From Eledone cirrhosa (Eukaryota), in NCBI GenBank assembly GCA_964016885.1, contig OZ024760.1, forward strand, positions 29,202,001-29,266,000: DNA of 64,000 bases. Reading direction: 5' to 3'. The notes under the pieces were generated by a model, which did no database searches, had not been told where the DNA came from, and worked only from the letters and a program-made list of their open reading frames with translations. The position numbers and the translations under genes are program-made. Of this stretch, positions 1-64,000 are shown in pieces; position 1 is the stretch's first letter; the number at the start of each line of letters is the position of its first letter.

Positions 1-270
1 TGGAAGGAACCATTTAAAATGGTTTGATTTGTTACAACATAAAACAGAGGTCAGTTTGGGGGTAGGTTGGTATCAAAAGGGTTAACCCTTTGTTACAACA
101 TAAAACTGGGGTCAATTTTGGGTAGGCTGCTATCAAAAGGGTTAACCCTTTGTTACAACATAAAACTGGGGGTTAATTTGGGGTAGGCTGCTATCAAAAG
201 GGTTAACTCTTTGTTACAACATAAAACTGGGATCAATTTAGGGTAGGTTGGTATCAAAAGGGTTAACTAA
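1..270. repeat. About 61-bp tandem repeat ending in AAAAGGGTTAA (piggyBac-like MITE terminus amplified)
   Basis: 4 units; TTAACCCT termini also at about 21459 and 61490. Confidence 0.55.
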
Positions 271-1125
271 TACTTACAACACATATTTCTAATGAAATAC
301 ACTTATTTGGATTAATTAATTAATCAAGAATTTGGTGTGATTTATTAAAATTATTAACTATTTCATTATTAATAAAATACAAACACAAATATAATACACA
401 AAAACATAAAGTAACATAGAGAAAAAAGGGAGACAATTCAGGACAATTGGTCCCACATCCCATCATCAGGGTTAACTAAACACTTTGAGGCAATACAATC
501 ACAGCCCCTTCCTCACCCACAGTATAATCTTTACTGACTCCTGGCAGGTCTGTAGACACAGGGTTTCAAACCACTGCATTATATATTATACACCTTAGCA
601 CATGTATATATATAGATATATATACATGTACTATACACCCTAGTTCATCTCTTCTTCTTTTTCTTCTTCTTTTTCTTCTTTTTCTTCTTTTTCTTCTTCT
701 TCATCTCTTCTTTTTCATCTTCTTCTTCTCCTGTTTCTCCTTTTTCTTTTGCCTTTTTCTTCTTCTTCTTCTTCTTCTTCTTCTTCTTCTTCTTCTTCTT
801 CTTCTTCCATTTCTATTATTATTATATATGTTTGTTCTATTGAATGCATGTTAAAATTACAAACTATATCTGCTTTCCATGTAAAATATTAAATGCTTAT
901 GTATGAAATATTCTAAATTTTATTTAGTTTTTTTCTCTTAAACTTTTTTTTACCAAATATTTAGGGTATAAAACGATAGTGTAGAGTTACATTAACACAG
1001 ACATATATATATTTATTTACACACACATATATATACACACACACACATATTTATTACACACATATATATACACACACACACACATATATATATATTTATT
1101 TACACACATATATATACACACACAG

Positions 1126-1212
<87 letters not shown>

Positions 1213-1296
1213 TATATATAGAGAGATAGTCCAGAAATATACACACAGACACATATATATACATACATATATATATATACACACAGACACATATAT

Positions 1297-1353
<57 letters not shown>

Positions 1354-2039
1354 CACACAGATATATATACACACACATACACATATATATATATTTACAC
1401 ACATATACATACACACACACACACACATATATATATATAGAGATAGTCCAGAAATAGCCGTCGAAACAGCTTGGGCTCTGCCGTCGTCGGGGTCATACTT
1501 TTTCCTATATATATATAGATAGATACACAAACACACACACATATATATATATATTTACACACACATACACACACATATATATATATAGAGATATGAAATA
1601 AATTGCAACTTTTACCTTAAACTATTTCCTATAAACACAGTGTGTATATATTTAGCTCTAACTAAAATATAGGGAGAGTTGTTTAAGTTACTTTCCCTCT
1701 TTAGTTATCAACATTTTCATATTTTAGAAAGCAAACCTATTTTCACAATCAGCCTCAAAGATACAACATTTTGGTTTTTAAATATTTGTTCTACATTGGT
1801 TGAAAAACAAATGTAAATATTTCTAAAACAATGCTATATGTATAGCAGGGTATGTATATATATATATATATATATATAAATTGAAATTCTATAGTACGAT
1901 ATCTGTGTATATATATATATATATATATATAAGTTAAGGAAACACAAAACGAACAAATAAGATGATGCTATAACATAGAGTGAATTATTTTCACGCTATA
2001 TATATATATATATATATACATACATATATATATATATAT

Positions 2040-2161
<122 letters not shown>

Positions 2162-2590
2162 GTATATATATATATATGTTAAACGTTGATGATGATGATG
2201 ATGATGATATATATATACGTACATATATATACTTATATATATATATAAACATATACATATATATATGTATATATATATATATAAATTACCAATCTGTGAA
2301 ATTATTTAGTCATTATTTTCCCTTAAACCTTTCCTACCATAAAGAACTTCCACAATGTTTATGTTAATACTATATGTAATTATTGTGGGGTGTATTTTGC
2401 ACAAAATTATAAGAAATTTCCGCATTTTTTTTAGACTGTGAATAAAAAACATAGAAATATGATAAAGTAGGTTTTAACTGAAAACAACGTTACTGAATAT
2501 AAATATATTCCCAGTAAAGGAAACCAAACTAATATGAACAAAACTATTTTTATGTTGTTTTCTGAGAAAATATTCTAAACTAGAAATAAT

Positions 2591-2770
2591 TGTTTCTACT
2601 TTTGACACAAGGCCAGCAATTATCCCAGTACATTACTGGTACTTTATTTTATCGATCCCGTAAGGATAAAAGGCAAAGTTAACCTCGGCGGGATTTGAAC
2701 TCAGAATGGCAAGGGCCGTAACTCTGTCAAAGCTGCCGTCGGATCCTCTACCGATCCTGACATTCACCAC
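2591..2770 (-). mobile_element. tRNA-derived SINE family A; further copies at about 10538-10732, 10736-10935, 13203-13310, 16790-16990, 17008-17200, 21657-21844, 21975-22183, 22560-22690, 23360-23520, 28026-28212, 30331-30518, 41695-41765, 60028-60225
   Basis: A box TGGCAGxATCGG, B box GAGTTCAAATCC, core ttgcctttcatccttacggggtcgataaaataaagtacc, (ATT)n tail; this copy has TSD attctaaactagaaataat. Confidence 0.85.
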
Positions 2771-3274
2771 ATTCTAAACTAGAAATAATGTAAATAATAC
2801 TCTCTCATACATACATGTATATCATCATCATCATTTTACGTCCGCTTTTCCCTGCTTGCAAGGGTGGGACGGGAACTGATTCTGGCTTGATTTCTACAGC
2901 TGGATGCCCTTCCTAACACCAACCTCATTTACAGTGAGTGCTGGGTGCTTTTTTTGCCGTGGCACCTCCACGACCACTTTGCAGTTGTAGAAATGTTGCT
3001 TTTTTTGCCGTGGCACCTCCACGACCACTTTGCAGCTGTAGAAATGAGATGATAGGGACCCCTGTCCCTATCATCTCATTTCTACAGCTGAGTAAACTGG
3101 AGCAATGTGAAATAAAGTGTCTTGCTCAAGGAAACAACACATCACCCGGTCTGAGAATTGAACTCACAATCTTTCGATTGCAAAGCCAATGCTCTAACCA
3201 CTAAGCCATGTGCCTCCATCTCCATTTATATATATATATTTATATATATAAATGCCTCCATCTCTCTCTCTCTC

Positions 3275-3306
<32 letters not shown>

Positions 3307-4189
3307 CAATATATTAATAAATGGAAACTATATTTACAAAACCATAATTATTTTATTATATATATTTCAAGGGCATCCAAGGCAAATTTTGGTGCGCTTT
3401 CATCAAATAAAATACAAATTTGTTTTATAAATATTGACATACCCGCATAAAGACAACCTTAACGGTTGAGGTTCGTGAAAAGGGAGTAAGGTTCTATACA
3501 AAACAAGGGTTATAGAGAAACGGTGGAATTGGAAATAGCACGGAAAATATATTTAAGGATCTGTTTTTCTTTTTATATATCTATCTATCTATATATATAT
3601 ATATATATACACACACATGTATATGTATGTGTGTGTGTGTTTGTATATATTTGTATGTATTGACGAAGGACTGTGACAAGTGGAGAGATGGTGTGCTGAA
3701 TAGGACCTGTCCCACCCTTGCAAGCAGGGAAAAGTGGGTGTAAAATGATGATGATATGAATGTGTGTGTGTGTTTTTATATATATATTTGTATGTATGAA
3801 TATGTGTGTGTGTGTGTAATACATACGCACACACAAACACACACACACTCACATATATATTTGCTGACATGGCTAAAATATAATTTTAAAGCTAAACAAC
3901 TTCTCAGTGTTTTTCGCAAATGCCATGTTTAGATTCAACATGGTTGAATGGTTAAGAAGTTTGCTTCATAACCTTGAGAATGTGAGTTCCATCTTCATGT
4001 CAGCCAACTTGGGAAAGTGGGTTTTACCTTAGCTTCAAGTCCATCAGAACCTTTGGAGTGAAGTAGGGTAGATGGAACCTGTTTGGAAGCTTATCATCAA
4101 ATGGACTGTACTTGTAATTCAAAGGACCAGCCTTGTCACATACACTGTGTCATGCTGAATCTCCCTGAGAATTATGCTTCTTCTTATCA

Positions 4190-4860
4190 TGTCCACTAGA
4201 GTGTCAGTTACAAAGCTTGGTTCCACCACAGCTGAACACATTGCTGTCCTTGTGTCCACAAGAATGTCAGTTACAAAGCTTGGCTAGATGTGGTTCCACC
4301 ACAGCTGAACACATTGCTGTCCTTTCTCATTAAAATCTGCCAAGTCTAATACTGTGCAGGAGTGTTCCAGCAGGGGACATATTAGGAAGGGCTGCGTAGT
4401 CTGTGGTTTGATGCCGCAGTCACACACAACGTCCCCATCCGTTAAATATCCCCATTTTGCCAGATTGGTTTTTGCATGACCAACACCAGATCTTAATTTG
4501 TTGAGGCATTTCCACACTGCATAATTTGTATCTGCTCCAGGGTGCAGTGTCTCACTCACCTTTAGCTCCATTGTTGTTACAGATGGGAGATTAAGTTTTT
4601 CTTCCCAACGAGTGACTCTTTCACTACTTATGCTTGATGTTCCAAGGGGTGTGATGCTCCTTAGGGAACTTTTCCTGGATTTAAGGTAGCTTTTGGCCGA
4701 AGAGATGATATTTTTTATCTGTAGTCTGTTGTTGACGCTCTTTCTTGCTTGCTGCCTTTTGTCGTATCTTTGGTGGGGCTATGACTGCCAGGATATACAG
4801 ACTTTCCATAGGTGTAGATGTCAGGCAGCCTGCTAAATATTCACATATCTGTGTACTTAA
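4190..4860 (-). mobile_element. Non-LTR retrotransposon C-terminal fragment (ingi/Vingi- or I-group-like)
   Basis: LAVIAPPKIRQ and WKCLNKLRSGVGHAKTNLAKWG...CDCG...T..FLICP zinc-knuckle-like tail; clade assignment from memory. Confidence 0.6.
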
Positions 4861-4939
4861 ACTGTAATACAAGATGGACTGTACCTGTAATACAAAGGGT
4901 CAGTCTTGCTACACACTGTATCATGCTGATTTGACTAGG

Positions 4940-5760
4940 GTATTATATTAGGGTACACATTGACTGGAATTACATAAGGTACACATTGTCTGTGGAATTA
5001 CATTAGGGTACACACTGTCTGTGGAATTACATTAGTGAACACATTGTCTGTGGAATTACATTAGGGTACACATTGTCTGTGGAATTACATTAGGGTACAC
5101 ACTGTCTGTGGAATTACATTAGGGTACACACTGTCTGTGGAATTACATTAAGGTACACACTTCCTGGGAATTAAGGGTACACATTGTCTGTGGAATTACA
5201 TTGGGTACACACTGTCTGTGGAATTACATTAGGGTACACATTGTCTGTGGAATTACATTAGGGTACACACTCTCTGTGGAATTACATTGGGGTACACACT
5301 GTCTGTGGAATTACATTAGGGTACACACTGTCTGTGGAATTACATTAAGGTACACACTGTCTGTGGAATTACATTAAGGTACACACTTCCTGGGAATTAA
5401 GGGTACACATTGTCTGTGGAATTACATTGGGTACACACTGTCTGTGGAATTACATTAGGGTACACATTGTCTGTGGAATTACATTAGGGTACACACTCTC
5501 TGTGGAATTACATTGGGGTACACACTGTCTGTGGAATTACATTAGGGTACACACTGTCTGTGGAATTACATTAAGGTACACACTGTCTGTGGAATTACAT
5601 TAAGGTACACACTTCCTGGGAATTAAGGGTACACATTGTCTGTGGAATTACATTAGGTACACACTGTCTGTGGAATGATATTAAGGTAGTCACTGTCTGT
5701 GGAATTAAGGGTACACACTGTCTCTGGAATTCTATTAGGGTACACATTGACTGTGGAATA
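4940..5760. repeat. 29-bp minisatellite (gggtacacactgtctgtggaattacatta)
   Basis: Direct inspection. Confidence 0.95.
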
Positions 5761-6268
5761 CTCAGCCACTCACATTATAATACAAGATAGACTGTACCTG
5801 TAATTCAAATGGCCAGTTTTATCACACAGTGTCAATGTGAATTATGTTAACCATTTAACATTCAAACTGGCCATATCCGGTCAAACTGACCACAATAGGC
5901 CACTCACACCAACATTAAGATACCATTCTAAAAACACAACAACAACACCAATAACATCATTAAAATCTCAGTAGATTCGAGATTATGTGAGATGAAGTCT
6001 TTTACAGTGGAAATACAATAGTAAATATGTATAGTAATATAAATGATAATGGGTTAAGAGTACACGTGTCTGTAGAATATTTGACCACTTATTAACCATT
6101 AATTTAACAAGTTAGCCACACCATGGAACATTCATTGCTGAAACCAACGCCACGAAGGTCAATTTATCTTTTTTTTATGTTCTTGCTTAAAACTCTGTTT
6201 TTCTCTTCTCTTTCTTCCATATGAGTTATTTGTTTTTCTTTCTTTACTTCTATTTTGGCTTCAACAAA

Positions 6269-6303
<35 letters not shown>

Positions 6304-6308
6304 TTATA

Positions 6309-6368
<60 letters not shown>

Positions 6369-6589
6369 TATATTTATTTATATGTATATATATATACATT
6401 TATATCATCATCATCATGTATATATATATATATATATATTCAGATATTTATTTATATGTATATATGTATATATATTTATATAGATATATAGATATATTTT
6501 TTTTATTCTTGTGCATGCTGTTGACATCTTTGAAAACTTTTGTGCATGTTTCTATTCTCGATGTTGTCTTCTATGTTTCTTGCCTGCAG

Positions 6590-6878
6590 ATCCTGTCCTT
6601 ATATGCACCACTAGTTCCACTGAACTCTGCACATAACATTTCCAACTCTGCAGTCCCCTCATCATCATCATCATCATTATTATCATCACCATGTGAATCA
6701 CCACCTCTACTATCACCATCTCCATCACCACCACCACATTCACCACTGTTGACTGTTGCTGCTAGTACTGCTGCTACTACTACTGAGGCTATTGTTGATG
6801 TTGATGTTGATATTGATGCTGATGTTGATGTTGATGCTGATGTTGATGCTTATGTAACTTCTGAGCAGCAAGATTTGC

Positions 6879-6912
<34 letters not shown>

Positions 6913-7549
6913 TGCTGCTGCTGTGTTTGAACCAACTGCTAGCTTGGCGGAGAATTATCAGGTGGCAGAGATTTTGGAGTTTAGCAAAGAAAGTGATGTA
7001 ATTGCAGAGTTGTCAGACACAATTGAACCAGAACCTTTACAACAGGAGACCCACTATTCATATTCACCACCTCTACTAGAACCACAACTACTACTACAAC
7101 AACAACAACTACCACAGAACACTAGTCTGCTTACACAATCTGTGAAACCTGCCATCCCTCCGAAACCTACTGAAATTAATTTAGGACCTTTCAAGTCCCG
7201 AAACTTGATCCGTGAGGACAGCTTCTATAAGGATGAAGAGATTTTATTGGCTAGGGTTGCACAATCTAACTTGAGGTCACCGACTTCTGTGCCATATGAT
7301 AGTTTTGAGGAGGTGAAATCAAGCAAAACTGATGTCAACTTACTGACTAAACACTCAGAATCTGAGTTTCTTGAATTCCCCGATGACAGTATCTCTAAAG
7401 CTCAGCAGGCTTCGTTAGCTTTAAATCTTGTTGATAATGAGACAAAAGCTTCATTAGATAAAGACAGCTTTCCTTTATCCCAATTTGGTGATGCACTTTC
7501 TCAGTCTATTCACACAGTTGATGGGGAACAGGAATTATGCAAAGCAAAG
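6590..7549 (+). CDS. MPDZ: Multiple PDZ domain protein, large low-complexity linker exon (phase 0-0; [10 protein letters not shown]...EQELCKAK)
   Basis: Acceptor ttcttgcctgcag at 6577-6589, donor AAG|gtact at 7549/7550, 960 nt open frame, phase matches the next exon. The 5' boundary is less certain than the 3' one. Confidence 0.7.
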
Positions 7550-7737
7550 GTACTAAATTTTATTCAATTTTCATAGTTTTCTTTTGTAAATGACGAAAAA
7601 AAAATACAAAATACAAAATAATGAAGAAATAGTAATTGGTAAATTTCTTTTATTTTATTCTTTTTTCTCTTGGTTTATTTGTCTCACTGAAATTGATTTT
7701 ATGTATATGTATATTTGAGCTGTAATAATTAAATGTA

Positions 7738-7906
7738 CCATATTTCCCAGCGTCGAAGACGCTACTTTTTTCCTAAAATAAGTCTCAAAAATCTACCATG
7801 CGTCTTGGGATGCCGAAGGTTGTTTATTATTTATTTTCAAATTTTTGGTTGTCAAAATTAGGGTGCGTCATCGAGGACGAAGTATCTTTGGTGCCGGGAA
7901 ATACAG
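7738..7906. mobile_element. Tc1/mariner-pogo type MITE
   Basis: TA|CCATATTTCCCAGCG...GCCGGGAAATACAG|TA inverted termini; second copy at 21552-21924. Confidence 0.7.
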
Positions 7907-8497
7907 TATATGTTATGATACAATGGACTTTTGACATTCATGTGGGCCTTTGGTATCTTCACCTGTCTAGGGCAAAGTCAACTCTATTGTAACCTTTCTT
8001 ACCATGTCTCTATCCTGAAGACAATGCAACCCTTCTTACGGTATTTCCAATGAAATACACTATAGTTGAATTAATTCATGAAGAGTTTGGAGAAATTTAC
8101 TGAAATTATTAATTATTTCATTAAAATGGCATTTATAATGTAGTGGAGGGCGCATGGCGTAGTGGTAAGTGTGTTGGACTTATGATCGTAATGTCGTGGG
8201 TTTGATTCCTGGACTGGGTTGTATGTTGTGTTCTTGGACAAAACACTTTATTTCATGTTGCTCCAGTATACTCAGAGGAAAATGAGTACCAGCAGTAGCT
8301 GGGAGTTACCCCTGTGATGGACTGGCATCCTATCCTGGGGGAGTCTTGTGCTCTGTCACCATGAAAACCAGGATAAGCACCGGCCTGATGAGACCCCATG
8401 TTTGAGACAGACTTTTAACTTTAGATTTATAATATAACTCAACAAAAGTTTCTTATATTCTATGTTGGACGATATTTATTGAAATAAGAGCCCATTA

Positions 8498-8885
8498 AAA
8501 TGTTTGGTTATAGAACCCTTTGAAATGGGTGGTCATAGAACCTTTTGAAATGTTTGGTCATAGAACCCTTTGAAATGGGTGGTCATAGAACCCTTTGAAA
8601 TGGGTGGTCATAGAACCCTTTGAAATGTTTGGTCATAGAACCCTTTGAAATGTTTGGTCTTAGAACCCTTTGAAATGTTTGGTCTTAGAACCCTTTGAAA
8701 TGTTTGGTCATAGAACCCTTTGAAATGGGTGGTCATAGAACCCTTTGAAATGGGTGGTCATAGAACCCTTTGAAATGGGTGGTGATAGAACCCTTTGAAA
8801 TGTTTGGTCATAGAACCCTTTGAAATGTTTGGTCATAGAACCCTTTGAAATGGATGGTCATAGAACCCTTTGAAATGGGTGGTTC
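8498..8885. repeat. 25-bp minisatellite (catagaaccctttgaaatgggtggt)
   Basis: Direct inspection. Confidence 0.95.
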
Positions 8886-9129
8886 CTTTTTATAGAACCA
8901 GAGGCAGTCTTGGACAGGCTGGTATGTCTCTCTCTCTCACACACACTCACACATACACACACCCACACACTCACACATACACTCACACACACTCTCTCTC
9001 TCTCTCTCACTCACATACACACACACACGGCTGTTATTCAGATTTCTATATCAAGCAGTGATACAGAACTCTAATTAAAGTGAAAGTAGGTTGCAATCAC
9101 AGAAAAAATTTCTACCTGGATTAAAATCT

Positions 9130-9752
9130 ATAGTTATGATGGCTTCGGGCTGATGAAAGCCTTTTGCCAGTGAAATTTGGTTTAGTTATGATGGCTTCGG
9201 GCTGATGAAAGCCTTTTGCCAGTGAAATCTGCTTTAGTTATGATGGCTTCGGGTTGATGAAAGACTTTTGCCAGTGAAATCTGCTTTAGTTATGATGGCT
9301 TCAGGTTGATGAAAGACTTTTGCCAGTGAAATCTGCTTTAGTTATGATGGCTTCGGGTTGATGAAAGCCTTTTGCCAGTGAAATCTGCTTTAGTTATGAT
9401 GGCTTCGGGTTGATGAAAGCCTTTTGCCAGTGAAATCTGCTTTAGTTATGATGGCTTCGGGTTGATGCTATACTTTTGCCAGTGAAATCTGCTTTAGTTA
9501 TGATGGCTTCGGGTTGATGCTATACTTTTGCCAGTGAAATCTGCTTTAGTTATGATGGCTTCAGGCTGATGAAAGACTTTTGCCAGTGAAATCTGCTTTA
9601 GTTATGATGGCTTCAGGCTGATGAAAGCCTTTTGAAAGTGAAATCTGCTTTAGTTATGATGGCTTCAGGCAGATGAAAGACTTTTGCCAGTGAAATCTGC
9701 TTTAGTTATGATGGCTTCAGGCAGATGAAAGACTTTTGCCAGTGAAATCTGT
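9130..9752. repeat. 52-bp minisatellite
   Basis: About 12 units of ttagttatgatggcttcgggttgatgaaagccttttgccagtgaaatctgct. Confidence 0.95.
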
Positions 9753-11489
9753 TAGATAAAACTGTGCAGAAGCTCATTGAATCTATGTAAGTGTTCTTAT
9801 CTTCTGCTGAGCCATATTAGTGTGAAATGTAAACCAGGTGAAAAAGAAAAAAATTTGTGTTTATTGAAATGAAGTCCCTTATGATATTTGTTCTGTTACT
9901 AGTTACACAGAGTTTCCCTTGGCAATCTTTTCTACTGCCTTATTGTTTGAAAACCAATCAACAACTAGTTGGCATGTTGACCCAATGCTTAACCCAATGA
10001 AATATTGACCTATAACCAATAAAGCTACAGTTCACCAGGATATGAGATATATAATTAAGTAAAATATATGTGCTAGGCCAGAGAGACAGAAATCATTAAT
10101 TGGTCCTCCTATTAAATTATAAAACTGGAACAATCATTGCTATTTACTGATATTGTTATTGGCAAGTGGTATTGTGGAGTGGCGGTTGCAGGCCTCTTGG
10201 CAAACTTTGAATGAGTCAGGAATTCAGTGACTTTCCTTTTTTATCTCGTTAATGCCCTTGAGACACTTACCCCCATGACCACTCTACTACACCTCCTCTC
10301 CCCCATTACCACTCTACTCCATCCCCCCCCCATTACCACTCTACTACACCCCCTCCCCCATTACCACTCTACTACACCCCCTCCCTCCATTACCACTCCA
10401 CTACACCCCCTCCCCATTACCACCTCGTTATATGCCAAAATTAGAAATTGTCATCATCATCATCATCATGTTTCTATCTATCCAAATACACCCTCGCTTC
10501 CTCTTGATCAGAGACAACATTGTTTTAATATTATTTGGTTTGGCAGAATCGGTAGAGCGTCAAACGCCATGCTTTGCAGCATAGAGTTATGGCCCTTTAC
10601 GTTCTGGATTCAAATCCACCAAGGTCAACTTTCAATTTATCCTTACGGAGTCGATAAAATAAAGTACCAGTAATGTACCGAGGGTAATTGCTGGCCTTGT
10701 GCCAAAAGTAGAAGCAATTATTATTATTATTATTAGGGTGGTAGATTAATAGTATCGGTAGAGCGTCAGACCCCGTGCTTTGTGGCATAGAGTTACGGCC
10801 CCTTATGTTCTGAGTTCAAATCCCGCCGAGGTTAACTTTGCCTTTCATCCTAACGGGGTCGATAAAATAAAGTACCAGTAATACACTGGCGTCGATTTAA
10901 TCGTTGATCTTGTGCCTAAACCAGAAACCTTTATTACTGCCATTTATGTATAGACCTGAAACTGGCAGTCATTGGGACAGGAGATGGAATTCGGGTGGTC
11001 TTTTATTAAGGTCTCCCTCACCCCCTCTCTCTCTCCCTCCCCCTCTCTCTCTCTCCCTCCCCCTCTCTCTCTCTCCCTCCCCCCTCTCTCTCCCCTCTCT
11101 TTCTCCCCCCCCCCCCTTTTCTCCCCTCTCTATCCCTCTCTCCCTCTCTCTCCCTCTCTTTCTCTCTCTCTCTCTCTCTCTATCTCTTACTCTCTTTCTC
11201 TATCTATATATCTCCCCCTATCTACCCCCCCCCTCTCCGTCTCTCCACCCTGATTTCATATCACACTGAGGTCAACTTTGCCTTTTATCCTTTCGAGGTC
11301 AATAAAAAGAGGTACCAGTCTAATCCTGGGGTCAATTCCTCCTCTGTATCTCAACACAGACAACATTAACTGTCTGATCTTCTTGGTTGAAACCCATCCA
11401 AAATAAGCAGTATTTCTGATATCAATAAACGGGTTTTTTTTGGCATTTAGTCATGGTCAAGAGATAAAAGAGGTGTTTGGCCAATATGG

Positions 11490-12535
11490 CTGACTGGCTG
11501 GCTGGATGGTGGTTGGTTGACTGGCTAGGTGGCTGGTTGGGTGGTTGGTTGACTGGCTAGGTGGCTGGTTGGGTGGTTGGTTGACTGGCTAGGTGGCTGG
11601 TTGGGTGGTTGGTTGACTGGCTAGGTGGCTGGTTGGCTGGTTGGTTGACTGGCTAGGTGGCTGGTTGGTTGACTGGTTAGGTGGCTGGTTGGGTGGTTGG
11701 TTGACTGGTTAGGTGGATGGTTGGGTGGTTGGTTGACTGGCTAGGTGGCTGGTTGGTTGACTGGTTAGGTGGCTGGTTGGGTGGTTGGTTGACTGGTTAG
11801 GTGGATGGTTGGGTGGTTGGTTGACTGGCTAGGTGGCTGGTTGGTTGACTGGTTAGGTGGCTGGTTGGGTGGTTGGTTGACTGGTTAGGTGGTTGGTTGG
11901 TTGACTGGCTAGGTGGTTGGTTGGTTGACTGGCTAGGTGGCTGGTTGGCTGGTTGGTTGGTTGACTGGCTAGGTGGCTGGTTGGGTGGTTGGTTGACTGG
12001 CTGGTTGGCTGGTTGGTTGACTGGTTAGGTGGCTGGTTGGGTGGTTGGTTGGTTGACTGGCTAGGTGGCTGGTTGGCTGGTTGGTTGACTGGCTAGGTGG
12101 CTCGGTGGCTGGTTGGTTGACTGGTTAGGTGGCTGGTTGACTGGTTAGGTGGTTGGTTGGTTGACTGGCTAGGTGGCTGGTTGGCTGGTTGGTTGACTGG
12201 TTAGGTGGCTGGTTGGGTGGTTGGTTGGTTGACCGGCTAGGTGGCTGGTTGGGTGGTTGGTTGACTGGCTAGGTGGCTGGTTGGGTGGTTGGTTGACTGG
12301 CTAGGTGGCTGGTTGGGTCGTTGGTTGACTGGCTAGGTGGCTGGTTGGGTGGTTGGTTGGTTGACTGGCTAGGTGGCTGGTTGGGTGGTTGGTTGGTTGA
12401 CTGGCTAGGTGGCTGGTTGGGTGGTTGGTTGGTTGACTGGCTAGGTGGCTGGTCGGGTGGTTGGTTGGTTGACTGGTTAGGTGGCTGGTTGGGTGGTTGG
12501 TTGGTTAGCTGGCTGGTTGTTTGGCTGGTTGGCTG
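11490..12535. repeat. (TGGT/TGGC/TGAC)n tetranucleotide-based repeat
   Basis: Direct inspection. Confidence 0.95.
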
Positions 12536-12709
12536 GAATTTATATATCATACACACACCTATATATATATATGAAAAGATTCAGGACCCCAATGGCTGAG
12601 CTCCGGCCATTTCGACAGCTAGATCCGAACTGTGGTATCTTACGACACCTTCTTTGTTATATATATATATAATGTGTGTGTATGTATGTCTATGAATATA
12701 TATATTTAT

Positions 12710-12770
<61 letters not shown>

Positions 12771-13744
12771 TTATATATACAGAGAGAGAGAGGTGGAAGA
12801 GAAAGACTCCGGCAATATTGATTAGCGATAAACCTCTATTTTCTTTGGGGTACAATAAATACAAGATTGTTTTGCCCTCTATTGATTTGATTCTTATTAT
12901 GAAAACCAACACTTAAAAAAACATCTGTTTGTACATTTTAATATTATTGTTATTATTTTTGGCAATAAGTTAATGTGTTGAGATGTTTGAGGGGTAGGTG
13001 AGAGATTTTACTCTCAATGTCTTGTATAAAACTATATTAGCTAGACATTCTTCAAAAATACAACACAGCTGTACATGTTAGATTAAATGTTGAAGTTTTA
13101 TAATCTAATTTGAAGTCTAATAATGTAAATTTTCACAACAATCTGTCCATTAATAAAGATACTATAAACTTTTGAATGAACAAACCACATGAAACCACAT
13201 TATTCCCGCCGAGGTAAACTTGCCTTTCATCCTTACGGGGTTGATAAAATAAAGTACTAGTAATACACTGGGATAATTGCTGGCCTTGTGCCAAAAGAAG
13301 AAACAATTATTAAAACCTTCTTGAAAAATACAAAAAAGTGCTATGACTGCATCACATTAAAGATTAGTCTTAACTCTAAGACTGTAATTTTTCACAATAA
13401 TCTGTCCAGTTGTAAAGATTCTATAAAGTTTTGAATTGACAAACCACATTTACAAGACATTTTTGAAAAGTTACAAAACAGCACTGTGACTGTATCTCAT
13501 TAAATATTAGTCTTAACTCTAATACTGTAACTTTTCACAATGATCAGTCCACTACTATAGATACTATAAACATTTGAATTAGCAAACCTGTTTTTGTATA
13601 TTTCCTGATAAATCGTAACTGAATGTCAAGAGTTGGTAGCTAACTTATATACAAGACCGCAATTGGAGGCGCAGTCAGTTATATTCCTGAATCGAATTCT
13701 AACACAATATTTTTTTTAACGGAATTAATAATAATTATAATGAA

Positions 13745-14080
13745 AATTATTGTGTACAGTGCCCATGTGCACTAAAACTCATCAAAGGTGCATGTATAGT
13801 ACATAGAATAATGTACAAATGTCAGGAAAGTCATGATATACACAGATACATGCATGTGTGTGTATGGAGGGGGAATATCAGGTGTAGTGTTGGAGAATTT
13901 CAGGTAGCATGGAGGTTTTAAAGTATGCAGTGTCCCAACAGCTAACTGATGCAGGTAGTTTGTTCCATGCTTCAGCAACTCTGAGCATGAAAAAAATGCT
14001 TCCGAAAGTCATGGGAGCTGTGCTGTTTTCTGATTTTGTAAGCATGTCCACAGGTGTTAGACACATGGAATTCAAAAAGG
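13745..14080 (-). mobile_element. CR1-clade LINE 3' fragment (unamplified copy)
   Basis: FFMLRVAEAWNKLPASV..TAYFKTSM; same 3' UTR as the other two copies. Confidence 0.75.
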
Positions 14081-15208
14081 TTTGCCTAGTTGTTCTGCAA
14101 TCACCACACCTGTACACTGTCTTTTGGTGTCAAATCCTACATATGATCCACTGACTCAGCACTTAGTATTTAGTCCAGATCATAACATTCATCTACATCC
14201 CTCACCCACCAACACCCTTTTGTCCCCTCCCAATTAAATTGTATTTTTATAAATGACTTCCATATTACTCTCAGGTCTCCAATAATCATTTCCACCCCCA
14301 CCACTTATTAAATCTTAGTAATTGATCCGCCTTGCCTATGTACAAAGCGAAACCTACAGTCAGTAGGCACCTCTTGACCAAATATACACCCCCATCCCAC
14401 TAACCCTACCCCACCGCCATCTACACCACCCCTTTCTCTGTAAAGTTATGTTGGTACCACAACATCCAGTCCTAAATAAATGAGCTCGTGTAGGTGTCAT
14501 GACAAAAGAAACACACAGTCCACACTGTAATGTGGCCATGTAGGTAACACGGTAAAAATCTCCCAGTCCACACTGTAAATGTGGTTGGTGTTAGGAAGGG
14601 TATCCAGCCGTAGAAAACCTGCCAGACAGTCCTATATGAGCGAGACAACCAATCTTGCCTCAAGTGGGACAATTCCCATCTAAACCCATGCTAGCGTGGA
14701 AGATGGACGTTAAACGATGGTGATGATCCCCAGCAACATTTTATCATAATTAGTAACGTTCCTGCGACAATTAATTTTCTGTAAACTTTTAAAAAAACAT
14801 TATACGTGACAAAAAAAGAACATTACACAAAATCCCCAGTTATAAAATAGGATGGGTTGGAGTCTCAATATGTAAACTAAACGACTAATTCTGTCTTGTT
14901 TTTTTTATCAAAGGGCGGCAATCTATAAAAATTATTGATTTTCCACCCACCCCACTTATTCCAAACTACCCCACCCTCTCCTTATTCCACCCACCACCCC
15001 TTATTCCAACCCACCCTGCTACCCCCACCCTCCTTGTTCCACCCCCTGCTACTCTCCCCCTTATTATTTGGGACCCGAGAGTATTTATTGTCAATTTACT
15101 AATTTCAATATATTTTTAATGTATTTATTTGTTTTTGATTTTTGTTTATTTGATTGGTTATTGATTATTGATTGGTTATTGATTGATATATTGTTTTCTG
15201 TTGTACAG

Positions 15209-15319
15209 AGTGAGATTCCACCAGCCTTACCATCAACCCCCCCGCCCCTGACACCACCACCTTCCCCACCGTTAACTCTCCGCAACACACAAGACCAGAT
15301 AACGTTGGAAGATATGAAG
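15209..15319 (+). CDS. MPDZ: MPDZ-like exon, proline-rich (SEIPPALPSTPPPLTPPPSPP...LEDMK), phase 0-0
   Basis: ttttctgttgtacag acceptor, AAG|gtaaaa donor, 111 nt open frame. Confidence 0.8.
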
Positions 15320-15855
15320 GTAAAACTAGTTAGAAACTGTTTGGGTTTATTTCTTTGTATTGCTATTATATGGGGGAGTGTGTGAGTGTGTGTATGTGTG
15401 TATGGGAGTGTGTGTGGGAGTGTGTGAAGCAGTGTGGGGTTGTGTGTGTATGGGAGTGTGTGAGGGAGTGTGTGTGGCAGTGCGTGTGTGTGTGTGGGAG
15501 TGTGTGTATGTGTGTGTATGGGAGTGTGTGTGGGAGTGTGGGGTTGATGTATGTGTGTATGGGAGTGTGTGTATGTGTGTGTATTGGAGTGTGTGGGAGT
15601 GTGTGAGGGAGTGTGGGAGTGTGTGTATGGGAGTGTGTGTGTGTATGTATATATCATCATCATCATCGTCGTTTAATGTCTATCTTAAACAATGATGATG
15701 ATGATGATATACACATATACATATATATACATATATATATACACACATACGCAGACATATATATATATATATATACATACATATATATACATATATATAC
15801 ATATATATATATACGATATATTAACAAATGGAAACTATATTTATAAAACCATATT

Positions 15856-15920
15856 TATTTCATTATACATATTTCAAGGACACCAAGTCAAATTATGGTG
15901 CGTTTTCATCAGATAATATA
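15856..15920 (-). ncRNA. Minimal hammerhead motif, inverted partner of 16011-16075
   Basis: Reverse complement reads tatattat CTGATGA aaacgcac...gtgtcctt GAAA TATGTA TA atgaaata. Confidence 0.65.
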
Positions 15921-16010
15921 TAATATAAATAAATATTAACATACCCTTAAAGAATGCGACCATTTCTTTAAGGGTATGTCAATATTTATTTATAAACCTG
16001 ATCTATATTA

Positions 16011-16075
16011 TATTTTATCTGATGAAAGTGCACTATAATTTGACTTGGTGTCCTTGAAATATGTATAATGAAATA
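16011..16075 (+). ncRNA. Minimal type I hammerhead ribozyme motif
   Basis: tattttat CTGATGA aagtgcac...gtgtcctt GAAA T-ATGT-A TA^ atgaaata; inverted partner at 15856-15920 (-). Confidence 0.75.
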
Positions 16076-16249
16076 AATATGGTTTTATAAATATAATTTC
16101 CATTTGTTAATATATCGTATTTTTACTCCAATACTTATATCAGTTATAAAAATATTTGCTTGTTGTATCCCAACAAATTAAATATAACTTCTACATATAT
16201 ATATATATATATATATATAAGATCAAAAGATGGTTAAATGAGTTCCATG

Positions 16250-16320
16250 TATTTTATTATGCGCATTTCAAAAACAAATATCATCATGCAATAACATTTG
16301 TGTTTTCATCAGATAAAATA
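16250..16320 (-). ncRNA. Inverted copy of the 16410-16480 hammerhead motif
   Basis: Reverse-complement arm of the 16214-16516 inverted repeat. Confidence 0.85.
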
Positions 16321-16409
16321 GGAGGACATGATATGAAGGTTAAAAAACACTTGTGGATAGTGCAGTTTTAAATCAACATATGTTTTTTAACCTTCATATC
16401 ATGTCCTCC

Positions 16410-16480
16410 TATTTTATCTGATGAAAACACAAATGTTATTGCATGATGATATTTGTTTTTGAAATGCGCATAATAAAATA
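16410..16480 (+). ncRNA. Minimal type I hammerhead ribozyme motif (Penelope-type), palindromic loop 3
   Basis: tattttat CTGATGA aaacacaaatgtta-loop-tgatatttgttttt GAAA T-GCGC-A TA^ ataaaata; 8-bp stem I, about 13-bp stem II, predicted cut after 16472. Confidence 0.85.
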
Positions 16481-16603
16481 CATGGAACTCATTTAACCAT
16501 CTTTTGATCTTATATATTATGTATACTCCAGTCCTACAAACTGTAGAGTGCTTCTTATCCGATATCTGCATTGCTTTATTGTACTACAATAAAACTCACC
16601 TCC

Positions 16604-16641
<38 letters not shown>

Positions 16642-17257
16642 GTGGAGAAAGAAACACTGTTCCCACGACCTTCATAAACCCCTCCCAGGGTCAAATAGTT
16701 GAAGTTGATAATGTTCAACTGAAACATCTGCAAGTCCAGAACAATATTTCTTTACTTGTCACCTGTTTATATTGTATTAATTAATAATTAATGGATTGGC
16801 AGAATCGGTAGAGCATCGGCGGACACCATGCTTTGCGGCATAGAGTTATGGCCTTTTATGTTCTGAGTTCAAATCCTGCCAAGGTCAACTTTGCCTTTCA
16901 TCCTTACGGGGTCGATAAAATAAAATACCAGTAATACACTGGAGTAATTGCTGGCCTTGTGCCAAAAGTAGAAACAATTAATTAATAATTGTTTACCTTT
17001 CCTTCTGTTGGATTGGCTGTATCGGTAGCGGGTCGGACGCCATGTTTTGCAGCACAGAGTTACGGCCCTTTACAGTCTGTGTTCAATTCCTGCCGAGGTC
17101 GGCTTTGCCTTTCATCCTTACGGGGTCGATAAAATAAAGTACCAGTAATGCACTGGGGGTAATTTCTGGCCTTGCGCCAAAAGTAGCAACAATTAATTAA
17201 TAGTTGTTTACCTTTCCTTCTGTCTTTATTACATGTCTCTCTGTCTCCCAATTACAG

Positions 17258-17501
17258 GTAAACTTGAAGGCTCATATAGGCCACACAAAATCTGAGAGTG
17301 TGGAGAGTTCATCCTCCGATCATTTCACCACAAGTGACCTTAAAGCATTATCATCTCCATCATCTACACCACACACAATGTCCCCTCGGATGTCACCGCT
17401 TCCTTCACCAATTTCTTTACGTTCTCTAAGTGGTTCTGTTGATTCCTTACCTGCTTCACTGGAGAAAAACATCAAAGTACAGAAAGGACAACAGCATCTA
17501 G
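17258..17501 (+). CDS. MPDZ: MPDZ-like exon, Ser/Pro-rich linker leading into a PDZ domain (VNLKAHIG...IKVQKGQQHLG), phase 0-1
   Basis: ctcccaattacag acceptor, CTA G|gtacgt donor; joins the next exon to give the HLG-ITV carboxylate-binding loop. Confidence 0.85.
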
Positions 17502-17505
17502 GTAC

Positions 17506-17762
17506 GTTCTTCTTTGCCTTCTTCTTCTTTGTCTTCTTCTTTTTCTTCTTCTTTTTCTTCTTCTTTGCCTTCTTTTTCTTCTTTTTCTTCTTTTTCTTCT
17601 TTTTCTTCTTTGACTTCTTCTTTTTCTTCTTTTTCTTCTTTTTCTTCTTTTTCTTCTTTTTCTTCTTCTTTGCCTTCTTTTTCTTCTTCTTCTCTGTCTT
17701 CTTTTTCTTCTTTTTCTTCTTCTTTGCCGTCTTCTTCTTCTTCTTCTTCTTCTTCTTCTTCT
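17506..17762. repeat. (TTC)n pyrimidine tract directly after an exon donor
   Basis: Direct inspection; similar tract at 648-808. Confidence 0.95.
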
Positions 17763-18023
17763 TGTCAGTCAAGTCAGAACCTTTATTAAGTTATGTTCCC
17801 AAAATATTTCTCCAGTGAGAAAGAATGTTATTTTACCAAATATCTTTATAATTTTTTTACATGATTTGAAAACAATGTGCAATGTTTTGCATTAGAAAAT
17901 ATGGCAAGGGCGGTGCCCCAGCATGGCCTCAGCCGGATGGCTAGAGCAAGTAAAAGAGTAAATGAGCAACAAAAGGGTTAAAAACATTTTTTTTTTACAC
18001 GTTTTTTTTTGGTTTTTTTTCAG

Positions 18024-18225
18024 GTATTACTGTTGATGCTGTCGATAAAGGTCTAAACGGTTGTGTTGTGAAAGCAATATCGGCAGAGGGCGCTGTCAAC
18101 AAAGATGGCCGTATTGCCGTAGGGGACTACATTGTGTCGATCAACAATGAAAATATGCGGAGAATCACTAATGCTCAATCTCGAGCAATCCTTCGGCGAG
18201 CATCTCTACTAGGGATGGACATAAG
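18024..18225 (+). CDS. MPDZ: PDZ domain exon resembling MUPP1 PDZ6 (GITVDAVDKGLNGCVVKAISAEGAVNKDGRIAVGDYIVSINNENMRRITNAQSRAILRRASLLGMDI), phase 1-2
   Basis: Manual translation (not in ORF track); poly-T cag acceptor, AG|gtgagt donor; DGRIAxGDxI and TNAQxRAxLRRxSL match recalled MUPP1 PDZ6. Confidence 0.92.
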
Positions 18226-18274
18226 GTGAGTGACCTTTCGCAGTTCCAGTTTCACCAAAGTTATTTTGTGTAAG

Positions 18275-18750
18275 GCTAAAGCTGAAAGTTTTATAGGCTG
18301 ACCAAGATACTCTCATGGAATGACCAAATGAGGTTTATTTTCCAACATAGTCCTTGGAAACAAACAATACAGTTATTAATAAGAAGAGTTGAAATAAATT
18401 ATGCATGTAAGATTTCACAGCTCTAGCATCACTCCTTCATAGTCAGCCTATGACCAAGATACTCTCATGGAATGACCAAATAAGGTTTATCTTCCAACAT
18501 AGTCCTTGGAAACAAACAATACAGTTATTAATAAGAGTTGAAATAAATTATGCATGTAAGATTTCACAGCTCTAGCATCACTCCTTCATAGTCAGCCTAT
18601 GACCAGGATACTCTCATGGAATGACCAAATGAGGTTTATTTTCCAACATAGTAGTTATTAATAAGAAAAGTTTGAATTAATGATTCATGTAAGATTTCGC
18701 AGCTCTAGCATCACTACTTGATAGTCAGCCTATGAACTTTTCAGCCGACA
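18275..18750. mobile_element. Mariner-like MITE, internally triplicated; single copy at 43227-43416
   Basis: Inverted ends gctgaaa(a)gtt..ataggctgac / gtcagcctatgaacttttcagc; about 155-bp tandem units. Confidence 0.55.
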
Positions 18751-18879
18751 CACATACCACAGCCTGATTTGTACACAATATTTGTAGGACATTGCTGGAG
18801 AAGTGAGCAGGAAGTTGTACACAAGTTACTATTGTGGGTAGTGTCTTATAGGAGATGAATAATAATAATTATTATTATT

Positions 18880-19630
18880 ATTGTGTACAGTGCTCAGGTG
18901 CACTACAACTCATCAAAGGTGCATCAAAGGTACATAAAATAATGTACAAATGTCAGGAAAGTGAACAGTGTATGAGTCATGATATAGATGTGTGCATGTG
19001 TATGGAAGGGGAACATTAGGTGTAGTGTTGGCGAATCTCAGGAAGCATGGAGGTTTTAAAGTATACAGTGTCTCGACAGCTAACAACTGATGCAGGTAGT
19101 TTGTTCCATGGAGGTTTTAAAGGATACAGTGTCTCGACAGCTAACAACTGATGCAAGTAGTTTGTTCCATGGAGGTTTTAAAGGATGCAGTGTCTCGACA
19201 GCTAACAACTGATGCAAGTAGTTTGTTCCATGGAGGTTTTAAAGGATGCAGTGTCTCGACAGCTAACAACTGATGCAAGTAGTTTGTTCCATGGAGGTTT
19301 TAAAGGATGCAGTGTCTCGACAGCTAACAACTGATGCAGGTAGTTTGTTTCATGGAGGTTTTAAAGGATGCAGTGTCTCGACAGCTAACAACTGATGCAG
19401 GTAGTTTGTTCCATGGAGGTTTTAAAGGATGCAGTGTCTCGACAGCTAACAACTGATGCAGGTAGTTTGTTCCATGCTTCAACAAGAGTGTGAAAAAATG
19501 TTTCCAAAAGTCATGGGAACTGTGCTGTTTTTTGACTTTGTAGGCATGCCCACGTGTATTAGACACATGGAAATCAAAAAGGTGCTTAGAGTTGTTGTTG
19601 GCAAGATGGTTAATAATTTTGTGGGTAGAT
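18880..19630 (-). mobile_element. CR1-clade LINE 3' fragment with about 7 tandem copies of a 60-bp segment
   Basis: Same family as 23670-24445. Confidence 0.8.
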
Positions 19631-19961
19631 GAAGACCTGCTAAAACCTTCATCAATCAACTTATTTTTTTAGTCTTTGTTATAAACCATTTTTTACACAA
19701 AAACCTCCACACTCCACTATTCTGTGCTAACTTTATTATGCCCTAATGTCAGCCCTGCATGGTAAACAATGAAACCCTTATTGTTATCATTCCTTTTGTT
19801 ATTCCTTACACTTAGAAATGTCCATCTGTACTGTCCTGTTGCTGTCTTTAATGTTATACTTTGATAACCCTTGTGGTTTATCTCAACTAGTATTGTCATC
19901 ATTCCTATATTTTATTGTTATTATTGTTATCATTGTTGTTGTTGTTATTGTTATTATTGTT

Positions 19962-20458
19962 CTTGGAGTCTCAGTCATTGATGTTATTTAACTGGAAAGT
20001 TTGTTGAAATAAATATCAAGCCACTACCTGCAGCCTCAGATATTCAGGACGTATCGGAGGGTTCTTGCTGTTCCCAGCAAGCATGCCTTTTGAAGTGTTC
20101 CAAAAAGCGGGGCTGGACTAATTTTCTTGAACCATCCTTGGAAACTCTTTGAGATAGTACCTAGTGCTCCTATGACAATCGGGACCACTTTGATTTCATG
20201 GCAGTTCCAAATCCTTTTTAACTCCCACTTTAAGTCCTGGTATCGGTTAATTTTCTCCCTCTCCTTTTCTTCCACTCTCGTGTCAAATGGCCAGGCTACA
20301 TCTACAATCAGGCACGATCTTTTTTCCTTGTCCAAAACCACAAGGTCAGGCCTATTGTGTTCTAATTTCTTATCCATCTGTATCCTAAAATCCCACAACA
20401 CCTTCACCTGATCATTTTCTATCACCGACTCTGGCTTATACTCATACCACTTCTCAGA
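19962..20458 (-). mobile_element. R4/Dong-clade non-LTR retrotransposon 3' fragment (restriction-like endonuclease)
   Basis: VLWDFRIQxDxxLxHNRPDLVVLDK...IVDVAxPFD...EKINRYQDL...VVPIVIGALG; flanked by (TTA)n, the known Dong-type target. Confidence 0.85.
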
Positions 20459-20706
20459 ATGTGTATTATTATTATTGTTATTGTTATTATTATTATTATT
20501 ATTATTATTTTATTTTATATTTTTTATATTGTCATTGTTAAGTTAGTCTTGCCATTGTGCCTTATTGTAACCCTCACTGTCCCTGTCTTTGTATTGTCCC
20601 CTACATGTTGGCCCTTGTGGCCAATAAATGAAATCATTATTGTTGTTATTGTTATTATTATTCCTATTCCTATGTTTTATTATTATTATTATTATTATTA
20701 TTTCAG

Positions 20707-20814
20707 TATAAGCTACATCAATACTACTGATGCAAATAATTACAAAGAGACTGCTGGAAGTCGGTCAAAACAGGAACCCAGCCCAACACATCACTCAGCA
20801 ATGCCTTCACCTAA
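20707..20814 (+). CDS. MPDZ: MPDZ-like exon ending the PDZ domain (SISYINTTDANNYKE...SAMPSPK), phase 2-2
   Basis: tttcag acceptor after (TTA)n, AA|gtatgt donor, phase continuity. Confidence 0.85.
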
Positions 20815-20946
20815 GTATGTATATATATATTTATACTATATATATATTTACATTATATATATTTTTTTAAATTATATATGTTTAGACTATATATACTTTT
20901 TAAATCACTTTGTCATGGTCTACTTATAACTTTTTCTCTTTTTTTA

Positions 20947-20982
<36 letters not shown>

Positions 20983-21020
20983 CCCACATTGGTATCTTTT
21001 TTCTCTATCTACCCTCTCTT

Positions 21021-21058
<38 letters not shown>

Positions 21059-21059
<1 letters not shown>

Positions 21060-21248
21060 TTAATATAGATGAGATTCTACAGGGCTAGAACTGTTTCATT
21101 CTTTAGAAATCATCAGGAATCCTGATGATTTCTAAAGAATGAAACAGTTCTAGTCCTGTAGAATCTCATCTATATTAAAACTTTTATACTCTGCTATGTA
21201 TTGAGTACCTTACTTACTGTGGTTACCTCCGATTCAACTCGGAATAAC

Positions 21249-21250
<2 letters not shown>
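21059..21250 (+). mobile_element. Palindromic Penelope-like remnant (121-bp palindrome plus tail) in (TA)n
   Basis: Arms 21059-21118 and 21120-21179 with one mismatch; CTGATGA tttct aa agaat GAAAC; tail actctgctatgtattgagtacc. Confidence 0.65.
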
Positions 21251-21296
<46 letters not shown>

Positions 21297-21551
21297 ATCC
21301 CTCCAACACATGTCTTTAAAGCTATTTTCCTTGCTCTATATATATATTCCCTGCTGCTACGTGGCAAAAATGTTTAGGGATTTATTTACAGATCACATGA
21401 AATTATTATATATTGAATTTAATTAAATTATGTAAGATTTATATACAACAGTGACACTTTAACCCTTCTGTTACCAACCCACAGAAAACCAGCCCTACCT
21501 CTATAAAATAGAACCACCCATTTTGCAAGATTTCTGTTCAAAATTAACTTA

Positions 21552-21924
21552 CCGTATTTCCCGGCGTAGAAGACGTTACTTTTTTCCCTAAAATAAGTCT
21601 CAAAAATCTACCATGCGTCCTGGAGGCCAAAGGTTGTTTATTATTATTTTTCAAATGGCGATGGATTGGCAGTATTGGTAGAGGGTCGGACGCCATGCTT
21701 TCACGCATAGAGTTACGGTCTTTGCTATTCTGAGTTCAAATCCCGCCGAGGTTAACTTTGCCTTTCATCCTTACGGGGTCGATAAAATAAAGTACCAGTA
21801 ATACACTGGGTAATTTGCTGGCCTTGTGCCAAACGTAGAAACAATTATTATTTTTCAAATTTTTGGTTGTCAAAATTAGGGTGGGTCCTCGAGGACGAAG
21901 TGTCTTCAGCGCTGGGAAATACGG
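21552..21924. mobile_element. Same MITE family, interrupted by a SINE (21657-21844)
   Basis: TA|CCGTATTTCCCGGCG...CGCTGGGAAATACGG|TA; SINE flanked by TSD ttattatttttcaaat. Confidence 0.8.
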
Positions 21925-23669
21925 TATATTGATATTAGAATCTTTTGATATGTAACAAATACTATAATAATTATTATTTGTACTATAGGCACAAGGCCAG
22001 CAATTTGGGGGGAAGGGAAAGTCGATTAAATCAACCCAGTACATTGCTGGTACTTTGTTTTATTGACCCTGTAAGGATGAATGGCAAAGTTAACCTCGGC
22101 GGGATTTGAACTCAGAACCTAAAGGGCCGCAACTCAATGCTGCACGTCTAATGCTGTACCGATTCTGCCAATCTGCTGCCCTTAATACCGTATTAATAAT
22201 GTAAAAGTATTCATTTTACTAATTCCCGCAAAATTTTATAACTGAAAATGGGTAAAATTCCAAACTCGTTTATAAACTGAGGCAGCTAATTAATTCACAC
22301 ATTATGTTGAGAAGAGTTTTGAAATTCTCAGTAGTGGAGAATATATTTATGAAGTTTTAATATTTCAATATTTAAAATGTTTTAAGTGTCATTTAGAGTA
22401 TAGTTTTGTTGGTCCATTATGTAATGACTTTTTACCAATTTCCAACCATTTTCAAAGCCATATTCTTTCAGAACTCATCAAAAATTAATTTCATGTCGCA
22501 AATGAAACCAGTTTAAAATTTACCTCCAAAGTGAAAATATTTTAGCACCTCGTTTATAAGGTTAACTTTGCCTTTCATCCTTAAGGAGTCAATAAAATAA
22601 AGTACCAGTAATACACTGCGGTCGATTTAATCGACTTTCCCCTCCCCCTAAATTGCTGGCCTTGTGTTTAAATCAGAAACAATTATTATTACTGTTTTTA
22701 ATGTTATTCCATGTTCGTTAACGTTTTATTGTTAATTAAGTTTTGTGAAATTATTATTTCTTGTATTATGTCCTTGTTAAATTTCTGTTGAGAATAATCT
22801 CTTTTCCACTCTCTCTCTCCCTCTCTCTCTCTCTTACCCTTTTCTCCCTATCTCTCTCTGTCTCACCCATTTCTCTCTTTCTCTCTCTCTCCCCCCTCTC
22901 TAGATATCTCTGGGTCCTGCATATTGTTAGCTGTACAATAGTAGTAGAAGCAGTGGTTGTGGTGGTGGTAGTAGTGGTGGTGGTGGTGGTGGTGTAGTAG
23001 TAGTTGTAGTGGCGGTAGTGGTGGTGGTGGTGTAGTAGTAGTGTAGTGGTAGTGGTGGTGGTGGTGTAGTAGTATTATGCAGGGAGGTCTGTTAAATGAA
23101 CCCACCTTGTCAAATATCTGTGTAAGAAAATTAGAGTGATCAGAGCTTCATCAGCTACACGCACACACCACACAACACGCACACACCACACACACCACAC
23201 CACACCACACACCACACCACACACCACACCACACACCACACCACACCACACCACACACACACCACACACAAAACTTCAGCCTGGATCCAACTTCTAAATC
23301 ATGGGAGATAACTCTTTCTAGAACCGTTCTGGCCATCTCTAAATTGAAAGAAATTATAAATATAATTGTTTCTACTTTTGACGCAAGGCCAGTAGTTATC
23401 CAGTGTATTACTGGTACTTTATTTTTCTCGACCCCGTAAGGATGAAAGGCAAAGTTAACCTCGGTGGGATTTGAACTCAGAATGGCAAGGCGTCCGACCC
23501 TCTACCGATACTGCCAATATAAATATAATGGTCATCTCTATCTAATAAAGAAATCAGTCTATATTATAATAAGACCACTGTCTGTCTGTCCCCCAGTCTG
23601 TCACACTTTATATATATAGAGGGAGAGTGCCAACTTAGAGATATGTACATAGATAAAATAATAAATAAT

Positions 23670-24445
23670 AATAATGAAATTGTTTACAGTGCTCAGGTGC
23701 ACTACAACTCATCAAAGGTGCATCAAAGGTACATACAATAATGTACAAATGTCAGGAAAGTCATGATATACACACAGGTACATACGTGTGTATGGAGGGG
23801 GAATATCAGGTGTAGTGTTGGCGAATTACTGGAAGCATGGAAGTTTTAAAGGATGCAGTGTCTCGACAGCTAACAACTGATGCAAGTAGTTTGTTCCACA
23901 TGGAAGTTTTAAAGGATACAGTGTCTCGACAGCTAACAACTGATGCAGGTAGTTTGTTCCACATGGAGGTTTTAAAGGATGCAGTGTCTCGACAGCTAAC
24001 AACTGATGCAAGTAGTTTGTTCCATGGAGGTTTTAAAGGATGCAGTGTCTCGACAGCTAACAACTGATGATGGTAGTTTGTTCCATGGAGGTTTTAAAGG
24101 ATGCAGTGTCTCGACAGCTAACAACTGATGCAGGTAGTTTGTTCCATGGAGGTTTTAAAGGATGCAGTGTCTAGACAGCTAACAACTGATGCAAGTAGTT
24201 CAGCAACTCTGAGCATGAAAAAATGTTTCTGAAAGTCATGGGAGCTGTGCTGTTTTCTGACTTTGTGGGCATGCCCACGTGTGTTAGACACATGGAAATC
24301 AAAAAAGTGCTCAGGGTTGTTGTTGGCAAGATGGTTAATAATTATGTGGGTGTTTACCAAGTCAGTTGCCAGACGTCGGAGCTTCAATGTATCCATGCCC
24401 AGGGAGGGAAGGCATTCAGAGTAATAATCAATTCTGTCGGTAAAA
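23670..24445 (-). mobile_element. CR1-clade LINE 3' fragment with internal 60-62-bp tandem amplification
   Basis: TLKLRRLATDL...FFDFHVSNTRGHAHKVRKQ...HFFMLRV..WNKLPASVV. Confidence 0.8.
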
Positions 24446-24636
24446 ACCCCCAAAATTGCTCCCATATATGACAGACAGAGAGAGAGAGAGAGAAGGAGTG
24501 GGATAGTGAGAGAGTAAGCAAGGACTCTCAGTGAACTCATCCATGTCCTGGGCTCTTGTTTTTTTTTTTTCTGTATTTGTTTTGTATATTTTCCATGGTG
24601 TGCTCAATGTCTCTGTTTTATTAATGCTTGCTGTAG

Positions 24637-24657
24637 GATCTTTCCAAAGCATTTCCG
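24637..24657 (+). CDS. MPDZ: 21-nt microexon (K-IFPKHF-R), phase 2-2
   Basis: ttaatgcttgctgtag acceptor and perfect CG|gtaagt donor; frame-preserving. Confidence 0.65.
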
Positions 24658-25254
24658 GTAAGTTTATATTTCACTAAGGAGACCACTGAAACATGCGTGT
24701 CGCCCTGTTGCCAAATGTTTTGCTGCACTAAACTGGATATATCTTCTCATTACTTTATATATACATATACATATGTTTCTGTTTATATAACGTATATATA
24801 TATTTGTGTATATGTATATATTTATATGTATTTGTACAGCTTCATAAATGGTTTCTCACCACCACCACCACTACTTGATGTTCTCCGATCACTGTGGATA
24901 TTTTTATTGTTCTATGGATATTTATCTCATCTTATAATTATAATATACATACAATATACATACGTATATATGTATATATATTATATAGATTTATATATAT
25001 TATATATATATGTATAATATATATTATATATATATGTATGTAATATATATAGTATATGTATATGATTTATATAGTATATATATGTATATAATATATATAG
25101 TATATATATATATGTATATAATATATATAGTATATATATATATATATGTATATAATATATAGTATATATATGTATATAATATATATAGTATATATATGTA
25201 TATAATATAGAGTATATATATGTATATAATATATATATGTATATAATATATATA

Positions 25255-25292
<38 letters not shown>

Positions 25293-25303
25293 TATATATA
25301 TGT

Positions 25304-25339
<36 letters not shown>

Positions 25340-26491
25340 ATATATATATGTATATAATATATATATATATGTATATAATATATATATATATATATATATG
25401 TATGTATATAATATATATATATATATATATATGTATGTATATAATATATATATATATATATATATGTATATAATATATATATAATATATATATAGTATAT
25501 ATATATATAATATATATAAAAGTATGTGTCTGTATGTTATATATGTGTTGGTGTATATAACATCTTGTGTTTGCTGGTTCCCCTTCATGCTTTGTGAGTT
25601 ATTTTGACAGAGTTGCTATATTGTTCTGGTGTTGCAGAGTTATGTCCCTTGATCTACCTATTTATATACCCACATAAATGAGTCAGGACCCCGATGGCTG
25701 AGCTCCTGCCGTTTAACTGTAGAAACGGCAAGAGCTCAGCCGTCGGGGTCCTGACTCCTTCCTATAACCATACTCTATTACCACAAGTATTGAGTACTCT
25801 GGTGAGTAATGGTCTAACCAGTTTCTTAATGAATCAATCCTGATTTATCTACGTATATATATATTTATATATGTCATATATATATATCATCATCATCATC
25901 ATCATCGTTTAACGTCCATCTTCCACGCTAGCATGGGTTTGGACGGGAATTTTCCCACTTGAGGCAAGATTGGTTGTCTTGCTCATATAGGACTGTCTAG
26001 CGGGTTTTCTACGGCTGGATGCCCTTCCTAACACCAACCACGTTTACAGTGTGGACTGGGAGGTTTTTACCGTGTTACCTACACGGCCACATTACAGCGT
26101 GGAAATATATATATATATGCAATAATTAAAAATATAAATTAAAGTGTATATACGCACCTCTATAACTATATAACACACACGTACAAATCCAAAGAGATCT
26201 GTTTCGCCAAGAAGTTGTTGACTGAAATGGAATAGCCCATGGTTCATCAGCGCGTGCAAGACTATACATTCCAGACAACTCTAAGAGAATCTCTTGTTTT
26301 ATTGATGGCACATTATCTCTCTCTAGTGTGTTACCTTTTCAACATATTGTATTTTAAAGAGCTCGGGATTCCTTTTCCTTTGAGCACATTATTGACAGGG
26401 AATAGCGAGAGTCTATGGCTCCGTTAATTTATCGTGATATATATATATATATATATATATATGTATACATATATATTGTATATATATATAC

Positions 26492-26563
<72 letters not shown>

Positions 26564-27599
26564 GTTATTTTGGTATCACTTCTGTTTTTAGCCTAAGAAA
26601 ATATCTATATGCATGTGTAATTAATACACGCATACATTTATTTTTTAAAGAGTTCTTAACACGTTGGATTGATAATGTTTTTGAAAAAACTAATTAACCC
26701 GAGTGTATATTATTTTTTTCTTTTCTCGTGTATCGTGGTTGTATCCCTTTCCTGCTTCGTGACGCTATGAAACTTCCTCAGTCAAAAGACTGCTGGAATT
26801 TCAAATTTGGCGGTCATTCGATGCGTGAAGGAGCAGCTTAGCAGACACGATTTTTAACTGCGGTAAGAATTTTTTTCTTATATCAAAGTTTAATGGGCTT
26901 CCACTGAAGATTTATAAGTGCCCACCTAAATATATTCTTACATGAATATATGTTAGGCTTCTACATAAACTGGAAACATTCTCCCAATTTGTAGAAAACT
27001 TATAATGAAACAATTGTTTGGAAAGAGAGATATATTTTAACTTTAATTATATCTCATAAAATAATACAACTGGCTTTCTACAAAATACATATAGTTAGCA
27101 CCCCAAACACTTAAATTGGGTTATAATAACATATAACCTAATGTTTGTTGAGTGAGATGGTTACCAGTCGGAGTTTAGCGTTAAGCTATCTCTGTTATTG
27201 TATTAAATATATATATATATTATATATATTTCGTTTCTAAATTTGTTTAGCAAGATTCTTTATCTGAAAACGTGTGTTGAAACCGATATTGTTATACTTT
27301 GGGAGGGTCATGTTCCCAATAAGAAACACACACACCAGTTGCTTTCACTTCAATTTATTATAAATTAAGGAATTTATAAATTTCCGGTTGGTTGGTTGGT
27401 TCCACAACCAGACAATTGTTCATATATTATCAAAGTTCTTTCGTCACACATTCTGTGACCTCTTCAGTGACTGGGGATTCTTTTCTTTGTTTTTGTGCCT
27501 CTCCTTTGTTCTGTCGTACGCCATCTTGTTTTTGTGTGTCACAACAAAAACAAGATGGCGTAGGACAGAGCAAAATGAGCCTGGTGGTAAGGGATAAAT

Positions 27600-27995
27600 A
27601 TATGGAGGCACATGGCTTAGTGGTTAGAGCATTGGGCTTGCAATCAAAAGGTTGTGAGTTCAATTCTCAGACCAGGTGATGTGTTGTTTCCTTGAGCAAA
27701 ACACTTTATTTCACATTGTGCCAGTTTACTCAGCTGTAGAAATGAGATGATAGGGACTGGGGTCCCTATCATTCCACTGTAAAGTGGTCGTGGAGGTTCC
27801 ACGGCAAAAAAGCACCCAGCACTCACTGTAAATGAGGTTGGTGTTAGGAAGGGCATCCAGCTGTAGAAATCAAGCCAGAATCAGTTCCCGTATGAGCAAG
27901 ACAAGGTCAGCCGACTGGACACTGCCCACAACAGGACAACCCATCTAACCCATGCTAGTGTGGAAGAACGGATGTAAAATGGTGATGATGATGAG
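27600..27995 (+). mobile_element. tRNA-derived SINE family B head fused to a (GAT)n-tailed repeat; related pieces at about 2821-3215, 8143-8420, 14500-14728, 25887-26100, 30005-30140, 30628-30830, 48055-48300, 50038-50580, 63005-63265
   Basis: TGGCTTAGTGGTTAG A box, GAGTTCAATTC B box, ccttgagcaagacactt core, ggtgttaggaagggcatccagctgtagaaa body. Confidence 0.75.
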
Positions 27996-30900
27996 CAAGG
28001 ACAGACATCGGAGGAGAGCATTATAAGGATTGCCAGTATCGCTAGAGGGTCGGACGCCATGCTTTGCAGCATAGTTATGTCCCTTTACGGTCTGAGTTCA
28101 AATCCCACCGAGGTTAACTTTGCCTTTCGTCCTTACGGGGGTCAATAAAATAAAGTACCAGTAATGTACTGGGGTAATTGTTGGCCTTGTGCTAAATGTA
28201 GAAACAATTATTCTACGTAATGTGGCCCTAGCTAGAACTTCGTTAGCTTATAGGTAAGTTGAGAAACTTCTCTCAGACACAGGATTAATTATCCTACAGA
28301 AGTGGAAGTTCAGTAATTAAACTAGATTTAGTTAATGTGAAGGAAGGAAAGAAAAGGATTTGTTTGTGGTTTGGGGTACAAGTTGTTTATCAAGGAAGAA
28401 AAATAAGAATTTACTGTACTGCAGGTGATAAATGGCCTGTGATCAAAAGATCAGGCTTTTGTTTTCTCTTTCTCTCTAACCAATAGCCACATTTATTCTT
28501 CATACCAAACTTCTTAATTATCTGAAGAAGTCCTCCTGTTTCAATTTGAGAATTTGAAGGACCAAGCACTTTACAGATTCTGACAAGCTGGTTGGTGCTC
28601 TGTTACAGGGCTCCTTTGATGTGCAAAGAATGCAGACTCTGCCACAATAGTGCACACTAACAAGGGAATGGACAAAAGAGAGAATAGACAATATTGTGTT
28701 GTGGGACATTGCCGTCAGCCTGACTACAAACAGAAATGTGGTAGCTGTAGAATGACATACATTTCTGTGTTAAATTAATAATATTTAATTAGTTGAGGAA
28801 TGTCAGTCGACTAATTAAAAGCTCATAGAATTTAATTAGCTCAGCTAGAATTCTTCTAATTTAGATCTTTGTATCTCCCTGTTTCTTCAACATGTAAGAT
28901 GTTAGGACATGTTGCTCCAGGGAAATTATTAGATTATGTAACGCCAATCTTACAGACTACTAATAATAGACATAACATGTAGACACCCGCTCTCTTCCCC
29001 TCTCTATCATTTCTTTCTTTCTATTTCTTTCCTCCCTTTTTCTCTCTCTCTTCCTCTATCTCTCTCACCCTCTCTCTTTCCTCTTTCTCTTTCCTTTCCC
29101 CTCTTTCTCTCTCTTTCCCTCTCTCTCTCCTCTTTCTCTTTCCTTTCTCTCTTTCCCTCTCTCTCTCCTCTTTCTCTTTCCTTTCTCTCTTTCCTCTCTC
29201 TCTCTCTCTTTCTCTCACTCTCCCTCTCTGTCTCCCTCTCCCTCTCTGTCTCCCTCTCCGTCTCCCTCTCCAGCTTGTAAAGTTAATAGATTTAACAGGT
29301 CAACATATTCTCCCTCTCTCCTCCCCTCTCTGTTTCCTCTCCCTATTCTCCCCGCCCCTCTCTCTTTCTTAACTTATAGATGACACCTTGTAAGACTGAT
29401 TTAACAGACCAACACCCTCTCTCTCTTCCTTGTTTACTCCCCCACCCCTATCAGATAGGGTGTAGTAAAATACCAGCTGGACCCTAACCCAGTTCAGATC
29501 TAGCTGTCGAAACAGCCGGAGCTCAGCTGTCGGGGCCCTGACTCTTTTTATATTACCCACTCTACTACCCCAAGTATTGAGTACTCTGGTAGGTCTACCT
29601 GGTTTTTACCACACCCTCTTTGTTTTATATATCATCATCATCATCACCATATATATATATATATATATGGTGCCCCAGCATGGCCTCAGCCGGATGGCTG
29701 GAACAGGTAAAAGAGTGAAAGATTATCATCATCATCATCATTTTACGTCCGCTTTTCCCTGCTTGCAAGGGTTGGACTATATATATAATAGTAGAACACT
29801 GGAGGGTTATATCTGTAGTGGTAGGGCACTCAGTCCATGGGACGAGCTTGGTAGAAGTAGTAACACAACAGTTAGTTCACCATACTGAGAACAATTGTTT
29901 CACCTTAGACGGATCATCAGCAGACCAAGCTGAGAATCTGCATAAGGTGACACACTTGTTCTCGGTATGGTGAACTAACTCTTGTGGAACTACTTCTATA
30001 TATATTATCATCATCATCATCATCTTCCAAGCTAGCATGGCTTTAGACAGGGGTCCCACTTGAGGCAAGATTGATCGTCTCGCTCGTATAGGACTGTCTG
30101 GCAGGTTTTCTACGGCTGGATGCCCTTCCTAACACCAACCTATATATATATATATATAATATCAATAATATTAATAAATGGAAAATATTTTTATAAAACC
30201 ATATTTATTTTATTAAACATATTTGAAGGGTACCAATATTTTAGTACGCTTTCGTCAGATAAAATACAGTATTTGGTTTAAAGATAGTGACATATCCCCA
30301 TATGGTTTTATAAAGATATTTACCATTTATTGTGGATTGGCAGTATCGGTAGAGTGTCGGACGCCATGCTTTCCAGCATAGTTACGTCCCTTTACGATCT
30401 GAGTTCAAATCCCGCCGAGGTTGACTTTGCCTTTCATCCTTACGGGGTCGATAAAATAAAGTACCAGTAATGCACTGGGTAATTGCTGGCCTTGTGCCTA
30501 AAGTAGAAACAATTAATATTATCGATATTAATTATACTCCAGAAAACTTGTTGAGTGCTTCTAAACTGTTATAAATCAACAAGACAAATAACTCATTGTT
30601 TATATATTAATCTATCTATGCATTTATGAAGGCATGTGGCTGAGTGGTTAGAGAATTAGATTCGTAATCGTGAGGTTGTGAGTTCGATTCCTGGCCTAGG
30701 CGATGCGTTATGTCCTTGAGCAAGACACTTTATTTCATGTTGCTCCTTCTACCTGGAGTTGTGACAAGTAGATAGTATTAGCAACTGGAAAGACCAATGG
30801 AAACATTGTTTCCTCGGTCTGATTTGACGAGCTCCAACCTCACTCGTTAAGGGAATGATGTTTGGGATCTTGTCGATTAATTTATTGTTATTTATCTATC

Positions 30901-31184
30901 TTTCTGTCTCTTTATTGATTTATATATCACCATCTCTCTCTCTTTCACCATCTCTCTCTCTCTCTTTCACCATCTTTCTCTCTCTCTTTCACCATCTTTC
31001 TCTCTCTCTCTATATATATATATATCTATCTCTCTAATATATATGGTGAAGACATAACTGTTTCTTATAGCACCTACTTGACTATTTGGTTTTTGTGCTG
31101 AAGGCATCCCCACCCACATAAGGAGCCCCCCCCCCACACACACACACATGCACACACATATGGGCACCATGTCACATCATAGTA

Positions 31185-31810
31185 ATTACACTACACTGTA
31201 GCCTATACTGTAATAGCTGTGATCACTTCTGTTTAGTACACCACACTGTAGCCTATACTGTAATAGCTGTGGTTACTTCTGTTTAGTACACTACACTGTA
31301 GCCTTTACTGTAATAGCTGTGGCCACTTCTGTTTAGTACACTACACTGTAGCCTATACTGTAATAGCTGTGGTCACTACTGTTTAGTACACTACACTGTA
31401 GCCTATACTGTAATAGCTGTGATCACTTCTGTTTAGTACACTACACTGTAGCCTATACTATAATAGCTGTGATCACTTCTGTTTAGTACACTACACTGTA
31501 GCCTATACTGTAATAACTGTGATCACTTCTCTTTAGTACATTACACTGTAGCCTATACTGTAATAGTTGTGATCACTTCTGTTTAGTAGACTGCGCTGTA
31601 GCCTATACTGTAATAGCTACAGTCACTCCTCTTTAGTACACTACACTGTAGCCTATACTGTAGTAATTACAGTCATTCCTGTTTAGTACACTGCGCTGTA
31701 GCCTATACTGTAATAACTACAGTCACTCCTGTGAAGTACACTGTACTGTAGCCTATACTGTAATAACTACAGTCACTCCTGTTTAGTACACTGCGCTGTA
31801 GCCTATACTA
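31185..31810. repeat. 50-bp minisatellite
   Basis: tacactacactgtagcctatactgtaatagctgtgatcacttctgtttag units. Confidence 0.95.
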
Positions 31811-32645
31811 TATAGTCAGTAGTAACTAGTTGTTTTGTCTGTATTATTGCACTCATACAAATAAATATAGAGAGACATTCTATTGGTCAAATACTTGAAA
31901 CTGTTTATATCTAACTATGGTATTATATTTAAATACATATTTAATAATGATTTAAATACGTTTTAAAGATTAATTCTTTTAAAGTTGTAACAAAATATTT
32001 ATAGAATATCTTACCTTAAAATTAAAAATTATAATAATCTATAATGAGTTAAATTAAATTATATAAATTTATAATTAAATAAAATATATGATTGCTATAG
32101 AAAGTAATCTATACTGAGTAATCTTGATATATATAAGTATAATTAGCTAAAACAATCAAATACAAGAGATTTTCAATTGTTCATGTGAATAGATTTGATG
32201 TCTTATTTGATCTAACATTTGAAAACAAAGGTTTTTATTCTCCTCTATTTGGTGTTTCTTTATTTTTCTTTGCCCCCCTTTGTTCCCTTTTACTCCCCCC
32301 ACACCTTCCCTCTCTCTTTTGTTGTTATTCCTCTTTTATTTTTATATATCTTTTTTCTTCTTTTATTCATTCATCCATATATTTTTTTTATTCATTTATC
32401 TATTTATTTATTTCTTGCCTTTCCTCTGCTTTACACCTCCTCTTATGTCTCTAATTTGCTCTACGTCCTTTTCTTCTTTAAGTTTATCATATTATTTGTG
32501 GTATAAAAACGTTGAGATTTGATGAAATAAATCACTGCCAATACTGGAATTGAATAATCAAGACCGTAGCAGTATGTCAAATATCAAATCAAATATTTTG
32601 TCTGATGAGGACATACTGAAAAAACAGCACAGTACCTTTGAAATA

Positions 32646-33260
32646 TCTATATATATAAAACTGAGGATGTCTGTCTGTGTGTGTGTGAGTTTGAATCCCT
32701 AAAACTCGAGAACCACCCAACCGACTGTTTTAAAACTTTACACATGTAATACTTATGTTTCAGGGAGTGTTATGCACATAAAAAATTCAACATTTTTTTT
32801 TATCTCCTAGGGCCCGCATTAGGTGAAAAACTGCGTTGTTTAACATTTTTAGTAGTTTTTTGAGGCGTTACGTCAGACTGATTTCCTTGAAATTGTAGCT
32901 ATGTATTAGTCAGTCTCTTCTTCATACCGTAAGCAAAGAAAATCCAACTTTCTTATGGCCTAGGGCTCGCATTAGCTGAAAAACTTCATTTTTTCAGCTT
33001 CTTAGGGCTTTTTGGAGGCGTTACGTCTAGCCAATTTTCCCGCACATAAAAAAAATTCACTTTCTTCATCCTCTAGGGCCCACATTAGGTGAAAACCTGC
33101 ATTTTTCCTGCTTCATCGAGGAAAATCTTAAAGATTATCCAGCCATCAGAGTATTCGGTTTATTTTCTTTACATATTGTCCAGACATTTAGTTTTTAGGT
33201 CTATTGGCGGCCCGCGTTCCAAAATACCTTATCCCGTGCAACGCCGGGTACCACTGCTAG
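32646..33260 (+). mobile_element. Non-autonomous Helitron
   Basis: Starts TCTATATATATAAAA after A, ends with hairpin CCCGtgcaacgcCGGG then CTAG before T; no TSD; flanks rejoin into a hammerhead motif. Confidence 0.8.
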
Positions 33261-33440
33261 TTTATAATAAAGTATATATTTTGATTATGCAAATATTTTT
33301 CATTTGTTAACATTTTGAATAATATATATATATAACGAAGGAAATGTGGTAAGGAACCAGATGGACCATAACGCACCAAAGTACTCAAAACTTAGGGTAG
33401 TAGAGTGGGTAATAGCTCAGCCGTCGGAGTCCTACTCGTT

Positions 33441-33509
<69 letters not shown>

Positions 33510-34118
33510 GTTGAGATTTGATGAAATAAATATATATAAGGTTCCTATTTAGAATAAAATCTTCCAACATAGTTTTATATGAGAACCATATGTTAAGTTG
33601 ATATCTTAGACATGAAATAATTAAAAGTTTTAATAAATCCTCCTAAAATTCTTCATTAAATCATAGAAATAGAAGATATTTCATTAGATTATCAGGAAAT
33701 GATTAAAGGTATATTTAGATAGCAGAAATTGCTGTCTTATGGAAATGCCTGTCACATATTTACAACAGAAATTGGTTTTCTTTGAATTAATAGTTCTGAC
33801 AGTTCCACAGTAAAATATTTAAGTTTGGAATATTCCTGTATCACCATTCACTGTTATATTGTATTGTCTTCCACAGCATTCCAGTTCACTACGTGTAATT
33901 CTATATGTTTGTGTGTATATATATATATATATATGCCTAACCCATGCTAGCGTGGAAAGTGGACATTAAACGAGGATGATGATGATGATGTGCGTGTATA
34001 TATATGTTTGTGTGTGTGTTATATATATATATGTTTGTGTATGTGTTATATATATGTATGTTTGTGTATATATATATGTATATGTTTGTGTATATATATA
34101 TATATGTGTATGTGTATG

Positions 34119-34164
<46 letters not shown>

Positions 34165-34334
34165 TATATAAATGTATTTTGATGTTTGTATTGATGTATA
34201 TATGTTTAAATGTATGTCAAAATGCATTTATGTATATGTATATATATATATGTGTGTGTGTTATATATATATATGTTTGTGTATATATATATATGTTTGT
34301 GTATATATATATATGTGTATGTGTGTATATATAC

Positions 34335-34365
<31 letters not shown>

Positions 34366-34794
34366 TATATAAATGTATTTTGATGTTTGTATTGATGTAC
34401 ATATGTTTAAATGTATGTCAAAATGCATTTATGTATATGTATATATATATATATGTGTGTATTCAAATATATTTGTATGTAAACATATATACATATGCAT
34501 GTGTATATATATATATATACACACAATCCCACATGTATATATTACATGTGTTTATACGTTCAACACCAAGACACAAACCGGTATCACTAAATTAGTAACT
34601 AGATATTTTTCAGTAAATATATAACAGCAACTGTTTTCTACATACATATATTCATGTGTGTATATATATCTGTGTGTATATTTGTGTATGTGTGTATATA
34701 CACATCTGTGCATGTTTCACTACAAATGTGGGTGTCACTGTTTTAGTTTTCCTTTTTCATGTTTCATGTTCCAACAAACCATTTAATGTCAGTG

Positions 34795-34827
<33 letters not shown>

Positions 34828-35595
34828 GTATATGTATGTATATATATATATATATGTATTTGTGTGTGTGTATATATGTATGTATTTATGTATGAATAGG
34901 TATATATATATATGTATATATCTATATATGTATGTATATATATATATATATCTATATATATATATATACGTGTGTGTATGTATATATATATAAATGTGTG
35001 TATGTGTATATATATATATACATGTGTATGTATGTATATATATATATATATATATACATGTGTATGTATGTATATATATATGTATATATATATATATATA
35101 TACATGTGTATGTATGTATATATATATATATATGTGTGTATGTATGTATATATATATGTATATATATATATATATATATGTGTGTATGTATGTATATATA
35201 TATGTATATATATATATATATATATGTGTGTATGTATGTATATATATATGTATATATATATATATATATATACATGTGTATGTATGTATATATATATATA
35301 TATATATGTGTGTATGTATATATATATGTATGTATATATATATGTGTATGTATGTATATATATATGTATGTGTATATATATATATGTATGTATATATATA
35401 TGTGTATGTGTATGTATATATATGTATATATATGTATATTTATATATATATATATGTATGTATATATATATGTATGTATGTAAATATGTATGTATATATG
35501 TATGTATGTAAATATGTATGTATATATGTATGTATGTAAATATGTATGTATATATATATATGTGTATATATGTATGTATATATATGTATATTTAT

Positions 35596-35633
<38 letters not shown>

Positions 35634-36025
35634 GTATGTATGTAAATATGTATGTATATATATATATGTGTATATATATGTATGTATATATATATATTTA
35701 TAGGTATGTATATATATATATATATCTCTATATATATATACATATGTATGTATGTATATATCTATATATACATGTATGTATATATCTATATACAATCATT
35801 TCTCTATAGCAAACAATGAGAAATTTATAGTAATAAGTGGGTAACCAGATTTTTTCAGTAGCTGTGCATTAAGAGTTGTTTAGAATGTTATATTCCTATA
35901 ATCCTGTATTCCACTGGAATTATCAATTATGAACTCTCATACTAGCTCTCTTTCAAAGTCCCTTTTCTATGGGCTGTTATAACCTAATGTATATCTCTTT
36001 CTCAAACACAAAAAGCCCTTTTGTT

Positions 36026-36064
<39 letters not shown>

Positions 36065-36773
36065 ATATGTGTGTCTGTGTGTGTATCCATATATATATAT
36101 ATGTATGTATGTATATATGTGTGTCTGTGTGTGTATACATATATATATGTGTGTGTCTGTGTGTCTGTTTTTGTCTGTGTGTGTATACATATATATATGT
36201 ATGTATGTATATATGTGTGTCTGTGTGTGTATACATATATATATGTGTGTGTCTGTGTGTGTGTTTTTGTCTGTGTGTGTATACATATATATATATATGT
36301 GTGTCTGCGTGTGTGTTTTTGTCTGTGTGTGTATACATATATATATGTATGTATCTATATATGTGTGTCTGTGTGTGTATACATATATATATATGTGTGA
36401 CTGTGTGTGTGTTTTTGTCTGTGTGTGTATATATATATATATGTGTGTCTGCGTGTGTGTTTTTGTCTGTGTGTGTATACATATATATATGTATGTATAT
36501 ATGTGTGTCTGTGTGTGTATACATATATATATATATATGTGTCTGTGTGTGTGTGTTTTTGTCTGTGTGTGTATACATATATATATATACATATATATAT
36601 ATATATCAAGGAAATGACAAACAGAGGTATAAAAAGTTTTATTAGTTTCACACTTTATATGAAAAAGGGGGAAAGAAAGTTTGATGTGTCAGACTTTAGT
36701 CCTTCTTCAGAAGTACAGAAAATGAAAGGTGGTCCAAATAAAAAAACCAAAATATACAGAGTAAATAAGTTTC

Positions 36774-36822
<49 letters not shown>

Positions 36823-36844
36823 TCATCATCGTCGTAGTTTAACA

Positions 36845-36907
<63 letters not shown>

Positions 36908-36908
<1 letters not shown>

Positions 36909-37158
36909 ATAGTATCAGTAATGGAAAGACCAATGGAAACATTGTTTTCTTGGTCAGATCTGACAATCTACAGATAGTATCAGTAATGGAAAGACCAATG
37001 GAAACATTGTCTCCTTGGTCAGATCTGACAATCTACAGATAGTATCAGTAATGGAAAGACCAATGGAAACATTGTTTCCTTGGTCAGATCTGACAATCTA
37101 CAGATAGTATCAGTAATGGAAAGACCAAGGAAACATTGTTTCCTTGGTCTGATCTGAT
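36908..37158. repeat. 65-bp tandem repeat derived from a SINE 3' part
   Basis: Unit matches 30770-30825 and 50155-50212. Confidence 0.85.
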
Positions 37159-37441
37159 AATTGCTTCCTTTCCTTTCCCTTTATTAGAAATGAAATCTTT
37201 GTTGTTAAAATCCTAAAATCATTTTCTCCCCAATTGTTTTAAGTACTTTAAAGATACTTGTTGCTAGATTTATGCCAATGAGTTAAAGATCTTTTGTTCA
37301 ATATTTTGCCATTCAAAATGTTTTATATTATTGATGAATAAATATTTTTTTGTCATATTAAGTCTAAGTCATTTCAAGATGTATTTTTTCTACAAGTCAT
37401 CTTAACAAGTTATTGTTTTATTTTGATGATTTATCATTGAT

Positions 37442-37506
<65 letters not shown>

Positions 37507-37998
37507 TATATATATATAATTATATATATATATATGTAATGTATATATGTTTTTATATTAAGTTGTTATATATATGTATATACGTGTGTATATATATATA
37601 TATTGTATATGTATTTTTATAGTAAGTTGTTATATATATTTATATATATATATGTATATATATATATGTTCTTATATTAAGTTGTATTATATATATGTGT
37701 GTGTTATACTAATTTGTTTAGATTAGATTCAAACATGTTTTTTCAATCTAATATATACATGTATATTTGAATGTTTTTTTCATCTTTAGATTAAATGTAA
37801 TTTTGTAGATTTTATGTTTGTTTGATTCTTTAATAAATATCTCGTTATTGAAATATGTTCGTCAATACTAACGAAATATGTTCAACAATTCTAGCCTCTC
37901 TATTATTTAAGATTTTCCAATTATCTCTCACTCTGAATATTATCTCTTTATGGTTTGATACCCAAATATATATATGTGTGTGAGTGTGTGTATATATA

Positions 37999-39304
37999 CA
38001 GGGTGTGAACAATATTTATTCGCAATATTACTGTCTAGGAAAAAATAACACAGTAGTTTTACTTTTTAAGATATATTTATCAAACTTGGTCAGTTTGTCT
38101 TCATGACTTGTTCTTTCGATCTCACTCTATAAACCCGCCATTGGCTTCGATGACGGCCTCAAGGTGGCCTCGGAATGGGCTACAGGCCTTCCTCACTGTC
38201 CCCCGACTTAGGCCCCTAAATGCACTTGTGATCCTGGCCTTCAGATCGTATTTCGTATTGCAGCTAGATCTGTTGGTGTCTCGTTCATATGCGCCCCACA
38301 CAAAGAAGTCGAGGGGGTTGCCGTCAGGCGAGCTGGGAGGCCAGATGTCAGGTGAAGTGTTGTCGACGAAGTTCTCTGACAGCCAGGCTTGTGTCTTTCG
38401 GCTGGTATGGCAGGGCGCTGAGTCTTGCTGCCAAACGTACGGCCTACCTACAGATACCTCGTCGATCCAGGGCTTTACTACCTCGCTCAGAACACGGATG
38501 TAGCCATCGGTGTTCAGCTTGAGGCCCTCAGGGAAGAAGTGAGGTGGCATGGCGTCACCTTGACTGCTGACGACACCTAAGACCAATGTTGTCGCTGGAA
38601 ATTTTGTCTGCCTGACTCTGGGCACGTCTTTGGATGAGACAGCAAGCCACCTGTTGTTCTGGGAGTTGATCTTCTGGTCTTGGCAGAAGTTTTTCTCGTC
38701 GGAGAAAAACCACAGCTTGTCTGGCTCCAGTGGGTGTTTCAACTTGTTGATCAGCTCCTTTGCGTGCTTCAGTCGCTTTTCTTGCATCGCCTTTGACAGA
38801 AATTGTACTTTCCTCATCTGGTATGAAACGTAACGAATGTCTTCATGTACCACCAGCCTAATGAGCTTTTCATCCACGCCTTTCTCCCTTGCAATGGCAC
38901 GCATCGACTTGCTAGGTTCATTGTTGATGATATCCTGAACTTCAGCGACGAACTCGAGCGTTCTGAAGGCGTCAGATCATCGATTATGTGTTTTCCTCTC
39001 TCATGTTGCTTCGTAGCCGAATCCTGAATCTTCTAATTCCTTTCTGACCTTTTCCACCATTCTCCTGCTGACGCTGAGAAAGTCTGAAATTTCCTTATTT
39101 TTCCTCCTGGCGCGGATTCCAAGAAGAACTCCGTGTCTCTTCCACAAATTTGGAGGTTCAAAATTATTCTTAATCAATTATTCTGAAAATAAATAATGGA
39201 AATATAGTCACTGTTTTTATGAAGACAAGAGTGACAACGGAAGTAAAAAACATTTGCATAAAATTAACAGTTGAAAATTGTGAACAAATATCGTTCACAC
39301 CCTG
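37999..39304 (-). mobile_element. Full-length Tc1/mariner superfamily transposon, DD37D (maT) family
   Basis: TIRs CAGGGTGTGAAC(A/G)ATATTT(A/G)TTC at both ends, TA on both flanks inside a TA/TG microsatellite; transposase with FSDEK, QQDSAPCH, WPPSSPDxNPLD and 37 residues between the 2nd and 3rd Asp. Confidence 0.93.
38122..39170 (-). pseudogene. maT/DD37D transposase with two in-frame TGA stops in the N-terminal DNA-binding region; 38122-38904 open
   Basis: Frame continues upstream of 38904 as NFEPPNLWKRHGVLLGIRA...GYEAT*ERKTHNR*SDAFRT...MRAIAREKGV. Confidence 0.85.
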
Positions 39305-39625
39305 TATATATATATGTGTGTGGGTGTGGATGTGTGTGTATGTATATGTGTGTCTGTGGGTGTATATATATATGTGTCTGTGGGTGTATATATATATATG
39401 TGTGGGTGTGTGTGTATATATATATATATATATATGTGTGTGTGGGTGTGTGTGTATATATATATATGTGAGTGTCTGTGGGTGTATATATATATATATG
39501 TGTGAGTGTCTGTCTGTATATATATATGTGTGTGTGAGAGTGTCTGGGTGTATACATACATATATATATATCTGTGTCTGTGGATATATATATATGTGTG
39601 TGGCTGTGTGTGTATATATATATAC

Positions 39626-39675
<50 letters not shown>

Positions 39676-39776
39676 ATGTATGTATAAATGTATCTATACA
39701 CACATATATATATACACACCCACACACACATATATATATACACACACCGACACTCACATATATATACACACACATA

Positions 39777-39811
<35 letters not shown>

Positions 39812-40163
39812 CCAGACACCCCCCACACACACATATATATGTATATACACACACACACACACCCACACACCCACAAACACACACCCACACACACACATAT
39901 ATATATATATACCCACACACCCACACACACAGACGCATATATATACACACACCCACACACACACACATATATATATACACACCCACAGACACACACATAT
40001 ATATATAATGTAGATATTCTAATTAGCCCCCACCATACAATATTACAGACTTAGTTAATATGTTTACTAATGTTTTATTCATTTATTCAAATGGTTTCTT
40101 CCTTTCAGATATTTTCATGTCTGTAACAGAGTTATATAGAAGCAGCCCTTGTTGTTGTTACAG

Positions 40164-40227
<64 letters not shown>

Positions 40228-40295
40228 TTATCGTCTTAATGTTTACTTTCCCTGCTAGCAAGGGGATGACATATATGTATGATTATATATATTTG

Positions 40296-40354
<59 letters not shown>

Positions 40355-40486
40355 TATGTATATATGTATAATATATATATATATATGTGTGTGTATATAT
40401 ATATATATATATATGTAATATATGTATATATGTATAATATATGTGTATATATATATATGTATACTGTATATATTATATATGTATAT

Positions 40487-40605
<119 letters not shown>

Positions 40606-40709
40606 TAATTAAACTATTTTTCACTGGTAACAATTTGTCAGCATTTTCTTTTCCGTTTACCAATAAATATTTATATATATGTATATAGTATATATTATAT
40701 ATGTATATA

Positions 40710-40752
<43 letters not shown>

Positions 40753-41054
40753 GTATATATATGTATATTGTATATATATGTATGGTGATATACATATATA
40801 TATACTGAGTTAGAAACTCACAGTAGTCTCTGACAATTAAATTGCTCTAAGAAAAAAACTTTTCCGAGCCGTGTAATATACTTGAATAAACAAGAGAGAT
40901 GAACACTAATATAAACATACATGTGTTTGAATCGTAAGGACTACGTTTGCTAGGGTGAAAAAATACTAACTACAGCAATATGGTTTGCCAGACTTAATTT
41001 AAAGTAGTAAATTAAGAAAGGTAATAACAAACCTATATTGGGCAACTGCCTGAA

Positions 41055-41137
41055 AACACCTAGACAGTTATGGAAACTGTTTCGCAAAATCATATTAAGC
41101 GAAGTCATCACCATTTCTCTGCTCATCAGTAGGTGTT
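41055..41137 (-). ncRNA. Canonical type I hammerhead ribozyme motif, GUC cleavage site
   Basis: Reverse complement: aacaccta CTGATGA gcagag...ttttgc GAAA CAGTT-tccat-AACTG TC^ taggtgtt; perfect 8-bp stem I, full stem III. Confidence 0.88.
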
Positions 41138-41519
41138 GAGAAATTAGCAAACCTTCCACTTCTAAAAATATTAGAGGACTGAATTGTGTGCGATATGAAA
41201 TAACGAATATGTCTTCGGAGCCTAGCTTGTCTCGAAAACCTATGACGTTAAAAATAACAGCCTGGTTAACATGACATTAAAATTAGCTCTACATGATAGA
41301 GCTATTTAATTGTAAGAGACTACTTTGAGTTTCTAACTCAGTATATATTTGTCGGCTCCGTCATGCACAGGTAATTTTAATGTTGTGTTAACCAGGCTGC
41401 TATTTTTAGCGGCATAGTTTTTCGAGACAAGCTAGGCTCCGAAGACACGTGCATTATTTCATATCACACGCAATTCAGTCCTCTAATATTTTTAAAAGTG
41501 GAAGGATCGCTAATTTCTC

Positions 41520-41587
41520 AACACCTACTGATGAGCAGAGAAATGGTGATGATTTTGCGAAACAGTTTCCATAACTGTCTATGTGTT
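41520..41587 (+). ncRNA. Canonical type I hammerhead motif on the host sense strand, about 240 nt upstream of an exon
   Basis: aacaccta CTGATGA gcagag aaatggtgatga ttttgc GAAA CAGTT tccat AACTG TC^ tatgtgtt; one stem I mismatch; predicted cut after 41579. Confidence 0.8.
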
Positions 41588-41828
41588 TTCAGGTAGTTGC
41601 CCAATATAGGTTTGTTATTATTTTTCTTAATTTACTACTTTAAATTAAGTCTGGCAAACCATATTGCTGTAGTTAGTATTTAAAATATGTCGTTAAAATA
41701 AAGTACCAGTAATACACTGGGTTAATTGCTGGCCTTGTGCCAAAAGTAGAAGCAATTATTATTAAGAAATGTTGCTACTAATTTTAACCAACACAGTAAA
41801 CAACTTATGTTTCCTTTCATTTACACAG

Positions 41829-42106
41829 TTCCAATTTATCTCCTATTCACATCTACGGCCATGGGAGTACGGAGGGTCTTCGTTCTGCCTACTCCTCTCC
41901 GCTACACAGCCCACTGCACCTGGGCAAGGATAAACCAGCCAGTGCTCCCACATCACCGATCATATCCATTAGCTCTAAAGGACAGGGACGCCAGATGACC
42001 CTGTCATGTGATGGCTCCCCAGCCACAGGCGACCACACGTGGAGATCACCGCGTGAGGTTACCCTAGAGAGAGAACCGGGCAAGAGTTTAGGCATCAGCA
42101 TTGTCG
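41829..42106 (+). CDS. MPDZ: MPDZ-like exon, linker plus start of PDZ7-like domain (SNLSPIHIYG...TWRSPREVTLEREPGKSLGISIVG), phase 2-1
   Basis: tttcatttacacag acceptor, G|gtaagt donor; WxxPRxVxLxREPxKSLGISIVG is typical of MUPP1/PATJ PDZ7. Confidence 0.92.
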
Positions 42107-42732
42107 GTAAGTTAAATTTTATTTGGGTTTTTTTTTGGGGGGGGGTCGTTCAATTTAACTTACTCTTTAGCACTCTTTTCTCTTGGTGATGCATATATAC
42201 TCGTACACACACACACATACACATATATATGTATACATATATGTAAATAAGAGCGTTATTGCTCCAATCTATCCACAAAATACCGAGCAAACACCCACTA
42301 GTAAAGATACTATAAATATTTGAATTGACAAACCACATTAACAAGACATTCTTGAAAAGTTAGGAAAGAGAACTGCGACTGCATTACAATAAATATTAAA
42401 GTTTTTTTCTGTAATACTGCAAATGTTTACGATGATCTGTGTTAGTAAAGATACTATAAACATTTGAATTAACAAACCACAAAACCACGTTAGCAAAACA
42501 TTTTTGAAAAGTTACAAAACATCACTAAGACTGCATCTCATTAAATATTAAAGTCTTTTCTGTAATACTACACATTTCACAATGATCTGTCTGCTATTAA
42601 AGATATTATAACCATTTGAATTAGCAAGCCCATGTTTAGATATGTTTAGCTTAACAATTAATGGATGTTAAAAGTTAATTGAAATAGTTTGTATTTGATT
42701 AGGAGGGAGTTAATAACTTCACTCTCTGCTAT

Positions 42733-43060
42733 CAACACTTTCTATACAACACTTCCTGTACAACACTTTCTATACAACACTTCCTGTACAACACTTCCTG
42801 TACAACGCTTTCTATACAACACTTTCTATACAACACTTTCTATACAACACTTCCTATACAACACTTCCTATACAACACTTCCTGTACAACACTTCCTGTA
42901 CAACACTTTCTATACAACACTGCCTGTACAACACTTCCTATACAACACTTCCTGTACAACACTTTCTATACAACACTTCCTGTACACCACTTTCTATACA
43001 CCACTTCCTGTACAACACTTTCTATACACCGCTTCCTGTACAACACTTCCTGTACAACAT
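42733..43060. repeat. 14-bp minisatellite abutting a splice acceptor
   Basis: caacacttcctgta units. Confidence 0.95.
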
Positions 43061-43073
43061 TTTTTCTTTGTAG

Positions 43074-43201
43074 GTGGAAGAATTAATGTGCCTCATGCTA
43101 CTCCAGAACAAATAATGTCTGGAATTTTTATAAAACTTGTGATGAAAGATAGCCCTGCTGGCAGGGAAGGTTCACTTCAGACTGGTGATAGAATCTTAGA
43201 G
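43074..43201 (+). CDS. MPDZ: PDZ7-like exon (GGRINVPHATPEQIMSGIFIKLVMKDSPAGREGSLQTGDRILE), phase 1-0
   Basis: ttttctttgtag acceptor, GAG|gtatgt donor, GIFIKxVxxDSPAG..G.L..GDRILE PDZ motif. Confidence 0.95.
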
Positions 43202-43559
43202 GTATGTAGCATAACCTGCATTTATGAGAGTCGGCTGAACAGTTTATAGGATCACTAGGAAGGAGTGATGCTAGAGCTGTGAAATCTTGTTTTAATTTCA
43301 ATTCTTATATTAATAACTGCATTGTTTCTTTCCAGTGATTATGTTGAAAAATAAAACTCATTTGGTCATTCCATGAGAGTATCTTGGTCAGCCTATGAAC
43401 TTTTCAGCTGACCCCTGTATTATTATTATTATTATTGTTGATGTTGTTATTATAGGGATATATTGACCCAAGGGCGTTATTTACATGGGGATTGAATGGC
43501 GGATAGGGTAGAGAGGACTCTTCAGTGATATTTCTTACTCCAGCTCTGAACAGTGATAC

Positions 43560-44293
43560 AGCCCCTTGCCTCCAGCTCTCTATATTCTGACTACAAATAC
43601 AGCCCCCAGTCACCAGAGAAGTAGCCCCTTGCCTCCAGCTCTCTATATTCTGACTACAAATACAGCCCCCAGTCACCAGAGAAGTAGCCCCTTGCCTCCA
43701 GCTCTCTATATTCTGACTACAAATACAGCCCCCAGTCACCAGAGAAGTAGCCCCTTGCCTCCAGCTCTCTATATTCTGACTACAAATACAGCCCCCAGTC
43801 ACCAGAGAAGTAGCCCCTTGCCTCCAGCTCTCTATATTCTGACTACAAATACAGCCCCCAGTCACCAGAGAAGTAGCCCCTTGCCTCCAGCTCTCTATAT
43901 TCTGACTACAAATACAGCCCCCAGTCACCAGAGAAGTAGCCTCTTGCCTCCAGCTCTCTATATTCTGACTACAAATACAGCCCCCAGTCACCAGAGAAGT
44001 AGCCCCTTGCCTCCAGCTCTCTATATTCTGACTACAAATACAGCCCCCAGTCACCAGAGAAGTAGCCCCTTGCCTCCAGCTCTCTATATTCTGACTACAA
44101 ATACAGCCCCCAGTCACCAGAGAAGTAGCCCCTTGCCTCCAGCTCTCTATATTCTGACTACAAATACAGCCCCCAGTCACCAGAGAAGTAGCCTCTTGCC
44201 TCCAGCTCTCTATATTCTGACTACAAATACAGCCCCCAGTCACCAGAGAAGTAGCCCCTTGCCTCCAGCTCTCTATATTAGAGCTACAAATAC
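43560..44293. repeat. 63-bp highly homogeneous minisatellite (about 11.5 units)
   Basis: gccccttgcctccagctctctatattctgactacaaatacagcccccagtcaccagagaagta. Confidence 0.97.
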
Positions 44294-44704
44294 ATTTCTT
44301 CCAAGTACTGCCACCGGCAAGTACCAGCAATGTAAGGACCAATTGAAACCCAGTCAGATGATCATCTTTTATCTTTTTGTGAAATATTCTGTGAGAATTT
44401 TGAATATTAATTTCACTTAGAGTTAATGGCGTCAATGCATGACTATGAAGAATATTCTAAGTACATGATAAAGGTCTCTGGAGACAGAAAGGATAAAGAG
44501 TCTGACCCTCTCCAGGGTCCTATATGACCAACTTTGACTATTTTTCAAAGTCAAAGACATTGAAAGCATTGAATCAAATTAACTCCTCCTCATCATCCTC
44601 ATTATCCTCGTCCTCATCCTCATCCTCATCCTCCTCCTTGTGCCCCTCTGCCTCCTCTTCATCCCCCTCCTCCTCCCCCTCCACCCTCATCTCGCCTCCT
44701 CTTC

Positions 44705-45325
44705 CTCAAGTATCTAGGGGCTGTGTTCACGAGTGATGGAAGGCAGGAGGCTGAATTAAGTGTAAACATTGCAGAAGTTGGTGCAGTAGTGCAGAAGCTG
44801 GTGCAGTAGTGCACCAGCTTCTGCATTCAGTAATCAGAAGAAGGTAGGTGTAAAAGACAAACTCCCTATCTTCAATTTGGTATTTGTGCCAACCCTTACC
44901 TATGGTCTTGAATTTTGGGTAATGTCCGAATGAATACGATCACAAATACAAGTGGCCGAAATGGGATTCCTCTAAAGGGTCTTTGGTGTAACATTACTTG
45001 ATAGAGTGCGTAGCTCGGAGATGAGAGGGTCACTCCAGGTAGAGCTGCTACTTCTCTGAATTGTGAGATCACAGCTCTGATACTATGGAGGACATGTGGT
45101 TAGAATGTCTCAGGAAAGAATCGCTGGACAGATTTGTGAGTCAAAACCAACCAACAGGAGACCCAGGGGTAGACCCCGAGCAAGATGTTTGGATAACATC
45201 CATGAGATTGGCTGGTCTCACTTGGGGGATCCAACCAGATCAGTTGGAGAAGGTTGCTTCTGGCAGGACCTGCTGGTTTGAGGACTCTGCCTTCACAACC
45301 ATCTCAGGAATAAGAGGGCGAGGAA
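44705..45325 (+). mobile_element. Decayed RTE-clade LINE 3' fragment
   Basis: YLGAVFTSDG and YGGHVVRMSQERIA...RRPRGRPRARCLDNI; related fragment at 55290-55560 (-). Confidence 0.75.
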
Positions 45326-45460
45326 GAGGAACAAGGAAAAGAAGAATTTCTGTGAATATATAAGGAGAGGGTCTGGGGCTGGAGGGATGAAGATTATTGA
45401 GAATTGTTTTTATTGAAAGTTAAAGAATGATTGATGAAATATTTTCCTTTCCATTTCCAG

Positions 45461-45571
45461 GTTAACGGGAAGGATCTCCGCAATGCGTCACACGATGAAG
45501 CTGTTGAAATCATTAGAAATGCAATCAGTCCAGTTCATTTCTTGGTCCAAAGTTTAACAGATACATCGTGT
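45461..45571 (+). CDS. MPDZ: PDZ7-like C-terminal exon ([37 protein letters not shown]), phase 0-0
   Basis: ccatttccag acceptor, TGT|gtatgt donor, ASHxEAVxxIR helix motif. Confidence 0.93.
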
Positions 45572-45574
45572 GTA

Positions 45575-46960
45575 TGTATTCTTAGTTATCTTTATATATG
45601 TATGTATTTGTATGTGTGTAGATGTGTGTATGTAGATGTGTGTATGTTGATGTGTGTATGTTGATGTCTGTATGTAGATGTCTGTATGTAGATGTGTGTA
45701 TGTTGATGTGTGTATGTAGATGTGTGTATGTAGATGTCTGTATGTAGATGTGTGTATGTAGACGTATGTATGTAGATGTGTGTATGTAGATGTGTGTATG
45801 TAGATGTCTGTATGTAGATGTCTGTATGTAGATGTGTGTATGTTGATGTGTGTATGTAGATGTGTGTATGTAGATGTGTGTATGTAAATGTGTGTATGTA
45901 GATGTCTGTATGTAGATGTGTGTATGTAGACGTATGTATGTAGACGTGTGTATGTAGATGTGTGTATGTAGATGTGTGTATGTATTCTTAGTTATCTTTA
46001 TATATGTATGTATGTATGTAGATGTGTGTATGTTGATGTGTGTATGTAGATGTCTGTATGTAGATGTGTGTATGTAGATGTGTGTATGTATTCTTAGTTA
46101 TCTTTATATATGTATGTATGTATGTAGATGTCTGTATGTTGATGTGTGTATGTAGATGTCTGTATGTAGATGTTTGTATGTTGATGTGTGTATGTAGATG
46201 TGTGTATGTTGATGTGTGTATGTAGACATGTGTATGTTGATGTGTGTATGTAGATGTGTGTATGTAGATGTATGTATGTTGATGTCTGTATGTAGATGTG
46301 TGTATGTAGATGTGTGTATGTTGATGTGTGTATGTAGATGTGTGTATGTAGATGTATGTATGTTGATGTCTGTATGTAGATGTGTGTATGTAGATGTGTG
46401 TATGTAGACATGTGTATGTTGATGTGTGTATGTAGATGTGTGTATGTAGATGTGTGTATGTAGATGTATGTATGTTGATGTCTGTATGTAGATGTGTGTA
46501 TGTAGATGTGTGTATGTATTCTTAGTTATCTTTATATATGTATGTATGTATGTATGTAGATGTGTGTATGTTGATGTGTGTATGTAGATGTGTGTATGTT
46601 GATGTGTGTATGTATTCTTAGTTATCTTTATATATGTATGTGTGTATGTAGATGTGTGTATGTAGTTGTGTGTATGTATTCTTAGTTATCTTTATATATG
46701 TATGTATGTAGATGTGTGTATGTATTCTTAGTTATCTTTATATATGTATGTATGTATGTTAATGTGTGTATGTAGATGTCTGTATGTAGATGTGTGTATG
46801 TAGATGTGTGTATGTAAATGTGTGTATGTAAATGTGTGTATGTAGATGTCTGTATGTAGATGTGTGTATGTAGATGTGTGTATGTAGATGTGTGTATGTA
46901 GATGTGTGTATGTAGATGTGTGTATGTAGATGTGTGTATGTAGATGTGTGTATGTTGATC
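45575..46960. repeat. 14-bp based (tgtatgtagatgtg) repeat starting at an exon donor
   Basis: Direct inspection. Confidence 0.95.
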
Positions 46961-47229
46961 CTTATAAGCTTGTATGTGAGTGCATCTATTTTATAAATGA
47001 AACAAATGTACATTTATGTTAGACTTATATATATATACACACATTGAAGTTTGATGGTTCACCACTGGATAGAACTGGTCGTTCCATTTAGTCGATCTTG
47101 ATGTATAGTAGGAAAAGCACTCAACGTTAGGAAACTCATCCATTTTTTATGTTGAATCCTGTTGGTGGTGCGGGAACAGAGTTAATTATTATTGAATATA
47201 ATGACAGGAGGCCAAACTGGTGAATTTCT

Positions 47230-47273
<44 letters not shown>

Positions 47274-47275
47274 TT

Positions 47276-47368
<93 letters not shown>

Positions 47369-47371
<3 letters not shown>

Positions 47372-47540
47372 GGAACGAGTAGGACCCCGACGGCTGAGCT
47401 CAAGCCGTTTCGACGGCTAATTCTGAATTGAGCTCAGCCGTCGGGGTCCTACTCGTTCCTATTACCCACTCTACTACCCTAAGTATTGAGTACTTTGGTG
47501 CGTTATGGTCCACCTGGTTCCTTACCACATTTCCTCCGTT
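47369..47540 (+). mobile_element. Short palindromic element family (GAAACGGC...GCCGTCGGGGTC plus tail); other copies at about 1441-1510, 12572-12655, 25680-25852, 29455-29612, 33333-33445
   Basis: Dispersed homologous copies in (TA)n; retains the 3' half of a hammerhead (GAAA CGGC..GCCG TC) and tail actctactacc..agtattgagtact. Confidence 0.6.
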
Positions 47541-47573
47541 ATATATATATAAGTTCATGTATATATATATATA

Positions 47574-47645
<72 letters not shown>

Positions 47646-47653
47646 AGTTCATG

Positions 47654-47739
<86 letters not shown>

Positions 47740-48297
47740 AGTTCATGTATATATATATATATATGTGTGTGTGTGGATGTGTATATATATGTGTGTGTGT
47801 AGAGAGAGAGAGAGAATAGGAAAATGTGAAGAAGTTGTAGATGTTAAAGTCCTTTATTGATAAGGCCGTGATACATATTTCAATGACGACAGTAGCCACG
47901 GAACCAGTGTCATGATCTCATCAGACAGCTTCATTACATAATATGGTTACATTCTCAAGGCTATCCAAACTAAAACAGCAAGGGAACGGACAAAGCTGAG
48001 GTCTTTGAAGCCGTCTCCTTTTCCCTATATATATATAAATATATATATATATATCATCATTTCATTCTACGTCCACTTTTCCCTGCTTGCAAGGGTGGGA
48101 CGGGAACTGATTCTGGCTTGATTTCTACAGCTGGATGCCCTTCCTAACACCAACCTAATTTACAGTGAGTGCTGGGTGTTTTTTTGCCGTAGCACCTCCA
48201 CGACCACTTTGCAGTGGAATGATAGGGACCCCAGTCCTATCATCTCATTTCTACAGCTGAGTAAACTGGAACAATGTGAAATAAAGTGTCTTGCTCA

Positions 48298-48336
<39 letters not shown>

Positions 48337-48389
48337 CATCATCATCATTTTATGTCTGCTTTTCCCTGCTTGCAAGGAATAAATATATT

Positions 48390-49300
48390 TATATAAAATT
48401 GCAAGTTTGAAGAATTATTAGATAAAATATATACAGTCTTTCCTCTCCCTAGTCCACAGAAATCAACCACATAAATAATCATTTAAACGAGGCTATAAGT
48501 TTAAAATGTAACTATGAAGAAATATGATACAGACTATCTTCCGCGAGGGACAGCAAGATAAAATTTATCTAGTCATTCCTTTTAGCCTGTAGAAATTAAC
48601 TAGACAAATAATCAACTACACGGAGTTAGGTTTAAAATAGAAGTTAGAAGGACAAATGCATATAAACTTAACCAAAATTCCTCTAGTCCCGACTGCCAGC
48701 AATTTCGTTCCTTTTTGCGGATATAACCAATCCTGGAATTATCCACGAGGCTTGGAGCTTATCAAGAGACACCTCGAGTCTGGACTAAAATTTCTACTGT
48801 GATCCCCGCCAGAAATGAATTAAAAAATGGCTAAGAATTATCACGTGGCTGACGGTCAATTTAGAGGGTTGTGATTGGTGACCAGGCGGCGAGTAGGCTG
48901 GTTGCTAGAAAGCACAGCCAGATACTGCCTAAAGTTTTACTCAACCTTACAGGAGCATGTATTAAATTCAAAGGGATATATGTATATAATTAGACATAGT
49001 CGTAGATACATATATGAGTGTGGCTACCTTTCACGTTGTGGCTCAATGAAGAATTAATTAAGCAACTAATTGTTAATCAGAGCTATATATAAAATTGCAA
49101 GTTTGAAGAATTATTAGATAAAATATATACAGTCTTTCCTCTCCCTAGTCTGAAGAAATAAACCATATAAATAATCATTTAAACGAGGCTATAAGTTTAA
49201 AATGTAACTATGAAGAAATAATAGACAAATGATACAGACTATCTTCCGAGAGGGACAGCCAGATAAAATTTATCTAGTCATTCCTTTTAGCCTGTAGAAA
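48390..49300. repeat. Pair of about 205-215-bp direct repeats (48390-48595, 49086-49300) around a unique core
   Basis: Both begin tatataaaattgcaagtttgaagaatt and end ttagcctgtagaaa. Confidence 0.8.
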
Positions 49301-49871
49301 GAAAAGTAAACAATTTTAATGAAATTCTAAAATTAAGTTATATTTAGCAAATTTGTTTAAGCAAAAAAATGATCAAGATATTTGCTAAATATAACTTAAT
49401 TTTAGAATTTCATTAAAATTGTTTACTTTTCTTTTTTTTTATAAACTATATCTGGGATTATTATTTTGAGAGAATTTTCTATTTTTGTCTCAGAAAATCA
49501 TTTTATTCTTATATTTTATCTTCTCAAGAAATATTTTGCTTCTTATTTGTTTTTTTAATTAATTTATTACCACATAGAATAAAAGAATATACTAGAAGGA
49601 TTTGCATTATAATTAGTTTTCAAGACGTCATTAGTCTTTTGAAGAATGTGTCGGTATTATTACTCTTAATTACGGCTTATTATTCTATCATCCTACACAA
49701 TATCACAACCACAGGCATTTTAACCATTTCATTTCGTATTTCTAATGAAAGACTATAATTTCAAAATAATTTGGAAAAAAAGTCAAGAATTTGGAGGGTT
49801 TTAGTAGAACTAACTTTGTAAGACAGAATCATGCATGGTTTTATTAAATCCCTCCAAATTCTTGATTATAA

Positions 49872-49958
<87 letters not shown>

Positions 49959-50230
49959 TACTCACAACACTTTATATACATCTTTAACAAGTTTTTTTTT
50001 TATGAAACACACAAACTACATTTATATATATATAAGTGAAGGCATGTGGCTTAATGGTTAGAGAATTGGATTTGCAATGGGATTTGCAATTTGTTATGTC
50101 CTTGAGCAAGACACTTTATTTCACGTTGCTCCTTCTACCTGGAGTTGCGACCGATAGATAGTATTAGCAATTGGAAAAACCAACGGAAACATTGTTTCCT
50201 CGGTCTGATTTGATGAAAGTCGATCGACTG

Positions 50231-50279
<49 letters not shown>

Positions 50280-50859
50280 TCATCATCATCATCATCATCA
50301 CTGTTTTATGTCCGTTCTTCCACGCTAGCATGTGTTAGGTGGTTGTCCTAGTCGGCTGACCTTGTCTTGCTCATACAGGAACTGATTTTGGTTTCATTTC
50401 TACAGCTGGATGCCCTTCCTAACACCAATCTCATTTACAGTGGGTACTGGATGCTTTTTTTCGTGGCGCCTACATGACCACTTTACAGTGTTGGCTGGGT
50501 GCTTTTTTTCTGTGGCACCTCCATGACCGCTTTGCAGTGGGGGCGGAGGGTGTGGGGGCATATTGTCTATATGCTTCAGCTTCGGCTTGTTCCTGTGGAG
50601 GGCGGGTCTTCTGTATTACTGCGTGACGCCAGGGGTATATGTATATATATATATATAGTATTAAGGATACTATTTATGGTTATGTATATACTAAAACCTT
50701 TTATAGTTATATATATTTTAAACCCTAAACAGTGAAAGACAGTAATTTATTACTACCTTATTACCAGTAAGATAAATAGCTCAATGTAACAACATCAGTT
50801 GTTTTACAGAGCAGTTATATAGAAATTACATGAATCAAAGTTCTGTTTAAATCATTTAT

Positions 50860-50908
50860 TTGCTTACAATTGTTTCTTCCAAACCGAGGTTTGGAGTCTT
50901 CGGAGCAA
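50860..50908 (-). ncRNA. Minimal hammerhead-like motif with CCGAAGA core variant
   Basis: Reverse complement: ttgct CCGAAGA ctccaaacc tc ggtttggaa GAAA C-AATT-G TA agcaa. Confidence 0.6.
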
Positions 50909-51014
50909 TTTTTCAGTGATTGCTCCGAAAAATTGCTTCTAATACTCCAAACCTAGGTTTGGAAGAAACAATTGTAAGCAAATAAATGATTTAAACAGAA
51001 CTTTGATTCATGTA

Positions 51015-51063
<49 letters not shown>

Positions 51064-51573
51064 GAAAAAAGATGAAATCGAAGATGCAACTGGAATCTTT
51101 TTTAAAAAAGACTCCAGTTGCATTTTTGATTTCATAATTTTTCCTTATACTTTCACTCGTGTACGACACCTCGTTTTTTTTCATTTTGTAAAAAAAACGC
51201 AATTTCTAATATATATATACACACACATACACACACACACACACTGTAAAGTGGTCATGTAGGAGACACGGTAAAAAGCTCCCAGTCCACACTGTAAAAG
51301 TGGTTGTTGTTAGGAAGCGCATCCAACCATAGAAAACCTGCCAGATACAGTCCTATATATATAGAGTAATGTAAATGTTATGTGAGATATTATGTGAGGT
51401 AAAGCCTTTACTGTGAAAATTCAATAGTATATATAGAGTAATGTAAATGTTATGTGAGATATTGTGAGGTAAAGCCTTTACTGTGAAAATACAATAATAT
51501 ATATAGAGTAATGTAAATGTTATGTGATATATTATGTGAAGTAAAGCGTTTACTGTTAAAATACAATTGTATA

Positions 51574-52011
51574 TCTAAACTATAATAAAGTAAGAAGCGC
51601 AGGACTGCGTACGGTTTATAATTTTTTATCCCCTTAGTAAAAATAAGTTGGATTACTTTGAATAAATAATGAATGAATATTACATAATTTATCTACTAAA
51701 TTTCGTAGCTGTTGATTAAATATATTTTATTACTTATTTAAAGATTCACTTCTTTAAAATTTTCAAATATCAACACTTCCGGTTAGCGATCATTTAAATA
51801 AATATTCATATATTTCCGTCACTAATTTTCTCCTAATGCAGTTTATATATAATATCGTCTTTATAAAATGTATCATGGATTACTGTGGATATTGTCAATT
51901 ATGATTTTATTTGATGTATCATATCTACATGTATATATACTTGCGTATAATATCAATATACACACTACACATACTAGCAGAAAACCACCCGAAGGGTGGT
52001 TTTTCTGGTAG
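51574..52011 (+). mobile_element. Non-autonomous Helitron-like insertion in a minisatellite
   Basis: 5' TC after A; 3' hairpin ctagcagaaaaccaccc-gaa-gggtggtttttctggtag before T; removing it restores the minisatellite unit gtatatatagagtaatg with no TSD. Confidence 0.7.
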
Positions 52012-52998
52012 TATAGAGTAATGTAAATATTATGTGAGGTAAAGCCTTTACTGTGAAAATACAATAGTATATATAGAGTAATGTAAATGTTATGTGAGAT
52101 ATTATGTGAGTAAAACCTTTACTGTGAAAATACGATAGTATATATAGAGTAATGTAAATGTTATGTGAGATATTATGTGAGGTAAAACCTTTACTGTGAA
52201 AATACAATAGTATATATAGAGTAATGTAAATGTTATGTGAGATATTATGTGAGGTAAAGCCTTTACTGTGAAAATACAATAGTAAATATAAAGTCATCAT
52301 CATCATCATACGTCCGCTTTTCCCTGCTCGCAAGTGTGGGGCGGGTCCTATTCAGTACATCTCTCCACTTGTAAATACTAAAGGATTAAAAGACTAGATT
52401 TTATTAAACAAAAAAAAATACTAAGCACATGACCACATCTAAGGAGACAGCTTCTACAAAGGCATTAGACATGTTAGAAATAGCAGCAAAATCTCCCTCA
52501 AATTCTATGTTACCATCTTAAAAAACGTGATTGGTGTTAGGGAGGGCATTCCAGCTGTAAGGACTCCAGCCAAAATACTGTTCTATCTCAGCACAGTACA
52601 GCATGGTCAGCTGACCATACTTATACAGTCTGGTCAGCTGATCAGACTTGTACAGCATGGTCAGCTGACCAGACTTGTCTCATGACATGGATGACCTGTC
52701 TAACCCATGCAAAAATGAAAAAATAGATGTTAAACGTTGATGATGATATATATATATAACCTTTATATCTGTATATATATATATATATATACCATTTATG
52801 TTAGGTTGTTTACCAATGAGTAGAATTGGTGATTCTGCTTAGTAAACGATGATGCAGTAATTTATAGCATTCAAATTTATTCAAATCATCAATCATGGAT
52901 GTGGTGTGTCATGGTTGGTGCAGGAACGGAGTTGAATATTCATTAGAAACAACAGAAGACCGGACTGGAAACTTTGTTTAGAATTTTCATTCTGTCAA

Positions 52999-53074
52999 AA
53001 CACTATACGTATTTCTATGACCCAGTTTCATCATCCGGTCATGAGGCAAGACTTAAATGATGTCATCAGGTGTT
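52999..53074 (-). ncRNA. Minimal hammerhead-like motif with irregular stem II
   Basis: Reverse complement: aacac CTGATGA ...atgacc/ggtcat hairpin... GAAA T-ACGT-A TA gtgtt. Confidence 0.55.
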
Positions 53075-53487
53075 GATTGCAGAATTAATTATATAAGATA
53101 ACAGGATTACACCAAATACAAGCAGAGAATAGATAGTAAAAAATAGAGGACTGATTCTATTCAGGGATAGCCTGCCAATTCAGTATTGTTGTAATTAAGT
53201 AATATATATAGGGGGGAGGGAGTATGTATATGTGAATATATGTTTGTATTTGCATATATATATATATATATATATATAGGCTTAGTGGTTTGCCACTGGA
53301 TAGAACTGGTCATTCCGTTTAGTTAACCATGATGTAATAGTAGGAAAAGCACTCTACATTATGCAACACATCCATCTTTGATGTTGAATCCTGTTGGTGG
53401 TGCGGTAACAGAGTTAATTATTAGTTTGGTCTTAGATCAAGTCATTTGTCAGACAGGTATGACTCCTATATATATATATATATATAT

Positions 53488-53682
53488 ACGTAGGTCCCGG
53501 GTTGAGTCGGGGATAACCACAGTAAGTAAGGTACTCAATACATGGCAGAGTAACATTTTTTTATTTTATAGAAGGAGCTTCTACAGGACTAGTACTGTTT
53601 CATTCAGATGAAATCTTCAGGAAGCTTCCTGAAGATTTCATCTGAATGAAACAGTACTAGTCCTGTAGAAGCTCCTTCTATA
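53488..53682 (-). mobile_element. Palindromic Penelope-like remnant (116-bp perfect palindrome 53567-53682 plus tail); same family as 21059-21250
   Basis: Zero-spacer palindrome centred on AAGCTT, CTGAAGA...GAAAC core, tail homologous to 21181-21250. Confidence 0.65.
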
Positions 53683-53701
53683 TATATATATATATATATA
53701 T

Positions 53702-54116
53702 ATATTATCAAGAAAACGAAAAATCAGTGATGCATCTGGACTTAGTTTATTTCGTGTTACAAATGTTTCACCGGCAGGTAGCTCGAGTCATGGTCCTTGT
53801 ATGGATCTGGCAGATTCTACTTCTGCGGGTTCTTTCAGACACGGGTGTTATGTCCGGAGCAAATTTTATCACTGTGATAAAATTTGCTCCGGACATAACA
53901 CCCGTGTCTGAAAGAACCCGCAGAAGTAGAATCTGCCAGATCCATACAAGGACCATGACTCGAGCTACCTGCCGGTGAAACATTTGTAACACGAAATAAA
54001 CTAAGTCAAGATGCATCACTGATTTTTCGTTTTCTTGATAATATCTACACTCTACTCTGATGAATATCGAGTGCTAATTTTGGCATACCGCCTACGGAAG
54101 CACCATAGCTACCACT
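53702..54116 (+). mobile_element. Palindromic Penelope-like pseudo-LTR remnant (343-bp palindrome 53702-54044 plus tail)
   Basis: Arms match except one mismatch, 1-nt spacer at 53873, (TA)n flanks, hammerhead-like core, tail with ACTC...GAGTGC. Confidence 0.65.
53903..53993 (+). ncRNA. Hammerhead-like motif with one extra core nucleotide (CTGAAAGA); mirrored on the - strand in the left arm
   Basis: cgtgt CTGAAAGA acccgcag...ctgccggt GAAA C-ATTT-G TA acacg. Confidence 0.55.
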
Positions 54117-54322
54117 ATACACAAATATATATATATAGATAGATAGATGTGTATATATGTATGTAAGTATATATATATGTTTGTGTGGGTGTGTGTGTAT
54201 GTATGTATATACGAGTATGTGTGTGTATAAATATAGTATGTATATATATGTCTGTGTGTATAAATATACATGTATGTTTATGTATATATATGTGTGTGTG
54301 TATAAATATATATGTATATATA

Positions 54323-54369
<47 letters not shown>

Positions 54370-54841
54370 TATCACTTCTTTTTTTTTCACAACTTTGGTG
54401 TTTAATTTTTTTTTTACACATTTTTTAAACCCCCAAAAAATACGAAAGAAACCATGCTTCAAGTATTATTTTGAACTTTCCAGATAAAATACATACGTGT
54501 CAGTTTGAATAAAAAGGTAAATATTTTGCACACTCTGTGGAAAAAATGTTTGTTAAAATTAGAAGGAAAAAATCTTTAAAAATAGCATAAAATTCAAAGT
54601 AGTCCCTTGGGAAACTTCTATTATCCACATTTAGAACACACTTGTCATGTCTTAGTATTGCACTTTTACAAGGAATATGTCTTTATATTGGTGTATATGT
54701 GTGTGTATATATATATATATATATACGTGTGTACAGACATAGGCACATATATATATACACTCACATATATGTGTGTGTGTGTATGTATATGTATTTGTGT
54801 GTATATATATATGTATATATATATATGTGTATATATATAAA

Positions 54842-54892
<51 letters not shown>

Positions 54893-57251
54893 GCATATGC
54901 ATGTTTGTCTATCTTTTTTATAAAAATAAGATACACACAAACATATATATATATTTATATATATATATGTATGTATACACATACATAAATAACCTACTAC
55001 ACCCTCACATATGTCACCATGTACGTATACACACACATGCAAAAGTCATGAATCGGCCTTTGATCATAGCTGTGCTGAATCAGGGCAGACTCAGGGCTAA
55101 ACAGCATCAGCAACAACAACACAACAACAAAATGTATTAAGGGATTTAGAAAACCTGGTAGAAATATTCTTTTTATCAAAATAAAGTCTAGAAAGTATTA
55201 CCTCCTTTGCTAAGACTGGTTTACAACCTTAGAAATATCATGGCTCAAATCTCTGCTCCCTTGATCCTATTTTAAGCCTGGATTAACATTTTCTCTTTCA
55301 CCCACTTATTCCTGAGAGGGTCGCAGGGGCAGAGTCCTCAAACACTCCTTCCAGCAGCTCCTGTCAGAAGCAACTGTCTCCAATTGATCCCTAAGCATGA
55401 CCTGCCAAGCTCATGGATGTTATCCAACCATCTTGTTCAGAGTCTACCTCTGGGTCTCCTGCCGGTTGGTTTTGCCCGTAAAATCTATCCAATGATTCTT
55501 TTCTGAGACATTCTAAGCCATAGTATCGGAGCTGGGATCTCTCAATTCATGGAAGTAGTGGATTAACATGCAAACTTAAATTTAAATTGGATTTATCCAT
55601 GGTTCAGATCATCTTAGTTTTCCCACTATTGGCAGACGAAATGAAGCTCATTTATTAAAACTAAAAACCTTTTGAACCTCCTCGACTGCGTATTATTATT
55701 TTTTTTAAAAATACTATCAGATGCCAAGATTCTTTCACTTTTTCTAAAGGTAAACATGTTTTTATTGGTTAAATTCTTTCACTAGCTCTCTTTTCCTCTA
55801 GAGAAGGCAGAATGTGATGAAAAAATATATTTGAAATATAAATAAATGGTTTTAAAATAATTTAGAATCTCTTGTTGGTAACGATAGAGCTAATTAGGAA
55901 ATTAATTTAAAAGTAATTACATGAGAAATAGATTAAAGTCAATAGGTTTTTTTTTTTTTGTTTATTTTTCCAACCAACTACCCACCTCCACCTCACTCCT
56001 CTTATATATCTTGCTTTAATGATGTAACATTTTTCACTTAGAAACAGCTGTCAGATTTATCAACTTGATTATTACCTTCCCTCCTTCTGGTTAATGTTAA
56101 AACATCTAGCATGTTCTTATAGCAAAAAGAATCCATTGGGAATTGTGCAATAAATACAACTCAGAAACGCAACATCAGTGGTAGAAACAAACTCCTCTTG
56201 AATACTGCGTATGAGGAGGTTAGGGAGTCGAGTCGTTTTAGGACCTTGTGATCAAGACCACAAACAAAGTCCAACACAACCTCCCAAGATGGACTCTAAT
56301 TTATATTGAGATCCCTCAAGACCACAATGTGGCTGAAAAGCAAATGGAAAAGATTAATAAGTTGGCTGACCTTACAGGTACTGTTAGAACTGATCCCCAT
56401 TTAGAGACAGAAGTTGGGCCCTTAGTCAGTGGCGCAGTAGACACAGTCCTTAAATGTCTTATGTCTTTCATGAAAAGGCTCAGGATCCCTAACTTCATAG
56501 GTAGTGGCTATATTTCTGCCATTACAGGGATATATTGATCCTCTGAGATGAGGTTGATCCGAGGTCGATTAACTTGCTTCACCTAGCAACTAATTGATAG
56601 AAAAGCTTTACAAAAGGAAATACTTATTATTATAAGGGTGGTGGATTGGCAGCAGTAATCAGCAGAATATAGGACACCATCTCTCACCATTACGTGGGGA
56701 CCCACATGCTGGTCACCAGAAATGGCAAAATAAAGCAGGAGTTTATCTAAGTATCATGTGATTAGTTATAAATGTTAGGCAGAATTATAGTTTATAGAAA
56801 ATATAAATAAATACATTTTCTACTTACGAATGTTTTCATTTTACAGAGAAAAAGTATTTTATATAGAAAACAAAGATTATGTTATTAAGACAACTTGGCA
56901 TTATTCATATATCTCTACATAAATACACACACTGATACATACATACATACACACACACACCCATATATATACATACGTACATACATACACACATATATGG
57001 TGGCTGCAAACTCTGCTAAGAGTATTGCAAAAAAAAACAAAAAAACTACCATTTGGATGGCTGTTGACTGCTGAATTCCTCGGCCCTTTGCCAGGTCGTG
57101 TATTTCATCCAGGAGGGTGTCCAAATATCACCCTCCTCACCAAACAAGCTTGGTGGGGTTGCTGGTTGAGTCACCGACGACCTGACCATGAGACAGGTTG
57201 TACTGGGTTACATGTTACCAGTAGCACTCGAGAGCGACCTGACATACACAC

Positions 57252-57283
<32 letters not shown>

Positions 57284-57753
57284 ACATACATATATACATA
57301 GATATTAATGCAATAGTTGACATAGGTTAAGCAGTTAACATGTTCACAGCCGTTCACAGTGTTATAGTTTACACCCGTTCACTGTGTTAACACAGGTTAA
57401 ACATGTTTGTATGTTCACAACAGTTCACAGTATGTTAACATGTTCACAACAGCACATCGTACAACAGTTCACAAAGGTTAAAATCTATAAAATCATGTTC
57501 AATCGCTGCATGTAGATGATAATAATTAATTATATATATATTATAAAGAGAGATGATTTTATGTATACATCTCTGTATATTATATAATACTGTTATGTCC
57601 ATTTCAAAGACATCAAAGTGGTTATATAATAATTATTTGATGTGTTGTCATCAGAGAGGTATTAAGGTTTAATATTTGTTTTTGTTTTTGATATGCTCGC
57701 CATAGTTCGGAACACGATGTTAGCAGTCTGGCTACAAACGAACATATATATAC

Positions 57754-57819
<66 letters not shown>

Positions 57820-58728
57820 TTATTTATGTTCATACACTTAACATGTACGCACTACCTTACATTTTGGGGTCCAGTTATAGCTACCACTATATAGTGGAGG
57901 AGCAGTTCTAAAACTGGCCTCTCTCTCTTCAGGGGCAAACCTAAGATAGGGCACACATGTTAAATGTATGAACATTAATAAAAGCTATAAATATATATAT
58001 ATATATATATTGTGTTTTGAAGCAATTTTTGCAACTATTGTGAAATACTAGAGGGCCCAGCAATGTGTATAAAGATCCTAATCATTTAAAATTCTGATTT
58101 ATTTTTTACCTGTGGGGTGTAGGGTGAGGATGATGGAGGGAGGAGGTTTGCTATCTTAACTCCTGATACCATCAACACCACCACCACCTTCTGATACCAT
58201 CAACACCAACTCCTCCCCCACCAAAACCACCACCATCTCCCCTCCTTCTCCAGTACCACTACCACCATCACCATCATCACCATCATCATCGTTACCATCA
58301 ATACCACTACTACCACCATTACCACTACCCCAACCAGCACCACCATTACCACTACCCCACCACCATCACCACTACTCCCACCAATACCACCACAACTACC
58401 ACTACCACCATCATCATCATTACCACCATCACCACCACCATTACCACTACCCCACCCACCCCACCCCACCACCACCATTACCACTAACCCACCACCATTA
58501 CCACCACCACAACTACCACTACCACCATCATCATCATTACCACTACTCCCAGCAGCACCACCACCACCATTACCACTACCCCAGCACCACTATCACCATC
58601 ACCACCACCACCATCAGCTTAATCACTACAATCATCACTGCCACCGCCATCATCACTACTGCCACCATCACCGCCACCACCACCACCACCAGTACCACAA
58701 AGTGCTCTAGAGTTTATATCTTTCGCAG

Positions 58729-58929
58729 CCTTTAGATGTGGAAGACCGTAATGGGGGAGCAGTGTCACCCACGACTAAGAACACCACAGACTGCTCCTCT
58801 CCATCCTTCTCCACCACTGCCATCTCTTCCTCGTCCTCTACACAAATGACTGCCAACCCACCCACCACAGAACCTCAACACACTACTCCACCTATAGACG
58901 CGGCGCAAGTCTCACATTTAAATCTGCAG
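58729..58929 (+). CDS. MPDZ: MPDZ-like linker exon (PLDVEDRNGGAVSPTT...SHLNLQ), phase 0-0
   Basis: atctttcgcag acceptor, CAG|gtatta donor, 201 nt open, phase continuity. Confidence 0.75.
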
Positions 58930-59196
58930 GTATTACTGCGATTATCTCCCTTTGTTCTTATTATGTTTCTGCTTTGATGATCACACATTTCTCTACTGCA
59001 CATGTGACACAACTTTCTATACGTCCTTGTTTCAATTTACAATTTTCTCAAAAGAGCTACGATACTCGCTGATTGGCTGGCTGGCTGCATTGCTGGATTT
59101 TTCCATCCATCTATATTATGCTATATATTTGCATATTTGCATAATTGCATATTTACATAATTGCATATTTGCATCTCCTTTATTCACATTTTTGTG

Positions 59197-59231
<35 letters not shown>

Positions 59232-59566
59232 TCTTTTAACATTTTTTGTTATATATATATATTGTATGTATATATATCTATATATATATATATATTTATG
59301 TGTGTATGTGTGTTTTTATGTATATATATGTGTGTATATATATATATATATGTGTATGTATATATATATGTGTATGTATATATATATGTGTATATATATA
59401 TGTATATATGTGTAAATATATATGTGTATATATATATGTATGTATGTGTATATGTGTATATATGTATATGTGTATATATATATATGTGTATATATACATA
59501 TGTGTATATATATGTGTATATATATGTGTATATATACATATGTGTATATATATGTGTATATGTATA

Positions 59567-59599
<33 letters not shown>

Positions 59600-60265
59600 T
59601 GTATGTGTGTATGTATATTATATGTACATTATATATGTATGCTTATTATATATATATAAATATGTATGTATACATGTTGTCTTCCACATTTTCTTTAAAT
59701 ATGGAGTTTGTGCATCCTTTTTTAAACTCGTACTTCACTGTTTTATTTCAAATCTCTTTTTCTAATCAATATCTCTTCTTTTGTATGTGTGTGTTATTCT
59801 CACTATTACTATTACTCATACTGAAAACTTTATTATTATTATCATTTGAAATTTCCTTTTGAGTTTTGCTTCTTTCCTAAATTGTGTCAAGTGTCAACCT
59901 GGCACCTGAGGCAAACTTTGATAATACATTTTACAATCAATTGTCACACAAATGATGCCACAAGGGCACAAACAACAGTAAATGTCCTTGCAAAGATTTT
60001 AAATTGATAATTATTATTATTATTAGAAGGGCAGTGGATTGGCAGTATCGGTAGAGGGTCGGATGCCATGCTTTGATGCATAAAGTTACGGCCCTTGCCA
60101 TTCTGAGTTCAAATCCCGCCAAGCTTAACTTCGCCTTTCATCCTTACAGGGTCGATAAAATAAAGTACCAGTAATACACTGGGTAATTGCTGGCCTTGTA
60201 CCAAAAATAGAAACAATTATTATTATTATTGTTATTATTATTGTTATTGTTATTATTATTATTAT

Positions 60266-60580
60266 TCTTGGAGTCTCAGTCATTGGTGTTATTTAACTGA
60301 AAAGTTTGTTCAAATGAACATCAAGCCACTACCTGCAGCCTCAGTTATTCAGGTCGTATCGGAGGGTTCTTGCTGTTCCCAGCAAGCAAACCTTTTGAAG
60401 TGTTGCAAAAAACGGGGCTGGACTAATGTTCTCTAACCATTCTTGAAAACTCTTGGAGATAGTACCTAGTGTGCCTATGACAATCGGGACAACCTTGATT
60501 TCATGGCAGTTCCAAATCCTTTTTAACTCCCACTTTAAATCCTGGTATCGTTTAATTTTCTTCCTCTCCTTTTCTTGCAT
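60266..60580 (-). mobile_element. Second R4/Dong 3' fragment
   Basis: Near-identical to 19962-20275, again between (TTA)n tracts. Confidence 0.85.
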
Positions 60581-62815
60581 TTTTGTGTCAAATTATTATT
60601 ATTATTATTATTATCTTCATATGTGAGTATTAATATTTGTTTTTCTTTGTTTTTCCGTTTTTTTACATCTTTTCTCTTGCCTGTTTACTTTGAAACCAAA
60701 ATTTTTTATTCTTTTTTTGCTTTTGTTTTTTTCTCCTCTTTCTTCTTTTTAATTAAAATGAATTTATTCGTTAAGTATGAATGTAATGTATTCAAAAATA
60801 CATGAATGTTATTTATTCAAAATTTGAGAATTTATTTAAATTGTAAGAATTTAATTTATTCAAAATGTATTAACATAATTTATTCATAATATATGAATTT
60901 AATTTATTTTAAATATACAAATTTAATTCAATCAAAATGTGTGAACATAATTTATTTAAAATATGAGAATTTAATTTATTCAAAATGTTTGAAATTAATT
61001 TATTCATAATATGAAAATTTAATCTATTTTAAATATACAAATTTAATTTATTCAAAGTGTGAGAAATTAATGTATTCATAATGTATGAACATAATTTATT
61101 CATAATATATTCATTTAATTTATTCAAAATGTAAGAAGTTAATTTATTTAAAATGTGAGAATTTAATTTATTCAGAATGTAAGAAGTTAATTTATTAAAC
61201 TGTGAAACCTTTATTGAAATCTCACTGGGCTTCACTTAGCTTTTCACTCTTCCAAAGTTTGTAAAACAAATAAATACCAGTTATGTGCTGAGGTAATGAC
61301 CAGTTCAGTCAATATCTGTTCCTTAAAACAAATTTTGTGACCTAGTGCTACTGTTGAAAGCCATTATTTTGGACTAGATGTTACTTTACAAAGACAAAAG
61401 TTGACTGTGATTTCAAAGTTTTAGCTGTAATGGGCTTTGTTAGGAAACTTGTTTGGTTCTGGCAGGTAGGTGTAGGGTTAATTAGTATCTTAACCCTTTT
61501 GATACCAGACTGCTTTCAACTACCCCTGTTTCGATGATACAAAACTGTTTGTTTTAAAGTGTTTATATTTATCTAAAACCCTCTCCATCATAATCTTATG
61601 TAAGACCCTTTGTTAAGTTATGTACCAAACAGTAGCTTAACTTGTTTGATACCAAACCATCTGGAACTCTCCTTGGTTCATCTAAAGCCATCCTATTAGG
61701 TAGGCTCTGATTGAGTAGATCTATAATCAATACCACGTCCTCTAATGTAATCCGAGTTATCACCTTTTTAAGACACTTCAGTGATTAACTCCTTTCATAC
61801 AAAACTGCCTAAAACCCATTTCTGTGTTACAAAACTGTTTTAAAGTGTAAATGAGTAGTTGTTTGACTTTTGTCACACACCCTGTAACCTTCTCAATCAC
61901 TATTCTTGCTTCTCTCTGTTCCCACATTCTTCTGACCTTGATCTACTTTACTCCATCTTGTATTTATTATTTCATTACTAAGATAATAACATAACATGGT
62001 TTTTATATAATTATATTTGAAGATTTTAATTTTTTCTTCTTTTTCCATCCCTCACACACACTCTCCCCCCCTCTCTCTCTCTCTCTCTCTTCATTTCTTA
62101 TATATACATACATTTCTCTCACTTTCTCTGCCTTTCATATATATGTATATATGTATATGTGTATATATATATATGTGTGTATATATATATCCATTTCTCT
62201 AATACACACACACACGCTCTCTCTTTTTCTTATATATATATCCTCACTTCTCTCTCACACACTCTTTTTCCCTCCCTCACACTCACACACAGTCTCTCCA
62301 TCTCACATTCAGACACAGTCTCCCCGTCTCTCATTCACATGCAGTCTCTCCCTCTCTCATTCATACACACAGTCTCTCCCTCCCTCACACACACAGTCTC
62401 TCTCTCTCTCATTCACACACACAGTCTCTCTCTCTCTCGTTCTCTCTCTTTTAAAATGGGTGGTTTTTGTATCAAAGAACTCAAGCTAGTTTCAGCTGCA
62501 TTGGTATCAATAGGGTTAACATTGAATGTGGCTTTGTCAATGTAGGACAATGTTTAAGGGCAAACATTCATAGCGGTGCATATTTCTGCTAATTATATTT
62601 TAACGTCTACCTTTTCAACTAATTATCCTTCATAGAAAAAGCTAATTATATTTCTTAAATATAATTAATTACATTTGACAAGATAAAAGAGGTTTAAAGA
62701 GACAACGAAGTAGACAATAAAAACTGATCAGGTCTGACCTGAGGACTAAACAACAACAACATCTTCTTGGTCTCTCAAAAATAGCTTGCTATTTTTAAAC
62801 AGTAGAAATTAATTG

Positions 62816-62927
<112 letters not shown>

Positions 62928-63506
62928 GTGTGTGTGTTTGTATGTGTGTGTTTGTATATGTATGTATGTGTGTTTGTATGTGTGTGTGTTTGCGTCTGTC
63001 TGTATATCATCATCATCATCACCGTTTTACGTCCATTCTTCCACGCTATCATGGGTTAGACAGGTTGTCCTGTTGTGGGCAGTGTCCGGTCGGCTGACCT
63101 TGTCTTGCTCATACAGGAACTAATTCTAGCTTGATTTCTACAGCTGGATGCCCTTCCTAACACCCACCTCATTTACAGTGAGTGCTGGGTGCTTTTTTGC
63201 TGTGGCACCTCCACGTCCACTTTACAGTGGGAGGGTGTGGGGGCATATTGTCTATATGCTTCAGCATATAGTGTATATATATATATATATATATAATTTA
63301 TCCTTTTAATTGAGTCTTGTGAAGCGTATTATCTTTAGTCAGTATTTTCTTCACCCTGGCGGTCTACATCCCTTGTGATTTGAACACTTATATGTATATA
63401 TCTGTGTCTCTCTTAAGGCTTGGAAAACTTTTCCCTTGAGCTACTTTGATTATAAGGGACTAATATGAGTTTTTAACTCAATATATACTTTTGATATTTA
63501 TATCGA

Positions 63507-63549
63507 ACCAAGCTGATGATCCGAATAAGGTGAAACAATTGTTCTCAGT
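63507..63549 (+). ncRNA. Minimal hammerhead-like motif (GUU site); same family at 29884-29926 (-)
   Basis: accaag CTGATGA tccgaataaggt GAAA C-AATT-G TT ctcagt; weak stem I. Confidence 0.45.
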
Positions 63550-63711
63550 AATGGTGAACTAACTGTTGGGGAACTACTTCTACCAAACTCGTCCCATGGA
63601 CCGAGTGCTCTACTACTATGGATATAACCCTCCAGTGTTCTATTATATATATATAGATATGTGTGTGTGTCTGTGTATTTGTGTGTATATATATATATAT
63701 ATATGTAACTA

Positions 63712-64000
63712 TCTAGGGTGGGTAAAATTCCCGAGATCCATGGACAAGTTCTCTCCAGCGGTCTCTGTCCTTCATCATCGCCACCATGTCCTGCACCTCC
63801 CAGAGACCTGTGTCTGTCCTTAGAGCATCAACATATGTCAACCTCGGTATCCCTGTTCCAGTGTGTCCATGTAGGGGCTCCCACAAGAGCACTGAGTGCA
63901 ATGTCAACTCTGGATGTCGGTGAGCATGTCCAGCTAACCTCAGTCTCCTCTGTGTTACTTTCGAGCTGACTTTTGGGAGGCTCCCGTACAGCTCTGAGTT
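63712..64000 (-). mobile_element. RTE-like LINE 3' fragment running off the window end
   Basis: VLLWEPLHG...GIPRLTYVDALRTDTGL...MMKDRDRWRELV. Confidence 0.7.

Follow-up and report, generated by a model that had tools for sequence, protein, structure and literature searches.

Among described systems, the closest to the element studied here are the metazoan non-LTR retrozymes, which are reported to be non-coding and AT-rich, each unit bearing a single type I hammerhead ribozyme, and to occur both dispersed and in tandem (PMC7229834; 10.64898/2026.07.22.740005), and of which intronic copies are described as common (Li et al. 2026, 10.64898/2026.07.22.740005). Their reported unit sizes are 170-400 nt, and they are described as yielding both linear and circular RNA monomers; metazoan hammerhead motifs are reported usually to have a helix III of 1-2 bp (PMC4209133). 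A further point of comparison is provided by the Penelope-type elements (PLEs), whose insertions have been described as combining a partial tandem, an inverted 5'-truncated copy and a tail (PMC8557442), and two start sites, where the site is not homologous to the target, have been described for an anole PLE (PMC11167929). Tails of 30-40 nt, a preference for (TA)n and a hammerhead within the repeat have also been reported for PLEs. Two other known arrangements resemble parts of the locus, namely the hammerheads that are isolated and conserved in introns, and the inverted Alu pairs, in which two opposed repeats in one intron form an intramolecular duplex of about 300 bp that is edited by ADAR.

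The locus examined here lies in a 64,000-nt stretch of the Eledone cirrhosa genome (hereafter the window). With a probability of about 0.8, we take it to be a single intronic insertion, within an MPDZ/PATJ-like gene, of a non-LTR retrozyme, here a non-coding hammerhead repeat with a 511-nt unit. A Penelope-type reverse transcriptase (RT) probably synthesised it from the two sides of a (TA)n break, and the opposite arm is predicted to hold the sense ribozyme inactive. The Eledone family shares with the metazoan retrozymes the general properties listed above; it differs from them in its larger unit, in occurring mostly as monomers and as partial dimers with inverted arms, in its 6-bp helix III, in being known here from DNA and contigs rather than from circles, and in a mutation hotspot at the catalytic A13 for which no counterpart was found for metazoan retrozymes in the literature searched. 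Its anatomy matches that of PLE insertions, its two fixed 3' ends match the two start sites of the anole PLE, and it shares with PLEs the (TA)n preference and the hammerhead. Unlike PLEs, it has no RT/GIY-YIG ORF anywhere in the 511-nt unit, as an autonomous PLE would; the tail between its two ends measures 78 nt, and both of these ends lie at TATAT runs, in contrast to the anole site. Like the conserved intronic hammerheads, the ribozyme is of type I and sits in sense within an intron, but it is one of hundreds of copies and bears private lesions. It likewise resembles the inverted Alu pairs in its layout, except that both arms come from one insertion event and the duplex is a predicted one.

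The exon downstream of the element and the next exon find their best matches in MPDZ and InaD-like PDZ structures, and the acceptor at 41829 is backed by a contig of sequencing run X4 whose match to the window is confined to 41829-42108, a pattern typical of a spliced transcript. Further PDZ exons were found near 18000-18200, upstream on the same strand, and at 43075-43202 (81 of 162 candidate frames scanned). Given that PDZ exons occur on both sides, the insertion sits inside the MPDZ/PATJ-like gene (Table 1). The repeat at which the plus arm stops has at least 10 other copies in the window and very high depth in the sequencing runs, and we tentatively label it SINE-like. A weak tRNA match (31.6 bits) at 27613-27670 (+) is probably the head of a tRNA-derived SINE. 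Tandem arrays of 14 bp and 63 bp flank the next PDZ exon (42733-43090 and 43425-44417), and a 67% diverged 3' piece related to the 511-nt family adjoins (TA)n at 63294-63490.

Table 1. Features of the insertion and its surroundings, in window coordinates.
Feature	Position	Strand	Remarks	Basis
(TA)n-rich tract	40660..40802		element 3' end abuts; likely target site	sequence
Whole monomer M1-M505 of the retrozyme family	40798..41302	-	arm B + 111-nt spacer + arm A	
Predicted intronic RNA duplex	40961..41681	+	about 306 pairs, 195 adenosines	
Antisense type I hammerhead	41055..41137	-	identical to family majority; C3 41129, A13 41082, C17 41063	
Head-to-head junction of arms	41297..41302		6-nt overlap (microhomology)	sequence
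Partial tandem	41297..41681	+	final 52 nt of one monomer (A'), a 6-nt linker, then positions 1-342 of the following one (B')	
Helix of stem I 5' flank with loop II	41508-41519 with 41538-41548	+		MFE fold and family pairing
Sense type I hammerhead	41520..41587	+	stem I 41520-27/41580-87; core 41528-34 and 41559-62; helix III 41562-78	
Fragment of an unrelated, very high-copy repeat	41689..41764	+	plus arm stops there	
Exon of MPDZ/PATJ-like multi-PDZ gene	41829..42106	+	encodes start of a PDZ domain	

A preliminary description of this DNA had pointed to inverted arms interleaved in the order A-B-A'-B', and these are indeed present, at slightly refined coordinates. Arm A (40798-40849) is 94% complementary to A' (41297-41348) over 52 nt, and arm B (40961-41302) is 88.6% complementary to B' (41355-41681), with a 15-nt gap in B'. 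Mapping of the parts onto other family loci reveals that B, the spacer and A constitute a single unbroken monomer on the minus strand, which stops at the distal fixed 3' end (CTCAG followed by TATAT). A monomer in inverted orientation, linked to a partial tandem, gives this interleaved order, and many family loci show the same; the idea of a designed switch is not borne out. The plus arm is without the 85 nt leading up to the usual proximal end at M427; since M505 is where the minus arm ends, these last 85 nt were probably lost from the plus arm at the point where the high-copy repeat begins. Each of the fixed 3' ends coincides with a TATAT run inside the monomer, at 40803-40798 (M500-505) and 40880-40876 (M423-427), and these runs might base-pair with a nicked (TA)n primer. 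A stop-free frame of 108 codons crosses the hammerhead of arm B (40953-41276, minus strand), and a coding role for it was rejected, since the frame is lost across subfamilies and the corresponding sense-arm piece has no Pfam match. Gene conversion between the arms was likewise rejected, as their outer part has no private changes in common.

A genome-wide search for the family returned 2,323 and 3,595 candidates, 40 of which were scored each time, and hammerhead patterns gave 70-85 exact matches across the genome. The length of the unit, 511 nt, is given by a natural tandem. Among 147 family loci, which were picked by similarity or pattern so that the frequencies of layouts are biased, both orientations occur in 84 and no inverted part in 63, and two opposed whole hammerheads are present in 20, the window included. 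Joined inversions are head-to-head in 77 of 82 cases; these 77 combine an M427 with an M505 end in 42 instances, M427 twice in one, M505 twice in none, and have an eroded end in 34. M505 and M427, which lie 78 nt apart, are the preferred ends of copies (176 and 99 pieces, respectively, against 75 ending elsewhere), and at 46 loci 49 of the 71 outer 3' ends abut TA runs. Same-strand partial tandems are found in 36 of 46 loci, a few loci have two hammerheads in tandem, and whole monomers are preceded by either the end of a previous monomer or (TA)n. One further locus (L049) shares the layout of the window. At another (L050), a single case, both arms begin exactly 3' of the cleavage site (M241) and form a perfect fold-back. 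Three contigs of diverged family members occur in X4, a probable RNA run, although contigs cannot show circles. We propose that the template of the insertion was an RNA, probably circular, that the writing enzyme would have been a Penelope-type RT, and that the last 85 nt of the plus arm may have been lost later.

Several other origins were considered and set aside. A MITE or other DNA transposon does not fit, as the length of the inverted arm varies from locus to locus and 63 of the 147 loci have no inverted arm. Nor is this a single-copy hammerhead, as expected of the conserved host-regulatory type, given that the sequence belongs to a multi-copy family. In a first set, 5' truncations seemed to cluster at A14 or at the cleavage site, but this did not persist in 117 loci. 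Fragments of PLEs lie near 10 of 149 searched stretches, scattered and of several kinds; the PLE family to which a GIY-YIG fragment beside L007 belongs was rejected as a demonstrated autonomous partner, the monomer having no similarity to it (one PLE family, 19 loci), and no autonomous element sharing sequence with the monomer emerged from this comparison. That PLE family, represented by L062-L080, is very abundant, with 50,960 candidates, open frames of up to about 780 aa and inverted pairs, and a pattern scan of its 3' region found no hammerhead core.

Both long arms carry a full hammerhead, as the preliminary description had stated, with the core CUGAUGA...GAAA...GUC and a helix III of 6 bp, and this helix agrees with its suggestion that each copy is built to be competent as a monomer. 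The predicted cut of the sense copy after 41579 also holds, with C17 at 41579 (C3 41528, G12 41559, A13 41560). The general core, CUGANGA / GAAA / UH in type I order, is present in both window copies with all core bases kept, as it is in 72 of 162 full family copies; N7 differs between subfamilies and the other core bases do not. The sense copy has two private lesions, a C-U mismatch in stem I at 41525/41582, where the family has G, and a deletion of 15 nt of loop II near 41548. In predicted folds, one strand among the lost nucleotides pairs with the core, and thus the deletion need not be damaging. The intact family-type hammerhead at the locus is the antisense copy.

Rfam detected no hammerhead in the window, either at the gathering score or up to E = 10, and RNAalifold by itself recovered helix III only. 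Across the family, 93.8% of cells are paired in the three-helix hammerhead. A stem I pair is swapped from C-G to A-U in 14 of 52 copies, as one inherited event, and inspection of an older subfamily by eye adds a second swap in stem I and one in helix III. These compensatory changes support the type I hammerhead as real. The additional helix between the stem I flank and loop II is paired in 92% of cells in 52 copies, with 8 of its 11 pairs varying on one side only, and could be a tertiary contact of the pseudoknot type or else belong to an off-state fold.

It had also been suggested that pairing of B with B' masks the sense ribozyme. Energy models, which leave out pseudoknots, proteins and editing, predict such masking, with 306 long-range pairs and a cost of 87.6 kcal/mol for forcing the hammerhead. 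The A:A' fold, which had been put forward as a competitor, reaches -69 kcal/mol and is far weaker than B:B' at -498. Arm B is transcribed first, and 221 pairs (-279 kcal/mol) are predicted to form before C3 is made; masking might accordingly be co-transcriptional, with arm B zipping up with B' before the core is transcribed, and would be a by-product of how the element inserted. With the upstream arm removed, the strict hammerhead fold still lies 10-14 kcal/mol above the best predicted fold, and a minimal fragment of 71 nt has a fold within 1.8 kcal/mol of the hammerhead state. ADAR could plausibly act on an intronic duplex of about 306 pairs, and A-to-I editing here, if any, would be bystander editing of an inverted repeat. 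The contigs of run X4 cover neither window hammerhead at 90% likeness, which is uninformative either way.

With regard to divergence, each arm has 13 differences from the family majority and their terminal branches (0.037 and 0.028) bracket the median of 0.033; both arms have diverged like ordinary copies, at a neutral level. Private changes number 4 in 349 positions in the outer arm halves, from the hammerhead onward, as against 16 in 320 in the inner halves (p = 0.003), a split that was picked post hoc from the repeat table and in which four of the 16 inner changes form one cluster. Some constraint on the ribozyme-bearing part is nevertheless possible. Such constraint, along with the sense orientation, the intact core, an acceptor 249 nt away and the adenosines of the duplex, would fit a host that has co-opted the insertion, such that ADAR editing loosens B:B' and the sense hammerhead then cuts the pre-mRNA and tunes the splicing or output of the PDZ gene. 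We regard this as very improbable, given that the layout recurs in 20 of 147 loci, that the stem I mismatch and the deletion are private to the very copy that would act, that the folding barrier is about 88 kcal/mol and persists in part without the upstream arm, and that about 42-44% of Xenopus retrozyme copies are reported to be intronic anyway (10.64898/2026.07.22.740005). A reading without regulation is leaky cutting, in which the intron is cut now and then by the sense ribozyme, and the insertion is either slightly harmful or tolerated because splicing is faster. The near-parity of the minimal fragment with the hammerhead state and the retained flank-loop II helix speak for it, but the early synthesis of arm B and its many pairs ahead of C3 speak against it, and we hold it to be improbable. 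The coupling of editing, cleavage and splicing that the preliminary description had envisaged is therefore unlikely, and the reading of the locus as a masked retrozyme insertion is preferred.

The family harbours a mutation hotspot at the catalytic A13, which is intact in both window copies (41560 on the plus and 41082 on the minus strand). Of 172 copies, pooled after the exclusion of two (one with a large deletion, one truncated), 52 have lost or replaced this base: G in 27, deletion in 13, T in 7 and C in 5, with five insertions left out of this count. A genome-wide pattern in which A13, A14 and A15.1 were left free found them changed in 22, 2 and 1 of 70 matches (p = 2e-9), and a separate set, chosen by the 5' half of the core alone, has A13 changed in 11 of 34 by eye. 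The G variant is present in short-read contigs, and hence is not an assembly error. In a 138-copy alignment, parsimony requires 33 changes for 34 A13 substitutions in 131 copies, indicating that the changes are nearly always independent; the next-ranking column reaches half this rate and the median column one eighth, and the changes are spread over well-supported subfamilies. In 31 multi-copy loci, both copies are changed in 7 pairs (permutation p = 0.008), of which 6 have different outcomes. In homoplasy the cleavage/ligation site C17 ranks third among the columns (14/136), and G12 to A is also raised (19/172). An early co-occurrence of A13 and C17 changes (p = 0.03) disappeared in a larger set (p = 0.35).

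A control hammerhead family with the same CGAAA context has A13 changed in 80 and A14 in 59 of 16,502 matches, a ratio of 1.4 as compared with 11 in the retrozyme family; the control family is younger, yet the ratio is independent of age. A general hammerhead effect can thus be discarded, as can a general effect of CGA context, since the other CGA sites of the element are not elevated. A second control family gave four matches only. One copy of the larger control family lies in the window at 27430-27480 (-); it is a minimal hammerhead, and the copies of that family often occur in inverted pairs. Host selection for dead ribozymes was rejected as the sole cause, given that the other freely sampled core positions are at background. 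A13 change becomes more frequent as terminal branches lengthen (from 8/43 to 21/43, p = 0.005), and none of the 11 closest within-locus pairs shows any change there. In favour of an origin in the copying step, CpG decay elsewhere, which we take as the more reliable clock, is no higher in changed copies (20/253) than in unchanged ones (62/570), and terminal branch length does not track it (rho 0.01), so that this length may measure copying error rather than age. No prior report of an A13 hotspot was found in the article texts searched.

On balance, we favour the view that the hotspot arises when RNA is copied into DNA, by way of either a modified base or a stall or nick at G12-A13. One possible cause, offered tentatively, is an m1A-like modification that blocks Watson-Crick reading and would inactivate the ribozyme, stabilise the circles and over-represent them as templates. 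It would account for the mixed outcomes, the independence of the changes, the differing outcomes within doubly changed pairs and the lack of raised CpG decay in changed copies. However, no m1A writer motif, such as GUUCRA, is known to fit A13, there is no 5' truncation pile-up at A14, and the three X4 contigs keep A, although contigs drop rare variants. Mixed misincorporation is described as an RT signature of m1A, with m1A followed by A giving mixed, low-C mismatches (PMC4787781), but internal m1A is reported to be very rare in mammalian mRNA (PMC13458256). Under the m1A-like reading, which we hold only tentatively, A13 might be so modified in a large share of the RNAs, stopping the circles from being cut again, and the Penelope-type RT would write the mark as G, T, C or a deletion at each pass.

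It is doubtful, on the evidence, that the RT instead stalls at stem II or the pseudoknot, or jumps a nick at G12-A13 such as a metal-ion cut of GAAA/UUU, thereby adding, skipping or mis-templating a base. G as the next template base, one-base deletions and the five insertions are what slippage would produce, the raised changes at G12 and C17 are in keeping with it, and GAAA/UUU is reported to be cut between G and A (PMC2553595), that is, at G12-A13. Yet no hotspot exists in the control family, whose core is the same and whose stem II is stronger, a subfamily with only UU before GCGAAA has an equal rate (24/83), and few deletions are seen at other AAA runs. A DNA-level hotspot acting after insertion, through a local lesion or repeated nicking with error-prone repair, is equally open to doubt. 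The increase with terminal branch length, the unchanged closest pairs and the lower frequency of A13 change where the adjacent CpG has decayed (3/45 against 27/117) point towards it; conversely, terminal length is uncorrelated with CpG decay, neither the other CGA sites nor the CGAAA control copies are elevated, and a clock-only model fits worse than a clock plus intercept. It appears unlikely that the element RNA is edited from A to I at this one site and that reverse transcription then fixes the change. Such editing would explain why G is the commonest outcome (27 of the 52 changes), and A13 is paired in a predicted alternative helix; nevertheless, ADAR disfavours a 5' G neighbour, as A13 has, and family-wide A>G changes (7.6 per 1000) show no excess over T>C (9.5 per 1000). 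Inosine, moreover, is reported to be read as G (PMC13458256), which leaves 25 deletions, T and C changes unexplained.

Together these observations suggest that the locus itself is an unremarkable example of an already described kind of element, for which regulatory coupling is unlikely, while the family is novel in its atypical hammerhead and in the robust, unexplained single-site hotspot at A13. Inverted hammerhead pairs in the Eledone cirrhosa genome carry a warning, in that they are likely to be by-products of Penelope-type integration. Some mechanism besides self-pairing is stated to be the probable reason why circular animal retrozyme RNAs do not cut themselves in vivo (PMC7229834, Discussion), and a hotspot of 30% with mixed outcomes at a single catalytic adenosine offers one exact nucleotide at which circle blocking can be tested. 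If the hotspot is of DNA-level origin, it would be an unusually strong sequence-specific mutation hotspot, and if it reflects an RT stall or nick, it would report on a barely studied PLE enzyme. If the m1A-like reading is true, it would settle what silences the hammerhead of animal retrozyme circles in place of self-pairing; the genome would then be a fossil record of a site-specific chemical off-switch, and retrocopies could be read as modification maps.
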